DNA of 64,000 nt from Myxococcota bacterium (GCA_039028615.1 JBCCHT010000008.1:64001-128000); one strand, 5' to 3'; shown: positions 1 to 64,000, counted from the first letter of the stretch. A program made the numbers and translations. The notes: a model not told the origin generated them from the sequence alone.

Positions 1-486
1 GCCCAGCGCTTCCGCGAGGACCTGTACTTCCGGGTGGCCCAGGCCATCGTCGAGCTGCCGCCCTTGCGCGAGCGGGGCGACGACGTCGAGCTGCTCGCCG
101 CCCATTTCGTGGCGGAGCAAGCCAGCCTCCAGGGCTCCCGTCCCCTCGATCTCGCCGAGGATGCCCGTCATGCCCTCCGCGAGTATCGTTGGCCCGGCAA
201 CGTCCGCGAGCTCCGCAACGTGGTGCAGCGCGCGGTGCATCTCGCTCGGGGCCCGCGGATTCGGGCGGCCGACCTCGCCCTCAGCGACCACGGCGATCTC
301 ATGGGTCTCGAGGAGCTGCTCGCCCTGCCCTATCGCGACGCCCATACCCAGCTCGACCGCTACTACCTGCGCCGCATCATGACCGAGACCCGCGGCAACA
401 TCACGCGCGCGGCCCAGCGCTTGGGCACCAGCCGACGTTCGCTTCGCGAGCGACTCAAACGCCTCAACCTGTACTCGGCCGAGTAG
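1..486 (+). CDS. sigma-54-dependent transcriptional activator (NtrC-like), C-terminal part, truncated by window edge
   Basis: FREDLYFR, LPPLRER and WPGNVRELRN AAA+ motifs; C-terminal Fis-type HTH (GNITRAAQRLGTSRRSL). Confidence 0.92.
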   Translation, partial: AQRFREDLYFRVAQAIVELPPLRERGDDVELLAAHFVAEQASLQGSRPLDLAEDARHALREYRWPGNVRELRNVVQRAVHLARGPRIRAADLALSDHGDLMGLEELLALPYRDAHTQLDRYYLRRIMTETRGNITRAAQRLGTSRRSLRERLKRLNLYSAE

Positions 487-501
487 CGGTCGCCGGTCCG
501 C

Positions 502-1035
502 TCAAAACCGCAGCGACACCGAGACGCCGCCCGCCGGACGTCGCACCGAGGCCCACGGTCGCACCGAAAACGCGACGTTGTTGGCCTTCCACTTGCGATA
601 GTCGCGATTGATTCGAATCCCCCGCGCGAGCAAGAAGCCCGACGTCCCCGCCAGCAGGGCGGCGAATCCAAACGAGAGGCCCGCTGCGATCGCCCCGTTG
701 GTCTCGGGCGAGAGCACCGTGCACTCGGGACCGGAGATGGTGCCGTTCTGACAGTCGATGGCGCGTTGCCTCGAGGTCGTGATCTCCCAGATGCCGCGCC
801 CGACGAGCAGACCCGACGTCGCCAGTACCACCGAACCCAAGCTCAGCTCGAGCACGCCGCGGCGCTCGCCGCCTTCGGAGCGATCGATGTCGGCGCGTCG
901 TGCTTGCCGTCGCTCCTTGCCCTTCTTCTTCTGGGGCACAATCTGCGTCGGTTTCGCGGCGTGGGCCGTGCGCACGGGGGCGGCGATCGCCACCATCGTT
1001 CCCCCGACGACGGAGGCACGGACGCCGATCGCCAT
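502..1035 (-). CDS. hypothetical exported/membrane protein
   Basis: Signal-like N-terminus (..TAHAA), basic patch, two Gly-rich hydrophobic segments, C-terminal VSVSLRF; start placed at ATG 1035. Confidence 0.65.
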   Translation of the reverse strand: MAIGVRASVVGGTMVAIAAPVRTAHAAKPTQIVPQKKKGKERRQARRADIDRSEGGERRGVLELSLGSVVLATSGLLVGRGIWEITTSRQRAIDCQNGTISGPECTVLSPETNGAIAAGLSFGFAALLAGTSGFLLARGIRINRDYRKWKANNVAFSVRPWASVRRPAGGVSVSLRF

Positions 1036-1199
1036 GCGACGAGACCAACTCACCAACCCACGGTACCGCACCTCGACCGGCAAAGCGGCTTGCCAGTGGC
1101 CACACGGACCGAAGCCACCGCCGCACTCTGCAACGGTACGAACGGTGAGATCCCTTGCCTCCACTCAAGGGTTCCGGGCACTTCGGCCGACCGGCCACG

Positions 1200-1215
1200 T
1201 GGCACCCGCGTTGCA
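1200..1215 (+). promoter_or_regulatory. sigma-54 (-24/-12) promoter
   Basis: TGGCAC-CCGCG-TTGCA matches the TGGCAC-N5-TTGC consensus, 15 nt before ATG 1231. Confidence 0.7.
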
Positions 1216-1230
1216 GTACTTCAGGGCGCA

Positions 1231-1620
1231 ATGCTCATGGTCGGCGGATTGGTCTTGGGAGCGCTCATCTCCACCTCCAGCGCAACGGGCGCTCCTTCGG
1301 GAGAGCCGCTCGCCGATCCCTTCGTCGCGGATGCCACGGAGGTGGCCGCGCGCGTCGTTCAGGAGCCGCAGGACCTGCGGAACCCCTTCGAGCGCGACCG
1401 GGACCAGCTGCCCGCCAACAAGCGCAAGCGCCTCGTCTCCAATGCCGCCTCCGCCGGTCTGCGCGATCCGTTCCGCGCCAAGCGCCAAAACTCGCGCCTC
1501 ACGCCGAAGCCCGAGGATCTCCGCAGCCCCTTCGATGGGACGCGATCGCAGCGGTTGGTGCCCGCCCCGGCCACCAAACAGAGTTCCGACCCCAATTTGC
1601 GCGATCCCTTCGCGATCTGA
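1231..1620 (+). CDS. small secreted protein with five L-x-[DNS]-P-F repeats
   Basis: Hydrophobic N-terminus, then LADPF, LRNPF, LRDPF, LRSPF, LRDPF; upstream sigma-54 site. Confidence 0.7.
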   Translation: MLMVGGLVLGALISTSSATGAPSGEPLADPFVADATEVAARVVQEPQDLRNPFERDRDQLPANKRKRLVSNAASAGLRDPFRAKRQNSRLTPKPEDLRSPFDGTRSQRLVPAPATKQSSDPNLRDPFAI

Positions 1621-1695
1621 GCGCATCGCACCGCTGGATCGTCGCTAAACGCAACGCTCGCCGGGTCTTCTCGCCGAGCGTTGCTGGATCCCACA

Positions 1696-1748
1696 ACCCA
1701 CACAATCTCTCGACATTGAACCCCTTCTTTCTCCTATATTGTATGGGT
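1696..1748. promoter_or_regulatory. inverted repeat, candidate MocR autoregulatory operator
   Basis: ACCCACACAAT (1696-1706) and ATTGTATGGGT (1738-1748) are 10/11 complementary and flank an AT-rich stretch; the right arm overlaps the GTG start. Confidence 0.5.
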
Positions 1749-3126
1749 GAAAGATTGGGATGCCCGAGTCGCGTCAGGGGACAAACCCCGCTATGTCGCG
1801 ATCGCCGATGCATTGAGTGCCGACATTGCGGACGGCCGGCTCGCCGCCGGGCAGCAGCTGCCCACCCATCGCGACCTGGCTGAGACGCTGGGGGTCACCG
1901 TGGGCACGGTCAGTCGCGCGTATCGCGAGGCGGAGCATCGAGGTCTGGTGGTCGGCGAGGTCGGCCGCGGCACCTTCGTTCGGCGCCCCAGCTCCGGCGC
2001 CGACCCGGGCTCCGATGCTCGCGGCGGGCTCATCGATCTGGGGGTCAACTCGATGCGGATCCCCGATGGTTCGATGCTCGTGCCGCAAGCGCTGACCGAG
2101 CTGGCGCGCGACCCCGCCGTCGTTCGATTGCTCGAGGACTATCAACCTCAAGCGGGCCTGCCCGAGCATCGCGAAGCCGGGTCCAGCCTCATCGCCGAGG
2201 CAGGCTGGAAGGTGCACCCCGATCGCGTGCTCGTGTGTGCGGGCGCTCAGCATGCGACCACCGTGGCGCTGATGGGGCTGTGCCAGCCCGGGGACACCCT
2301 CCTGACCGGGGCGCTCACCCACCCCACCTTGATGGCGCTGGCCCGAACGCTGCGCTTGAACCTGGTGGGCGTGGCGCTGGACGAGCAGGGCATCGAGCCG
2401 AGCGCGTTCGAAGACGCCTGCATCGATCACCGACCGCAGGCGCTGTACTGCATGCCGACCCTGCACAACCCCACCACGCGCACCATGAGCGCGGAGCGGC
2501 GCGCCACGATCGCCCAGATCGCGCTGCGCTACGACGTGGCAGTGCTCGAGAGCGACGTGCACGGGTTCATGGCCGAGGACTCGCCCCCGCCGCTGTCGTC
2601 GTGGATGGACGCGGAGTACGGCTACTACCTCACCAGCTGCTCCAAGCGCATCGCCCCCGGCCTGCGGGTGGGCTACCTCGTCGTGCCCCGCGGTGAGCAG
2701 GGTCGGTTCCTCGACGCCCTGTGGAGCACCACCGGGATGGCACCGCCGCTCATGGCCGAGATCGCGAGCCGATGGATCCGCGACGGCACGGCGGCTTCGC
2801 TGGCCGAGGCCCGGCGGGCCGAGAGCGCCACCCGTCAGGGCATCGCCCGGGCCGTGCTGCACGACCACCCCTTCGAGTGCCAATCCACCGCCGGTCATGC
2901 CTGGCTGCCCTTGCCCCCCGCGTGGCGGGACACGGCGAGCTTCGTGGGTCGGGCCATGGCGGCCGGAGTCGCGGTCACCCCTCGGGATGCCTTCGCCGCA
3001 ACGAAGGGGGGAGCGCCCGCGGTCCGGCTCTCGCTCGGGGCCCCGCCCTCGCGCGAGATCGTGCGCCGCGGTCTCGAGATCGTGGCCGAGCTGCTCCACG
3101 GCGTGCATCCGCTCCGCGTGGTGTAG
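1747..3126 (+). CDS. MocR/GabR-family regulator (GntR HTH + PLP aminotransferase-like domain)
   Basis: LPTHRDLAETLGVTVGTVSRAY, GEVGRGTFV, PTLHNPT, SCSKRIAPGLRVGY. Confidence 0.95.
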   Translation: MKDWDARVASGDKPRYVAIADALSADIADGRLAAGQQLPTHRDLAETLGVTVGTVSRAYREAEHRGLVVGEVGRGTFVRRPSSGADPGSDARGGLIDLGVNSMRIPDGSMLVPQALTELARDPAVVRLLEDYQPQAGLPEHREAGSSLIAEAGWKVHPDRVLVCAGAQHATTVALMGLCQPGDTLLTGALTHPTLMALARTLRLNLVGVALDEQGIEPSAFEDACIDHRPQALYCMPTLHNPTTRTMSAERRATIAQIALRYDVAVLESDVHGFMAEDSPPPLSSWMDAEYGYYLTSCSKRIAPGLRVGYLVVPRGEQGRFLDALWSTTGMAPPLMAEIASRWIRDGTAASLAEARRAESATRQGIARAVLHDHPFECQSTAGHAWLPLPPAWRDTASFVGRAMAAGVAVTPRDAFAATKGGAPAVRLSLGAPPSREIVRRGLEIVAELLHGVHPLRVV

Positions 3127-3150
3127 GCCAGTGCTAAGCTTGGAACGCCC

Positions 3151-3777
3151 ATGGACGACTGGGAGTTGCTCGAAGCCTGGCGCCGCGGCGACCAAAAGTC
3201 CGGTCAGAAGCTGCTGAAGCGCTACCTGGGCGTGCTCACCCGGTTCTTCCGCAACAAAGTCAAAAACCACGAGGACGCGGCCGACCTCGTCTCGGAGACG
3301 ATGCTCGCGTGCACGCGGGCGCGACAGAACGTGCGGGATGCGGGCGCGTTCCGATCGTTCCTGTTCTCGTGCGCCATGAATACGCTGCGGCTGTACTACC
3401 GCAAGAAGGTCAAGCGGAACCGCGAGCTCGACGACTTCGAGGACATCTGCGTGGGTGAGTCCGAGGTCCCGCTGTCTCCCACCTCGATGATCGCGATTCG
3501 GCGTGAGGGTCAGCTGCTCGTTCGGGCGCTTCGCCGACTCCCGCTCGACCAACAGATCGCGCTCGAGCTGACCCACATCGAGGGCCTCAATGGACCGGAG
3601 ATCGCCGAGCTGCTCGGCGTGCCGCAGCAGACCATCTACGCCCGCCTGCGGCGAGGGGCCGAGAAGCTGCGCAAGCTGGTGGCCGAGCTCGCCGAGTCGC
3701 CCGACATCGCCGAGAGCACCATGACCGGGCTGCAAACCTGGGCCGCGCAGGTTCGCAACGAGCTGTCCTCCGACTGA
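3151..3777 (+). CDS. ECF RNA polymerase sigma factor
   Basis: Region 2 (DAADLVSETML, FRSFLF) and region 4 (EIAELLGVPQQTIYARLRRG). Confidence 0.92.
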   Translation: MDDWELLEAWRRGDQKSGQKLLKRYLGVLTRFFRNKVKNHEDAADLVSETMLACTRARQNVRDAGAFRSFLFSCAMNTLRLYYRKKVKRNRELDDFEDICVGESEVPLSPTSMIAIRREGQLLVRALRRLPLDQQIALELTHIEGLNGPEIAELLGVPQQTIYARLRRGAEKLRKLVAELAESPDIAESTMTGLQTWAAQVRNELSSD

Positions 3778-3901
3778 CATCCTGGCCGACCGTCACGGGC
3801 GACTTCGATCGAGCGCGAACGATGCGCGATCGCGTGGTTCCGAAACGACACGGGTTGCGCGGCCGATTTCGAGGCTCGTGAGGCCATGGTACCCATGCTC
3901 G

Positions 3902-6091
3902 ATGGCACGGCAATGGCTCGCCGCTCTCGGCATGGCGATGGTGCTGACGCTCCCGGGCGTCGGCTGCAAGAAAGACGAACCCGCCTCGACCGAGGACGAC
4001 AGTGGGTCCTCTTCGAGTTCTTCGAAGGGCAAGAAGAAGAAAAAGGCCTCCGCTCGGCTGGACGCGGAGTCCCTCGACGAGATCGGCGAGCAGCCCGGCT
4101 TCATCGAGGGCGCCCCCGTCTACGCCGCCGTCTCGGCCCGCCATGCCCAGCAGTTCATCCAGCAGCTGCCGCTGCCCGGGGAAGCCATGCGGGAGATGTC
4201 CGAGGCTCGCCGCGAGATCGGCTTCAACCCGCTGACCGACGACATGCTCCAGCAGTTCGCGATCCCCGAAGACGCGGTGATCAGCATGAGCCTGGGTCGC
4301 CCCGCGGGGGCCGAGCACCGCGACGCGGTACGAACCGGCGTCCTCCGAGACGCTCGCTTCCTCGAGCGCGTGGCCGAGGTCATGGCGGCCGATTCCGGGG
4401 TCGCCGTGGAGCGAGCCGAGCCCGAAGTCATCAAGGAAATCGTCGTCCCGGAACTCGAGGAGGAGCCCCTTCCGATGCCCGAGCCCCCGCCTCCGGGCGG
4501 CGTGCTCGGTGGGGTTCCGGGTGGTGTGCCCGGCGGCGTTCCGGGTGGTGTGCCCGGCGGCGTCGTGGGAGGCGTCGCGTATGACCCGACGCCGCCACCC
4601 ATGAGCGCGGGCGAGCGCCGCGAGGTCGAAGAGCTGCTCGGCCACGCCGACGCCATGGCACTGCAGTTCCGCTTTCATATCCCCAGCGACGAGCCCGAGA
4701 AGCTCTTCGGCTTCATGCGTCGCGTCATCCCCAGCGGCCCGAAGCGTCGCGGCGAGGAGGCCTGCCGCGACCTCGAGGTCGAGCTGTGCACGCTGGGCGG
4801 CCGCGAGCTGATGGTGATGCACCGCGACGGCAAGGCCGCCGTCTTCGACCTGTTCGTGTTCGGCGGCCGCTACGACGCGCCCCCCAAGCCCAAGGCCGAG
4901 ACCGCCAAAGCGGGGATGAAGGCCGGCCCCGCGAAGCTCGAGGCCCTCGAAGGCATGGCCGGGCACGGCAGCCTCTACATCGACGGCGAGCGCGTGGTGG
5001 AGATGTTCGAGCACCAGCGGATCGCGGCGACCATCCGCGGCCTCGACGGCGCCTACGACGGAGCGCAGACCGACATCAAGCGGAGGCTCGACGCCGCCAA
5101 GGCCCTCCGCCGCATGCTCGAGGCCCCGCGCCTGTTCGACGGCATGCTCGCCAACGCCACCTACGAGCGCGACCGCATGCAGCTGCAGATGACCTGGACG
5201 CTGCGCGAGGACCAACAGGAGCTGGCCGAGCGCACCCTGGCCCCGCCCGCTCTGGTGGTCCCCGTGCCGACCCTCGACGCACTATGCGAGGGCTCGCTCG
5301 CCTGCATTCGCAGCCGCGGCATCCCGAACCCGCAGGAGATGGGCAGCGCGCTGGCCCTGGGGATCTATGCCGACCCCGGGGCGCTGGAAGACGCCATCGA
5401 CGACGCGGACGAGGGCGCCGCGCTGCTGCTGCTCGCCTCGACCTGGCCCAACGCCTTGGGCACCGTGGCCTGGCAGCTTCCGCAGCAAGAAGCGCGCGGT
5501 CCCGAGGGCGCGATCATACGAGGAGTCCTCGGCGCGGTCGCCCGCATCCAGGGCATGGGCGGCAGCCTGAAGAACCTCGGCGTCGGCCGCCGCAGCGTGC
5601 AGGCCGAGTTCGCCGCCTATGCGCGCGTGCAGGCCAGCGACCTCAGCCTGGTGAGCACCCTGCTGTCCATGGCCGACATGCGCATGAGCTCCACCTCCGT
5701 GGACGGGGTCGACGGCGAAGTCCTCATGCTGAAGGCACCCGACGACGAGGTCCCCATGGTGCTGATGACCCGCGAAGATCCAGAGCCGACCAAGACCGAC
5801 GACGGCGACGTGAAGCACGGCTGGCTGACCGCGGTCGACGGCTCCAAGACCTTCGCGTGGCTGCTTCAGCTGCCCACCGAGGCGTGCGAGGAGCCCTTGT
5901 TCCACGGCGAGATTCCCAACCTCTGGCGCTTGGTCTCGTCGTTCCCCGAGGCCGTCGACGAGCTCGGCTTCGCCCGCACCTGGTCCAACGATCGGCACTT
6001 CAAACTCTCTTTGAATATCGATGACGGGCAACCTCACCTCGTGATGGAAGTCGCCGTCGCGGAGCCCAGCTCCAAGAGCAAGTCGCCGTGA
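3902..6091 (+). CDS. large lipoprotein of unknown function with internal (GGVP)n tract
   Basis: Signal with PGVGC lipobox-like end; long ORF with GC-rich third positions. Confidence 0.8.
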   Translation: MARQWLAALGMAMVLTLPGVGCKKDEPASTEDDSGSSSSSSKGKKKKKASARLDAESLDEIGEQPGFIEGAPVYAAVSARHAQQFIQQLPLPGEAMREMSEARREIGFNPLTDDMLQQFAIPEDAVISMSLGRPAGAEHRDAVRTGVLRDARFLERVAEVMAADSGVAVERAEPEVIKEIVVPELEEEPLPMPEPPPPGGVLGGVPGGVPGGVPGGVPGGVVGGVAYDPTPPPMSAGERREVEELLGHADAMALQFRFHIPSDEPEKLFGFMRRVIPSGPKRRGEEACRDLEVELCTLGGRELMVMHRDGKAAVFDLFVFGGRYDAPPKPKAETAKAGMKAGPAKLEALEGMAGHGSLYIDGERVVEMFEHQRIAATIRGLDGAYDGAQTDIKRRLDAAKALRRMLEAPRLFDGMLANATYERDRMQLQMTWTLREDQQELAERTLAPPALVVPVPTLDALCEGSLACIRSRGIPNPQEMGSALALGIYADPGALEDAIDDADEGAALLLLASTWPNALGTVAWQLPQQEARGPEGAIIRGVLGAVARIQGMGGSLKNLGVGRRSVQAEFAAYARVQASDLSLVSTLLSMADMRMSSTSVDGVDGEVLMLKAPDDEVPMVLMTREDPEPTKTDDGDVKHGWLTAVDGSKTFAWLLQLPTEACEEPLFHGEIPNLWRLVSSFPEAVDELGFARTWSNDRHFKLSLNIDDGQPHLVMEVAVAEPSSKSKSP
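4496..4576 (+). repeat. GGV[LPV] tetrapeptide tandem repeat, about 7 units
   Basis: GGVLGGVPGGVPGGVPGGVPGGVVGGV; perfect 24-nt duplication gttccgggtggtgtgcccggcggc. Confidence 0.9.
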
Positions 6092-6304
6092 GGCACCCAC
6101 GCTTGCCCACCTGTGGGCTCCAGGTGTGAGTCACTACGCCACGACGCGCGCGTCAGCGTGGCTTGGCGATCCAGGACATCGGCGCCCTACCAGGCGGGCA
6201 CTGCAGTCGCCCGAGATTGCGCCCATGCGGCCGGACCCCTTGAAATCACGGGATTGTTCTCGTGGGGTCCTGCTCTTGCACTTCTAGCGGGCACCCAGCC
6301 CGCC

Positions 6305-7918
6305 ATGCTTTCGCCCTTCTCCCGGTCTGTTCGCTCGTCCTTGGTCACCGCCCTGCTCGCCCTGAGCGTGGCCGCGTGTTCCTCCTCGGACGGGGGCAGC
6401 TTCCTCGACCCGGACTACGGCGACACGCTCCCCTCCGAGCCCGGGGGCACGGGCGTCGGCGAGACCGGGGGTGACGTGCCTCCGCCCGGTGACGAGCCGG
6501 ACGACGACGGCACGGGCGGCGCCGACGACGACGGCGGCCTGCCGCCCGAGCCCGACGACGACGGGATCGACAACGGCTCCGAGGAGCCCGAAGACCTATG
6601 CGACGACGCGAGCGACGTGACGCTCTACCTGTCGCCGGACGACTCCAACTCGATGTCCTCGCCCGTGCAGGTCCGCGAAGCGGTGCTGGGCGAGTGGGGC
6701 AGCGTCGAGGCGGTGGCCATTCGCACCTGGGAGTTCTTCAACTACTACCGCTTCGACTATCCCGCGGCCGAGCCCGGGCAGGTCGTGGTCTCGCCCTCGC
6801 TGCACCAGCCCGACGCGGACGAGGACGGCGAGTACCTGCTGCAGATCGGTGTGAGCAGCGAGCTGCTCGACGAGCAGACGCGTGCCCCCATGGCGATCAC
6901 CCTGGTGCTCGACACCTCGGGCTCGATGGAGGGTCGCTCGATGGACATGCTCAAGGAGAGCAGCATGGCCATCGCCGCCAGCCTCCGCGAGGGCGACACC
7001 ATCTCCATCGTCACCTGGGCCACCGACAACCAGGTCCGACTCGAGCGCCACGAGGTCACCGGTCCCGACGACCCGACCCTGCTCGCCGAGATCGAGGCGC
7101 TCGAGCCCGGCGGCAGCACGGACCTGCACGGGGGCCTCGTCGCCGGCTACGAGCTCGCCCAGTCCTCCTACGCCGCCGGCCTCGTCAACCGCATCGTGCT
7201 CGTGAGCGACGGTGGGGCCAACGCGGGCCTCACCGACGTCGACCTCATCGCCCAGTACGCGGGCAGCCAGGACGAGGACGGCATCTACATGGTGGGCGTG
7301 GGCGTGGGCGACCCGCTCAGCTACCACGACGACCTCATGGACGTGGTCACCGACGTGGGCAAGGGGGCCTCCGTGTTCATCGCCGACCCCGACGAGGCCT
7401 GGTCGATCTTCCACGACGACTTCATCAGCACCATGGCCGTGGCCGCTCGCGACGTGCAGGTGCGACTCGACATGCCGCCCGGCTTCGAGATCGTCAGCAC
7501 CAGCGCCGAGGAAGTGAGCACCGACGTCAGCGAGGTCGAGCCGCAGCACCTGGCGCCCAACGACACCATGGTCTTCCACCAGCGCATCCGCACCTGTGCG
7601 CCCGAGCTGCTCGACGAAGACGCGAGCATCACGGTGACGGTGCGCTATCGCGACGCGGTCACCTTCGAGACCCGCGAGGTCGTGCACGAGCAGCTCATCA
7701 GCGAGCTGCTCCAGCAGAGCCCCGCCCAGCTGCTCAAGGGCGCCGCGATCTTCAGCTACGCCGAGAGCCTCAAGGCCTACAAGAAGGCCGACCTCGAGGG
7801 TCGAGCGTCGACTACCGAAGGGGCATTCCGGGCGCTCGAGCGGGCCGAGGCGGTGCTCGAAGGCGATGCCGACCTGGCGGAGATTCGCGCCGTGCTCGAG
7901 GCCCTCGCCGACGTCTGA
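6305..7918 (+). CDS. VWA-domain lipoprotein (YfbK-like)
   Basis: Lipobox VAAC, acidic linker, MIDAS DTSGS, GGSTD, LVSDG. Confidence 0.9.
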   Translation: MLSPFSRSVRSSLVTALLALSVAACSSSDGGSFLDPDYGDTLPSEPGGTGVGETGGDVPPPGDEPDDDGTGGADDDGGLPPEPDDDGIDNGSEEPEDLCDDASDVTLYLSPDDSNSMSSPVQVREAVLGEWGSVEAVAIRTWEFFNYYRFDYPAAEPGQVVVSPSLHQPDADEDGEYLLQIGVSSELLDEQTRAPMAITLVLDTSGSMEGRSMDMLKESSMAIAASLREGDTISIVTWATDNQVRLERHEVTGPDDPTLLAEIEALEPGGSTDLHGGLVAGYELAQSSYAAGLVNRIVLVSDGGANAGLTDVDLIAQYAGSQDEDGIYMVGVGVGDPLSYHDDLMDVVTDVGKGASVFIADPDEAWSIFHDDFISTMAVAARDVQVRLDMPPGFEIVSTSAEEVSTDVSEVEPQHLAPNDTMVFHQRIRTCAPELLDEDASITVTVRYRDAVTFETREVVHEQLISELLQQSPAQLLKGAAIFSYAESLKAYKKADLEGRASTTEGAFRALERAEAVLEGDADLAEIRAVLEALADV

Positions 7919-8796
7919 GCGAGTCCGAGCCCGGCCAGCAGCGAGCGCCCCGTGCCGAGCAGCAGCTCGATGAGCGTGGGCGGCTCGACGCGACCGGGGC
8001 GGTGAATCCCCAGCTGCTTGCCCAGCCGCAGCGCCACGATCCGCCGCAGCGCCACCAGGACGTCGCGCTTGTCGAGGGGGACGACCATCGGCAAGCGGTC
8101 TCCGCCTTCATAGTCGCCGTGCATCGTGACGTAGCTGGCGAGCAAGGGGTTGTCGCCCCGGATGGCATCGGCGGTCACCCGAGGCGGAGGACCCTCGAGC
8201 AGGCCGCGTCGACGGAAGCCCTCGAGCTTGGCGGGAAAGAGCTTCTCCACCAGCTGGGCGCGCAGAAGCTCGAACCCCGGGGCCTGTCGACCGGGATAGG
8301 GATGCACGCGCGGCATGTGCCGGGCCGCGATGAACGACGCCAAGGGGCTGACGTTGGTGGCCAGCAGATACACGTGGCGACGCGAGCCGATGCGGGGCGC
8401 ATGAAAGTCACGCATCGCTCGCAGCACGAAGGGGTGCACCCGCACGACATCGTCATACTCGGGCAGGACCCCGCCTCCGCCGACGCACGCATAGATCGGC
8501 GCTTCGCGGCCCCGGGCCGGATCATAGACCCGCAGCGGGAGCACGGTGAGGTTGGCCCGCCCCACCAGCGCCCCGTGATGCCGATAGAACACCGAGCGCA
8601 TGAAGCAGGCTCGGCTTCGGTCCATATGCGGACCGCCGAGCGGTCGACCGAAGAGCCTCTCGTTGATCTCGTCGGTCTGATCCCGATGGCGTAGGAACGA
8701 GGCGTCGTCGAGGGCGAGCACGTCGGTGTACTCGCTCTCGATGGTGATCTCGACGGTGCGATGAGGTCGGCGGGGTGGGATGATGCTGTGTTTCAT
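7777..8796 (-). CDS. hypothetical protein, possible GNAT-like fold
   Basis: ATG 8796 overlaps the racemase TGA (ATGA); GALVGRA..ACVGGGGVLPEY resembles a GNAT motif; 3' end runs 142 nt into the convergent VWA gene. Confidence 0.65.
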   Translation of the reverse strand: MKHSIIPPRRPHRTVEITIESEYTDVLALDDASFLRHRDQTDEINERLFGRPLGGPHMDRSRACFMRSVFYRHHGALVGRANLTVLPLRVYDPARGREAPIYACVGGGGVLPEYDDVVRVHPFVLRAMRDFHAPRIGSRRHVYLLATNVSPLASFIAARHMPRVHPYPGRQAPGFELLRAQLVEKLFPAKLEGFRRRGLLEGPPPRVTADAIRGDNPLLASYVTMHGDYEGGDRLPMVVPLDKRDVLVALRRIVALRLGKQLGIHRPGRVEPPTLIELLLGTGRSLLAGLGLAQTSARASSTARISARSASPSSTASARSSARNAPSVVDARPSRSAFL

Positions 8797-9566
8797 GAGG
8801 GCCTCGAGGCGCGATCGAGCGCGGTGCGGGCAATGATGGAGAGGGGGTCGATCCACTCGGGGCCCCAATGAGGAAGCGCGGACGTCAGCATGGACAGCTC
8901 GGTGCAGCCCAAGATGACGACATCGTTGTCGGCCAGCGCCCGGCAGGCCGGAGCCAGCAGCTCGACGACGGCCGACAGCTCGGTGCCCCGCGGCGGCCCC
9001 GACTTGAGCCCCACCCGGTTGCCCGCGCCGTAGATCGCCTCCATCACGCGGCGATGCAGGGGCTCGTCGACGGGGTGATCGAGCAGCGAGCGGACGGTCA
9101 TGGCCGGGTGGGCCCGCCGCGCGCAGCGACGGTGCAGATCGGTGCGCAAGGTCCCGGTGGTCGCCAGCACCCCGACGGTGGCTCGCGGGCCATGGGTCGA
9201 CTCGATGCTCCGCAGCGTGTGCTCGACCATGTCCAACACGGGCAAGGGCGAGTCGAACTCGGGGTCCTCGAGCCACGCGTGGGCCGTATTGCAGGGCACC
9301 ACGGCAAAGTCGGCCCCCGCCCTCGCGAGGCGCCGTAAGCCGTGGCCGAGCGCGGGGCGAGGCGTGGGCCCGCGCCCGAGCAGCGCCGCCGTGCGATCGG
9401 GGATGCTCGGCGTGGAGCAGACCACCCACGACGGGAAGTCGCGATCGGCGCTACAGCCCCGCCTCCGACACTCGTCGAGCAGCCGCCGCTCGAGCTCCAC
9501 GTGGGCCCACGGACCCATGCCACCGAGAATGCCGATCGTTCGATTCCAGTGCGGGTCGACGTTCAT
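8793..9566 (-). CDS. aspartate/glutamate racemase family protein
   Basis: IGILGGMGP, IPDRT, PCNTAH, LATTGT, LGCTEL with both catalytic Cys; AAAGGAG SD and ATGA coupling. Confidence 0.93.
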   Translation of the reverse strand: MNVDPHWNRTIGILGGMGPWAHVELERRLLDECRRRGCSADRDFPSWVVCSTPSIPDRTAALLGRGPTPRPALGHGLRRLARAGADFAVVPCNTAHAWLEDPEFDSPLPVLDMVEHTLRSIESTHGPRATVGVLATTGTLRTDLHRRCARRAHPAMTVRSLLDHPVDEPLHRRVMEAIYGAGNRVGLKSGPPRGTELSAVVELLAPACRALADNDVVILGCTELSMLTSALPHWGPEWIDPLSIIARTALDRASRPS

Positions 9567-10363
9567 GCCCATGCTCCTTTGCCTCGACGAGCCAGCGCGC
9601 CGAGGACCCCTCGCTCCGTGACGATCGCCTCGAGCCCCGCCACCACCGCGACGACGGCCGCCATCATCGACATCAGCTCGTGCACCGCGGGGTCGAACAG
9701 CTCGGGCGTACGCACCATCCACGGCGACGCGGACGCGGACGCGGAAAAGCGCCACATCATCAGCAGCGCCAACGCCAGCGCGCGAGCTTCCATGTAGCGC
9801 CCCCGATCCCGGCCCATGGTCAGCAGCGGCGCCCCCAGGTGGACGATGGCAAAGGCGGTGTAGGGACCGATCGAGTCCGGGTACACGTGGCCGTAGACGA
9901 AGGTGAGGTTCCAGATCGAGTAGCCCGCGATCCACAACCCCGACAGCTCGAAGCGCACGCCGTCGTCGGTCGCCTCGATCGCGCGCGGGCCCGGCAGAGC
10001 CACGAGCAAGCCCGCCGCGGCGAGCACGTTGAGCGTGAGACCCCAGTCGAGCGCCTCGGCCACCATCGCCTCGCCGATGTTGAGGACCAGGATCGCGACC
10101 AGCACCGGGCCGGCCGCGATCCGTCGTCGCACCTCGGGCATGCGCAAGGCCACCACCATGCCCGCGGCCAGACACACGGACGCCAGCTTGACCCACGAAA
10201 ACCAGGTGAAATCGGCGTCGCTCGTGCTCCACGGGCCGGCCGCGACCAGCGGGAGGCCCCACAACACCGCCAGGCCCCACCGCGGCGCAGACCGGCGAAG
10301 CGCCCAGCAACCGACGACGGTGAGCCCCGTCGCCGCCGCGATCCATGCAATCGTAGTCACCAT
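9563..10363 (-). CDS. multi-pass membrane protein, DUF5692-like
   Basis: About 7-8 TM segments; WFSWVK, LNIGEA, WIAGYSIWNLTFVY, YMEARA resemble DUF5692 as recalled. Confidence 0.7.
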   Translation of the reverse strand: MVTTIAWIAAATGLTVVGCWALRRSAPRWGLAVLWGLPLVAAGPWSTSDADFTWFSWVKLASVCLAAGMVVALRMPEVRRRIAAGPVLVAILVLNIGEAMVAEALDWGLTLNVLAAAGLLVALPGPRAIEATDDGVRFELSGLWIAGYSIWNLTFVYGHVYPDSIGPYTAFAIVHLGAPLLTMGRDRGRYMEARALALALLMMWRFSASASASPWMVRTPELFDPAVHELMSMMAAVVAVVAGLEAIVTERGVLGALARRGKGAWA

Positions 10364-10578
10364 TCGACCTCCGCCGAGGAGCCGAACCGAGACCCTTCAT
10401 GGGTTCCGGTGGCGGCTCGCCGACGTCCTGCGGATCACCATAGTCGGCGCGCCCGCGGACGGCCCCGTCCGATTGCGGTCAGTGGCTTCCCAGATCTGGT
10501 CGCGGCCGCCGTGGGGTCATCACGCGTCGAAGAACGACGTCAGACCCACACGGGCCGACGCGGGACCGAGCGCTCGCG

Positions 10579-11484
10579 CTACTTCGGCGAACTCAGGGTC
10601 GGGATCTCGGGCGGCGTCGTGCACCAACGATCGATGGCCCAGCGAACGTTGGGATCTTCGGCGAGCACCTCGGGCACGATGGTCCAAATCGCGATCTCGC
10701 CGCGAATCACGTCGTCCATGACCGGCCGCAGGCCGCCGGTGGGTTGGGCGACGTCGGGCACCTCGGCGTCGGGCAAGAACGCGATCGCATCCCCGTTGAG
10801 CGCCAGCCATCGCACGATGGCGATGTTGGCCGAGACCAGGCTCGGTCGCACGGTGAGACGGCGGCCGTCGGCCTGGGGCAGCGACTCGTCATCACCGACC
10901 TTGGGCACCCACAACGCGAGGTCGCGCTCGCACAGCTCTTCGATGGAACAAGGCGCACCGTGGCGCTCGAGGTAGCCCTCGGAGGCGAGCAGGCGCGTCT
11001 TCACCCGGCCGATCACGCGGCAGCGCCAAGGCCCCGGGGGCGGCCGTAGAGCGAACTGCAGCGCCAGATCGAACTCCTCCGGGTTGAGCTCGTCCAGGGC
11101 GCGATGAAAGCGAACGATGAGCTGCATCTGCGGCCGCTCTTCGCGAGCGATACCGTACCACGCCGCCACCATCTGAGGGGCGAAGCCGTGCGGGAGCAGC
11201 AGCCGCAGGCCACCCCCCGAGCGAGTCGCTCGCAGGCGAGCCGATTGCAGCAGGTTGCCGAACTCCGTGGTCAAGCCGGCCCCGCGCTCGGCCATGAGTC
11301 GACCCGCCGGAGTCAGCTCGGCGCCATCCCGACCCAGCTGGAGCAGCGGCGCCCCCACCAAGGCCTCGAGGCTGTCCAGACGACGCCGCACCGAGGTCCG
11401 CGGCACACCGAGCACCCGCGACGCGCCCGACAGCGAGCCCGTTCGGTGCACGGCGATCAACGTCTCGAGTGCGCTGAGGTCGAT
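10579..11484 (-). CDS. LysR-family transcriptional regulator, apparent ATC start
   Basis: (I)DLSALETLIAVHRTGSLSGASRVLG..VRRRLDSLEALVGAPLL..LTPAG HTH; substrate-binding domain (ASEGYLERHGAP). Confidence 0.88.
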   Translation of the reverse strand: MDLSALETLIAVHRTGSLSGASRVLGVPRTSVRRRLDSLEALVGAPLLQLGRDGAELTPAGRLMAERGAGLTTEFGNLLQSARLRATRSGGGLRLLLPHGFAPQMVAAWYGIAREERPQMQLIVRFHRALDELNPEEFDLALQFALRPPPGPWRCRVIGRVKTRLLASEGYLERHGAPCSIEELCERDLALWVPKVGDDESLPQADGRRLTVRPSLVSANIAIVRWLALNGDAIAFLPDAEVPDVAQPTGGLRPVMDDVIRGEIAIWTIVPEVLAEDPNVRWAIDRWCTTPPEIPTLSSPK

Positions 11485-11854
11485 GGCGTCCTCCTTCCAC
11501 GCTCATAGCACGTGAGCGGAAATCTCGATGGCACGGTCGATCGCGTTTCCGCGCGGCCAATCGCAAGCCACCCCCGCGGTCCATGACCAATGTTCCTTCG
11601 CTCCGCCGAGACGACCGACGACCCGAGCGACGACGCGTTGCCGCCTACGACGCCGAGCGGCGGTGACTCTTCGAGGCCCCCTGCGGAGTCTCGGACCGAG
11701 GCATCGACCGGGCGCTCGTACCAGCGACGGCGCGTCCCCCTATCCACCCAGCAAAATCAGGCACTTACAGCCCCTCGTCCGCCGATTCGAAAAAAATCGA
11801 CGACGACGCGGGACACTTCGGGGACCCACGGCAACGGGGGAATCGAACCAAACG

Positions 11855-14800
11855 ATGCCTTCTGTGCGCGACTCCGGTGTTCATCATTCCCAGCGGCAGC
11901 TCAGCGACGAGCTGCAGTGGCTGGGTGCGCTCGCGCGACGCGTGGCGCTCAACCGTGATGACGCCGACGACTTGGTGCAGGAGACATGGCTGGCCGCGGA
12001 GCAATCCACCGCCGAGCCCACGCGATCGAAACGAGCGTGGCTGGGCGGGGTGCTCCGCAATCGCGAACGCATGCGTCGGCGGGGTGCAGTCCGTCGGCGA
12101 CAACGTGAACAACGGGTCGCACCGGACGAGGTCGAGGCCTCGCCCGAGGTCGACGTTCACCGCCAGCAAGTGCTGACGGCCGTTCGCGAGGCGCTCGACG
12201 AGCTCGATGAAGGCGACCGGCAGCTGTTGCTGGCGCGCTACTGCGACGAACATGCAGCATCGACCTTGGCCGAGCGCCTGGGCATTCCGGCATCGACGGT
12301 TCGTTCCCGCCTGAGTCGCGCGACGGCTCGGGTGCGGCGGAGCTTGGACGAGCGCTGGGGAGGCGACCGCGGAGCATGGGCTCCCGCGGTGCTGGCCATT
12401 CCCCGTCCCGCGCCTCCGAAGAGCCCCGCCTCTCTCGGATGGAAGGCGCTGCTGGTGGCCGTCATGGGTAAGAAGATCATCGTTGGAGTCGTGGCAGTGC
12501 TCGTCGCTGCCCTGTGGTGGACGAGCTCGCGCAACGGCACGCCGACGGCGACCGCCTCGGCCACGTCCGATTCCGCGGCGGAACGCTCGGCCATCGCCGC
12601 GCGCATGCGGGACGCCCGAAACGACAACCCGCCCGACTCGAGCCCCGGCCGAGTGACGGGCCAGGTCATCGACGCGACCACCGAGCAACCCCTGGCCGGC
12701 TCGGTGATCTTGCTGGCTCCCGCCTCGGGCCCGATGGCCAAGCACCGCCACGGACTGAGCCTGGCCTCGGTGCCGCGGACCCGCACCAACGCCGACGGCG
12801 AGTTCACGATCGAAGACGTGCCCCCCGGGAGCTATCGCGTCACCGCGACCGCGCTGGGCTATCTGCCGGGACGACGCGGCCAGCTGGTGGTCCCTCCCGG
12901 AGCCGATGCCGCCACCACCGTGCTGAAGCTCAGCCCGGGCGGCAACTTGGTCGAGGGCACCATCTCGGACATCGGCGGAGGCCCGGTCGAGGGCGCCTTG
13001 GTGCGGGTGCAGAAGCAGGTCGGCGGGATGTCCCCATCCCCCACCAACCCCGCGGCGGCCTACGGCACCATGTCCGACGACGAAGGCCACTACCGGATGA
13101 CGGTCCCCGACGGCAACTGGAAGATCACCGCGGGCGGCCAGGACTACACCGAGAAGGACCGTCGCCTTCGGCTCGCCAAGGGGCCCGCACGCGCCGACTT
13201 CTCGCTCGTCCCGGGGGCCACGATCCACGGCCGGGTGCTGTCGCAGAGCACGGGACAGCCGGTCGCCAACGCGCGTGTCGGCTTCGACGTCTATGTCCGC
13301 CGCGGCAGCGGATACAGCTCCTACTCGGCCGATCCGCACGAATACGCGGTAACCGACGCCGAGGGCCGCTTCGAGCTGAGCCCGCTCGGACCCGGGGAAT
13401 ACACGCTCCAGGCCAACGCGGCCGGCCTCGCCACGTCGTCGCCCACGCTGGTGCTGGCCGCCCTCGCGGAGGAGATCACCGGGGTCGAGGTCTTGGTCGG
13501 CCCGGCCTTCGACGCCAGCGGCTTCGTCGTCGAGTCCGGCGAAGACCAGCGAGGCATCGGCGGCCTGGAGATCATGGCCATGGACTTCGACCGACGGCTC
13601 AAGCTCTTCGCCGTGAGCGAGCCCGACGGCTACTTCGAGTTCCGCGGCCTCCCGCCGGGGTCCTTCATGCTCGCGGTCTCGGGTCCCGGCGTGGTGCCGA
13701 GCCCCATGGGCAGCTCGATCGAGATCGAGGACCACGGCGTCGACGACCTGCTGGTCGAAATGGAACGAGGCCGAACGATCCGCGGCCGCGTCACGCCTCC
13801 CATCGCGGGGCGCGTACAGGTCCGCCAGCGCCAGTCGCAGGGCGGGTTCGAGATCATGATGAACGGCGCCAAGCTGACCAATGCCCGAACGGAGTTCGAC
13901 GACTCCGGTTCGTTCGTCATCGAGGGCGTGCCAACCGGCGAGTGGAAGCTCGTCGCCACGGGCGAGGACGGCAGCCAAGGGGAGCAAGAGTTCGAGCTCG
14001 ACGATGCTGATCTCGACGATGTCGTGATCTCGTTGTCGCCCCGCACCACGCTGCACGGGCACGTGCGGGACCAAGCCGATCACCCCGCCGCCGGGATGGT
14101 GGTCGAGCTGCAAAAGGGCGTGGACCCCTCGCGAGCGCCGGGCCACCTCAACCGGCCCCGTGCAGCATACACAGCCACCACGGCGGCCGACGGCTCCTTC
14201 GCCATGGTGGGGGTCGACGCGGACTCCTACGACCTCGTCGTTCGCACGGCGGCGGGCCAGCGCGGCGACATCGCCGAGGGCCCCCGCCAGATCACGACCC
14301 GCGACGGTGAGGACGTCGACGACCTCGCCCTGAGAGTCTCACTGCCGGCCGGGCGAGTGGCGGGCCACGTCCTCGGAGCCGACGGGCAGCCCGTGCCCGA
14401 CGCTTGGGTCACGCTGCGAGGCGAGAACGAGTCGACCCATGGCATCACCGATGCCGACGGCGCCTTCGAGTTCACCGAGCTCGCCGACGCCGACTACTCC
14501 GTGTACGCGCGGGGCCCCGATGCCAGCACCAAGGCTTCCGCGCAGGACGTCCGCATCGGCACCCCGGTCGAGCTGTCGCTCGAGGCGTTGGGGGAGATCC
14601 GCGGCGTCGTCACCCGCGGCGGCGAGCCGGTGCCCGAGTTCCACCTGCGTCCCATTCGGGGTCCTCGGGCCCGCAACATCTCCTCGCCAGACGGTTCCTT
14701 CGTGCTCTCTCGCGTCGAGCCGGGCACGCAGAAGCTCACCATCTCCACCGAGGACGGTTCGGCCTACGCCGAGGTCGAAGTCGAGCCGGGGGCCGAGGTC

Positions 14801-15472
14801 GAAGTCGAGCTCGCGATCGAGCCGTGGGGTTCGGTGGAGGGCACCGTCGTCTCGGCTACCGACGGCACGCCACTGGCCGGGCTCGCCTTCAGCGTGTGGA
14901 GCGACGGCGGTGAAAAGAAACGCAGCTCTCGCATGTTGTCGACGCTGATGGGAGGCGGTGGCTCCACCGTCACCGACGACGAGGGTCACTTCTCCATCGA
15001 GGGGCTGGGCGCAGGCGAGGTCACCCTTCGCTTCAAGCAGGGCAGCCGCTTCACCCGCCGTGCATCCATGGGACTGCACGAGTTCACCCTCGACGCGGGG
15101 AGCCACCGGGACCTGGGCACGATCACGCTGCTACCGAGCGTGGACCTGGAGTCGGGCGACGCGGGGCGCCTCGGGCTATCGGCGACCACCAAGCGACCCG
15201 AGACCGCGGGCACCGATGACGAGCCGAAATCCGCGGTGTGGATCTCGTGGATCGATCCCGCGGGCCCCGCCGCCACGGCCGGCCTGCAGGTGGGCGACCG
15301 CGTGCTGTCCGTCGATGGCATCGACGAGTCGAAGGTGGGTACGGAGACGCTCAGGCAGATGCTGACGGCCGGACGCATCAGGGCCGCCCAGCGCTACGTC
15401 CTACGCGTCGAACGAGACGGCGGACCCACCACGATCGCCATCGAGGCCGCCGCCGAGACGAAGAAGAAGTAG
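11855..15472 (+). CDS. ECF sigma factor fused to a TM helix, repeated carboxypeptidase-regulatory-like domains and a C-terminal PDZ
   Basis: DADDLVQETWL, LAERLGIPASTVRSRLSRA; TM IIVGVVAVLVAALWW; repeated G-x-V..TDxxGxF..PGxY units; GPAATAGLQVGDRVLSVDG. Confidence 0.88.
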   Translation: MPSVRDSGVHHSQRQLSDELQWLGALARRVALNRDDADDLVQETWLAAEQSTAEPTRSKRAWLGGVLRNRERMRRRGAVRRRQREQRVAPDEVEASPEVDVHRQQVLTAVREALDELDEGDRQLLLARYCDEHAASTLAERLGIPASTVRSRLSRATARVRRSLDERWGGDRGAWAPAVLAIPRPAPPKSPASLGWKALLVAVMGKKIIVGVVAVLVAALWWTSSRNGTPTATASATSDSAAERSAIAARMRDARNDNPPDSSPGRVTGQVIDATTEQPLAGSVILLAPASGPMAKHRHGLSLASVPRTRTNADGEFTIEDVPPGSYRVTATALGYLPGRRGQLVVPPGADAATTVLKLSPGGNLVEGTISDIGGGPVEGALVRVQKQVGGMSPSPTNPAAAYGTMSDDEGHYRMTVPDGNWKITAGGQDYTEKDRRLRLAKGPARADFSLVPGATIHGRVLSQSTGQPVANARVGFDVYVRRGSGYSSYSADPHEYAVTDAEGRFELSPLGPGEYTLQANAAGLATSSPTLVLAALAEEITGVEVLVGPAFDASGFVVESGEDQRGIGGLEIMAMDFDRRLKLFAVSEPDGYFEFRGLPPGSFMLAVSGPGVVPSPMGSSIEIEDHGVDDLLVEMERGRTIRGRVTPPIAGRVQVRQRQSQGGFEIMMNGAKLTNARTEFDDSGSFVIEGVPTGEWKLVATGEDGSQGEQEFELDDADLDDVVISLSPRTTLHGHVRDQADHPAAGMVVELQKGVDPSRAPGHLNRPRAAYTATTAADGSFAMVGVDADSYDLVVRTAAGQRGDIAEGPRQITTRDGEDVDDLALRVSLPAGRVAGHVLGADGQPVPDAWVTLRGENESTHGITDADGAFEFTELADADYSVYARGPDASTKASAQDVRIGTPVELSLEALGEIRGVVTRGGEPVPEFHLRPIRGPRARNISSPDGSFVLSRVEPGTQKLTISTEDGSAYAEVEVEPGAEVEVELAIEPWGSVEGTVVSATDGTPLAGLAFSVWSDGGEKKRSSRMLSTLMGGGGSTVTDDEGHFSIEGLGAGEVTLRFKQGSRFTRRASMGLHEFTLDAGSHRDLGTITLLPSVDLESGDAGRLGLSATTKRPETAGTDDEPKSAVWISWIDPAGPAATAGLQVGDRVLSVDGIDESKVGTETLRQMLTAGRIRAAQRYVLRVERDGGPTTIAIEAAAETKKK

Positions 15473-15491
15473 CCAGCCCCGGCCCCAATGC

Positions 15492-15528
15492 ACGAACGGC
15501 CGCGACCACCAGGGTCACGGCCGTTCGT
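15492..15528. terminator. stem-loop between convergent genes
   Basis: acgaacggccgcgacc / ggtcacggccgttcgt, 16-bp stem with one mismatch. Confidence 0.6.
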
Positions 15529-15546
15529 CGCGTTCCAGAGCACTCG

Positions 15547-17724
15547 TCAGTTCGTCACGATGTTGCCGGGCGCTCCGTCGCCACCGTCGTAGCCGTTGAA
15601 GAAGGTGTCGGAGACACCACCGCTGACGTCCAGGGTCGCTCCAGCCACGTCGGTCGCGGGCGAGTTCAGCAGGATGGTGCCTCCGGCTCCACCGCCACCC
15701 AGGCCGCCTGAGCAGGTCTCCGAGGGGCCGCCGTCGCCACCGCTGGCATCGATGACCCCGGTCACGACGATCGAGACGGTCGCATCGATGGCAACGGCTC
15801 CACCACCACCGCCGCCGCCCGTACCTTCGTCATCCGCGGGAGTGAGGCCACCACCGGGAGGAGAGTCTTTCTCGACTCCACCCCCGCCTCCGCCGCCACC
15901 ACCGATGAGCGGGGGAAGGCTCATGTGCGCTTCACCTCCGGCGCCTCCCATGGCGCCCGCGTTGCCTTCGCCCGGCTGGCCCGGGACGCTATGGCCACCG
16001 CCTCCGCCGCCCGCCACGGCATCACCCGTGCTCGTCACGGTCGAGGACACTCCGCCGCCCGCCGGAGCCATGCCCGGACCGTCGCCCGGCGAGCCGTCTT
16101 CGGTGCCCGAGCCGCCGAAGCCCGCCCCGTCTCCACCGTCGAACCCACCGGGGCCACCGATGCCTCCCGCGCCCGCGGTATCGCAGGTGGTGACCATCGT
16201 GGTGCCCGTTTGCCCGTCGCCACCCGAGACATCCAACGTGCCGGAGATGTCCACCATGCCATCGACCAGGATCGTCAACGGATTGGAACCGGTGACCACC
16301 AGCGTCCCGGACAGCTCGAGCCCGGTCAGCGCCCAGATCGACAGCGCGGGGTTCCAGCTGACCTGCGGCACGCCGTCGAGCTCTCCCGTGTCCGTATCGA
16401 AGGTGTGGGACAGGTCCAGCACCAGGTCGGGCGCGGGCTGGCACAGGTTGCTGCAGAAATCGAACCCGATGTCGTTGCCGTCGTCGCAGGCTTCCATCGC
16501 CGTCGGGTTGAGCGTGCCGTCGCCGCACAACGCCGCCGTACAGTCGGCGTCGCAGTCCTGAGTCTCGCCCGCCTCGTCGCACTCCTCCAACGCGGTCATG
16601 TTCACGATGCCGTCGCCGCAATCCGCGGGCGTGCAGTCGATGTCGCAGATCGCCGACTCTCCACCATCGTCGCAGAGCTCCAGCGCGGTCGCGTTGATCT
16701 GACCGTCGCCGCAGACCGCCGTCGAGCAGTCGATGTCGCAGCCCGCCGACTCACCGCCGTCGTCGCACTGCTCCAGAGCGGTCGCGTTCACCACCCCGTC
16801 GCCGCATACGGCCGGCGTGCAGTCGATGTCGCATGCCGCCGATTCGCCCGCGTCGTCGCAGACCTCCGACGCGGTCACGTTCACGATCCCATCGCCGCAC
16901 TGCGCCGTCGTGCAGTTGGCGTTGCACGTCGCCGACTCGCCCACGTCGTCGCAGTCCTCCATCGCGGTGACGTTCACCACCCCATCGCCGCACATCGCCG
17001 ACGTGCAGTCGTCGTTGCATGCCGCCGACCGGCCACCGTCGTCGCAGACCTCCATCGCCGCCCGGTTCACGATGCCGTCGCCGCACATCGCCGCCGTGCA
17101 ATCGTCGTTGCACGCCGCCGACTCACCGCCGTCGTCGCAAGCCTCCATCGCGGTGGCATTGACCACCCCGTCCCCGCACATCGCCGTCGTGCAGTCGTCG
17201 TTGCAGGTCGCCGACTCACCACCGTCGTCGCAGACCTCCATCGCGGTCGCGTTCACCATCCCGTCCCCGCACATCGCCGTCGTGCAGTCGTCGTTGCAGG
17301 TCTCCGACTCGCCTTCGTCGTCGCAATCTTCCGAGGCGGTCACGTTCACCACCCCGTCCCCGCACATCGCCGTCGTGCAGTCGTCATTGCAGGTCTCCGA
17401 CTCGCCCGCGTCGTCACAGTCCTCGGCGTCTTCGACCACCCCGTTGCCGCACTCGGCGATGGTGTCCGCGGTGCTGCTTCCCATGGGGTCGTCGGTGGTT
17501 CCCGCCGTGGTGCCCGACGTCGTTCCGTCGGCGCTCCCCGCCGTGGTGTCGGCGGACCCCTCCGTATCCGACGTCGGATCCGGCGTCACCGAGCCCGTGT
17601 CCGTGCCCGTCGTCGAATCGCCCTCGCTGTCGGTCGTGACCGTGGGGACATCGTCTGCGGGGCAGCCGATCAACAGGCTCGCCGCGCTCGTGACCAACAA
17701 GATGTTTCCAATCCGAAATGCCAA
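15547..17724 (-). CDS. lipoprotein with 11 myxobacterial Cys-rich (DUF4215-like) repeats and Gly-rich C-terminal domain
   Basis: GAGGAAGGG SD then TTG at 17724; LLIGC lipobox; CGDG..ExCDD..CxxxC units. Confidence 0.85.
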   Translation of the reverse strand: MAFRIGNILLVTSAASLLIGCPADDVPTVTTDSEGDSTTGTDTGSVTPDPTSDTEGSADTTAGSADGTTSGTTAGTTDDPMGSSTADTIAECGNGVVEDAEDCDDAGESETCNDDCTTAMCGDGVVNVTASEDCDDEGESETCNDDCTTAMCGDGMVNATAMEVCDDGGESATCNDDCTTAMCGDGVVNATAMEACDDGGESAACNDDCTAAMCGDGIVNRAAMEVCDDGGRSAACNDDCTSAMCGDGVVNVTAMEDCDDVGESATCNANCTTAQCGDGIVNVTASEVCDDAGESAACDIDCTPAVCGDGVVNATALEQCDDGGESAGCDIDCSTAVCGDGQINATALELCDDGGESAICDIDCTPADCGDGIVNMTALEECDEAGETQDCDADCTAALCGDGTLNPTAMEACDDGNDIGFDFCSNLCQPAPDLVLDLSHTFDTDTGELDGVPQVSWNPALSIWALTGLELSGTLVVTGSNPLTILVDGMVDISGTLDVSGGDGQTGTTMVTTCDTAGAGGIGGPGGFDGGDGAGFGGSGTEDGSPGDGPGMAPAGGGVSSTVTSTGDAVAGGGGGGHSVPGQPGEGNAGAMGGAGGEAHMSLPPLIGGGGGGGGGVEKDSPPGGGLTPADDEGTGGGGGGGAVAIDATVSIVVTGVIDASGGDGGPSETCSGGLGGGGAGGTILLNSPATDVAGATLDVSGGVSDTFFNGYDGGDGAPGNIVTN
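16435..17451 (-). repeat. 11 tandem ~31-aa (93-bp) Cys-rich repeats
   Basis: Consensus like CGDGVVNxTAxExCDDGGESAxCxxDCTxAx. Confidence 0.9.
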
Positions 17725-18125
17725 GTGTTTTCCCTTCCTCGTCTTACGTTCCCACCGGTGGGACACGCTCCATGGTGCGGTCCCGCCGACGAACCCGAGC
17801 CGATCGTATCGAGACGAGCGCAGCGACGACATCGGGCACTCCACTAGCCCGAGCATTGGTGTGCCCTACGACGACATCCAGCTCGAGCGCCGATGAAATT
17901 GGTAACGCGATCGCACGACGCCGAGAACACGACGCTCCCACACGATTTCACCCCACGACGGGTCGCGAACTCGACGCGAGCGATTGAACTTCGTTCGCGA
18001 ATCGAGCCCACTCGAAAGCACTTGAAAGATCGAACGAGACTGAAAGAGCACGCGTCCAATCGAGAGGCTGGTGCCGTTTTGGAGCCTTGTGGGCGACTGA
18101 CCGTTCGCGTAATTCAGAGAGTCCG

Positions 18126-18359
18126 ATGCAAGAGATCCTCTCCTACAAGGTCACCTGGCGAGCGGCCGACGACACCGGCATGCTCCACCTCGCGATGAAA
18201 GACGGCACCGCGGTCTCGATCCCGGTCGACTCGCCCTCCGAAATGTCGCTGTTGATCGATCTCGTTCGCAACGAGAGCCCGGTGTTCTACAACGCCAAGC
18301 ACGGCCTACTCTGCACGGGTATGGAAGCGGTGGGCGAAGGGGAAAAGGCCGCGGAGTAA
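18126..18359 (+). CDS. small hypothetical protein
   Basis: 77 aa, host-like codon usage, C-terminal LVRNESPVFY..TGMEAVGEGE. Confidence 0.7.
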   Translation: MQEILSYKVTWRAADDTGMLHLAMKDGTAVSIPVDSPSEMSLLIDLVRNESPVFYNAKHGLLCTGMEAVGEGEKAAE

Positions 18360-18430
18360 CGCGGGGATCTCTGTGCTTCGAAAGGTCGACGGCGCGACGG
18401 ATCACTCCGCCACGCCGCTCGACTCGTGAC

Positions 18431-20356
18431 TCATGCGTCGCTGCGACTCGACGGCACGGCCTGTTCTTCGGCTCGCTCGGCGAGGTACCGAGCCCGCATC
18501 GTCGCGTACTGTCGCTTGCCGTTGTGCGTCCGCGGGATGGTGCCGCGCTTGACCATGTGAACCCGACTGGGGCGTAGGCCCAGCCGCGCCTTCACCTTGG
18601 CGCCGATGGCCTGTGCGAGCGTCGTCCACTCGCGCCGCGGGGCTCGAGCCTCGACGAACAAGTGCAGGTGCTCCCCCGCCTTGCCGCCCTCGTCGATGCC
18701 CAGCGCCATCGAGCTGGCGACCCCGTCGACCGAGTCGACGATTTCCTCGACCTCCTTGGGCGCGAGGTTGCGACCGGCCACGATGATGACCTCCTTGGTC
18801 CGCCCCACGATGAACAGCACCCCGTCCTCGTCGACGTAGCCCACGTCACCCGTGCGGATGAAGCCATCGGAGGTGGTGAGCCGATCGGTGAGCTCGGCGT
18901 CGCGGTAGTAGCCCGCCGTCTGCGAGGGACTACGCAGGCAGACCTCGCCTCGCTCCCCAGCCGGCATCGAGCGATCGCCCTGTCGAATGTCGACGTCGAA
19001 GTCGGTCAGCGGCGCACCCACGCCCACGAAGCCGTCGTCGTCGACCACCAGCCCGTCACGAGACAACGGCCAGAATGCCGCGCCCACGCAGATCTCGGCG
19101 AGCCCGTAGCCGGGCCGCAGCACGTTGCGCAAGCCATGGGCCGTTTCGAAGGCCTCGATCGTGCTGGCACGAACCGGCTCGGCCGCGACCAAGGCAAAAC
19201 GCAGGCTGGTCAGATCGTACTTGCCGACGTCACCCCCGAAGCGCAGCGCAAAGCGGTACGCGAAGTCGGGCGCCGCGGTCATGGTGCCGCGATGCTCGGT
19301 GATGGCCTCGAACCACGCCTGCGGGCGCAACGAGACCGGCAACAGCACCACGCGTGCACCCACGTACATCGGACACAGCGTCATCGTGATGAGCCCCATG
19401 TCGTGATAGACGGGCAGCCAGCTGACGAACACGTCGTCGGGGTTGAACTGGGCGGGCGGGATCATCTGGCGGATGTTCGCCATCAAGCCCCGATGCGTGA
19501 GCATGACTCCCTTGGAGTCTCCCGTGGTCCCCGAGGTGTATTGCAGCATCGCCACCGCATCGGGCTCGGGGACGGGCAGGGGCTCCAGCTCGTGGCCCGC
19601 CTCCGCATCGGTGAACACGTCGGCGAGCGCCACCAGATCGACCTCGGTGCCCTCGAGCGCGGCGTCCAGATCGCGGCAGGCCGCGTCGTCCAGCCGCCCT
19701 CGGGTGATGACCATCGTCGCCTGGCAGTCGCGCACGATCGAGGCGATGCGCTCGGGCCCGGACGCGTGGAAGATCGGGGCCACGATCGCGCCGAGGCGCG
19801 TGATCCCGTGGAACAGCGGCAAGAACTCGGCGCAGTTGGGCATCATCAAGACGACGACATCCCCCCCGCTGACCCCCGCCCGCCGTAGGGCCCGGGCCAC
19901 CCGCTCCACGAAGATCGCCAGCTCGGCGTAGGTGCAGACCTCGTCGTCGAAGCGAAAGGCCTCGCGGTCCGGGGTGAGCACGGCCCGACGCAGCACCATC
20001 TCCGCGAGCGTGTCGACTCCGGCGAGCGGATCGGTGCCGAGCCACGCGGTCACCTCGGCTTGTCGCCCGCTCTCGGCTGGGGCGGTCGCAGCCGCGTCCA
20101 CGGCCGGCGCGGGCGCTTCGACGGGCACTGGCCCCACCAGCGCTCGATAGAACTGCTCGACCGTCTCGACCTCGGCGAGGCTGTTGGTGTCGAGCTCTCG
20201 CCCCAGCGCAATCTCTACGCGCTGGAGCACCTGCACGACGTCGATCGATTGCACGCCCAGCTCATCGAGGCTCTGGCCCGCCTCGATCGTCTCCGCGGGA
20301 AGCAAGAGTTCCTCGGCCAAGATCCCGGCAAAGCTCGGAAAATCCATCGTCTTCAT
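18431..20356 (-). CDS. ACP + fatty acyl-AMP ligase-like adenylation domain fusion
   Basis: N-terminal carrier motif ELGVQSID; QYTSGTTGDSKG, SWLPVYHDMGLI, GYGLAE, TGDVG, GRTKE. Confidence 0.9.
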   Translation of the reverse strand: MKTMDFPSFAGILAEELLLPAETIEAGQSLDELGVQSIDVVQVLQRVEIALGRELDTNSLAEVETVEQFYRALVGPVPVEAPAPAVDAAATAPAESGRQAEVTAWLGTDPLAGVDTLAEMVLRRAVLTPDREAFRFDDEVCTYAELAIFVERVARALRRAGVSGGDVVVLMMPNCAEFLPLFHGITRLGAIVAPIFHASGPERIASIVRDCQATMVITRGRLDDAACRDLDAALEGTEVDLVALADVFTDAEAGHELEPLPVPEPDAVAMLQYTSGTTGDSKGVMLTHRGLMANIRQMIPPAQFNPDDVFVSWLPVYHDMGLITMTLCPMYVGARVVLLPVSLRPQAWFEAITEHRGTMTAAPDFAYRFALRFGGDVGKYDLTSLRFALVAAEPVRASTIEAFETAHGLRNVLRPGYGLAEICVGAAFWPLSRDGLVVDDDGFVGVGAPLTDFDVDIRQGDRSMPAGERGEVCLRSPSQTAGYYRDAELTDRLTTSDGFIRTGDVGYVDEDGVLFIVGRTKEVIIVAGRNLAPKEVEEIVDSVDGVASSMALGIDEGGKAGEHLHLFVEARAPRREWTTLAQAIGAKVKARLGLRPSRVHMVKRGTIPRTHNGKRQYATMRARYLAERAEEQAVPSSRSDA

Positions 20357-20377
20357 GAGTTGTCCCCCCGTGGTCTT

Positions 20378-22816
20378 CTAGAGATTGGCCAATACGCTGG
20401 CCGAGTACGTGTCATCCAACATGACGAAGGCAGAGTTCGCGGCCGGCCGTGCGCCCAGCTTCTTTTTGATGAGCTCGGCGGTATACGCCAGGTTCAGCGA
20501 GGTCGCCCCGTGGGCTCGAGCTCGCTCGACCATGTGCAGCAAGCAGACCTTGTAGATCGAGTGCGAGGTGACATGGGCCTGGTCGAAGCCGACGAGCAGC
20601 GCCGTACAACGCACGCCCCGCTCGTGGGAGATGAACACACCGACCGGCCGATGGAGATCGGCCTGCCCCGGCTCGTAGAGCCGCACCACGTCGAACTCGG
20701 GGTTGGCGAACATCGCCTCGAACACCCCGAGCGGCAGGGGCATCACGTTGAGGCGATGGCCTCGCGCGTGCACCCGTCGATAGAGCTGATAGCAGGCCTC
20801 GATGATCTTCGGGTCGTCGGTCGTCGAGTCGTCGACGCGCAGGCCCTCCATGGCGGGCAGGAACTCCCGCCGCACGTTGTAGCGATAGCGCTGCCCCAAG
20901 GTCGCGAGGAAGCCGTCACGATCGGCCCAGGCCATCTCGTCGACCATCATCATGTCGGGCATCGAGGTCTCCACGAAGCCCAGGTCGAGCAAGATCTTGC
21001 GGAGCTGTTCGTCCTCGCCCCGCGGAAACTCGCGCAGCAAGACCTGCGTGGCGCCGACCTCCCGCTTGACGCGCTGCATGTCGTCGACCAGCAGGGCCAG
21101 CGCCTCCGACCAATCCGGGTGCGAACGATCGAGCTGCAGGTGCGGCCCGAGGCTCATGGGGTTGCCCAGCACCACCGCGGGCGAGACCAGGAAATCCGGG
21201 TCGCGCTGCCGAATGGCCTCGACCTTCTCGGAGATCTCGGCCGAGGACAGCATGTCCGCCTTGACCCGCGTGACCCCGTAGAAGGTCGCCAGCACCGGGT
21301 GCCCCTGCGCATCCTCGACCAGCACGTAGTGCATGTCGGCCTGGCAGGTATCGGCGGGCGCATCGACGAAGGGTCCCTCGAGGTCCCTGAGCACCGAGTG
21401 GCTCATCGGGCCCTTGTCGGCGAACAGCGCGTCCCACTTTTCGGCCGGAATCTCTGCGATCGAGCCGTAGTGCCGCAGGTTCAGCGAGGGCTCGTTGGAC
21501 TCGACCACCTTCAGGCGCGAGCGCTCGAAGTTCAGCTCGGCGATCGAAGGGTCGCGGAAGGTCCGGGCCAGGTCGTGCGGCGTGACGCCCTCTTCGCGGA
21601 AGACGTCGAACAGGTGGTCCCGCATGCGATCGAGCAGGTCGTCGATCTCTTGGAAGCTCAGCCCGCGATGCACGTGGAAGCGCAGCCCGCCCTGGTTCAT
21701 GGGAACGGCGGGAAACGAGCCTTGGTTGACGTAGAAGCCGTCGGCCAGCAGCCGCTCCGAAGCGGCGTAGACCAGGCGCGGCAGCCCGGTCGGCACGAAG
21801 AACAGCGGCGTGTCGTTGGAGACCAGCTGGGGCAGGCCCCGCTGCTCGATCCCCTCGCGGGCATGCGCGATGCGCTGCTTCAGGTCGATCTGCAGGGGCA
21901 CGATCTCGGGCGACAGGTGCAGCCGCGCCGAGGCCAGGGCCGCGCCGAGCATGGGCGGCTGAATGGGCCCCGAGAAGATCAGCGGCCCGCCGCAGGTCCG
22001 CACCCGGCGGGCGAGTTCCTCGGTGGGAAAGGCCAGCGCTCCCCCGGCCGCTGCGAACGACTTGTTGAGCGAGACGGCCAGCACCATCTGCTCGGGCATG
22101 GTGATCTTGGACGCCACCCAGCCGCAGCCGTTGCGACCCGCCCAGCCGAAGCCGTGGGCATCGTCGACGTAGGACCACAGCTGGTCATACTGCTCGTGCA
22201 GGGCCGCCAGCTCGTCGAGCGGCGCCCCGTCTCCGTGCATCGAGTAGACGCCGTCGGCGAAGTACCAGACCTTGTCGTGGTCGGCCTTGAGGCGCTTGAT
22301 CTCTCGCTCGAGCTGGTCCATGCGGTTGTGCCGGATCATCACGATCGGCACGCCGCGCGCCTTGAGCAGCTGCACTGCGATCTGCAGGCTGTTGTGCACC
22401 TGGTGGTCGAGCACCACCGCGTCGTTGTCGGAGACCAAGACCGGCACCGCCGACATGTGCCCGAGCGTCGTCGACGGGGTCACCACCACGGGGCGACCGA
22501 CCATCTTGCCGACCTCGGACTCGAGCTGTTCGTACATGCCGAGCGACAGGTAGACGCGCGACGAAGCGAACTGGGTACCATAGCGGCGGAGCCCGTCTTC
22601 GACCCCCGCCATGATGGCGGGATGACGCTCGAGGCTCAGGTAGCTCGCGGAGCCATAGTTGAGGACACGCCGACCCGAAATGTGGATCGTACGACCATCG
22701 ATCTGTTCATCACGCGCGGAGAGATGGGCGATCCCGCGCCCTACTCCATCGGTGATGATCTGGTCGATGACATCGTACATGCCAGCGGAACCAGTCTGAT
22801 GTCTCACGATGTCCAC
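20378..22816 (-). CDS. alpha-oxoamine synthase (SPT/BioF-like) fused to a C-terminal GNAT-like domain
   Basis: NYGSASYLSL, VHNSL, DGVYSMHGD, DDAHG, SLNKSF (PLP Lys), LIFSGP; ~370-aa C-terminal extension with FLATLGQRYRYNVRRE and LAYTAELIKKKLGA. Confidence 0.88.
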   Translation of the reverse strand: MDIVRHQTGSAGMYDVIDQIITDGVGRGIAHLSARDEQIDGRTIHISGRRVLNYGSASYLSLERHPAIMAGVEDGLRRYGTQFASSRVYLSLGMYEQLESEVGKMVGRPVVVTPSTTLGHMSAVPVLVSDNDAVVLDHQVHNSLQIAVQLLKARGVPIVMIRHNRMDQLEREIKRLKADHDKVWYFADGVYSMHGDGAPLDELAALHEQYDQLWSYVDDAHGFGWAGRNGCGWVASKITMPEQMVLAVSLNKSFAAAGGALAFPTEELARRVRTCGGPLIFSGPIQPPMLGAALASARLHLSPEIVPLQIDLKQRIAHAREGIEQRGLPQLVSNDTPLFFVPTGLPRLVYAASERLLADGFYVNQGSFPAVPMNQGGLRFHVHRGLSFQEIDDLLDRMRDHLFDVFREEGVTPHDLARTFRDPSIAELNFERSRLKVVESNEPSLNLRHYGSIAEIPAEKWDALFADKGPMSHSVLRDLEGPFVDAPADTCQADMHYVLVEDAQGHPVLATFYGVTRVKADMLSSAEISEKVEAIRQRDPDFLVSPAVVLGNPMSLGPHLQLDRSHPDWSEALALLVDDMQRVKREVGATQVLLREFPRGEDEQLRKILLDLGFVETSMPDMMMVDEMAWADRDGFLATLGQRYRYNVRREFLPAMEGLRVDDSTTDDPKIIEACYQLYRRVHARGHRLNVMPLPLGVFEAMFANPEFDVVRLYEPGQADLHRPVGVFISHERGVRCTALLVGFDQAHVTSHSIYKVCLLHMVERARAHGATSLNLAYTAELIKKKLGARPAANSAFVMLDDTYSASVLANL

Positions 22817-23223
22817 TCCCCCGAGTCACACCCCCCAGTGCCCCCGTCGAGCGGACACCGCAGAAGATTTCTGCAGTGACCGATCACCATCGTGGGGGGA
22901 GTTCTTGGATTCTTCGATTCTCTTCAGTCATCCCAATTTTTTTTCGCCGGCACCATCCATTCACCTCATACGAGGCCGAAAACGGCCTCCCATGGCGAAT
23001 TTCAGCGTTCACGAGGACGAATGCAGAGGACTGCGGATTTATACAATTTGCTCATCACAATCTGCCAGTTTCGCAGGCGCCGTCGTGGCACGATTCATGT
23101 CTGTTCACTACCGCATCGCACAATAGACGCGATGCGATCACATCGAAAAACGGCGACGCAGACCCGGTAGAAAATCGAGCAAGACCACTCGCGAGCTCGT
23201 CCTCGAAGGCGGCGGCTCCCATG

Positions 23224-23274
23224 AAAAAGAGGCCGGGTAACGAAGCCTCGGCTTCGTCACACGGCCCCCTTTTC
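23224..23274 (-). terminator. intrinsic terminator downstream of the M49 peptidase
   Basis: Minus strand ggccgtgtgacgaagc-cgag-gcttcgttacccggcc followed by TCTTTTT. Confidence 0.7.
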
Positions 23275-23287
23275 CGAGCAGGTCGGC

Positions 23288-25090
23288 TCAGCGAGGTCCG
23301 GTCTCGCCCGCCACCGGGTACACGGGGCGGATGTCGACCGGAATGCCCTCGAGCTTCCCGAGCGCCTTCTCCATGGCCGGAGACATCCCGCCGAACTCGG
23401 CCAGGAACTGCTCGGCCTTGCCCTTGTTGCCCTCGTGCTGGATCATCACCAGATCGTGCACGAGCGTGCCGATGTTGGCCTCGAGTTTGTCCATGTCGAT
23501 GGTGAACACGCCCTTGGCCTCGTCGAAGCTGGCGCCTCCGTCCTTCAGGTAGCGATTGATCTGCACCGCCGCGCCTTGGCCGTGGGCCTCGGCCACCCCG
23601 AAGCGAACGCTGCGGAAGAGCCCGGCGAAGTAACTGACCAGGAGCTTCTCGCGGAAGTCCTTGGGCAGCTCGCCCTTCTCGATCATGAACAGGATGTTGT
23701 ACGCGCCCATGACGTCGGCCTTGCACTCCTCGAGCGCGGTATAGGCCGGTCCCAGGGCCATGCGGACCTCGACCTTCTTGCCGTCGACGTCGGTGAAGGC
23801 GGGGCCGAGGCTGTGGGACAGCTCGTGGAAGAGCACTTGGTTGAAGAAGGCGTCGCCCGAGAGCCGGTCGTGCAACGAGGCCTCGAGGACCTTCTCACCG
23901 ATCGGCTTCATGATGCGCTCGAACTTGGTCTCGATGAGGTTGCGCAGCAGGACCTTCTTGGCGCCCTTCTCCTTGCGCACGCGCTCGTCGTTGGGGAGGT
24001 TGAACGCGATGGTCTGCACCGACTTGCGGGAGTCGCCCGAGGTGTAGACCAGGTCCACCACGCGAATCGGGCTCTCGGCCCCGCGCTTGGTCTTGACCGC
24101 GTCGTCGATGGGCAGGTGGTCCTCCATCTCCGGGAGGTAGGCCTTGTACTTGGCCAGAGCCTTCGAAGCCTCGGGGTCGCTGACGGTGACGAAGGCTTCG
24201 AAGCTGGCCTTGAGCCCCTTCAGCTCGTCCTCGTAGGTCTCGTAGGGCCCGATGGTGATCTCGACGCGGCTGTCGAGATCCATCCAGTCCTTGTCGCTCT
24301 GGTAGTAGTCGTCGCTGAGGAAGGCGTCGGCGCGCGAGCGCAGGAAGGTGGAGAGCGACTCGTTGGTGGTGGTCGCGGCCGCCTCGCGCAGCTTCTCCGC
24401 CGCGGGCTTCAGCCACTCGGCGTAGACCTCCCGGTAGGGCTTGGCCACCAGCCCGTTGTCGCCCATCTCGATCACGGTGAAGAGGCTGTTGAAGGCCTCC
24501 GCGTCGTCCGGGTGAGCGTCGACCCACGCGTCGAAGCGATCGGCGGTGAGCTCCTCGGGGTAAAAGCCCGCGCCCTTGGGCCAGGGTTTGTCGATGGCGA
24601 AGGGCTTGCGGTGCTCCTGGCGATCCCAGGGCCCCCGCATGATGCGGAAGTAGGCGTACTTGGCCTTGCCCACCGGGTCGGTCGCCTTGGACAGCTCGGC
24701 CTCGAGCGCAGGGTTGCCCGCCCAGGCCTGGCGCTCGTAGATGGGGTCGAGCAGCTTGGCCGCCTCGATGAGGATCTCGAGGGTCTTGCGCTCGGACTCC
24801 GGCAACTTGGAGGTGTCGACGCCCAGCTTCGCGATGGCGAACGCATCGATCTTGGCTTGCAGCTCGGCTGCCTCGTCGCCGCCCGCGTCGGGCTCGGCAT
24901 CCGGCTTGCCCTTGCCATCCGGCTTGCCCTTCGCGTCCGGCTTGCCCTTGCCGTCGGCCTTGCCCCCCGCCTTCGCGCCCCCCTTGGTCGTCTTCCCGTC
25001 GGCTGCTCCACCGCCGCAGGCGAGCGCGAGCGACAACGACAACATGGCCAACGAACGAACGAGGGGCGACAGCAGTGGGCGAGAGGACAT
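23288..25090 (-). CDS. peptidase family M49 (dipeptidyl peptidase III-like) lipoprotein
   Basis: LALAC lipobox; GPYETYED, AFNLPND, HELSH zinc motif, LEECKAD. Confidence 0.9.
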   Translation of the reverse strand: MSSRPLLSPLVRSLAMLSLSLALACGGGAADGKTTKGGAKAGGKADGKGKPDAKGKPDGKGKPDAEPDAGGDEAAELQAKIDAFAIAKLGVDTSKLPESERKTLEILIEAAKLLDPIYERQAWAGNPALEAELSKATDPVGKAKYAYFRIMRGPWDRQEHRKPFAIDKPWPKGAGFYPEELTADRFDAWVDAHPDDAEAFNSLFTVIEMGDNGLVAKPYREVYAEWLKPAAEKLREAAATTTNESLSTFLRSRADAFLSDDYYQSDKDWMDLDSRVEITIGPYETYEDELKGLKASFEAFVTVSDPEASKALAKYKAYLPEMEDHLPIDDAVKTKRGAESPIRVVDLVYTSGDSRKSVQTIAFNLPNDERVRKEKGAKKVLLRNLIETKFERIMKPIGEKVLEASLHDRLSGDAFFNQVLFHELSHSLGPAFTDVDGKKVEVRMALGPAYTALEECKADVMGAYNILFMIEKGELPKDFREKLLVSYFAGLFRSVRFGVAEAHGQGAAVQINRYLKDGGASFDEAKGVFTIDMDKLEANIGTLVHDLVMIQHEGNKGKAEQFLAEFGGMSPAMEKALGKLEGIPVDIRPVYPVAGETGPR

Positions 25091-25195
25091 GGAACGCGAA
25101 GGTTCGCAAGCGCGAGCGGCCAGAGCAAACCGCCGCGCACTCGCTTTGCGCACACGGCCCGCACGGGGCCGCCCCCTGCATGCTCGCGAGGTCTC

Positions 25196-25930
25196 CTAGG
25201 CTTCGACGTAGCGAGTGGGGTCGGCGACCCCGGCTTCCTCGAAGCCCTTGCGGCGCAGCTGACAGCTATCGCAACGCCCGCAGGCCAGCGGCCTGTGATC
25301 GGCGTCCGGCACGGGGTCGTAGCAGCTGACGGTATCTCCGTAGTTCACGCCCAGCTCCGTTCCCCGCTTCACGATGCCGGCCTTGGTCAGCTCGAGCAGC
25401 GGCGTGCGAATGCGCAGCGCGTCACCCTGGCCCTGCACCCCCACGCGAGTCGCGAGGTTCGCCATGCGGGCATAAGCGTCGATGAAGTCGGGCCGACAGT
25501 CGGGATAGCCGGAGTAGTCGAGCGCGTTGACACCGATCCAGATGTCGCGCGCCCCGAGGGACTCGGCCCACGCCAGCGCGTAGGAGAGGAACAAGGTGTT
25601 GCGCGCGGGGACGTAGGTCACCGGGATCTCGGACTCGTCTTCGACGTCGCGATCCTTGGGCACGGCCAGCTCGCTGCCCTCGACCAGGGCCGTGGCCGAA
25701 GCGACCAGCCGACCCAAGTGCGACAGATCGACGACCTCGTGGCTCGTCGCGCCCAGGGCCTGGGCCTGCCGCGCCGCGCACCCCAGCTCGATGGCGTGCC
25801 GCTGCCCGTAGCGAAAGCTCAGCGCGTGAACATCGTGTCCGGCCTCGCGGGCGATGGCCATCACGGTCACCGAATCGAGCCCACCGCTCAATAGAACCAC
25901 GGCCGGTCCGGCCGTACTCGAATTCTTCAT
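25196..25930 (-). CDS. queC: 7-cyano-7-deazaguanine synthase
   Basis: LSGGLDS, YGQRH, YVPARN, GYPDCRP, SCYDP..CGRCDSC. Confidence 0.97.
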
Positions 25931-25945
25931 CGGTCTCTTCTCGGC

Positions 25946-26434
25946 TCAGCCCGTGCTGCCGTCGCCCTCGCCCGAGCCGCCTTCGTCGGTCATCGGCTCG
26001 TCGCCATCGTCTTCGGCCCCTGCCTCGCCGCCGGGCGACGCGGAGCAGTTGGGATCGATGACGCCCAGGGCGGGATCGGGGCAACAGTACAGCGCGAACT
26101 GATCGTTGTTGTAGCCGACGGCGCAGCTACACGTCGGCAAGAACGTTGCCGGATCGGTAAAGCACATGCCCCGCTCGTCGCCGCCGCAGAAGAAACCGCG
26201 GCAAGGGTCGGCGGGGTCGTAGCAGAAGTTGCTCTCGAGGTTGCACTGGCCTTCCGCGCACGAGCCATCGGGAGCCAGACACAGCCCGCCCGGCAGCCCC
26301 GGCGGCGGATCTTTGTCGCGCTCGCCTCCGCGGTAACAGGCTTGCGCCAGGCTCAACGCCGTCAGCAACGCCAAACCGGCGCCCCACCCACGCCATCGCG
26401 TGGGACCCCTATCGTGCTTCGCGTGGGTCGGCAC
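25946..26434 (-). CDS. small Cys-rich lipoprotein
   Basis: Hydrophobic stretch ending LAQAC, many Cys, acidic tail; start uncertain. Confidence 0.7.
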   Translation of the reverse strand: MPTHAKHDRGPTRWRGWGAGLALLTALSLAQACYRGGERDKDPPPGLPGGLCLAPDGSCAEGQCNLESNFCYDPADPCRGFFCGGDERGMCFTDPATFLPTCSCAVGYNNDQFALYCCPDPALGVIDPNCSASPGGEAGAEDDGDEPMTDEGGSGEGDGSTG

Positions 26435-26610
26435 TGGGAGGGACGATATCGCCAAACGCTCTCGAGAGAAACCAATGACGACGCGCAGTGGAACCCTTCG
26501 GTCGGTCGGCGGCGGTCCCGTTCGCGTTGATGGGGCAAGGAGCCCCACGGAGAAATCCGTGCCGCCCCTCGGTTTGAAAATGGCGCAGGGCTCCGGTAGC
26601 GTGCTCTTCG

Positions 26611-27537
26611 ATGCGTTTGGTCAGGAACGGTGGTCCGGCGGCGCTGCGCAGCACCGCGGTAGCGCTGGCGGTGTTCATGGGGACCGGGGCCCTGCCTCTC
26701 ACGGCAACCGCTGGCGTGACGCCGTTGCCGCTGCTGGTCAAGAAGAAGAAAAAGAAGAAGTTCACCCCGGAGCAGGCGGCCGATCAGCGCATGCCGATCC
26801 AGGACGAGGGCCGACAGATGGTCGAGGCGGGCGAGCTGACCGCGGCGACCATCCTCTACGACGGCGCCGCGAACTCGCAGGGTGACCCCATTTTGTTCCT
26901 CGACGCGGGCGACACGTACCTCGAGATGGCCATCGTCGAGCGCGACATCGCCTCGGCCGAGACGGCCAAAGAGCGCGCGTACACGGCACGGGACATCCTG
27001 TACTTCCACACGCACGACGCCTCGAGTGACGACTACCGCGTCGTCACCGACGACGAGATCGGCGGCCTCCTGTCGCGGTCGAGCGAGCTCATCGCCAAGG
27101 CCGACGACACCATCGCCGAGATCGAGGCCGAGCAAGAAGCTCTGTCCGAGCCGCCCCCCGCCCCGGAAAAAGCCAAGGGTGACGGCAAGGGCATGCGGAT
27201 CGCTGGCATCGGCTTCATGGCGCTCGGCGTCGCGGGCCTGGGTGCGGGCGCGGCCGGCCTCGTCATCGGGCAGGTCAACCAAAACCGAGTCAACGACGAC
27301 GCGGTCTACGGCGCCGAGTTCGACGACTTCGACGCCCGGGGCCGTCGCGGCAACCTCATCGCGGGCGTGGGCCTGGCGGTGGGCGGCACCGCCCTCGTGG
27401 CCGGCACCGTGCTCTTCATCATCGGAAAACGTCGCGGCAAGAAGGCCGGAGAGGCGGACGAGCCCGCTCCCTCCGACGACGCTTCCGTCGCCGTGGTCCC
27501 CACCGGCCGCGGCCTCGCCCTCGTGGGTCGCTTCTAA
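26611..27537 (+). CDS. hypothetical exported/membrane protein (helical domain, two Gly-rich TMs, C-terminal GRF)
   Basis: Signal peptide, K7 run, two hydrophobic segments, ends GLALVGRF. Confidence 0.8.
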   Translation: MRLVRNGGPAALRSTAVALAVFMGTGALPLTATAGVTPLPLLVKKKKKKKFTPEQAADQRMPIQDEGRQMVEAGELTAATILYDGAANSQGDPILFLDAGDTYLEMAIVERDIASAETAKERAYTARDILYFHTHDASSDDYRVVTDDEIGGLLSRSSELIAKADDTIAEIEAEQEALSEPPPAPEKAKGDGKGMRIAGIGFMALGVAGLGAGAAGLVIGQVNQNRVNDDAVYGAEFDDFDARGRRGNLIAGVGLAVGGTALVAGTVLFIIGKRRGKKAGEADEPAPSDDASVAVVPTGRGLALVGRF

Positions 27538-27555
27538 GCTCTCAGGATCATCATC

Positions 27556-27960
27556 ATGCCCAAGCTGCCTCTCCTCGCCCTCGTTTTCGGAACCGGTCTC
27601 GCCCTCGTCGCGACCACCCCGGGTGCGGCCTCGGCCGCGGCGACCCTGGGTTGCGACGACGACAGCGGCCTGTGTGTCAATTCCGGCGGAGCCAAGTGGA
27701 GCCCGGACAAGACGGCCTCCGCCAAAGATCGTCGCAAGCGCAAGGCCAAGACCGGCGGCACCCTGAGCGTGGACATCGACGGGGGCCGCGGTAGCGTGTT
27801 CCTCAACGGTCGCTACGTCGGCACCGCCCCGGTCAGCGACGTAGCCATCCCCCAGGGCAAGAACGACGTGCACGTGCGCGACGGCGACATCACGCTGGCC
27901 ACCGGGGTGCTCAACGTGCCCAAGGGCGCCTCGGTCTCGCTGACCGTCCGCCACGACTAG
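27556..27960 (+). CDS. secreted PEGA-like domain protein
   Basis: GTLSVD..GSVFLNGRYVGTAPV..IPQGKNDVHV. Confidence 0.8.
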   Translation: MPKLPLLALVFGTGLALVATTPGAASAAATLGCDDDSGLCVNSGGAKWSPDKTASAKDRRKRKAKTGGTLSVDIDGGRGSVFLNGRYVGTAPVSDVAIPQGKNDVHVRDGDITLATGVLNVPKGASVSLTVRHD

Positions 27961-28011
27961 AACTCACCTCATCGACCCTCGTGGGGTGAGGCGACGGGGC
28001 ACAGTGCCGCT

Positions 28012-29325
28012 TCAGAGCCACGGCGTTCTAGAAATGTAGATGGCGAAGCGGTCCTCGATGATGACGATCAAGTCGTCGATGTCATCGGCGTTGACGTCAC
28101 CGACGACGACGGGAGCATGGGGGAGAGGCACGAGGCTCTCCGCGCCGAGCTGTGGAAACAACGCTCCATGATAGAGATCGAACGACCCGTCCGGGTGATG
28201 GGTGGCATATTGCCCGTGCGTGATGCCGTCGAAAGGGGCAGCAGAGAAGCGACCTGCGAAGGTCAGGCCGCCAACGCCGGGGGACTGCTCGACGGTGAGC
28301 ATCTCCGGTTCGCCGAAACCACCGGATTGCCATTTCACGATCGAGAGCGTTTGTACGTCGTGGACGATTAGGATCTCGGTTGCTGCGTCCCCGTCGAAGT
28401 CACCGGATACCGCCCGGCGCATCGACGGTGGCTGGGGCGAGCGAACGAGGCTGATGTCGCCATCGATCGCTGAGCCGCCGAGCACACTGATGATTTCGGG
28501 TGGATCATGGTTCGGATAGGCCTCGCAATAGCCATGCCATGCGACAGCCAAATCCCCGTGACCGTCACCGTTGTAGTCACCCGCCATGAAGTCCCACGCA
28601 GGGCACTGCAGATCGGTCGGCTCAGAGGCGATGAGCGAGAACTGGCCATTGACGATCGACCACACGTTGATCGTCAGGAGCTGATCGACCCTCTCTCCGC
28701 TGATGAGCTCAGCAATGCCGTCTCCGTCGAGGTCGAGTGACCCGGTGCGTAGCGCACTCACCTCGTGAGTGGCTCCAAAATCACGGAACGCCACCGTGTC
28801 GAGCGTCGTGCTGTCGAGCACCGCCACTTGTAACTTGCCGCTCCCTTGGTCGACGGTGAGCACAATCTCCTCGAGGCCGTCGCCGTCGAAATCCGCGTGG
28901 TGGATCGGCAAATCGCCGGCAAGGTTCCAATCCAAAGTGAACGGGGAGTCCACCTCGGCCAAAATGTCCGCTGGCGGCAGCGGCGTCACCAGCCGCAGGC
29001 CGAAGTCATCTCTGCCTGAGACGAGCAGAGGCCGGAACCCATCGCGGACCTGTTCAACGACGCCAACGGGATAACCGATGGGCTCCCAGTATTGGCGCAA
29101 CTCGTGGCAGAACGGATCGGGAAGGTCCGAGTGCGGGCATTCGAAATCCACGGACGTCGTGCCGTCGGAGCCACTGAGCTCCACGGACGCTCCGCTGCCG
29201 GCGCTACCACCAGCCGAACCGCCGCCGCCCGTCGACACGACGCTCGGGCTGCACCCCATCGCCAGCAACAACGTCCCCGACGTTGCAGCGCGACAGGCGA
29301 TCCGATTCAGCGACATGAAATTCAT
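28012..29325 (-). CDS. FG-GAP/VCBS-repeat lipoprotein
   Basis: LAMGC lipobox; ADFDGDGLEEI, DLDGDGIAEL, GDYNGDGHGDL, GDFDGDAATEI, GDVNADDIDDL. Confidence 0.85.
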   Translation of the reverse strand: MNFMSLNRIACRAATSGTLLLAMGCSPSVVSTGGGGSAGGSAGSGASVELSGSDGTTSVDFECPHSDLPDPFCHELRQYWEPIGYPVGVVEQVRDGFRPLLVSGRDDFGLRLVTPLPPADILAEVDSPFTLDWNLAGDLPIHHADFDGDGLEEIVLTVDQGSGKLQVAVLDSTTLDTVAFRDFGATHEVSALRTGSLDLDGDGIAELISGERVDQLLTINVWSIVNGQFSLIASEPTDLQCPAWDFMAGDYNGDGHGDLAVAWHGYCEAYPNHDPPEIISVLGGSAIDGDISLVRSPQPPSMRRAVSGDFDGDAATEILIVHDVQTLSIVKWQSGGFGEPEMLTVEQSPGVGGLTFAGRFSAAPFDGITHGQYATHHPDGSFDLYHGALFPQLGAESLVPLPHAPVVVGDVNADDIDDLIVIIEDRFAIYISRTPWL

Positions 29326-29482
29326 GCTGCTGTTCAGTCGGCCACGCTGCAAGGATCGTTGCGGACCGACTTCACGAACTTCCGCAGTCCGCATCGACCC
29401 ACCCGTGGGAAGGTGATTCCCACGAAAGGGCCTTGTCGGCTTCGCCACGACGAACATGTTGGGCGGTCGAGGAGGCTTTTTC

Positions 29483-30028
29483 ATGGATGGACCCAGCCAT
29501 ATCCCCCCGCGGCTCGACCTTCCCCGCGAGCAGTGGGCCGACCACCCTCACTATCCGTCGCAGGTGCTCTTGATGCGATCGCACGAGGGCTTCCGCGAGA
29601 TCAGTCGCCAGCTGCTCGAGCGCGCCCGCGAAGGCATCGCGCCTCGTTCCATCGCGTGGATCTATCCGCAGTGGATCGCGGGCATGCGCAGCCACGAGGG
29701 CTATGAGGAGTACAAGCTCTATCCCTTCTTGCGACGGCGATGGGGCGTATCGATGGAGTCGCTCAAAGAAGGGCACCAGCAGCTGCATCGCTGCGACGAC
29801 GCGGTGCGAGCCGCTCTGCTCGAGCACCGCAACGCGGACGGCGACGCGTCGAACGATGCCCTCGTGCGCGCGCTCGAAGAACACGACCGCGTGTTGGTCG
29901 AACACCTTCGGCACGAAGAGGACACCGTCATTCCTCTGCTGCTCGAGCTGTCGCCGGACGAGTTCGACGAGTATTGCCATCACTCGATCGCCGAGCTGCT
30001 ACGACGCCTGGAATCGAGATCTGCGTAG
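29483..30028 (+). CDS. hemerythrin/HHE-domain protein
   Basis: Spaced His/Glu: SHEGF, HEGYEEYKLYP, HQQL, HLRHEED. Confidence 0.75.
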   Translation: MDGPSHIPPRLDLPREQWADHPHYPSQVLLMRSHEGFREISRQLLERAREGIAPRSIAWIYPQWIAGMRSHEGYEEYKLYPFLRRRWGVSMESLKEGHQQLHRCDDAVRAALLEHRNADGDASNDALVRALEEHDRVLVEHLRHEEDTVIPLLLELSPDEFDEYCHHSIAELLRRLESRSA

Positions 30029-30239
30029 GGTGTCAATGGGCCGGCCAGTTTCGGATCCATCGACCCAAAACCAGGCCCGGTCATGAGCAAGTGTTTGCCG
30101 GGCTCGATATCGAGCCCGGCGGCGAATACCGGCCCAAATCGTTGTTCCAGCGCATCGGGATTATGGGGGCGTACGCTTCGTTCATGCCCCGTTGGATTGT
30201 GGCGGGGACACTTGACGGAGCCTAGGCCCCCTCGGCAGC

Positions 30240-31814
30240 GTGGCCTTGATGGGCTCGCCACGCGACGCCTACGAGCTTGGTGGCGTCGCCGGCGAAGGCC
30301 GCACGACGCTCGTTCGCCTCGGTGTTCGCCGGGGTGACAGCCAACCCGTAGCGCTCAAGCAGCTGCGCACCGACCACGTCGAGCGCCCCGGTCGGCGCGT
30401 GCGCTTCATCGAGCAGGCCCAGCGAGCGAGCCTGCTCGACCACGAGACCGTGGAGCGGATCTTCGACGTGCTCGATGATCGCGAGCGCCCCCTGGTGGTC
30501 GCGGAGTGGATCGACGGCCGAGCGTTGAACCGACTCATCGATCGGCGGCGAACCAGCGGCGAGTCATGGTCGCCCGAAGCCGTCACGCACATCGCGACCT
30601 GCCTGCTCGAAGCCCTGCGCCACGCCCACCAGCAGCTGTCGCACTTCGATGTGCCGGGCGTGATGCTCCACGGCGGCATCGCGCCGCGCAACGTGCTGGT
30701 CGACATCGAGGGCAACATCAAGCTCGTCGGGTTCGGCATGGCCTCGGTGTGGCAAGAGGCGCCCGAGCCCTGGCAAGACCTCGAGACCCTGCGCTACCTG
30801 TCCGCCGACCATGCGCGACGCGGGGCCTCGCCTGCCTCCGACCTCTATGCCGTGGGCGCGATCGTGCACGAGCTATTGTCAGGGAAACGCTTCCGTGACG
30901 AGTGCAAGACCGAGGAGCAGATGCGGGAGGCGATCGATCGCCTCGAGCCCCCGCCGCGGCCCCGCAAGGACGTCCCCTCCGCCCTCGAGCGGCTGCGTCG
31001 GCGCCTGCTCGAGCCCGCCCCCAACCCCCGCATGACGCTCGAGCACATGCTCGACATCTGTGCCGCGGTGCCCGTGGATGGGGCCCGCACGGAGCTGCGC
31101 GACCTCGTCCGCGAAGCGCTGCGCATGGACAGCACCCAGACCGGCCCTACCCCGGTGGTCGAAGAAGATGCCGCCGTCGCCCGCTCGCACAAGCAGTCGG
31201 TTTCGAACCCGCTGAAGCAGGCGCTCGAGCAGGTGCCGATCGGCAAGGAGCCGCGTCGGCGGGGTCGCGACACGCAGTCGGTGCCCGTGCCCGTCGACCA
31301 CGAGCAGACGGCGCCACGGCGCCCGCTGTTCCTCCAGCAGACCGCACCGCCGCAGAGCGACGAGACCCGCGACGCCGAGCAACGCCGCAGCGGCCGCGAC
31401 GAACCCAACCTCGACGTGGGGATCGAAGATCGGATCGAGGAGCCCAACCCCCAGTCCATCGCCGAGGTGGACACCGCACCGCTGTCGGTCGAAGAGGGTG
31501 CGCCCCAGATCCCCATGGATGATCTGGAGCCGCTGCCGATCACCGAGCCCAAGGAGACCGATGAGATCCCGCGGGCGCCCGAGCACATGCAGGAGCGGCT
31601 ACGCCCGAAACCTCCGCAGGTCGTGTCGGCCTCAGGCGAGATGGGCGAGCCCAGCGAAGTGGCTCGCTCGTGGCTGCAGGTCCGCGGCCCGCTGGGCTGG
31701 GCCTTGGTGGGTGCGCTGGGCGTGGGGATCGGTCTGCCGCTCGCCGTTCGGTGCTCGGCCGGAGAAGCGAGCGTCCCCGACCGCTCGGCCCCGACCACCG
31801 AGCCGGAGCGCTAG
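30240..31814 (+). CDS. Ser/Thr protein kinase-like protein, probable pseudokinase, with C-terminal TM
   Basis: VALKQL, LHGGIAPRNVLV, KLVGFG, SDLYAVGAI; catalytic HRD and DFG altered. Confidence 0.85.
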   Translation: MALMGSPRDAYELGGVAGEGRTTLVRLGVRRGDSQPVALKQLRTDHVERPGRRVRFIEQAQRASLLDHETVERIFDVLDDRERPLVVAEWIDGRALNRLIDRRRTSGESWSPEAVTHIATCLLEALRHAHQQLSHFDVPGVMLHGGIAPRNVLVDIEGNIKLVGFGMASVWQEAPEPWQDLETLRYLSADHARRGASPASDLYAVGAIVHELLSGKRFRDECKTEEQMREAIDRLEPPPRPRKDVPSALERLRRRLLEPAPNPRMTLEHMLDICAAVPVDGARTELRDLVREALRMDSTQTGPTPVVEEDAAVARSHKQSVSNPLKQALEQVPIGKEPRRRGRDTQSVPVPVDHEQTAPRRPLFLQQTAPPQSDETRDAEQRRSGRDEPNLDVGIEDRIEEPNPQSIAEVDTAPLSVEEGAPQIPMDDLEPLPITEPKETDEIPRAPEHMQERLRPKPPQVVSASGEMGEPSEVARSWLQVRGPLGWALVGALGVGIGLPLAVRCSAGEASVPDRSAPTTEPER

Positions 31815-33136
31815 CGCTTCACGTCATCGTCGAGCCACGAGGGCATCTGCTCCATCGCGAGCAGCTCCTCGACGGTCTGGCGCTTGCGGATGGTGTCGAA
31901 CTGATCACCGCGCACCAGCGCCTCGGCGACCAGGGGCCGCGTGTTGTAGGTGCTGGCCATGGTCATCGCGTAGGCACCCGCGCTCAGCACCGCGAGCACC
32001 TCGCCCGTGCGACTGACCGGCAAGGTCCGCCCCAGCGCGATGAAGTCGCCCGACTCGCACACGGGACCGACCACGTCGACCTCCTCGGTGGGGTCGCCCG
32101 GCTGCGGCCACCGAAGCGGCGCGATGACGTGATAGGCCTGGTAGAGCGCAGGGCGAATCAGGTCGTTCATCGCCGCGTCGACCACCACGAAGCCCTTGGT
32201 CTCTCCCGTCTTGCGACCGAGCACCCGCGTGAGCAGCACGCCCGCGTTGCCCACCAGCCAGCGACCGGGCTCGAACACCAGCTCGAGGTCGAGCCCCTCG
32301 GTGGCCTCCTGCACCGCCTTGCCCCACGCCTCGAGATCGAGGGCGGGGTCGTCGGGGCGATAGCCGATGCCGAAGCCGCCGCCCAGGTCGAGCTGGGTGA
32401 GCGTGATGCCTTCGCTGGCCAGCGTGTCCACCAAGGCCCGCACCCGCGCGATGCTGTCGACGAAGGGGCGCACCTGGGTGATCTGCGAGCCGATGTGGCA
32501 GCCCACGCCCACCAACCGCAGCGAAGGATCGGCATGCGCTCGGCGAGCGACCGGCAGCGCGTTGGTCATGGAGATGCCGAACTTGGACTCCTGCAGGCCG
32601 GTCGCGAGATAAGGATGGGTCTTGGGATCGATGTCCGGGTTGACCCGCAACGACACCGCCGCGACCTTGCCCAGCGCGCGGGCTCGCGCCGCGACCTGCT
32701 CGAGCTCTTCCGCCGACTCGAGGTTGATGGAGCGGATCTGGGCTTCGATCGCGGCATCGATCTCGACGTCGGTCTTGCCGACCCCGGAGAACACGATGCG
32801 CGATGCCGGTACGCCAGCGGTGAGCGCTCGCTTCAGCTCGCCGCCCGAGACGATGTCGGCTCCGGCGCCCCGACGCGCCAAAAGACGCAGCACGGCGAGC
32901 GAGCTGTTGGCCTTGACCGCGTAACAGAAAGTGGTGGGACGTTGTCCTACCGCGGCCGTAAGTGCGTCGAAACGCGATTCAATGACCGACGCCGCATACG
33001 CGTAGGTGGGTGTACCCAGCTGCTCGGCAATCTTCGATAGGGCCACGCCCTCCATGCACAGCTCACCGTCGTGCAGGCGGAGGCCGAAGCGCCCGGGGTT
33101 CTCGGCGAGACCGATGTGATCTGGGCGTTGCGTCAC
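31811..33136 (-). CDS. lysA: diaminopimelate decarboxylase
   Basis: YAVKAN, FSGVGK, THPYLATG..SKFG, HIGSQ, EPGR, GPVCESGD, AGAY..YN. Confidence 0.97.
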   Translation of the reverse strand: MTQRPDHIGLAENPGRFGLRLHDGELCMEGVALSKIAEQLGTPTYAYAASVIESRFDALTAAVGQRPTTFCYAVKANSSLAVLRLLARRGAGADIVSGGELKRALTAGVPASRIVFSGVGKTDVEIDAAIEAQIRSINLESAEELEQVAARARALGKVAAVSLRVNPDIDPKTHPYLATGLQESKFGISMTNALPVARRAHADPSLRLVGVGCHIGSQITQVRPFVDSIARVRALVDTLASEGITLTQLDLGGGFGIGYRPDDPALDLEAWGKAVQEATEGLDLELVFEPGRWLVGNAGVLLTRVLGRKTGETKGFVVVDAAMNDLIRPALYQAYHVIAPLRWPQPGDPTEEVDVVGPVCESGDFIALGRTLPVSRTGEVLAVLSAGAYAMTMASTYNTRPLVAEALVRGDQFDTIRKRQTVEELLAMEQMPSWLDDDVKR

Positions 33137-33246
33137 CGACTCCGGCCTGCCACGACCGAAGGTCTTCCGTCAATCCAGGGAAGATTCGCGGTCGAGATTT
33201 GCTACGATCGCAAAGTCATCTCAGGTCACCGGCAAGGAGGTCGCCT

Positions 33247-33309
33247 ATGCAGCAAACCCATCAGAACACCCTGATTCGTACAACCCGCAGCCAAGGAGGA
33301 GCCTCCTAG
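33247..33309 (+). CDS. possible 20-aa small ORF (MQQTHQNTLIRTTRSQGGAS)
   Basis: Perfect AAGGAGG SD 6 nt before the ATG in an otherwise gene-free interval. Confidence 0.3.
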   Translation: MQQTHQNTLIRTTRSQGGAS

Positions 33310-33565
33310 CCGGTTCGCGGCGGGCATCTCGGCGTCCTTTAACCGGCGCACGGGGTGCAAATCCGGTCCCGACCGGATCGTCGCGAACCGACATGTTCGG
33401 TCGACAGGAGTCGTCCGAACACGACGCCGCCGGGCGGCGTCAGGTGAGATTGACAGAGAAGACACTCCAAAATCACTCGTCACCGTAGTGGTGACTCGTT
33501 CCAAAAAACCCTGACGAGCGCACAGTCGCTCGCAACACGGAACCGGAACGACCCGAGATGACCCG

Positions 33566-33591
33566 CGACGGGGCTCCACGGAGCCCCGTCG
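33566..33591 (-). terminator. stem-loop downstream of the ECF operon
   Basis: cgacggggctcc-ac-ggagccccgtcg perfect 12-bp inverted repeat; no clear U tract. Confidence 0.55.
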
Positions 33592-33612
33592 GCGTATCCG
33601 GCGGCGGATCGA

Positions 33613-34746
33613 TCACGACCGGGGGCGGGGAAGTGACCACGCGAAGCCGAACTCCAGACCCATGTTGAGCTCGAGGCCGCCCACCCGCGCGAGGACCGAA
33701 GGCGTCTGGTCCTCGAACACCACCAGCCGAGCCACGGCGCCGGCCTGAGCCAGAGCGCTCCCGGAGAGCTCGAAGCGCGGACCGATGCGCAGCGCGAGAT
33801 CGGGGCTCAACACGAATCGCCAGGAGGGCACCACCCGCAGGTGCGCGCCGAGCTGGAGCCCTCGGTTGCGGGTCTGCCCGTCGGGGTAGTCCACGAGCTG
33901 GAGCGCGCCGTTTTGCCGTACACCCCACGGCTCGAGGTCGAGGGCCACGACGGTGCGCACGGCGAGGCGACCCCGGCGCCATTCGTAGCCACCACCGATC
34001 GAGATCCGAGAGCGTCCCACCGTCAGTGGCTCGGGGCGATGCCAGTGGGTTCGGACGGCCACCGAGGCGATGGGTCCCCGAGGCCAACGCAGCTCCATGC
34101 CGGCCAGGCCTCCGCCGCCGACGAAACCCGCGGGATCGGGAGGCCCGAAGCCCACGCCCACCGTGCCCGCCGCGATCGCCTCGAGCTCGAAGGGCGGGCG
34201 TCCCGGTGGCTTCGGTGCCGGCTCGGGTTCGGGTTCGGGTTCTGACGCGGGTTCGGGCTCTGGCTCCGGCTCGGGTTCGGGCTCCGGTTCCTCTTCGGCG
34301 GGCAGCGGCACGTCGCGTTCATCGGGCGCGAGCTCGTCGTCCTCGATCGCCGCCAGCAGGTTGGCCACCGTGCTCGCGGCCAGGCGGGGGGCATCGTCGC
34401 GATCGCTGTCGAGGCTGCGGTAGTACGCCCGACCATCGGAGAGCACCACGGTGATCTCCAACGAAGCGTCGCGGTGCCGCACCGTCGCCACGGCGAACAG
34501 CTCGAAGCTCTGGGCGGGCACCGCCGGCCACGGCGGCACATGCAATGAACGCTGAGGGCTACGAAGCTGGAGCGCGTCGAGCACGGGCGCGGCCTCGAGC
34601 CCATCGGGGCGAAGCAGCACACCTTCGATCGGCCGAGCGTGGGTCGCCGCCGCGGGCTCGACCACCGCGGCCGCGGCCGAGGCCGAGGCGAGCAGGAGCC
34701 CGCCGGCCAAGAGCACGGGGCACGACGCTGTCGCCAACCCTGCCAT
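33613..34746 (-). CDS. exported protein with (EP)n linker and C-terminal beta-barrel-like region
   Basis: Signal peptide, EPEPEPEP, alternating amphipathic strands ending LEFGFAW. Confidence 0.75.
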   Translation of the reverse strand: MAGLATASCPVLLAGGLLLASASAAAAVVEPAAATHARPIEGVLLRPDGLEAAPVLDALQLRSPQRSLHVPPWPAVPAQSFELFAVATVRHRDASLEITVVLSDGRAYYRSLDSDRDDAPRLAASTVANLLAAIEDDELAPDERDVPLPAEEEPEPEPEPEPEPEPASEPEPEPEPAPKPPGRPPFELEAIAAGTVGVGFGPPDPAGFVGGGGLAGMELRWPRGPIASVAVRTHWHRPEPLTVGRSRISIGGGYEWRRGRLAVRTVVALDLEPWGVRQNGALQLVDYPDGQTRNRGLQLGAHLRVVPSWRFVLSPDLALRIGPRFELSGSALAQAGAVARLVVFEDQTPSVLARVGGLELNMGLEFGFAWSLPRPRS

Positions 34747-34785
34747 CGACCTCAGAATACGGCACGACCGAGCGAGGCCGCACGC

Positions 34786-35385
34786 TCAGGCCTGGACGCA
34801 GGCTTCCTTGCCCTCGATCCACATGCAGTCTGCGACCTCTTCGCACTGCGCGGGCTGGAGGACTTCACAGGGCACGCAGAACATCGAGCCGCACTCGCCC
34901 AGCTTCGGCTCGCCCACCCAGGCGCAGGTGGGCGTCTCGAGGCAGAACTCGAAGTCCAGCTCCAGACACTCGTTCATGGGATCGACGCAGGGGTTGAGCA
35001 CGCAGACGCCCAGCTCGGGATCGCCATCCCACAGGCACTGGCGCAGGCCACTACAGTCGCGAAAGCCCAGGCCCTCGCAGTCGGAGCCTTCCCCGGTGGT
35101 CGTGCCCTCTTCCCCGACGGGGTCGGTGGTGGTGCCCCCCGTCGTGCCCGTACCCGGCTCGCCCATGCCCGTGCTCGTCGCCGGTGCATCGGTGCCCGTG
35201 GACGAGCCGCGGCTGGACGCGCTCGTGTCTTCGGCGGGCGAGGCCGGGTCGGTCGTATCTTCGGGCGCTCCCGTGACCTCGGCCGCTCCCGTCGAGGCCT
35301 CGGGCGTGCCCCCGACGATCAAATCGACGCCGCAGCCGGCCCCGAACACCAACGCGATGCCACCGACGAGGCCGCGCGCCTTCAC
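34786..35385 (-). CDS. Cys-rich lipoprotein
   Basis: GAGC lipobox, Thr/Ser linker, three C..C..CxW repeats; GTGA overlap with upstream gene. Confidence 0.8.
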   Translation of the reverse strand: MKARGLVGGIALVFGAGCGVDLIVGGTPEASTGAAEVTGAPEDTTDPASPAEDTSASSRGSSTGTDAPATSTGMGEPGTGTTGGTTTDPVGEEGTTTGEGSDCEGLGFRDCSGLRQCLWDGDPELGVCVLNPCVDPMNECLELDFEFCLETPTCAWVGEPKLGECGSMFCVPCEVLQPAQCEEVADCMWIEGKEACVQA

Positions 35386-36449
35386 GGGGCCTGCCCCTCG
35401 TCATCGCGGTCGAGCGCAGCCTTGGCCCGCGCCCGATGAGTTCCGTCGGGCATGGTCTCGAGATAGCGCTGCCAGCACTGGCGCTGCGCGTCACCGCTGG
35501 CTCGACGGCACAGGCCCGCCCGCGCATCGTCGGCAAAGCGTCCGTGGGGGAAGCGCTCGAGGTACTCCCGCCACAGCGCGGTCTCGGTGCCTCGGGCCTT
35601 GCGTTGCCGCGCCAAGGTGAACAGGTCGCCGTAGGCCAGATCGCCCAGGCGCCCCTTGCCCGCCCGCTTGGTCAGGATTCGAAACAGCCGCTCCGCCTTC
35701 GAAAGGTCGCCGGCTCGCCACGCGGCGTGGGCCATCGCGTCGAGCTCTTCCAGGGTGCGGGTCGACGCCCGCGGCTCGGGCTGCGCCCTGGGCCGACGCG
35801 CCCGACGGCGGGCCGGCTCGGCCGGGGCATCGTCGAGGGGCGCGACCGCAGCCGCGGCCTCGGTCTCACCGACCGGCGCTGGCTCGACCTCGGGCTCGAC
35901 GACCGCGGCGGGAGCGGGGGTCTGCACCTCGGCTCCCGGCACCGCGGCGTCCACCGACGGCGAAGGCACACGGGTCGGCACCACGTGCGCGGCCTCGCTG
36001 CGCGACGGATCACCCGAGAGCAATCGTCCGCGACCCGACTCGATCACGCCCCAGCCGATCAACAACAGCACGGCCGCCGCCGCGAACACGGCCGCCCAGA
36101 TCCGGCGCGCCGCGGGCTCTCGATGCGGTGGCTCGAACGCCACGGGCGGCGGCGTTCCCAGGCTCTGGGCGACGTCTTGCTCGACCTCCGCCCGCACGCC
36201 TTCGATCACCGCGAGCAGCTCCACGTCTTCGCGAGTCTGTCGCCGACGGTGCGCGTGCTTGATCGACACCACGGGTGCCCAATGATTGACCTCGGCCACC
36301 GTCTCGGCCGAGATCCGACTGGGATCGAGCTCGTGCGCGCGAGCGATCACGGCCGCAAAGTCGCGATACCCGGGGTCGGCCCCCAGCTCGGCGTCCACCG
36401 TCTCGACCACGCCGTCGAGCAGCGCCCTCAGCTCGAGATCGGCCATCAT
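35382..36449 (-). CDS. putative anti-sigma factor (single TM, TPR-like C-terminus)
   Basis: TGATG-coupled to the ECF gene; TM IWAAVFAAAAVLLLIGW; WREYLERFPHG and WQRYLETMPDG. Confidence 0.75.
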   Translation of the reverse strand: MMADLELRALLDGVVETVDAELGADPGYRDFAAVIARAHELDPSRISAETVAEVNHWAPVVSIKHAHRRRQTREDVELLAVIEGVRAEVEQDVAQSLGTPPPVAFEPPHREPAARRIWAAVFAAAAVLLLIGWGVIESGRGRLLSGDPSRSEAAHVVPTRVPSPSVDAAVPGAEVQTPAPAAVVEPEVEPAPVGETEAAAAVAPLDDAPAEPARRRARRPRAQPEPRASTRTLEELDAMAHAAWRAGDLSKAERLFRILTKRAGKGRLGDLAYGDLFTLARQRKARGTETALWREYLERFPHGRFADDARAGLCRRASGDAQRQCWQRYLETMPDGTHRARAKAALDRDDEGQAP

Positions 36450-37093
36450 CACGACGACTCCTCCGAGCGCGGGCTGAGCCACCCGAGCGACTCGAGCTCC
36501 TTGCGAATGCGCTCACGCGCCCGACTGGCCCGTACCGAGAGGTTGCCCGAGGAGATACCGAGCTGCGCCGCGGCCTCGGCCGGCGAAAAGCCCTCGAGGT
36601 CGCGGAGCACGAACGCCTCGCGCAGGTGTGGAGGCAGCTGCCGCAAGATGACGTAGACCGCCTCGGCCCGTCGCTTGTGCATGTGCACCCGGTCGACCAC
36701 GTTGCTGTTGGTCGCCCGATGCACCGCGTTGATGTCTTGAAAGCGCTGGTGCGCGGTCTCGGTGCTGTGTTGGGCCCGCCAATAGTTGCGGACCACGTTG
36801 ACCGCCACCCCGTGCAGCCACGTGGAGATCGGCGCGCGGCCATCGAAACCGGGCAGCGCGACCAGAGCCCGGGCAAAAACTTCCTGCACCAGATCCTCGA
36901 TCGGGGCCGCCGATCCCGCGAGGTAGCGGACGTGGCGATAGATCGCCGCATAGTGGGCTTGATACAGCTCCGACCAGCCCTCCATCTGCCCCGCCTTGGC
37001 TCGCGCAACGCGCTCATCATCCTCCGAAACGCTGTTCGGGGCGTGTTCCGCGGACAGCGGAACGACGGACGGATCTGTGCTCTGGCGTGGCAC
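36449..37093 (-). CDS. ECF RNA polymerase sigma factor
   Basis: EDLVQEVF, STWLHGVAVN, LREAFVLRDLEG, RASRARERI. Confidence 0.93.
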   Translation of the reverse strand: MPRQSTDPSVVPLSAEHAPNSVSEDDERVARAKAGQMEGWSELYQAHYAAIYRHVRYLAGSAAPIEDLVQEVFARALVALPGFDGRAPISTWLHGVAVNVVRNYWRAQHSTETAHQRFQDINAVHRATNSNVVDRVHMHKRRAEAVYVILRQLPPHLREAFVLRDLEGFSPAEAAAQLGISSGNLSVRASRARERIRKELESLGWLSPRSEESS

Positions 37094-37320
37094 GGCGGCG
37101 TGGCCCTGGGCTCAATCGTTGAGTAACGCGACCAACCAAACGATTACAGCCGGGTCGCGCATCGAGACCCTCGCCCAGCTCACTGCGGCCCAAACCAATC
37201 CGCCCGAGGTCCATCGCCCCCGAATCTGCAACCGGGGTCGTGAATGGGCGTCGTTTCGATGAGCCGGGTGATCCGATCGCCGACCACCGGACTCTACTAC
37301 CCCCGAACCTCGGAGCACGG

Positions 37321-39135
37321 ATGACTCACCCCAAGTCCCCTTCTTGGCCCCACGCGCCGCAGCAACCCGGTCATCCCTCTCCCTATGGGGCTCAGCCTCA
37401 GCCCGGCCAACCCGGACCCGCCGCCCCGCAGCCGGGGGCCTACGGTGCTCAGCCCCATGCCGCCCCCCAACCCGGGGCCTACGGTGCACCGCAGGCGGGC
37501 CAACGAGCTCCGCAACAACCCGGGCACTACGGTGCGCCGCAACCGGGCCACCACGCGCCACAACCCGGGCCTTACGGTGCGCCGCAGCCCGGCCCGCACG
37601 CACCACAACCCGGTCAATACCCGCCGCCGCAGCCCGGCCAACACGCGCCGCAACCGGGCCAGTACCCGCCGCAACAACCCGGCTTCTACGGTGCGGCATC
37701 CCACGGCGTGCCCAACCCCGGGCAGTACGGCGCGCCTCATCCGGGCGGCTTCCCTCCGCCCGGCCAACCCGGCAGCCCCTGGGGTCAGGGCGCACCTCAT
37801 GTCGCGCCCCAGCGCCCCGCATCCAGCGGCCGCGGCAAGCTCATCGGAGGTGCGTTCCTGGCCCTCATCTGCGGCATCGCGCTGGTCCAGAATTCCCACG
37901 AGGCGTTCGACTCGGGTGAAGGCCTCGCCACCACCATCATCTTCGCGCTGTTCTTCGGAGGCTCGCTGCTGCTGGCGCTGACCGGGCTGTTCTCGGCCGC
38001 GGGCAAGCCCGCCCCCAAGGGCGTGGTGATCGGCGTACCCCTGGCCGCCGCCCTGCTCGGCGTAGGGGTCGGCCCCTTTGCGAGCACCGCCTACTGCGAG
38101 GCCGACGAGGCCACCCGCTACGAAGAGCTCACCGCGGCCATGGACCAGGGCGGCCTGTTCCTCGCCAGCCGCTGGACCACCGAGTACGAGCTCCAGGTCG
38201 ACGAAAAATTCCGCCGCAAGGAATGGCGCGCCCAGTGGATGGTCGCCCGCACCCGCGAGAGCATCGAGTACAAGGACGCCTCCGCCCTCCGACAGATCCT
38301 CGTGGAGATCGCCGAGTCGGGTGACCTCGAGCTCTACGCCGAGGCCGAGACCGCCGCGTCGCAGGCCTTTGGGCGCTACTACGAAGAGGCCAAGGCCAAG
38401 ATGTACGCGCCGCTGGCCGCCGGAGCCAGCCGCGAGTTCCCCGTCGACGAGAACCTGCGCGAGGCCTTCGGCACCATCCTCGAGCAGCTCACCCACGCCC
38501 CCGAGGCCAACGTCTACGTCGCGTTCACCAACGGCGTGCACCTCGAGCCGCCCGAAGGCACCGAGGAGCTGCTGGCGCTGTACCGCGACGACCCCAAGGC
38601 CAAGTCCGCGTTCCCCAAGGGCGCGCCCGTCATCGAGGCCAAGGACGCCTTCGGCTCCGCCTACGACTCCCGCCGCCGTCGCACCTTCATGACCGCGATG
38701 TCCGAGTCCTTCGGCCAGGTCTTCGACGCCAACCTCCTCACCCTGGTGCCCTTGGAAGAGGGAGCCTCGCGCGAGGGCAAGATCGTCATCGAGGTGTCGT
38801 CGAACATCGTGCGGCTACCGACCTTCTTCTTCTGGGAGCGCGAGCTCGCCGAGGCGCCGGGCACCACGAAGGTGGCCGGCCTGCTCTTCGGCATCGCCGT
38901 CGACTGGGAGCTGAAGGTCTACGGCCCCGAGGGCAAGCAGCTCTACGCCCAGCCCCCCGTGCGCAGCGAGCCCGCGGGCAACGTCAGCGTCTCGACCCAG
39001 CCCGGCGATCCCGACTGGGGCATGTACAGCGTGCTGATGGACTCCGCCTACTACAACTACAGCCGCCAGGTGACCGGCATGTTCGGCCTCACCCCGCCGC
39101 CCGAGCGCACCGTCTTTGCCTACAGCGGGGTCTAG
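37321..39135 (+). CDS. membrane protein with Pro/Gln/Gly/Tyr-rich N-terminal repeats
   Basis: ~160-aa (PQPG-xYGA) low-complexity region, three TM segments, soluble C-terminal domain. Confidence 0.85.
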   Translation: MTHPKSPSWPHAPQQPGHPSPYGAQPQPGQPGPAAPQPGAYGAQPHAAPQPGAYGAPQAGQRAPQQPGHYGAPQPGHHAPQPGPYGAPQPGPHAPQPGQYPPPQPGQHAPQPGQYPPQQPGFYGAASHGVPNPGQYGAPHPGGFPPPGQPGSPWGQGAPHVAPQRPASSGRGKLIGGAFLALICGIALVQNSHEAFDSGEGLATTIIFALFFGGSLLLALTGLFSAAGKPAPKGVVIGVPLAAALLGVGVGPFASTAYCEADEATRYEELTAAMDQGGLFLASRWTTEYELQVDEKFRRKEWRAQWMVARTRESIEYKDASALRQILVEIAESGDLELYAEAETAASQAFGRYYEEAKAKMYAPLAAGASREFPVDENLREAFGTILEQLTHAPEANVYVAFTNGVHLEPPEGTEELLALYRDDPKAKSAFPKGAPVIEAKDAFGSAYDSRRRRTFMTAMSESFGQVFDANLLTLVPLEEGASREGKIVIEVSSNIVRLPTFFFWERELAEAPGTTKVAGLLFGIAVDWELKVYGPEGKQLYAQPPVRSEPAGNVSVSTQPGDPDWGMYSVLMDSAYYNYSRQVTGMFGLTPPPERTVFAYSGV

Positions 39136-39170
39136 TCCCCGCGTCTTTGCCCCCTCACGGAAAGTCCCCC

Positions 39171-39659
39171 ATGTTCCGCCCCCGTTCACTCGCCCTGTTG
39201 TTGCCGGCTCTCGCCCTGAGCCTCGGCGCCTGCAAACCCGACATCCCCGAGGGCTTCGACAGCCTCGTACCCGCCGAGCACCGCGACGAGCTCGAGAAGG
39301 TCCTCGAAGAGAGCGAAGACCTCAAAAAGCCCGGTCGCGACCTGCTCATCCTCTGGTACGAAAAAGACGCGGTGAAGAAGTCCGAGCTCTATGCGGCCTA
39401 CAAAAAGCAGGTCGAGGGCCAGGGCTACAAACTGATGATCGAGTGTGAGGTCGACGATCCCGACTCGATGTCACTGGCCAAGGCGCCCAACGAGGCCATC
39501 AGCGTGTCCTTCCGCGACCTCGCCAGCGTGTGGCATACCGACGTCGAGCGCGTGCAGGTGGACTCCATCGGCCTGCCGCTGGACGTCGAGTGCAAGTTCA
39601 CCGAGCACGCCCAGTCGCTGTGCAAGAGCATCTCCGGCGACACCTGCTTCATGAAGTAG
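39171..39659 (+). CDS. lipoprotein of unknown function
   Basis: MFRPRSLALLLPALALSLGAC lipobox. Confidence 0.85.
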   Translation: MFRPRSLALLLPALALSLGACKPDIPEGFDSLVPAEHRDELEKVLEESEDLKKPGRDLLILWYEKDAVKKSELYAAYKKQVEGQGYKLMIECEVDDPDSMSLAKAPNEAISVSFRDLASVWHTDVERVQVDSIGLPLDVECKFTEHAQSLCKSISGDTCFMK

Positions 39660-39682
39660 GAGCCGCGACGGCCCGGCCCCCA

Positions 39683-39719
39683 CGGACCCCTCGGTGCCCC
39701 CGAGGGGTTCGTTCGTTTC
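39683..39719 (+). terminator. intrinsic terminator
   Basis: cggacccctcgg-tgccc-ccgaggggttcg followed by ttcgtttc. Confidence 0.6.
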
Positions 39720-39769
39720 GAGGGGCTCGCGCGCCGAAACGACAACGCGCAGCTCCGCCGCCACTCGAA

Positions 39770-41476
39770 CTAGTTCGATTCCTCGGAATCCGCCAGTTGC
39801 TCGCGGACCTCTTGCATGCTGACGAGATTGAAATCGTGACCGAAGATCTCTTTGTAAGCCTGATGAAACCCAGGATCACGTCGCAGTCCCTCGCAAATAG
39901 GCCAACTCCTATACGCAAGTTCCATCCTGGGATCTTCTCCTAGCCTCCGCACCCAGTGAACAGCATCCTTAAAATCATCTCTCAAAAGAGCTCGGGCAAG
40001 CTGGTACCTGTCAGCCAGGCAATCCCACTCGATCTCCGTCACAATGCGATCACAACGCTCTTGCCGGCCTGCCATCTTATTCGCAAGCGCGATGTTAATT
40101 CGAAACATGTGAGAATCTGACGTTCGTGTAAGCCTGGGCTGCTTCGTCACAGATGGGAACTCAAGGAGGCTGATTGCGAGTTCGTAGTCGCCTCGCCGAA
40201 CAATTTCCACCGCGAGATTGTTGAGATAGGAATCAGCCTCAGTGCCTTGATGCGGGAAGAATTTCTTCCAAAGGACATAGGCAAGCTTCACACCTGTCTC
40301 GAAAATCGCGTGATACGCCTCAACAAGGTACTCCGGGCTAGCATCAAGACGAGTTCCGATGCGAGACTCAACATCAGCGACGCCGGCCTTTCTGCAGTTC
40401 TCCACATATTGAATGGAAACACAGCCATCGGAGTGCACGAACAAGTTCCGGCGCTGAGTCACCTCCACGAACGGCGCCCAAAGCCGGGGAGGCGGAACGA
40501 GCACCAGCCCTGTCTTGCGCTCGAGCCATTTTATCTGCTCGACATGGCTCTTTCGCAAAACATCGTCAACAGTCGATGAAACAATATGTTCTCTCGCGTC
40601 ATCAAGACTGCTAAAAGACATCAACTCTGAGACACTAACTGTCCGCTCCGAGCTATTTAGAAGCTCGGGAGCAGCCCTGAACAACGCGCGAATAAGCTCA
40701 GATATCAAAACATCAAACTGACTCACCATTCCGACAACCAACATTCGAGGCATCACTCGAACTGCCGATCGAAGCTTACGATTCTGTCTTGTCCGACGAC
40801 GATACTCAATCAACCCCCCAGAAGTTAGAAAAAATTTCGCATTTGGTTGCAACTCGGTCTCTGCTTCAGACGTTGCCGATTCGTCCGCACCTTCGTTACT
40901 GAATATCCTTAGGAAGGTGTCCCCCCAGTCGGTGCCAGCGGTGAGCTTCGCCCCTATGATGCTGGCAATGAGGGCATCCAGTCGTTGTTTCAGATGCTCC
41001 GTCTCATCGCTGTCGCCCGTCTGCCTTACTCCGTCTTCAACATTTGACACGGGTCTGGTGCGCCGTGTCTGTCCCGCTTGCAAACCACTGGAAGCTTCCG
41101 ATTTCTCGGACGGAGCGCCTGGGCGTTCGAGCTCTGAGCTTGGGCCTGCTTCGTGATCATTCTGGGTGTCCGGTTTGGAAATCGACCCTGAGACCGCTCC
41201 TTCATCCGCTTTTTCTTCATCGGTAGCTCCATCCTCCTCGAACGCCTCGTCGTCTCCCGCATCGACGCCATGCGAGACCAAGAAATCGAACTGGGAGGAC
41301 TCGGCCAGGGCTCGGAGCAACGAGGCAAGGACCGTGAACATCGTCATCGAGTCAAACGTTCCGTCCAGACTCGTGGCGAAGTACTCAAGTGCCTGTTTGA
41401 TGTTCAAATCGGTCGATTGTGTCTCTTGTTCTGTAGATTGGTTCACGGCGGCTAGCTGTCCTCTCGGCATTGTCAC
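39770..41476 (-). CDS. lower-GC hypothetical protein with HEPN-like RxxxxH motif and helical C-terminus
   Basis: 568-aa ORF with many A/T-ending codons; RRNLFVHSDG (motif at 40433-40450). Confidence 0.75.
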   Translation of the reverse strand: MTMPRGQLAAVNQSTEQETQSTDLNIKQALEYFATSLDGTFDSMTMFTVLASLLRALAESSQFDFLVSHGVDAGDDEAFEEDGATDEEKADEGAVSGSISKPDTQNDHEAGPSSELERPGAPSEKSEASSGLQAGQTRRTRPVSNVEDGVRQTGDSDETEHLKQRLDALIASIIGAKLTAGTDWGDTFLRIFSNEGADESATSEAETELQPNAKFFLTSGGLIEYRRRTRQNRKLRSAVRVMPRMLVVGMVSQFDVLISELIRALFRAAPELLNSSERTVSVSELMSFSSLDDAREHIVSSTVDDVLRKSHVEQIKWLERKTGLVLVPPPRLWAPFVEVTQRRNLFVHSDGCVSIQYVENCRKAGVADVESRIGTRLDASPEYLVEAYHAIFETGVKLAYVLWKKFFPHQGTEADSYLNNLAVEIVRRGDYELAISLLEFPSVTKQPRLTRTSDSHMFRINIALANKMAGRQERCDRIVTEIEWDCLADRYQLARALLRDDFKDAVHWVRRLGEDPRMELAYRSWPICEGLRRDPGFHQAYKEIFGHDFNLVSMQEVREQLADSEESN

Positions 41477-41727
41477 TCCAAGCGAGCGAACGGCCTAGAG
41501 TGGAGTTCTGCACACTGACGTGGTTTAGCCAGAAAACGGACATACTGGAACGAACGTGCCATTCAAGAAAACAGAAGCGAGATCTTGAACACGGGTCATC
41601 ACCTAGGCTCCAATAGTCGGGACTTGGCTCATAGACGCTCTCACTTCATCACGAGCAAGAGGGGGAACGGCTTGAGTTCGGTATTCCCGCGCCGCCCTCT
41701 CTCGACCCGCAAGGATCGAATGCGCGC

Positions 41728-42648
41728 TCAGTCGTAGAGCCGACCGAAGTAGTAGCCGACGCCGATGCCCATGAAGAGGCCGGCGTGGTTACCCAGCTCG
41801 AAGCCCTGCCCGGGGCCGTTGGTGGCACCGAGGCGCTCGGCGATCCCGGTGCCCGGGTTGGCGTCGGACTCACCGTTTTGATCGGGCTCACGGTTGCCCG
41901 GGATGGCCCGAAACACCAGGCCGAACTCGGGATTGATCGACACGCGCCGACCGATGAAGATCTGCACCGCCGCCGGGATCTCGATGTCGACCTCGAGCGG
42001 GGTGTTGAAGGTCCGCTCGTTCTCCTCGAGCTCGCGGAAACCGACGTAGGTCAGGATGCGCAGGCCGATGCCGAAGTCGGCGTGCACCTGCTGATCGCGG
42101 GGGCCCTGGGCCGCCCAGAAGAACACGGAGGGGCCCACCGCCAGCGCGCCCACCGTGTTGGTGCGCCGAAACTCGCCCACGTCGTCGGACTCCCGATGGC
42201 CGAAGGTGGCAAAGCCGCCCGCGAGGCCGAGCGTAAAGCGGTGCCCGACATAGTAGCGAACGAACAGACCGTTGAGACCGGACAGCGAGCGCATCGCCCC
42301 GAAGCCCACCCGGTGTCGCATCAGCGCCATGCGGTCGCGGTCGTCCGCGATGGGCTCTTGGCGGGCCTCGGGCTCGTCGTCTTCTCCGCCGTCGCCATCC
42401 CCGTCGAGATCGATCCCGAGTTCGTCCTCCGCCGGGCTGGTCTTGGGCTCCGGCTCGGCCTCTTCGTTCTTGCCGCGGCGCCGCTTCGACTTCGGGGCGT
42501 CGACGCTGGTGTCGCCCTCGGACGCGCTGGCCACCTGCGGGAGCGACAACGATGCGACCAGGGTTGCCGCGCCGAGTCCGAGGCCGAGCCGCGAGCGCAG
42601 AGACGAGCCTGCGCTCGTCCGCCTCGCGCATGTCGAGGGCCGGTCCAC
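41728..42648 (-). CDS. putative outer-membrane beta-barrel protein, paralog B
   Basis: Signal peptide, charged linker, amphipathic strands ending GIGVGYYFG. Confidence 0.8.
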   Translation of the reverse strand: MDRPSTCARRTSAGSSLRSRLGLGLGAATLVASLSLPQVASASEGDTSVDAPKSKRRRGKNEEAEPEPKTSPAEDELGIDLDGDGDGGEDDEPEARQEPIADDRDRMALMRHRVGFGAMRSLSGLNGLFVRYYVGHRFTLGLAGGFATFGHRESDDVGEFRRTNTVGALAVGPSVFFWAAQGPRDQQVHADFGIGLRILTYVGFRELEENERTFNTPLEVDIEIPAAVQIFIGRRVSINPEFGLVFRAIPGNREPDQNGESDANPGTGIAERLGATNGPGQGFELGNHAGLFMGIGVGYYFGRLYD

Positions 42649-42654
42649 GACCGG

Positions 42655-43608
42655 TTAGTCGCGGAGCTTGCCGAAGTAGTAGCCGACGCCGATGCCCATG
42701 AAGAGCCCGGCGTGGTTGCCCAGCTCGAAGCCCAAGCCCGGGCCATTGGTCGTACCCAAGCGCTCACCCACGCCCGTGCCCGGGTTCGCGTCCGACTCGC
42801 CGTTGCCGTCGGGCTCACGGTTGCCGGGGATGATGCGGAAGGCCACGCCGAACTCGGGGTTGATCGAGACGCGGCGACCGATGAACAGCTGGATCGCGGC
42901 CGGAATCTCGACGTCGATCTCGATGGGCGTGTCGAGGGTGTCGGTCTGCTCGTTCTCCGACAGACCCAAGAAGCCGACGAAGCTCAGCACGCGCAGGCCG
43001 ACGCCGAAGTCGGCGTGCACCTGCTGGTTGCGGGGACCCTGCACGGGCCAGAAGAACATCTCCGGACCCACCGCCACCGCGCCCACCGTGCGGGTGCGGC
43101 CGAACTCTCCCATGTCGTCGGTGTCGCGGTGCGAGAAGGTGGCAACCCCGGTGGTCAGACCCAGGGTGAACCGGTTGGCGAGGTAGTAGCGCACGAACAG
43201 ACCGTTGAGCCCGGACACCGTACGCATGCCGCCGACGCCGACGCGCTTTTTCATGTTCGCGACCCGCTTGCCGCCGCCGTCACTGCTGCTGCTCGTGCTG
43301 ACGCTGACCGTGGGCTCGCCGTCGTCCTCGTCGACGTCGGCCGCGGTTTCTTCCTCGGTCACGCTTTCCTCGACCTCGGGCTCCGGCTCGGGCTCGGGTG
43401 CGGCCTCTTGTTTCTTCTTGCCGCCCTTGCCCTTCTTGGACTTCTTTTTCTTCTTCGACGGAGCCTCGACGTTCATCTCCATCCGCTTGCTGCCCTCGCC
43501 ATCGCTCGTCGCCGCCGAGGCCGCCTGAGGAAGTGCCAACAAAGCGGCGAGGGTTGCACCTCGCAACGCGAGACCGAGCAAGGGGGGAAGGGGCGAGCGC
43601 GTGCTCAT
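42655..43608 (-). CDS. putative outer-membrane beta-barrel protein, paralog A
   Basis: Same C-terminal domain as 41728-42648; signal ..QAASA; Lys-rich then acidic linker. Confidence 0.8.
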   Translation of the reverse strand: MSTRSPLPPLLGLALRGATLAALLALPQAASAATSDGEGSKRMEMNVEAPSKKKKKSKKGKGGKKKQEAAPEPEPEPEVEESVTEEETAADVDEDDGEPTVSVSTSSSSDGGGKRVANMKKRVGVGGMRTVSGLNGLFVRYYLANRFTLGLTTGVATFSHRDTDDMGEFGRTRTVGAVAVGPEMFFWPVQGPRNQQVHADFGVGLRVLSFVGFLGLSENEQTDTLDTPIEIDVEIPAAIQLFIGRRVSINPEFGVAFRIIPGNREPDGNGESDANPGTGVGERLGTTNGPGLGFELGNHAGLFMGIGVGYYFGKLRD

Positions 43609-43830
43609 CGGCCGCGAGTATACCGATGGCCGCGTCGGTGTCTGGCCCGCGTGTTGGTTCGGTGATCGAGATCGCGTACGTGCTCGAAATGTGGTCACGC
43701 GACGCACTGAAACCTGCACGAAATCACCCCTAGATGCCGTTTTATGGGGCTCCCAGACCCCGAGACCGGGGCCCCTCGATGCCTTTTTTTGACCCCTCGT
43801 TCGAGCTACGCTGGTCATTGGGTGAAATCG

Positions 43831-45675
43831 ATGCGACGAGCTCGAAAACGACGGACGGTATCCGGCGCGGCCCTACCCATGAGCCTCGGAGTCGCGGCGA
43901 CTCTGCTGCTCGCCGGGTGCGGCAACGTGGAGGGCATGGATCCCAGCGATCCAGCCCGTGGGCCTGGGCAACTGGTTGGCAACGGCGACCCGGTCTCGGC
44001 GGGTGACTTTGCCGGAGGCAACGACGCCATGCCGGCTCCGCGAGAGACCACGCTGCCCGCCGATGGCAGCCTGGCCGATTGCGAAGCCGACTGCCGCAGC
44101 TACTGCGACGGCCTCGACCTGGACAACCCGGTCAACCGCGGCATGTGTGCCTCGGCCTGGGGCGTGGGCCTGGCGTTGCGCCCGGTCGATCGCGCCGAAG
44201 CCTGCCGCCGCATCTACGCCGACTTCATCGGTCGCTTCCCCACCCCCACCGAGGTCGCCGAGGTCTGCAGCAGCGATCGCACCTGGGGCGAGGTCGTGAA
44301 CGCGGTGCTCGACATGGACGAGTACGTCCTCGTCAACCAGCGTCGCTGGGCCGACAAGCTGCTCTACAACAACCGCGCCGTGAACTTCGAGCGCGCCTTC
44401 GACATGGACGAGCTGGTGGGCAAGGCCTACCGCGGTCGCGTGTCGTGGGACCAGTTCGCCGCCGTCACCTCGGCTCACCCCATCATCATGCGGCGCATGG
44501 ACACCGCGGGTGACCGCGCCGAGTTCGTGTTCCGTCTGTTCCTCGGCCGCCCGCCCTACGAGCACGAGCGCTCCGACCTCGGCCGCCTGTATCGCCTGTG
44601 GAACAACGGGTACTGGGATCACCCGCACATCGGCACCGTCCCCGATGCGTTCGTCGAGTTCGCCTGTGTCGACAGCGCGGGCAACGTGGACCCGGGCACC
44701 ATCGGCGAGTGCACCAGCACCCAGTGGGGCTACCAAGAGCTCACCCTCGCCCCCGACCCCAAGCGCGCCGAAAAGAGCGGCGAGCAAGAGGGCCTTTTAT
44801 GGGCGGGCAAGCTGGAGGCCAGCGAGTGGGAGGCCCTGCAGCTGCCCGGTCGCATCATCTCCCAGCAGCCGGCCTTCTGGGAGACCGCGGTCGACGAGAC
44901 CCTCGAGCAATACCTCGGCTACGACCTGGCCACGCTGGTCCCCGAGGTGCGCAACGAGATGGTGCGCTACATCCTCGACTACAACGGGGACATCCGCTCC
45001 TTGCACTTCGCGGTGGCCACCTCGTTCGCGTACTTGCAGTCGGCCGAGGGTGCCTCGGCCACCGACCTGCGCTGGACCTACGGCCCGCTCAAGCAGATCC
45101 AGGTCGAAGGCTGGCTCGACACCATCAAGCACCACGGCGGCGTCCCCCTGGCGCAGTGTGACCATCGCCTGCCGCACCCCGAGGACTACGTCGGCGACAA
45201 CGCCGTCGAGGAAGCCCGCGGCTGGGCCTACTCGATGATCAACCACACCAACTGGGACGTCACCGAAGACCGCGACGTCATCAACAACTATCGCAACCTG
45301 GCCCGCACCCTGGGCGGCTGCCCCTCCAACGAGGTCGGCGGTCGCTTCACCACCGTCTCGGTGCTCAACACCGCGGTCCAAGAGGCGTTCATCGCCGACG
45401 TGTGCGGGCTCGGTACCCCGAACTTCCGCACCATGGAGCTTTCACGGTTGCTCCCCGACGGGGTCTCGGACAACCAAGCCCTCGACACGGCCACGGCCGA
45501 GGCCATCCTCGGTCACCAACAGCGGCTCTTCCTCGGGCGCGGCCTCAACGAGTCCGAGCTCGGGCTGGCCGCCGCCGCGGCCGAGACCTGCACCCCAGCC
45601 CCCTGTGACGCGGAGACCTTCGCCCGGCCCGCCTGCTTTGCCCTGCTCTCCAGCGCGGAGATGCTCTTCTACTAG
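43831..45675 (+). CDS. lipoprotein, probable partner of the DUF1501 protein
   Basis: LLAGC lipobox; RRIYADFIGRFPT..E, FRLFLGRPP, C-terminal CFALLSSAEMLFY. Confidence 0.75.
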   Translation: MRRARKRRTVSGAALPMSLGVAATLLLAGCGNVEGMDPSDPARGPGQLVGNGDPVSAGDFAGGNDAMPAPRETTLPADGSLADCEADCRSYCDGLDLDNPVNRGMCASAWGVGLALRPVDRAEACRRIYADFIGRFPTPTEVAEVCSSDRTWGEVVNAVLDMDEYVLVNQRRWADKLLYNNRAVNFERAFDMDELVGKAYRGRVSWDQFAAVTSAHPIIMRRMDTAGDRAEFVFRLFLGRPPYEHERSDLGRLYRLWNNGYWDHPHIGTVPDAFVEFACVDSAGNVDPGTIGECTSTQWGYQELTLAPDPKRAEKSGEQEGLLWAGKLEASEWEALQLPGRIISQQPAFWETAVDETLEQYLGYDLATLVPEVRNEMVRYILDYNGDIRSLHFAVATSFAYLQSAEGASATDLRWTYGPLKQIQVEGWLDTIKHHGGVPLAQCDHRLPHPEDYVGDNAVEEARGWAYSMINHTNWDVTEDRDVINNYRNLARTLGGCPSNEVGGRFTTVSVLNTAVQEAFIADVCGLGTPNFRTMELSRLLPDGVSDNQALDTATAEAILGHQQRLFLGRGLNESELGLAAAAAETCTPAPCDAETFARPACFALLSSAEMLFY

Positions 45676-45690
45676 GAAGGGAGAACAACG

Positions 45691-47076
45691 ATGACCACGT
45701 CGAACAAACGCCTCCCTCGCCTCACCCGCCGGCGCCTGCTCAAGGGCGCCGGAGTGGCCGCGGCCGCAGCCGCGTTCCCGCATGTCTGGGTCCCGCGCGA
45801 AGCCAAGGCCACCGTCGGCTTCGGCACCGCCAAGCACATCGTCTACATCCGCCTCAGCGCGGGCTTCCGCTTCCCCGTGGCCTTCAACGGGGCGATGGGC
45901 TCCGAGTTCAACCCCTTCGGTACCGCCAGCTCTGTGGCCAGCGGCACCGAGTGGGGCGTGGGCCGCATGCTCCAGCAGGACGCCTGGCTCACCGAGGAAC
46001 TCACCGACCTGGGCCTGCGCTCGGTCACGCAGTTCACCAACGACATGGCCGTGCTGCCGTGTGTCGATCACGAGCCGCTGTCCGGCAGCGCCGACGGCAA
46101 CCATCAAACCGGGCTCGAGCGCTTCCTGACCGGCTACGTGGGCGGCGACCTCGGTCTGTTCACCATGCTCAACTACGGCTTGCGCGACGTCGTGGCCGAG
46201 GCCGCGTCGATGGGCGACATCCGGCTGCCCGCGGTCATCATGGGCGAGTCGGGCATGGGTCGCGGCAGCGGCATCTACGGCGCCTATCGTCCGCCCGTGC
46301 TGCGCGGTGACGACCTCGCGCTGTTCGAGTCCAACGCCAGCTCGCAGCTCCCCGAGTGGGCCCGCAACCTTTCGTCTGGCTACGACCTGCAGCGCCGCGC
46401 CGAGGTCAACCCAGCGCACTTTTCCACCGTCGACGCCTACTTGCAGTCGCGCGAGGCGACCTTGGCCTACGCCGAGATCTTCGCCAGCGACATGCTCAAG
46501 ATCCGCGAGCCCTCCACCGAGCTGTACGACGGGGTCTCCAACAACGACCTGCGGCTCGCCTTCGGCGAGAGCGGGGCCGGGCGCAACGCTCACCTCGCCA
46601 TGCGCCTGTTCCACTTCGGCTGCCCCGCCGTCTATATCGACGAGGGCGGCTACGACTTCCACTCCGACGAGGAAGAGGCGCTGCCCGAGCGCATCCAGGG
46701 CTTCAACCGCCTGATGTCCGCGCTCGAGTGGGCGCTCAAAACCATGGAGCACCCCGACGGCGGCAGCTACTGGGATCACACCATCGTGGTCGCGGGCAGC
46801 GAGTTCTCCCGCAGCGGTCGCGGGGCGCCCTTCAACTCGGCGCGCGGCAGCGACCACGGCGGCGACTATGCGACCCGCTGGATGTCGATGCCCTTCATGG
46901 GCGGCCCCGTCGTCGCCCGCGGGCGGCAGATCGGTGCCACCAACCCCGACGACCTCAGCCCCGAGGGCGCGGTGTTCTCCTACCGCGGCATGTGGAAGAC
47001 CATGATGGACGCGGTCGGTGCCGACCACGAAGAGTTCTTCCCCGCCGACGAAGCCTTCGACGACCTGTTCGTCTGA
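45691..47076 (+). CDS. Tat-exported DUF1501-family protein
   Basis: TRRRLLK twin-arginine signal; GYDFHSD, GSEFSR, GSDH. Confidence 0.85.
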   Translation: MTTSNKRLPRLTRRRLLKGAGVAAAAAAFPHVWVPREAKATVGFGTAKHIVYIRLSAGFRFPVAFNGAMGSEFNPFGTASSVASGTEWGVGRMLQQDAWLTEELTDLGLRSVTQFTNDMAVLPCVDHEPLSGSADGNHQTGLERFLTGYVGGDLGLFTMLNYGLRDVVAEAASMGDIRLPAVIMGESGMGRGSGIYGAYRPPVLRGDDLALFESNASSQLPEWARNLSSGYDLQRRAEVNPAHFSTVDAYLQSREATLAYAEIFASDMLKIREPSTELYDGVSNNDLRLAFGESGAGRNAHLAMRLFHFGCPAVYIDEGGYDFHSDEEEALPERIQGFNRLMSALEWALKTMEHPDGGSYWDHTIVVAGSEFSRSGRGAPFNSARGSDHGGDYATRWMSMPFMGGPVVARGRQIGATNPDDLSPEGAVFSYRGMWKTMMDAVGADHEEFFPADEAFDDLFV

Positions 47077-47096
47077 TCGCGCCGCAGAGCCATCCC

Positions 47097-48485
47097 ATGA
47101 CGCGACGCATGCAATCACGCCTCGACCTCCGCCCGGGCTTCGGCCTGGGCCTGGTGCTGGCCGCCGGCCTCGCCCTGCCCGGGTGCCGAGACTTCGTCGA
47201 CTACAACTCCGGTCGCATCGACTTCGAGCCCGAGCGGCCCGAGCTCGAAGACAACCCCGAGGTCGAGCCCTATAGCGGCGACGATGCCATCGTGCTCACC
47301 GCCCAAGAGCGCTTCCCCACCGGGCTCGACGTCCATAAAAAGGTCATCTGGCGCACGTGCACGCCCAACGGCGGCGTGTGCCACAACCGCAAGGAGTACC
47401 CGGACCTCCGCACCCCGGCCAGCTTCGCCAGCGCCTTCTCGGCGCCGTGCAACGTGCAGCCGGGCGAGGCCGCGTCGGTCTTCGACGGCTGCGAGCGCCC
47501 CGGCGATCGCCTGCGCTTCGGCAACGACGGCGAGGAGATCGAGATCGGGTGGGTCGAGTTCGTCGGCGGCGACTGGCCGGGCCTGCAGGGCAACCAGATG
47601 GCCGAGCCCGACACCCCGGGCCTGCACATCCACCTCTCCACCCCGCTATCCGGCGACAACAACGGGTTCTTCGGCAACGCCAACTTCATCCGTTCCTTCG
47701 TCGACGGGCAGGGTGAGGTGCAAGCGAGCACCTACGAGCGCTTCGCCACCAACTGGTGGCGCGTGGGCGACAGCACGCACCTGGTCGGCCGGGTGCCCGA
47801 CTTCCAGATCCAAGAGGTCCAGAACCTGCTCGAGGTCGGCATCGTCATGGGCGACGCCAACCGCAACGGGGTCTACGGCGCCCAGCAGGGCCCCCCCGTC
47901 AGCATGCTCGAGCCCGGCGATCCCGTCGGCAGCTACCTCATCGGGCGCCTGCGGGGCGAGCTGCACGGCGAGTCCGTGCCCGGCTCCCGCATGCCGCTGG
48001 CCAACGCCCCGCTGTCCATCGACGAGATGCTCGCGTTGTTCTGCCTCGTCGAGGGCTTCCCCGAGGGCGGCGACGACTCCACCCTCACCGGGCCCATCGA
48101 CTACAACGCCTGCTCCTTCGCCGAGAACCCCGAGGACCTCAACCTCCTGGGCGACGGCGTCACCTGGGAGCGACGCATCAAGCTCATCCTCGAGTTCAAC
48201 TGCGGCGGCTGCCACAACGAGACGAGCCCCCAGGGCGGCCTCACCCTGCTGGGCGATGGCGTCTACGAGCGCCTGCTCGGGCCGAGCTCGCAGGTCCCCG
48301 ACATCCCCTTCATCACGCCGGGCGAGCCCGAGAACAGCTACCTGTATCTCAAGCTCATCGGCGACGATCGGGCGGTCGGGCTCCAGATGCCCTACAACCC
48401 GCTCACGGGCGAGGGGTCGCTGGGTACAGCCGAGCTGGCCGACATCGAGACCTGGATCGTCAACGGCGCCATCGAAGACGAGTAG
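47097..48485 (+). CDS. c-type cytochrome lipoprotein (CxxCH plus CX6CH)
   Basis: LPGC lipobox; CTPNGGVCH and CGGCH; paired PG[DE]PxxSYL..MP segments. Confidence 0.8.
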   Translation: MTRRMQSRLDLRPGFGLGLVLAAGLALPGCRDFVDYNSGRIDFEPERPELEDNPEVEPYSGDDAIVLTAQERFPTGLDVHKKVIWRTCTPNGGVCHNRKEYPDLRTPASFASAFSAPCNVQPGEAASVFDGCERPGDRLRFGNDGEEIEIGWVEFVGGDWPGLQGNQMAEPDTPGLHIHLSTPLSGDNNGFFGNANFIRSFVDGQGEVQASTYERFATNWWRVGDSTHLVGRVPDFQIQEVQNLLEVGIVMGDANRNGVYGAQQGPPVSMLEPGDPVGSYLIGRLRGELHGESVPGSRMPLANAPLSIDEMLALFCLVEGFPEGGDDSTLTGPIDYNACSFAENPEDLNLLGDGVTWERRIKLILEFNCGGCHNETSPQGGLTLLGDGVYERLLGPSSQVPDIPFITPGEPENSYLYLKLIGDDRAVGLQMPYNPLTGEGSLGTAELADIETWIVNGAIEDE

Positions 48486-48572
48486 GCCCGACACCCACGT
48501 CGTGAGCTGACGCGCCCGCCCCCGCCGGACGGGTGCGGTGATCGTTTCGGCCGACGGGGGCACTACCCAGGC

Positions 48573-49058
48573 ATGAAGCTTGGACTCTTCGGTCTCTTGG
48601 CCACCACGGCGGTTCTCAGCACGGGCTGCGAGCCCTACGCCTGCACCCTCATCGGGTGCGACTCCACCCTCATCGTCAACGTGGCCGGACCCGGCGGCGC
48701 CGACCTGGCCGACGGCACCTTCGAGGTGGCCTTCGATCTCGACGGCGAGACCTACGGCACCACCTGCGCCTACGGGCCCGACAACGAGTTCTCCTGCGAG
48801 GAGGTCGAGGGCGAAGGACGCTTCGACGTCTGGACGAGCACCCGCGGCGGCACCTTCGATCTTCAGGTCTACTCGACCAGCGAAGAGGCGCCCACGACCT
48901 ACGACATCGAGATCTTCTCCGGCGACGCGCTGGTCCTCGAGCACAGCGCCACGCCCGACTACGAGGTCAGCGAGCCCAACGGTGAGGGCTGCGGCACCTG
49001 TCAGTTCGCGCGCGAGGAGCTGACCATCGACCTCACGCCGGAACACGAAGAGGACTGA
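48573..49058 (+). CDS. lipoprotein of unknown function
   Basis: STGC lipobox; CTLIGC and PNGEGCGTC. Confidence 0.8.
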   Translation: MKLGLFGLLATTAVLSTGCEPYACTLIGCDSTLIVNVAGPGGADLADGTFEVAFDLDGETYGTTCAYGPDNEFSCEEVEGEGRFDVWTSTRGGTFDLQVYSTSEEAPTTYDIEIFSGDALVLEHSATPDYEVSEPNGEGCGTCQFAREELTIDLTPEHEED

Positions 49059-49076
49059 CGCCGTCGGTCACGAACG

Positions 49077-49113
49077 AAAAGGGGCTCCGCGATGCGTCGC
49101 GCGAGCCCCTTTT
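49077..49113. terminator. bidirectional intrinsic terminator
   Basis: AAAAGGGGCTC..GAGCCCCTTTT between convergent genes. Confidence 0.8.
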
Positions 49114-49118
49114 GCGTC

Positions 49119-49820
49119 TCAGCCGAACACGTCGCGGCACACGTCGGCGAGGCGACTGGTCGGGAACTCGGCCTGCGTGTGGCCGTAGCCCGACATCACC
49201 GTCAACGATGCCTGGGGGAAGGTGCGCAGCGCGGTCACCGAAAGCTCCACGGGCACGTTGGCGTCCGCGTCACCGTGGACCAGGCGCACCGGGATCTTCA
49301 CCCCCTGCATCTGGGTCGCCAAAATCGGCGGGTTCGTGCCCATGTCCACCGTCAGCCCGATCACGTCCTCGAGCACGTCCTTCCACGGGCGCCCGGTCTG
49401 GCGCTGCTTCAGCGCGGTGACCATGGCCGGGAGCTTCTGCTCGATGGTCGAGGGATCGAGCGGCGCGATCTCGTCGGAGGCGATCTGTGGGTCGTAGATC
49501 CAGCGCGTGGCCAGGGTGCACAGGCGTGCGACTCGATCGGCGTGGTGGATGGCCAGGTAGCCCCCGATCATCCCGCCGAGGCTGTAGCCGAAGATGTTGC
49601 CCGCCTCGATCCCGTTGGCGTCCATGACGTCGAGCACGTCCTTGGCGAAGCCGGGAAAGTTGAAGGCGCCGTCGCGCTTGGGCCTCGCGCCGTATCCGTT
49701 GAGGTCGAAGGTCAGGCAGTCGAAGTCATCGGCCAGCGCGTCCGCCAGCGGCTGCATGGTCTGGGCATTGCTGAGCCCGCCGTGCACGAGCACGAGCTTG
49801 GATTTCGCCTTGGTGTTCAT
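49119..49820 (-). CDS. alpha/beta hydrolase
   Basis: LVHG, DLNGYG, GYSLGG nucleophile elbow, HGDAD, GYGH; ATGA-coupled. Confidence 0.92.
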   Translation of the reverse strand: MNTKAKSKLVLVHGGLSNAQTMQPLADALADDFDCLTFDLNGYGARPKRDGAFNFPGFAKDVLDVMDANGIEAGNIFGYSLGGMIGGYLAIHHADRVARLCTLATRWIYDPQIASDEIAPLDPSTIEQKLPAMVTALKQRQTGRPWKDVLEDVIGLTVDMGTNPPILATQMQGVKIPVRLVHGDADANVPVELSVTALRTFPQASLTVMSGYGHTQAEFPTSRLADVCRDVFG

Positions 49821-50623
49821 GTCGCGTCCCCTTGGGTCATCGCCCCGAATCGGAAGAGTTTGAGCGCCGTGCCGCCCAGCACCCACTGGCGCTGCTGCTC
49901 GTCGAGCCCCGGGTACTCGGCCACGCCCTTCAGCACGTTGTGGTAGCCCTCGCGGCCGCTGCTCACGGGAGAGTCGCTGCCCCACACCATGCGCTCCGCC
50001 CCGAACGCGTCCCGGGCCATCTCGATGTACGGCGGAGGCGTGGGCGGCTCGTAGTGCTCACCGAGGGTCGCGGGCCGAGCCGCGATCTCCCCCAGCCCAC
50101 CGACCTTGATGTACGTGTTCGGGTACTCGGCGAGCTTCATCGCCTGCTTGAAGTCGTCGTAGGGCGGCGTGCCCGTCTGCCCGATCCCCGCGAGGTGCTC
50201 GATGAACACGGGCGCCTTGGGGACCGCCTTCACGCCCTCGGCGAAGGCCGGATCGAGGAAGTCCTTCAGCTGCCCCACGCAGCTGATGACCAGCCCCAGC
50301 GATTCGGCCTTTCGCCACATCGCGAGCGGGTCGTCGCCCGCCATCCGAGCCGTAGCCACGAAGCGCACCCCCACCGCCCCCTGCCCCGCGAGCTGCTCGA
50401 GCGTGTCGGGGGCCTTGTCGTCGGTGAGATCGACCATCACCACCGCACGAAGTCGATCGGGATGTCGGCGTGCGCACTCGAGGATGTAGTCGTTGTAGTA
50501 CATCCCGAGGAACTGATGCAGCACCGCATGCTGCACCCCGCTGCCGTCCATATGGTTGAGCAGGACCTCGACCGGTTCGAACCAGCTTTGTCCCGCATGG
50601 CAATGCATGTCGACCACCACCAT
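49817..50623 (-). CDS. amidohydrolase family protein (Amidohydro_2-like)
   Basis: DMHCH, IEHLA, FGAERMVWGSDSP. Confidence 0.9.
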   Translation of the reverse strand: MVVVDMHCHAGQSWFEPVEVLLNHMDGSGVQHAVLHQFLGMYYNDYILECARRHPDRLRAVVMVDLTDDKAPDTLEQLAGQGAVGVRFVATARMAGDDPLAMWRKAESLGLVISCVGQLKDFLDPAFAEGVKAVPKAPVFIEHLAGIGQTGTPPYDDFKQAMKLAEYPNTYIKVGGLGEIAARPATLGEHYEPPTPPPYIEMARDAFGAERMVWGSDSPVSSGREGYHNVLKGVAEYPGLDEQQRQWVLGGTALKLFRFGAMTQGDAT

Positions 50624-50807
50624 CGTGCGTTCACCTTAGATCGACGCGCGGTTCGAATGTGCACACGACCCAAATTGAACACTTCACTCGATTGTGGCGA
50701 TGAACAACGAACCGAAGGAACGAACGTAGTTTGCTCGAATTCGGTGAAATCAGACGAAAGAGACGCTCTTCGGCGACGTCCCCTACCGTCACGCGAGGGA
50801 GCCTCAC

Positions 50808-52220
50808 ATGACCGCCGCACCGTCGTACTCGTACCAATGCCCCAAGGAATTCATGGCCCTGTTCCTCGACTTCACGGGACGTGCCCCCAGCGGGTACCCG
50901 GGAGGGACCTTGAGCAAGCCGATCGGCAGCATGCTGACGCAGATCATCTCGGGTTCGGAGACCGAGACCGTGCTGATCGTGGGCACCAACTCTCATGTCG
51001 TGGCCTACGACGCCAAGCCCGATGCGCAGGACGGACACGCCCGCCGCCTGCTCACCGACTACCGCACGAGCATCTACAACGGCTTCTACGAGATCACCGC
51101 GATCTCGCATATCGGCCCCGCGCTCATGTACCTGTCGCAGATCAAGGCCAAGCAACCCGACACCTCGCTCGCCACCGAGATTTCCGCCCTGCACGACCAC
51201 ATCACCGCCGCCCAAGCGCTGAACGACAAGCCCCTCGACGACCAGCACTGGCTGATGCAGCTCAATGCCTCGCTGAAGGCGGCGGGGGACCCCGTGACCT
51301 GGCAGGGTAAGGACTCGGCCGGGGTCGACATCCCCACCCAGATCCGCGACCTCGTGCGCTACGGCTGTGCGCTCGCGCTGGCCTATATCGCGTGGGTCCA
51401 GGAAGACGAGTCGCGCCTCGCCGACATGGACTCGCTCAACTCTCGCTTCCTCAAGGCCACCGACACCACCGCCAACATCGGCTACGACAGCGTGATGGTG
51501 GGGACCTTCGTGCTCGACGGTCTGGCCTCGACCGTCGCGGTGAGCGAGGCACTGTCCGTGCTGTCCGCGGACGACTGGACGCACGCCAAGATCGTGCTGC
51601 AGAACCTCCCGGGGGCGACCGATGCCAGCGGGCTCAACCGCGGCAACCTCTCGGCTGGCCTCAACCCCTACACCAACTGGTTCCACCCGCTCTTCGTGGC
51701 GCTTGCGGGCAAAGCCGGGGCCGATCCGACGACGGTCGCTTCGCGGATCGTCATCGCCCCCTACGCCACGCTGATGAACGACACGCCCGACACCTTGAGC
51801 AAGGATCTGTGGGCCTACTACTCGGGGGCGGCGTGGGGGCAGCTTTACTACTCGGGGCTGGTCGCGGCCGCCTCGATGCCCGACGCGGTCATGTCGATGG
51901 CGTTCCCCGACAGCTACACGGTGACCAAGCAGGGCGTGGCCACCATCGACGACCTGTCGTCCAAAGATCCCACGCTCGTCACCGGGGCCGACGCCCACTG
52001 GCCGGGGGACTACTTCGCCGATTCGCCTCCGCACTACGGCGGCACCGTCGATGCGTTCATGGCCCGCATGAAGCACTCGTTTTCCCAGTCGACCGAGATG
52101 CTCTCCAACGCGGTGGCCTACTGGGCCGGCCCCGCCTACGTCGCCAACGGTGGGGTCGATGGCCTGTACCTGCCGGGCCTGACCGGAATCGACTACGCCA
52201 ACGCCAGCCTGCCCTCGTAG
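50808..52220 (+). CDS. hypothetical protein, DUF5624-like
   Basis: LFLDFTG, GFYEITAISHIGPA, AFMARMK..EMLSN resemble DUF5624 as recalled. Confidence 0.65.
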   Translation: MTAAPSYSYQCPKEFMALFLDFTGRAPSGYPGGTLSKPIGSMLTQIISGSETETVLIVGTNSHVVAYDAKPDAQDGHARRLLTDYRTSIYNGFYEITAISHIGPALMYLSQIKAKQPDTSLATEISALHDHITAAQALNDKPLDDQHWLMQLNASLKAAGDPVTWQGKDSAGVDIPTQIRDLVRYGCALALAYIAWVQEDESRLADMDSLNSRFLKATDTTANIGYDSVMVGTFVLDGLASTVAVSEALSVLSADDWTHAKIVLQNLPGATDASGLNRGNLSAGLNPYTNWFHPLFVALAGKAGADPTTVASRIVIAPYATLMNDTPDTLSKDLWAYYSGAAWGQLYYSGLVAAASMPDAVMSMAFPDSYTVTKQGVATIDDLSSKDPTLVTGADAHWPGDYFADSPPHYGGTVDAFMARMKHSFSQSTEMLSNAVAYWAGPAYVANGGVDGLYLPGLTGIDYANASLPS

Positions 52221-52223
52221 CGC

Positions 52224-52961
52224 TCAGCTCTCGGCCGGAGGCTCGATGAACCCGAGCAGGGCGCCAAAAGGATCCGAGACGATGGCGAGCCGACCAATGC
52301 CCTCGATGGTGGTCGGCTCGCTGACCATCGTCGCGCCGCGTTGCCGGGCCCGGTCCACCGCCGCGTCGCAGTCCCCGAGCCTGACGTAGGGCAACCATTG
52401 CGGCGGCAGCGTAGCCTCGGGTGAAGTCATCACTCCGCCTTGCCCCCCGCGTGCGTTCTTCAGCACGTAGTAGGCCCCCGACGGCATCTGCATGGGCTGG
52501 ACCTCGAAGCCGAAGGCTCGCTGATAGAAGGGCAGCACCTGCTCCGCGTCGCGGGCCCATAGCTCGTTCCAGTGAAAATCGGTGCTGCCACCCTGCTCGT
52601 CGAGCCCACGAAAGAGGTTGAAGCGCGCCCCCTGGGGATCGGCGACGAGGGCAAAGCGTCCCACGCCCGAGATGTCGACCGGCCCGAGCAAGACTCGCCC
52701 GCCCGCGGCTTCGACCCCGGCTGCCCGCGCATCGACGTCGTCGACCCACAAGTACGAGCTCCAGTGGCCGGGCCCTTCGTCGCGCGGAGACACGATTCCT
52801 GCCTGCGGTGCTCCGCTCGCCTCGAGCATGGGATAGCCCACCCCACCGACGTCGATCCGGGTCGCCGTCCACCCCAGGGTCTGCGTATGGAAGGTCCGGG
52901 CGGCCTCGGGCTCGGCGCAAACCAACTCGAACCAGGTGAAGGTGCCGTGCAAGCTGCTCAT
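52224..52961 (-). CDS. VOC/glyoxalase-family protein, two domains
   Basis: FTWFEL..VDDVD..DPQGARF and FHWNEL..DPFGALLG. Confidence 0.9.
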   Translation of the reverse strand: MSSLHGTFTWFELVCAEPEAARTFHTQTLGWTATRIDVGGVGYPMLEASGAPQAGIVSPRDEGPGHWSSYLWVDDVDARAAGVEAAGGRVLLGPVDISGVGRFALVADPQGARFNLFRGLDEQGGSTDFHWNELWARDAEQVLPFYQRAFGFEVQPMQMPSGAYYVLKNARGGQGGVMTSPEATLPPQWLPYVRLGDCDAAVDRARQRGATMVSEPTTIEGIGRLAIVSDPFGALLGFIEPPAES

Positions 52962-53095
52962 CGTCCTCGCCTTCACGACGGATGAGTCGAGCCGTTATCG
53001 ACATCGTGCTCGTTTTTTTTCAATCGGTCCCTTTGGCGAGTCGCCGTGGCGCAACGCTGTAAGTCGGGCGGTGTGAACGGCATTGGCACCAGCAA

Positions 53096-53851
53096 ATGCA
53101 CCGTGGATTCGTTCCCCCGCGTATTCCTTTCCTCTTTGTGCTCGCCCTGCCCCTGGTCACCGGGTGCCCCGACGACTCGCCACCACCCGCGGGAAGCGGG
53201 GAAGGTTCGACTTCGGCCGCAGGCGGCACCACTGGCCTCTCCGAGTCCCCGCAGACGACCGCCGGGTCGAGCAGTTCCGGGAATGCAGAGGGCAGCGGCA
53301 CCACGCAAGCAACCCTCGACGGTGGCAGCTCGGACGACACCACGGGCACACCTGGCACGATCTGCGAATCGACCTGCGAAAACTTGGCGAAGTGCAAGGA
53401 CGCCCCGTTCGCAGGGTGTGTGTTGGAGTGTGAGGAGTACTTCGAGCAAATCGCCGGGTTCGAGGACTGCGAGCAGGCGGCGTTGGACCTGTACGCGTGC
53501 TTCGGACAGGCCGAATGCGACGAGATCTACGGCGGGTGCCAACCGGAAATCGACGCGGAGTTTCTCGCCTGCGAAGAAGGCCTCGGCTGCACACAGTTCG
53601 TGAGCGGAGCCAACGACGGCAGCAACTGCCTCATCGAGCAGACCTGCGGCGACGGTCTCGAGCGATACCTCGAGTGCGAGGCGGGCACCTGCACCTGCTT
53701 CGACCAAGGGATGGACGTCGGCACCTGCCCGCAACAAGAGCTTTGCCTCGACCTCGCCGACGCGCAGTTCCCCGAGAGCCAGGCGCTGGTCGACGACTTC
53801 TTGATGGAGTGTTGTGGCTGGAAGCCACCCGTAGCCCCGATCGACCAGTGA
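53096..53851 (+). CDS. Cys-rich lipoprotein
   Basis: LVTGC lipobox, Ser/Thr/Gly linker, many Cys. Confidence 0.8.
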   Translation: MHRGFVPPRIPFLFVLALPLVTGCPDDSPPPAGSGEGSTSAAGGTTGLSESPQTTAGSSSSGNAEGSGTTQATLDGGSSDDTTGTPGTICESTCENLAKCKDAPFAGCVLECEEYFEQIAGFEDCEQAALDLYACFGQAECDEIYGGCQPEIDAEFLACEEGLGCTQFVSGANDGSNCLIEQTCGDGLERYLECEAGTCTCFDQGMDVGTCPQQELCLDLADAQFPESQALVDDFLMECCGWKPPVAPIDQ

Positions 53852-54158
53852 GACCCGGCTCCAGGTGTGCTCGGCCTCTCGTTCGCGCAGCGCGCGGCTT
53901 GCCGAGCCACCGCCCTGCCCCTAAGCTTCAGTTCGTCGGAGCCGCGGGGCGCCTGTGTTACCGCCCGACTCGTTTTCTCGACTCTCACGGTTTTTCGCAC
54001 GAGCCCACGCTTGTCGGACGCGACCATGAACGGTTGGACTTCGAGTCGGCGCACGCCCACCTCGCGTGGTGCGCACGGCCGACACTGCCTGCCTCTGCAT
54101 CCCCGATGCAGCCCTCGCGACCGCTGAGCGCTCGTGCGTTGGCCTACGAAGCCTCCGC

Positions 54159-54944
54159 ATGAATTCACGAGCGCCTCTTTCCCTTCTCGCCCTCCTGTCT
54201 CTCGCCGCCTGTCGCATCGACGCGGGCAACGTCGAGCCCACCAGCGGCAGCGCCGATAGCGGTACCGCGGGCACCACCGACGACGCCGCGACGGATGCCA
54301 CCGAACCCCCGGGCCCCGGCTCCAGCGAGGGCGGCGTCCAGACCTCCGACGGCAGCACCAGCACCGACCCCGACTCGGGCAGCAGCGGCGAGCCGCCTCC
54401 CGCCCCGCTCGAGTGCGAGGGCTACGACGAAGCCGACTACCCCGAAGAACCGGTCACGTTCACCATCGAGGGCGATCGGGCGATCATGGCCGGCTTCGTC
54501 GATGGCTCCACCCCCGGCCGCGTGCAGGACCTGCTCAGCGACCACCCCAACGTCCACACCATCATCATGCCCTTCGTGCCGGGCTCCGCCGACGACGAGT
54601 CCAACCTCGAGGCGGCGCTGGCGATCCACGCCGCGGGCCTGGACACCTGCGTTCCGAGCACGGGCCTCATCGCCTCGGGCGGCGTCGACTTCTTCCTCGC
54701 GGGAGCCCGGCGCTCGGCGGCCGAAGGGGCCCTGCTCGGCGTACATTCGTGGGCGGATGGCAACGGGACCGAGGGCGGCGACCTGCCCATGGACCACCCG
54801 GATCACCAGTTCTTCCTCGACTACTACGAGGAGATCGAGATCCCGGCCGAGTTCTACTGGTTCACGCTCGAAGCAGCTCCGGCCGCCGACATCCACTGGA
54901 TGACGGCGAAGGAGATGGCGACCTACTCCGTGCTCACGAAGTAG
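54159..54944 (+). CDS. lipoprotein with ClpP/crotonase-like domain
   Basis: LAAC lipobox; IASGGVDFFLAG..LGVHSW. Confidence 0.75.
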   Translation: MNSRAPLSLLALLSLAACRIDAGNVEPTSGSADSGTAGTTDDAATDATEPPGPGSSEGGVQTSDGSTSTDPDSGSSGEPPPAPLECEGYDEADYPEEPVTFTIEGDRAIMAGFVDGSTPGRVQDLLSDHPNVHTIIMPFVPGSADDESNLEAALAIHAAGLDTCVPSTGLIASGGVDFFLAGARRSAAEGALLGVHSWADGNGTEGGDLPMDHPDHQFFLDYYEEIEIPAEFYWFTLEAAPAADIHWMTAKEMATYSVLTK

Positions 54945-56199
54945 CGCCCGAGCCATTCGCCCCGCCGGCCGGCGGCGTCTCGTCGTCGCTGGCTGCCGAC
55001 TTGCTCGGGCCCTTCGTCGCCACGAAGGTTCCAGAGCTCACGGTCATCAGCGAGAGCATGGTCGCGCTGAACTCGGGCATCGCCAGCTCGGTGTAGGTCG
55101 TCCAGATGAACACACCGCCCAGGATGATCGTCCAGGCGAACATCTGGATGCGGCCGAGGCTCGGACCGTTCGCGTCGTAGAGGATGTCGTGAAAGAAGCC
55201 GCGGGTCACGTCGCGTAGCCGGGGCACGGCCGCGAGCTTGCGACGCACGCGTTCGAGTTCGCCTTCCTTGATCGCCCGACTCACCCCCACCGCGGACGAG
55301 CTCCCGTCGGTGTTCTCCGTGGTGGTGAGCGCGGCGATCTCGGTCTCGAGGTTGGCTTGCGCTTTCCCGAGATCGTCTCGGTCGCGATTTCTGGCATCCC
55401 GGCGGCTGTTGTCGAGCAAGTTCGACCCGAGGCTGGTGCCGGAGCTGACGGCCAACACCGCCAGGATTTTCTCGTTCAACGAGTTGTACTCGCCGAGCAT
55501 GGTCCACAAGAACACATAGGCCACGCTGACGATGTACAGCCAAAAAGCCATTTGGAAGCGGGAGAGACTATAGGGTCGCCGCTTCTGTGGGTCCTGAGAC
55601 GAACGCCCGTCGTTCCCGGGCTCCGCTGGATCGGCCGGGTCCAGCAACAAGCCGGTCTTTTTGATCGCGTACGCGAACAGCCCGGTGATGAAGACCCAGA
55701 ACGCGAGGAAGAGGAACCACTCGGTGCGGGGCAAGATCACCAGATCGAGCCTGACCCCCAGCAGTACGACTTCGCTCTTGCCGGTACCGAGCCCGACCGA
55801 GACGTTCCGCGATCGCGACGTCGGGCTACCCAGCAGCCCTTGCCACTGTTTCGCGTCGTTCTCGCCCCGCTCGAGCCTGAAATTGACGAGGCCGGTCTCC
55901 CGGTTGCACGACAGCGGCTTCACCCCAGACAACGGGAAGTGCTCGAGGACCAGCACGATCTTGCTGCAGTCGTCGTCGGCCCCGACGAGCGCCTTGCCGA
56001 GCGCCGTCTTCGCTCGAATCGAGACCACATCGCCCATCTTGGCCGCCTTCGGCGAGATTTGTTCCGTGGGCTCTTCGTCCGAGGGCGCATCGGCCGGCTC
56101 GGCGAATGCCGTGGTGCTCGGCCACCCGAGGGTGACCGCGGCCAGGACGATCAGCCAACCGAGGAGCATGCGGGGACGATGAAGCTTCGAGCGCGCCAT
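54934..56199 (-). CDS. membrane protein with duplicated SLxRxQ helical-hairpin module
   Basis: YSLSRFQMAFW and PSLGRIQMFAW, each followed by two TM segments. Confidence 0.75.
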   Translation of the reverse strand: MARSKLHRPRMLLGWLIVLAAVTLGWPSTTAFAEPADAPSDEEPTEQISPKAAKMGDVVSIRAKTALGKALVGADDDCSKIVLVLEHFPLSGVKPLSCNRETGLVNFRLERGENDAKQWQGLLGSPTSRSRNVSVGLGTGKSEVVLLGVRLDLVILPRTEWFLFLAFWVFITGLFAYAIKKTGLLLDPADPAEPGNDGRSSQDPQKRRPYSLSRFQMAFWLYIVSVAYVFLWTMLGEYNSLNEKILAVLAVSSGTSLGSNLLDNSRRDARNRDRDDLGKAQANLETEIAALTTTENTDGSSSAVGVSRAIKEGELERVRRKLAAVPRLRDVTRGFFHDILYDANGPSLGRIQMFAWTIILGGVFIWTTYTELAMPEFSATMLSLMTVSSGTFVATKGPSKSAASDDETPPAGGANGSGATS

Positions 56200-56391
56200 A
56201 CCAGAGCCGACGCGATGCACGATCGCGTCGACACGAGCATACGCCGATCGCCGATGAACCAACTACACGCCGCGCGGCTTCGATCGCGCCAATTCGAGTC
56301 CAAACGAGCGCTCCACCGGCTGCTTTCGCGCCTGCCTGCCGACTCCGTTCCGTAACGGGGCAACGCCCCGCTCATCGAGACCGTCGATGCT

Positions 56392-57027
56392 TCAGCGTCG
56401 CGCGCCCGGACCGAAGCGCTGCAGCAAGTCGCGCAGGATCCCCTCGGCCCAGCGCAGGCGAACGGCCTCGATCTCCGGGCTCTGCTGCACGGCCACGGTG
56501 ACCGCCTCCGAGTCGAACATGTGAAGCAGTGACAGCACGGTGGTGCCCACCTCCAGGCGGTCGGCCTCGGCGACATCGAACATCTGGTTCACGACGTCGA
56601 TGATCGAGGTCTCCAAGCGGAGCACTGCCCCTTCGGCCGCGACCCCGAGATCGGGGTGCGTGCGCGCGGCGGCGATGACCTCTCGCCACGCGGCCTGCAG
56701 CTCGGAGCGACTCAGCGCCCGCATCAAGGCCACGATGCGACCGAGCTGCCCGTCGATGTTGTCGGGGGAGACGCTCAGGGCGAACTGCCGAAAGGTGTCC
56801 ACGTTGCGCTGGCCGATGACGTCGACGGTCGCGACCAACAGCTCGATGCGGGTGTCGAAGTGCCGAAACAAGGCACCTTGGCTGAGGCCGGCGCGATCGC
56901 AGATCGCCTTGACCCCCGCCCCCGCGTAGCCGGACTCGGCCAGCACGTCGATGCAGGCGTTGATGAGGCGCTCGATGGTCGCGGCGCGGCGCTGCGCCTG
57001 CGTGCGTCGAGGAGTGGCGACGGGCAT
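56392..57027 (-). CDS. TetR-family transcriptional regulator
   Basis: RRTQAQRR..ICDRAGLSQGALFRHF. Confidence 0.92.
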   Translation of the reverse strand: MPVATPRRTQAQRRAATIERLINACIDVLAESGYAGAGVKAICDRAGLSQGALFRHFDTRIELLVATVDVIGQRNVDTFRQFALSVSPDNIDGQLGRIVALMRALSRSELQAAWREVIAAARTHPDLGVAAEGAVLRLETSIIDVVNQMFDVAEADRLEVGTTVLSLLHMFDSEAVTVAVQQSPEIEAVRLRWAEGILRDLLQRFGPGARR

Positions 57028-57032
57028 GGGGC

Positions 57033-58832
57033 TCAGACCGCCTGACGCAGAGAGGAGCCGACGCGGCTTCGGGTGGCGCGGGCGGGGATCTTCTCTCCGC
57101 GGCGCAGGAACTGGCCGTAGGCCCGCTCGCGACCCAAGCCGGGCACGTGGTGCCCCTCGGTGTAGATCAGCTCGCCGCCGACCAGGGTGGCCGTGACCGC
57201 GGCGTCGTTGCGCCGCACCATGCGACGCAGGCCGCCGTACACGTCGACGGGGGCCTCGTGATAGTCGTCGAGCGAGTCGTCCAGCCCGGCGGGATTGATG
57301 ATCGCGAGGTCGGCCCGATCGCCCACGCGGATGTGCCCGGCATCGATGCCGAGCCAGTCGCCGATCTCCCCCGTGACGCGGTGCACCGCCTGCCCCATGG
57401 GCAGCAGGGGCTTGCCGGCTTGCTCCGCCCGCAACATGGTGCGCAGGAAGTAGAGCGGGAAGTTGTAAAACGCCATGTTGCGCAGGTGCGCCCCCGAGTC
57501 GGCGAAGCCCACCTGAACCGCGGGGTGCGTGATGATGTCGTTGAGCGTGTCGGGCCGATGATTGGCGATGGTGGTCTTCCACCGCAGCGCCCGGCCGTGC
57601 TCCATCACCAGATCGAGGAAGGTGTCGACGGGATGCTCGCCGCGAGCATCGGCCAGCTCACCGAAGGACTTGCCCGCCAGCGCCGGATCGGGGGCGGACA
57701 CGATCTCGGCGTCGTGGAAGTCGCGCTGCCACACCCGGGGGCCAAAGCGCTTGTCGTAGTCCTTGCGGAAGCGGCGACGATACGCGGGATCGCGGAACAG
57801 GGTGTTGCGCTCGACCTGGTCGACCAGGTGCAGGGCCTCCTCGCCCGCCCCGAACTCCTCGAAGATCACCAGGTCGATGCCGTCGGCGTAGACCTCGAAG
57901 GGCATGGGCACGCTCTGCCAGCGTAGGTCGCCGCCGAAGAGCCGATTGAAGACCCCCGTCCCGCCGAGCACCGTGGCCGAGAGCATGGGGTTGGCCTTGG
58001 TGTCGGCCACCGTGATCAACGTGGACTTGAGCGGCTTACGGAAGCCGAAGCCTGCGCTCTCGATGAGGTAGAGGATCGCGTTGACCTTGGTGGTGATGTT
58101 GGGCGCCGACTGCAAGATGGCCTCGCGGCGCCGCAAGATCCGATGCAGGCGTCGATACTCGCCCCAGGTCGCGAAGGTGGAGGGCAAGGGCCGCGAGCGC
58201 ACCCGGTCGCCGCCGATCTTGTCCCAGGGGTTGGTCATGCACGACAGGCCCAAGAAGCCCGCGTCCAAGGCCTGCTCGAGCGCGCTCTCCATGGCCGCGA
58301 GCTGCTCACGAGTGGGGCGCACGCTCTTTTCGGTGGCCGCCTCGAGCCCCATCACCGCGGTGCGTAGATCGGAGTGGCCGATGAAGGCCATGACGTTGGG
58401 GCCGAGCGCGAGGGCGTCGAGACGCTGCGCGTAGTCGGCCGCGGTGTTCCACGCCTTGTCGGCCAAGGCCTCGAGCACGTGCTCGCGCGGGACCGCTTCG
58501 ACGCGAGAGAACAGATCGGCACAGTCCTCGGTCGACGAGTAGATGGTGCTCAGCGAGCACGACCCCACGCAGACGGTCGTGACCCCGTGCCGCACCGACT
58601 CCCCCAGCCCGGGCGCGAGCAACAGCTCGGCATCGTAGTGGGTGTGGTTGTCGATAAAGCCGGGCATCACCCAGCGCTCGGACGCGTCGATGACCGTGCC
58701 GGCCGACGAACGATCGAGCTGTGGCGCGACCTCGACGACATGCCCATCGACGATGCCGACGTCCGCTTGCCGCGGCTCGGCCCCGGTGCCATCGAAGTAG
58801 GTTCCCGAGTGAATGACGACGTCGTAGCTCAT
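57033..58832 (-). CDS. N-acyl-D-amino-acid deacylase family amidohydrolase
   Basis: DGTG, PGFIDNHTHYD, HGVTTV..GSC, DSGAH, GDRADL. Confidence 0.9.
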   Translation of the reverse strand: MSYDVVIHSGTYFDGTGAEPRQADVGIVDGHVVEVAPQLDRSSAGTVIDASERWVMPGFIDNHTHYDAELLLAPGLGESVRHGVTTVCVGSCSLSTIYSSTEDCADLFSRVEAVPREHVLEALADKAWNTAADYAQRLDALALGPNVMAFIGHSDLRTAVMGLEAATEKSVRPTREQLAAMESALEQALDAGFLGLSCMTNPWDKIGGDRVRSRPLPSTFATWGEYRRLHRILRRREAILQSAPNITTKVNAILYLIESAGFGFRKPLKSTLITVADTKANPMLSATVLGGTGVFNRLFGGDLRWQSVPMPFEVYADGIDLVIFEEFGAGEEALHLVDQVERNTLFRDPAYRRRFRKDYDKRFGPRVWQRDFHDAEIVSAPDPALAGKSFGELADARGEHPVDTFLDLVMEHGRALRWKTTIANHRPDTLNDIITHPAVQVGFADSGAHLRNMAFYNFPLYFLRTMLRAEQAGKPLLPMGQAVHRVTGEIGDWLGIDAGHIRVGDRADLAIINPAGLDDSLDDYHEAPVDVYGGLRRMVRRNDAAVTATLVGGELIYTEGHHVPGLGRERAYGQFLRRGEKIPARATRSRVGSSLRQAV

Positions 58833-58850
58833 CGATCGCGACCTCGAAAG

Positions 58851-58876
58851 AAAGATAGCAATCACTCTCTATCTTT
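58851..58876. promoter_or_regulatory. palindromic operator, candidate TetR site
   Basis: AAAGATAG-N10-CTATCTTT, 19-44 nt upstream of the deacylase-tetR operon. Confidence 0.6.
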
Positions 58877-58969
58877 TCAAACCAACGCTCAATGAGCGAC
58901 CAGCGACGAATAACAACGTTTTAGACCCCGTCAGCCGGAGCCCGGCGCCGTCCACGTAAAGTGGTCTGT

Positions 58970-59572
58970 ATGCGTAGCTGTCCCGAGTGCCACGGGTTCG
59001 TGCCCTCTGCCCAACGCGCGTGCCCCCACTGCGACCACACGTTGCCCACGGCACCAGCCGGCGAAGGCGGTTTCCTGAGTCGGGTGGGCGTGGGGCTCAT
59101 GGCCAGCTCGACCGCGATGACCTTGATGGCGTGCTACGGCGCCCCCTGCCCCGACGAAGATTCGTGCGGCGACGGAGGCAGCGCGGGGCCCCTCGAGGAG
59201 ACTTGCGACTTGATGACGCCGACCGAGGACCTCGGCGTCGACGCGCCCGTCAACGTCTCGGGCACGCTGACCACCGAGGGCAGCAACGTCGGCAGCTGCG
59301 GGGGTGCGGGCGGCGAGATGGTCTACACCTGGACGCCCCCCAGCGCGGGCACGTACACCATCTCGACCGAAGGCCAGCTCGACACCGTGCTCTACGTGCG
59401 CGACGCGGTGGCGGATGCCTGCGGCGTCGAGCTGGCGTGCAACGACGACGAGCCGGGCGCGACCACGTCGTCGCTCACCCTCGACCTGACCGGGGAACCC
59501 ATCGCCATCGTGGTCGACGGGTTCTCGGACGGGACCGCCGGCGACTTCACGCTCTCCATCCAGGGCTCGTAG
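58970..59572 (+). CDS. zinc-ribbon lipoprotein with C-Y-G motif and PPC-like domain; candidate radical SAM substrate
   Basis: CPEC..CPHC, hydrophobic stretch, LMAC-YGAP, then EMVYTW..DTVLYV..ELACNDD. Confidence 0.8.
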   Translation: MRSCPECHGFVPSAQRACPHCDHTLPTAPAGEGGFLSRVGVGLMASSTAMTLMACYGAPCPDEDSCGDGGSAGPLEETCDLMTPTEDLGVDAPVNVSGTLTTEGSNVGSCGGAGGEMVYTWTPPSAGTYTISTEGQLDTVLYVRDAVADACGVELACNDDEPGATTSSLTLDLTGEPIAIVVDGFSDGTAGDFTLSIQGS

Positions 59573-59582
59573 GCGCGCCACG

Positions 59583-60821
59583 GTGGCCGGTCGTCGCCTC
59601 GACGTCGTGGGGCAGGACTTCTTCCCCGCCTACGTGGTGTGGGAGCTGACCCTGCGCTGCGACCTGGCGTGCCGTCACTGCGGCTCGCGAGCGGGGGTTG
59701 CTCGACCCGACGAGCTCGACACCACCGAAGCGCTGGAGGTGGTGCAGCAGCTCGCCGAGCTGGGTGCACGCGAGGTGGTGGTGATCGGCGGCGAGGCCTA
59801 CCTGCACGATGGCTTCCTCGAGATCGTGGCCGCGCTCGCGAAGGCGGGGATCACCCCGGTGATGACCACGGGCGGACGCGGGGTCACGGCGCAGCTGGCC
59901 GCCGATATGAAGGCAGCGGGGCTCCAGCGGGTCAGCGTGAGCATCGATGGCCTCGAGCCGACGCACGACCGCATGCGCGCGTATCGGGGCAGCTTTGCCG
60001 CGGCCACGGCCGCCCTCGACCACTGCCGCGCCGCGGGCCTGGACATCACCGCCAACACCAACGTCAACCGGCTCAATCGCCACGACCTCGAGGGGCTCTA
60101 CGAGCACCTGCGGGACCACCACATCCGGGCGTGGCAGATCCAGCTGACCACCCCGCTGGGGCGCGCGGCCGACCGCACCGAGATGACCGTGCAGCCGTGG
60201 GACCTGCTGACGCTCGTGCCCACCATCGCCGCGCTCAAGGAGCGGGCCTTTGCCGACGGCATCGTCGTCATGCCGGGCAACAACCTGGGGTACTTCGGTC
60301 CCGAAGAAGCGCTGCTGCGATCGCCCTCGCGAGGCGGCCGCGACCACTGGCAGGGCTGTCAGGCGGGGCGCTTCGTGCTCGGCATCGAGTCGGATGGCGC
60401 GGTCAAGGGCTGCCCCTCGCTCCAGACCACCGCGTACGTCGGCGGCAACCTGCGAAGCCAGTCGCTCCGCGAGGTCTGGGACACCACGCCCGAGCTGGGC
60501 TTCACCCGTTCGCGCACGGTCGACGACCTGTGGGGCTACTGCCGCGAGTGCGTCTTCGCCGAGTCCTGCCTGGGCGGGTGCAGCTTCACCGCCCACGCGA
60601 TCTCGGGTCGACCCGGCAACAACCCCTATTGTCATTTTCGGGCGCGCGACTTTGCCAAGCGCGGACTCCGGGAGCGCTTGGTGCCCAGAGAGCCGGCCCC
60701 GGGACGCCCCTTCGACTACGGCGTGTTCGACATCGTGGTGGAAGCGATGGGCAGCGACGAGCCCAGCCTCGACGACGGAGCCCTGGTGCAGATCACCCGA
60801 CGGGCCCAACGACAGCGGTGA
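59583..60821 (+). CDS. radical SAM/SPASM maturase, PlpX/splicease-like
   Basis: YVVWELTLRCDLACRHCGSRAG, IGGE, SIDG, GNNLGYFGP, CQAG..DGAVKGCPSL, CRECVFAESCLGGC, NNPYC. Confidence 0.88.
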   Translation: MAGRRLDVVGQDFFPAYVVWELTLRCDLACRHCGSRAGVARPDELDTTEALEVVQQLAELGAREVVVIGGEAYLHDGFLEIVAALAKAGITPVMTTGGRGVTAQLAADMKAAGLQRVSVSIDGLEPTHDRMRAYRGSFAAATAALDHCRAAGLDITANTNVNRLNRHDLEGLYEHLRDHHIRAWQIQLTTPLGRAADRTEMTVQPWDLLTLVPTIAALKERAFADGIVVMPGNNLGYFGPEEALLRSPSRGGRDHWQGCQAGRFVLGIESDGAVKGCPSLQTTAYVGGNLRSQSLREVWDTTPELGFTRSRTVDDLWGYCRECVFAESCLGGCSFTAHAISGRPGNNPYCHFRARDFAKRGLRERLVPREPAPGRPFDYGVFDIVVEAMGSDEPSLDDGALVQITRRAQRQR

Positions 60822-60871
60822 GTTCCCCCCTTCGCTTGCGCGCGCCGTTGCCCCCGCGTCACACTGATCCG

Positions 60872-62248
60872 ATGAGACGGGTCCTGGTGGTCGGCTTCAC
60901 GGCCAGCCTCGGTGTCGGCTGTGGCTCCGATGCACCGACCACGGCCGGAGGGACCGGCGACACGGGCGAGGACACCACCGCGAGCGAGCCGGCCGAATGT
61001 GCCGAGGACCTCGATTGCCCCGACGAGCGGCCCCAGTGCAGCGAAGGCGTGTGCCTGGCCTGCGCCGATCTCGAGTCGTGCGAGGCCCACGACCCGGCCA
61101 CCCCCGCCTGTCACGAGCCCTCCGGTCGCTGCTTGCCCTGCCTCCCCGACGGCGACACCTGCTCCGGCGACATGCCCCACTGCACGGGCGCGGGCCAGTG
61201 CGTCCAATGCCTCGATTCCACGCACTGCCCCGACAGCGCCTGCAACCGCTTCACGGGGACGTGCATGCCCACCGACTCCGTCTACTGGGTCTTCAACTCC
61301 ACCCAGGACGAGTGGCCCGATCCCGACGGCACCGTCAACGCCCCCTTCGGCAGCATCCAGGAGGTCCTGCAGACGGTGGGCGACGAGCAGGTAACGATCT
61401 GGATCGCCGGGTCCGCGTACATCGAGGCGATGGGGATGACCATCGAGGGGCCTCGCACCGTCGCGATCCGGGAGTTCGTCGAGCCGACCTTCGGGGACGA
61501 TGAGCTCGATCCGCTGTTCGGGGGTGGATTGGCGGCGATGACCGTGACCGGTGGTGCCCGGGTCATCGTCGAGGAGGTCGACGTCACCGAACACGAGGAC
61601 GTGGCCATCGACTGCTTCGGCGCCGACCTGTGGCTGGTGAACCTGGGACTCATGGGAGGCACGGGCACGGGTCTGCGTGCCGTCGACTGCGACGTGCACC
61701 TGTCGGGGGTGCATGTCGGCGGCAACGACCGCGGGGCGATCACGACCTCGGGCAACACCACCCTGTCGATCGTCAACTCGGTGATCGGGCTCAACGGCGT
61801 GCCGCTGGCCACCGAGGGCACGGCCCTCGAGCTGCGCGGAGGGACGGCCGAGATCGTCCACTCCACCATCGCCGCCAACTACGGCGAGCCCGATCGCGCG
61901 TCGGTGCTCTGCAGCGGGGCCGCGCTGCGCATCCACAACAGCATCGTGACCAGCTTCGATGCGTCCATCGACTGCCCGCAGGCCCAGGTCGATCACAGCG
62001 TGGTCGATACCCCCTCGCTGTCGGGCGACGGGGTGTTCATCGCCGACTTCAACCCGCAGTGGTTCAACAGCTTCGGAGCCGGCCGCACGCGAGTCCGGTG
62101 GCCGACCCTGGCCGACCCCGAGTCCTCGCCGATGGCCGGGGTCGCGCAGTGGGCCCTGGGCGATCCCCTGACCGACATCGACGGCGACCCCCGCCCCGCC
62201 GTAGATGGCTCGGAGGACTACGCCGGCTGTGAGCGGCCGCCTCTGTGA
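60872..62248 (+). CDS. Cys-rich lipoprotein with beta-helix-like C-terminal domain
   Basis: GVGC lipobox; Cys repeats; DGTVNAPFGSIQE; NSVI/HSTI/NSIV; DIDGDPRP. Confidence 0.8.
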   Translation: MRRVLVVGFTASLGVGCGSDAPTTAGGTGDTGEDTTASEPAECAEDLDCPDERPQCSEGVCLACADLESCEAHDPATPACHEPSGRCLPCLPDGDTCSGDMPHCTGAGQCVQCLDSTHCPDSACNRFTGTCMPTDSVYWVFNSTQDEWPDPDGTVNAPFGSIQEVLQTVGDEQVTIWIAGSAYIEAMGMTIEGPRTVAIREFVEPTFGDDELDPLFGGGLAAMTVTGGARVIVEEVDVTEHEDVAIDCFGADLWLVNLGLMGGTGTGLRAVDCDVHLSGVHVGGNDRGAITTSGNTTLSIVNSVIGLNGVPLATEGTALELRGGTAEIVHSTIAANYGEPDRASVLCSGAALRIHNSIVTSFDASIDCPQAQVDHSVVDTPSLSGDGVFIADFNPQWFNSFGAGRTRVRWPTLADPESSPMAGVAQWALGDPLTDIDGDPRPAVDGSEDYAGCERPPL

Positions 62249-62341
62249 GCCTGGCTTGGTACGACAAAAAACTCCGTTTTCGTGATCCGCTCGGTGCGGA
62301 TTGGGAACAGGACCATCGACCCCCAACGACGGACCCTTCCC

Positions 62342-63541
62342 ATGAAGCACCAATCCCTATTCCTGCGCTCCTCCACCGCAATCCTCGGCATGTCGCTCCT
62401 GCTCGGAGCCTGCGGCGAGGAGCCCAACGACGATGCAGCGGGACTGCAGGCCGACGAAGAGATCATCTACGAACTCCTCCCTGGTGATTACCCCTACCGC
62501 GACGGCGACCGCACCATCTGCGCCGTCTACGAGGCCGACCTGGGCGATGAGATCGACCAGCGCACCGAGCACTACCTCATCGAGCGCATGAACGAGGAGC
62601 TCCAGGACGACGAAGAGTGGGCCGCCTTCTCCGGTTTCGACACCGTGGAGACCTGCGACGACGCCCGCGAATATCAGGCGCTGCGGCTCGAGTATGAGCA
62701 GACGCTTCCGATCGTCTTCAACCCGGAGCGCGGGATGTACCCCGAGGAGCCGGGGGCCGACCTCGGCGACGGCGTCGACAAGATCGGCGAAGCCACGGGC
62801 GAGTCCAACAACGACGCAGTCGTGCGGATCAAGCTGTCCGCCGCCTCGTCCGGCGCCTGCTCGGGCACCATGATCAACAACCGCACCGTGCTCACCGCCG
62901 CGCACTGCTTCCCCGCCGGGCAGCGCCCCATCGCCCTGCGACGCGAGGAAAACGGCAGCCTGCAGAACTTCGTGACCAAGGACGCCACCGTCTACAACCA
63001 CATCGACTACACCGGCGTGGGCGACCCGGGCGACGACATCGGCCTCATCGTGTTCGACACCCCCATCGCCGGGGTGGACAACGGAGCCGACACGCTGCGG
63101 GTGCTGACGTCGGGGATCGACGCGGGTGACAACATCATCTTCCTCGGCTGGGGCATCGCCGATCACCAGGGCACGGGCGCGGGCATCCTCCGCTACGGCC
63201 ACGCCGTCGTGGACTGGGCCAGCTCCCGCCACTTCACCGACACCGTGCTTCAGGGCGGGCCGCGGGCGTGCAAGCAGGACTCGGGCGGACCGGCTCGACT
63301 CAACCGCGGCTCCCATGGCGTGAGCTACGACCTCGTCGGCGGCATGGTCTCCGAGGGTGAGCTGGGCAGCCCCTTCTGCGGCTACCCCGGGCACAAGGTG
63401 CGCTGGGCCGCGACCGAGAGCAAGATCGAGTGGATCGAGACCCGCTTGCTCATCCACGGCATGAACCTGACCCCGCAAGATGCCGGCACCGCGTGCCACC
63501 GTTTCTCGCAGAACGGCCACACCTACATGCGTTGCTGGTAA
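62342..63541 (+). CDS. trypsin-like (S1) serine protease lipoprotein
   Basis: LGAC lipobox; CSGT, TAAHC, DIG, QDSGGP catalytic triad. Confidence 0.92.
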   Translation: MKHQSLFLRSSTAILGMSLLLGACGEEPNDDAAGLQADEEIIYELLPGDYPYRDGDRTICAVYEADLGDEIDQRTEHYLIERMNEELQDDEEWAAFSGFDTVETCDDAREYQALRLEYEQTLPIVFNPERGMYPEEPGADLGDGVDKIGEATGESNNDAVVRIKLSAASSGACSGTMINNRTVLTAAHCFPAGQRPIALRREENGSLQNFVTKDATVYNHIDYTGVGDPGDDIGLIVFDTPIAGVDNGADTLRVLTSGIDAGDNIIFLGWGIADHQGTGAGILRYGHAVVDWASSRHFTDTVLQGGPRACKQDSGGPARLNRGSHGVSYDLVGGMVSEGELGSPFCGYPGHKVRWAATESKIEWIETRLLIHGMNLTPQDAGTACHRFSQNGHTYMRCW

Positions 63542-63548
63542 AGATGTC

Positions 63549-63589
63549 GATGTCCCCTCGCCGACCGAGGCGAGGGGACATCCCCTTTT
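63549..63589 (+). terminator. intrinsic terminator
   Basis: gatgtcccctcgcc-gaccga-ggcgaggggacatc perfect 14-bp stem then ccctttt. Confidence 0.75.
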
Positions 63590-63621
63590 CGAATCGCCTC
63601 GACTGAAGAAAAGAACGACTC

Positions 63622-64000
63622 GTGCTTCGACCTCGCCTCGACCCTTGGATTTTCTCTGCCTGCTTGCTGTGGAACGTCGGCTGCGGCGACGACGGTAGTG
63701 ACGACGCGGCATCGACCGCGGCCGGATCCACCTCGATGTCCGCGGCCGAGGGTGGCAGCGGAGGTACCGGAGCGTCGGACCCGACCGGTGGCAACCAGGC
63801 CACCAGCGACGCGATGACCAGCGATGGCGGGGCGACGGGCAATGCCAGCGACGCGACGGGCAACCCGGGCGACGAGACCGGCACCGAGCTCGACTGCTCG
63901 GAGTGCGGCCTCCCCGGCTGCTTCAGCCAGCTCACGGGCGGCCAGTGCGTCTGCGAAGCGGGCTACGAGTGGGCCGACCCCACCGACCCCATGAACTTCC
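63622..64000 (+). CDS. Cys-rich lipoprotein, truncated by window edge (not in the ORF track)
   Basis: Own translation from GTG: VLRPRLDPWIFSACLLWNVGC-GDDGS.. linker ..CVCEAGYEW. Confidence 0.7.
   Translation, partial: MLRPRLDPWIFSACLLWNVGCGDDGSDDAASTAAGSTSMSAAEGGSGGTGASDPTGGNQATSDAMTSDGGATGNASDATGNPGDETGTELDCSECGLPGCFSQLTGGQCVCEAGYEWADPTDPMNF

Follow-up and report, generated by a model that had tools for sequence, protein, structure and literature searches.

A myxobacterial splicease-type radical SAM enzyme is paired with a zinc-ribbon protein whose predicted splice site overlaps a putative lipid-anchor cysteine

The window, a stretch of 64,000 nucleotides from a bacterium with a genome of 12.3 Mb and with close homologues from Myxococcota, contains two adjacent genes that raise the question whether a single cysteine can belong both to a splice motif and to a lipobox. 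Gene 1 (58970..59572, plus strand) encodes a protein of 200 aa and is separated by a gap of 10 nt from gene 2 (59583..60821, plus strand), which has a GTG start and encodes an enzyme of 412 aa; the GC3 values are 0.92 and 0.89, respectively. In an initial annotation of this DNA a two-gene unit with a CPEC-X10-CPHC motif, a hydrophobic stretch and a CYGAP motif had been described, and these elements were all found. The zinc ribbon (58979..59032, plus strand; residues 4-21 with C4, C7, C18 and C21) is of the GF subtype and is predicted to be an enzyme-docking leader. It is followed by an uncharged, weakly hydrophobic h-region of 16 residues (59084..59131, plus strand; residues 39-54), which ends with L-M-A, the positions -3 to -1 of a lipobox. 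Directly thereafter C55-Y56-G57 are encoded (59132..59140, plus strand), and C55 is predicted to be the lipid-anchor Cys as well as the X of an XYG splice motif. The previously assigned interval 59132-59146 is correct for CYGAP, while the LMA codons, which had been included in it, are at 59123-59131. Gene 1 encodes four Tyr in all, its sole YG is that of the CYG motif, and C55 is followed by six Cys, an even number.

The C-terminal part of gene 1 (59204..59569, plus strand) is predicted to form a PPC or collagen-binding-type beta-sandwich. The folded PPC-like domain of the initial annotation is weak by Pfam (E 0.052), but clear by fold. The single-sequence fold of gene 1 was poor (pLDDT 50.5), and an alignment-based model was used in its place. 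It had a mean pLDDT of 83.7, with a confident ribbon, a confident sandwich and low values for residues 33-55, and the best structural match of the sandwich was a collagenase PPC domain (Z 12.3, rmsd 2.6, 102 residues). The PPC domain as a defining part of the precursor was rejected, since a scan of 27 precursors revealed varying segments at this place (MopE-like, DUF4215, PPC or disordered), and the domain is thus best described as exchangeable cargo.

Further candidates for a precursor or an accessory protein were searched for in the vicinity. No ORF of 20-130 aa with a YG was found within 53000-64000, in line with the earlier statement that no short precursor lies nearby. Gene 1 had no match in an NCBIfam profile search, and neither this search nor the short YG ORFs in 53000-64000 yielded a precursor with a nif11 or NHLP leader. 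A Pfam search gave no DUF1843 match at the locus, and inspection of the window's ORF list revealed no obvious small candidate of the PlpY/RRE type. A promoter scan returned a single site, which is on the minus strand and faces a hydrolase gene upstream. A search of a phage collection gave no match.

Both Pfam domains of gene 2, Radical_SAM and SPASM, scored above the cut-off. The CX3CX2C radical SAM motif region with C26, C30 and C33 (59640..59696, plus strand) starts at residue 20, and the SPASM domain (60354..60632, plus strand) contains seven Cys (259, 277, 320, 323, 329, 333 and 350). The three motifs of the splicease pattern that had been noted before are located at residues 20, 232 and 276. 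With 468.8 bits for TIGR04103 (nif11-type) and 409.4 bits for TIGR03913 (GDL-type), compared to at most 152 bits for the Ahb, NirJ, MftC and PqqE models, the proposed kinship to spliceases was supported at the profile level. Both scores are below the respective cut-offs (the curated 725 and 591.75), and the TIGR03913 match stops at profile position 396 of 477. The identity of gene 2 is 42-49% to plasmid proteins annotated as splicease-type (TIGR04103, TIGR03913) and 26-31% to MftC, PqqE and NirJ; in these comparisons the splicease families were represented solely by profiles and annotated proteins. At the conserved columns of 18 nif11-type enzymes the window enzyme is identical in 165/252. A sequence search of the solved structures in the PDB retrieved no splicease, and the best matches were SkfB and PqqE with E values of about 1e-16.

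A phylogenetic tree was calculated from 56 rows (LG+G4), including 5 outgroup rows and after 5 long rows had been dropped, with PqqE, MftC and characterised enzymes absent; in an earlier tree the outgroups had been too far off for rooting. The nif11-type, the GDL-type and the myxobacterial enzymes formed a single branch (100/99) versus the Ahb-like outgroups, so that the clustering with non-splicing SPASM families, which the initial annotation had considered as a counterargument, was not observed for the Ahb-like proteins of the tree. The window enzyme sits in a separate clade (100/99). The CYG-paired enzymes occupy three places on the tree, and a single clade for all of them, a group that was named after a tree had been seen, was rejected (p-AU 1.9e-5). 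Judged from its sequence, gene 2 is a member of the splicease radiation by descent, and it is outside both named families, TIGR04103 and TIGR03913.

Loci for the analysis of the gene pair were gathered with the enzyme as query (the best 80 of 325 relatives). A set of 73 genomes of the order, 69 of them with a match, supplied 30 further loci, and additional searches contributed more. The nif11-type set comprised 18 TIGR04103 loci that scored above the cut-off; they were fetched from 16 of 301 genomes and adjoin XYG precursors with nif11 leaders. From a total of 152 loci 12 duplicates were removed, and 94 of the remaining 140, with enzymes at least 56% identical, form the clade set. The pattern that was used for ribbon ORFs demanded neither a Cys nor a YG after the ribbon. 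A ribbon ORF was present at 83 of the 94 clade loci and CYG at 81 of them, and hence the motif is conserved beside homologous enzymes, a point on which the initial annotation had made its prediction depend. Ribbon ORFs that had a Cys after the uncharged run read CYG in 84 of 88 cases, while seven more ribbon-like ORFs lacked a Cys at this place and seem to be spurious. Eleven loci were devoid of a ribbon ORF: six of them have less than 400 bp upstream, and two of these six show a cut ACYG ORF; at one the precursor had been missed by the pattern; and four with about 4 kb of flank contained no precursor, including the locus of the closest enzyme (L001, 74%). The pairing recurs at 81/94 loci that had been picked by the enzyme alone, and therefore it is not due to chance.

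The precursor gene is located upstream of the enzyme gene in 45 cases, divergent in 32, downstream in 6 and convergent in 1. The hosts belong to several phyla and include Sorangium, Plesiocystis, Corallococcus, a member of Sericytochromatia and a leptospire. The pair is also present in the cultured Sorangium cellulosum So ce56 and Plesiocystis pacifica SIR-1, and in So ce56 its enzyme is the sole splicease-type match at E 1e-60. A search that started with the precursor (24 candidates scored in each genome) found it in at least 16 of 251 genomes, and a splicease-type gene was present in 15 of the 16 fetched stretches, 3 of which repeat earlier loci. The precursors have a total length of 62-451 aa with a segment after CYG that is free to vary; their four ribbon Cys are invariant (82/82 aligned sequences), and 77/91 contain YG just once. 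The invariance of ACYG in the precursor alignment and a CYG count of 115/115 do not count as evidence for conservation, since such arguments would be circular. Gene 1 and gene 2 represent one instance of a widespread family, and not a singleton.

The role of the zinc ribbon as a leader or recognition element, which had been suggested for gene 1 before, gained support from a complex model and from related ribbons that are fused to GDL-type enzymes. The model of the enzyme with residues 1-69 of gene 1 had a score of 0.75, versus 0.00 for the best of three controls; in the calibration, 116/157 solved pairs and 2/215 mismatched ones attained the mark for this score, which is a rough guide when own alignments are used. 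At least 90% of the contacts are common to the runs, and the partner pLDDT is at least 66. In the model the ribbon residues 7-10, 12, 15 and 19-20 contact the enzyme residues 238-243, 255, 324-328, 352 and 356, and residues 48-63 of gene 1 contact barrel strands of the enzyme. The enzyme residues 238-243, the predicted ribbon-binding patch, belong to the segment GNNLGYFGPEEA (60276..60311, plus strand). The model thus supports that the ribbon docks on the enzyme as recognition element. The predicted contact residues 241, 324 and 355 differ between the enzymes of the GF and the RH clades; an interpretation of these differences as co-evolution was rejected, because the residues are common to kin.

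The profile TIGR03913 was matched by 29 of 82 precursor heads (best E 1.6e-6) at profile positions 426-460, which represent a C-terminal tail that is absent from the window enzyme. The GDL-type enzymes of Azospirillum and Aureibacter carry a ribbon at the C-terminal tail, while the Tropicibacter enzyme has it at the N-terminus. With a profile of RH-type precursor ribbons the enzyme-fused ribbons scored 28-39 bits and thereby surpassed 98-100% of 283 generic ribbons; the same profile ranked the genome's nine precursor-type ribbons first among 99. A direct homology of the window's GF-type ribbons to the enzyme-fused ribbons was rejected, because 36-65% of the 283 generic ribbons score equally high with a GF-type profile; in a 50%-cluster search, the top matches were 35 generic multi-ribbon proteins. 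The link between the precursor ribbon and the enzyme-fused ribbon is therefore indirect, as the RH-type profile separates them from generic ribbons (0-2%) and the GF-type profile does not. According to the available text of PMC11414181, a PlpY or RhaA leader helix fused to the enzyme acts as activator, and the fused ribbon of the GDL-type enzymes mirrors this arrangement. The zinc ribbon may be a portable splicease activator that was put by evolution either on the signal peptide of the substrate or on the enzyme.

It was then considered whether the Cys of the CYG motif is a lipid anchor. The number of Cys after the CYG Cys is even in 91/91 precursors (75 with Cys, 16 with none) and, after grouping into 45 cargo clusters below 40% identity, in 37/37 clusters having Cys. 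As controls from the window genome, even numbers were found for 309/366 lipobox candidates and for 1729/3409 other ORFs (51%). In a further 115 cluster representatives the number was even in 84 and odd in 2, and 29 had none. This parity indicates that the cargo is exported and disulfide-bonded, and that the Cys left unpaired is that of CYG; it speaks for export, and not for lipidation. What computation establishes is the anatomy of the genes, their membership in the family, conservation and co-occurrence, and the parity of the Cys. Lys or Arg precedes the h-region in 84/84 precursors, the uncharged run has 12-23 residues, and the box reads LMAC in 61, LSAC in 11, LAAC in 9 and MMAC in 3. Tat export was rejected as a general rule, since RR occurs in 23/84 and a Tat-like pattern in 7/84 precursors. 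The window genome encodes the enzymes Lgt (5), LspA (4) and Lnt (2).

Several features would fit a protein that is spliced and never lipidated, in which LMAC would be splice context and the working group would be the free thiol beside the ketoamide, with the uncharged stretch serving as an uncleaved anchor or as a type I signal. The h-region of the precursors has a median hydropathy of 1.56 versus 2.02 for 619 lipobox candidates of the genome, the CYG Cys comes late (positions 44-69), and Met at -2 is rare (10 of the 619 candidates; Tyr at +2 occurs in 8). This background scan missed both CYG genes of the window genome, and therefore it is a rough control. In addition, the complex model buries the lipobox residues in the enzyme (gene 1 residues 48-63), so that lipobox conservation may reflect enzyme recognition, and Ala or Pro at X-1 is usual in nif11-type sites, too (33/45). 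However, 4 of 88 clade precursors have their YG 7-17 residues further downstream, and in these the Cys has kept its position where the h-region ends. Paralogous and related precursors with a YG 5-130 residues off retain an ordinary lipobox at the same place, and precursors that belong to other enzyme lineages have a canonical LAAC or LSAC box before the YG; two of the three CYG-paired enzyme groups on the tree use canonical LAAC. On this sequence evidence C55 is likely to be a lipidation site, and a spliced protein that is never lipidated is improbable.

Lgt and LspA read the lipobox at the +1/+2 junction, and splicing would alter the backbone exactly there. It is thus conceivable that lipidation or cleavage by LspA is prevented once C55 has been spliced, so that the spliced and the unspliced pool would differ in their anchoring, as an uncleaved inner-membrane protein and a released lipoprotein. 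Two pathways claim the same residue at 81/94 loci. Such a switch had been offered in the initial annotation as one of two outcomes, and nothing in the results came to favour it. The chain after excision would read Cys*-Gly, and the genome's lipobox candidates have Gly more often than any other residue at +2 (139/619). Inspection of the loci revealed no regulator and no second enzyme that recurs beside the pair. Moreover, the net splice reaction, as given in the accessible part of PMC10533398, joins the Tyr carbonyl to the X carbonyl and keeps the X side chain; neither the thiol of X nor its amide N would be affected, and splicing and lipidation therefore need not exclude each other. A switch appears rather unlikely. 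For splicing plus lipidation of one and the same molecule at C55, which would yield a lipid-anchored ketoamide, the sequence evidence suggests roughly even chances.

The enzymes of the clade might also have shifted to a sulphur reaction, forming a thioether or a Cys-Tyr link that needs a Cys beside the Tyr. Thioethers are made by many SPASM enzymes, for example SkfB and the ranthipeptide synthases. X is Cys in 84/88 clade precursors and in none of 87 other sites (0/42 distal and 0/45 nif11-type sites), and a few barrel positions of the clade enzymes are unlike those of the nif11-type (F335 versus W). On the other hand, 97 alignment columns show a conservation of at least 95% in the whole set of 140 enzymes, the nif11-type included, X is Leu, Ala or Pro in four precursors from this clade, and Tyr and Gly are kept exactly as at splice sites. 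This makes a different radical chemistry distinctly unlikely, and it is likely, as judged from sequence comparison, that the enzyme splices the CYG of gene 1. That gene 1 is an ordinary lipoprotein and the enzyme acts elsewhere would agree with the precursor missing at 4/94 loci with full flanks and with the window genome's further ribbon precursors, which are far from any enzyme, but it is very improbable in view of a pairing that holds through four gene arrangements and several phyla, the 15/16 result of the precursor-first search, the complex score and the lack of another short YG ORF within 53000-64000.

The route for splicing plus lipidation would be as follows. In the cytoplasm the N-terminal zinc ribbon would dock on the SPASM side of the enzyme, as leader or as activator in the manner of the PlpY and RhaA helices of known systems, and tyramine (C8H9NO) would be excised at C55-Y56-G57. 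The low hydrophobicity of the signal would suit export after cytoplasmic modification and may permit post-translational export. Subsequently, Lgt would put diacylglycerol on C55, LspA would cut off the ribbon together with the signal, and Lnt would acylate the amine. The putative product would be anchored in the membrane and carry an electrophilic ketoamide immediately at the lipid head, and its chain would continue into disulfide-bonded cargo, in this case the PPC fold. It is a chemically conceivable but unlikely variation that the thioether, which is in the beta position of an enolisable ketone, eliminates, so that the diacylglycerol is shed and an enone warhead is left. A precedent for cytoplasmic modification followed by lipidation is DybA, as described in the accessible portion of PMC13056109. 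Ketoamide spliceotides inhibit serine and cysteine proteases, according to the available text of PMC11626197, which suggests a surface protease trap; such a trap or a covalent handle would be the most likely role of the product.

The pair was compared with known splicing systems. TIGR04103, which we take to be equivalent to IPR026482, covers the type I systems PlpX/PlpY/PlpA and PcpXYA. Gene 2 is about 50% identical to the 18 over-cut-off members and has the same cluster Cys and barrel residues, and an XYG motif is encoded in the adjoining gene. In contrast to type I, gene 2 is in a separate clade and scores below the cut-off, gene 1 has no nif11 leader, no small Y gene was seen, and the substrate carries an export signal and folded cargo and has Cys as X. 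PlpX itself is assigned to IPR026482 in the accessible part of PMC11002830, and known splice sites read A-M-Y-G in that of PMC11414181. The binary systems RhaXA, RcsXA and RasXA have no Y protein, and types II, III and V are named (PMC11414181, PMC11626197, as far as available). With them the pair shares the two components, the absence of a Y protein and an enzyme-binding element in the leader; however, their element is an alpha-helix, whereas gene 1 has a zinc ribbon and then a lipoprotein-type signal. To the GDL-motif/DUF1843-associated enzymes (TIGR03913) gene 2 is 42-47% identical, and a related CxxC-CPHC ribbon is present in the extension at their C-terminus (profile positions 426-460). 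In those systems the enzyme, instead of the substrate, carries the ribbon, and the partners are DUF1843 peptides of 54-70 aa without a signal.

Two further systems resemble the pair on the lipoprotein side. In the NCBIfam-curated Bacteroidota pair TIGR04133 and TIGR04134 an rSAM/SPASM gene adjoins a lipoprotein with YG-x-P near the anchor; in the single fetched example the lipobox Cys is followed by EYGTP about ten residues on. However, gene 2 is only 28% identical to their enzyme and reaches 140.3 of 425 bits with TIGR04133, gene 1 has no TIGR04134 match, and their lipoprotein has no ribbon and its X is not the anchor Cys. The DAG-RiPPs DybA/DybH, MNIO-modified lipoprotein hybrids, likewise combine cytoplasmic modification with subsequent processing by Lgt, LspA and Lnt, but the enzyme class differs and the modification is far from the lipid Cys (PMC13056109, available text). 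In the accessible main text of this paper the words 'radical', 'rSAM' and 'splice' each occur 0 times.

Spliceases, lipoprotein RiPPs and an rSAM/lipoprotein pair with a nearby YG (TIGR04133/TIGR04134) are already known. PMC10533398 gives 27 characterised and 939 predicted splicease systems, and a survey (Scott 2022) gives 3418 candidates in 189 genera (PMC10849128), both as far as the sources are accessible. The literature searched contained no paper that joins spliceases to lipoproteins, zinc ribbons or CYG. As So ce56 and P. pacifica carry the pair, the survey of Scott 2022 may already list the type. In the accessible parts of the literature searched, no characterised site with Cys as X, no ribbon leader and no lipidated spliceotide was found. 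The pairing itself is real, conserved and well supported by computation; what sets it apart is that the predicted splice site coincides with the putative anchor Cys, and that the ribbon may be portable.

According to the available part of a 2022 review (PMC9811515), the final spliceotide products in native hosts are still elusive. The family described here predicts the location of its product, the membrane at the lipid head, as well as the processing route, with signal peptidase II as the leader protease. Ordinary splicing without lipidation would add one more spliceotide type. If splicing and lipidation meet at one Cys, lipoprotein RiPPs would be extended to radical SAM chemistry, and the family would probe how far Lgt, LspA and Lnt tolerate a non-alpha backbone at +1. 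In addition, the 25-residue ribbon would offer a new recognition tag for protein splicing.

Besides the splicease-type enzyme of the window (gene 2), the genome was found to contain five intact splicease-type genes, which are 47-54% identical, and one broken gene (C6:70097-71848, C1:417118-418248, C1:5447-7798, C42:17612-18739, C2:294057-296016 and C80:11306-12833). RH-type ribbon lipoproteins adjoin four of the five additional intact genes, and these lipoproteins have a distal KYG, AYG or IYG, or are devoid of a YG. A partner of the C42 gene was looked for, and none was found. A second GF-type CYG precursor of the genome is encoded at C26:121475-121876 with no enzyme nearby, making it a candidate in-trans substrate of gene 2; a similar orphan CYG precursor is present in L150, a locus of another genome.

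In the window, the only promoter-like site that was found faces the divergent amidohydrolase-family gene (57033-58865, -). On the other side, a gene for a Cys-rich lipoprotein-like protein (60872-62248, +) starts 51 nt after gene 2, and its product contains a single NYG, at residue 337. Because the genes downstream of the enzyme differ among other loci, this gene is probably not part of the system. The ORF at 62282-63541 (+) looks like a lipoprotein serine protease of the trypsin type, judged from LLGAC and TAAHC motifs read in the sequence. This putative protease is located 1.5 kb from the predicted protease-inhibitor system.

Further enzymes were observed at loci of other genomes. A splicease-type enzyme encoded on a Tropicibacter plasmid (L168:2180-3802) bears an RH-type ribbon at its N-terminus. 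Its cluster also encodes a second radical SAM enzyme, a phosphotransferase and two peptidases, one trypsin-like and one of the M23 type, and no obvious precursor was found there. In L061, an ORF downstream of the enzyme, next to the CYG system, is presumably DUF692/MNIO-like.

The splice motif itself might also vary. Three ribbon lipoproteins of the genome carry Tyr-Ala-Gly, with Tyr-Gly-Gly at the corresponding position in relatives (C1:6677-7798, C1:671923-672618 and C30:88140-88715), and possibly represent an XYA splice variant; Tyr-Ala or Tyr-Met is also present in partner peptides of GDL-type enzymes. The precursors of L097, L101 and L103-L105 combine the lipobox CYG with distal KYG sites, and the adjoining enzymes belong to another clade. 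These double-site precursors are good test cases for site choice.
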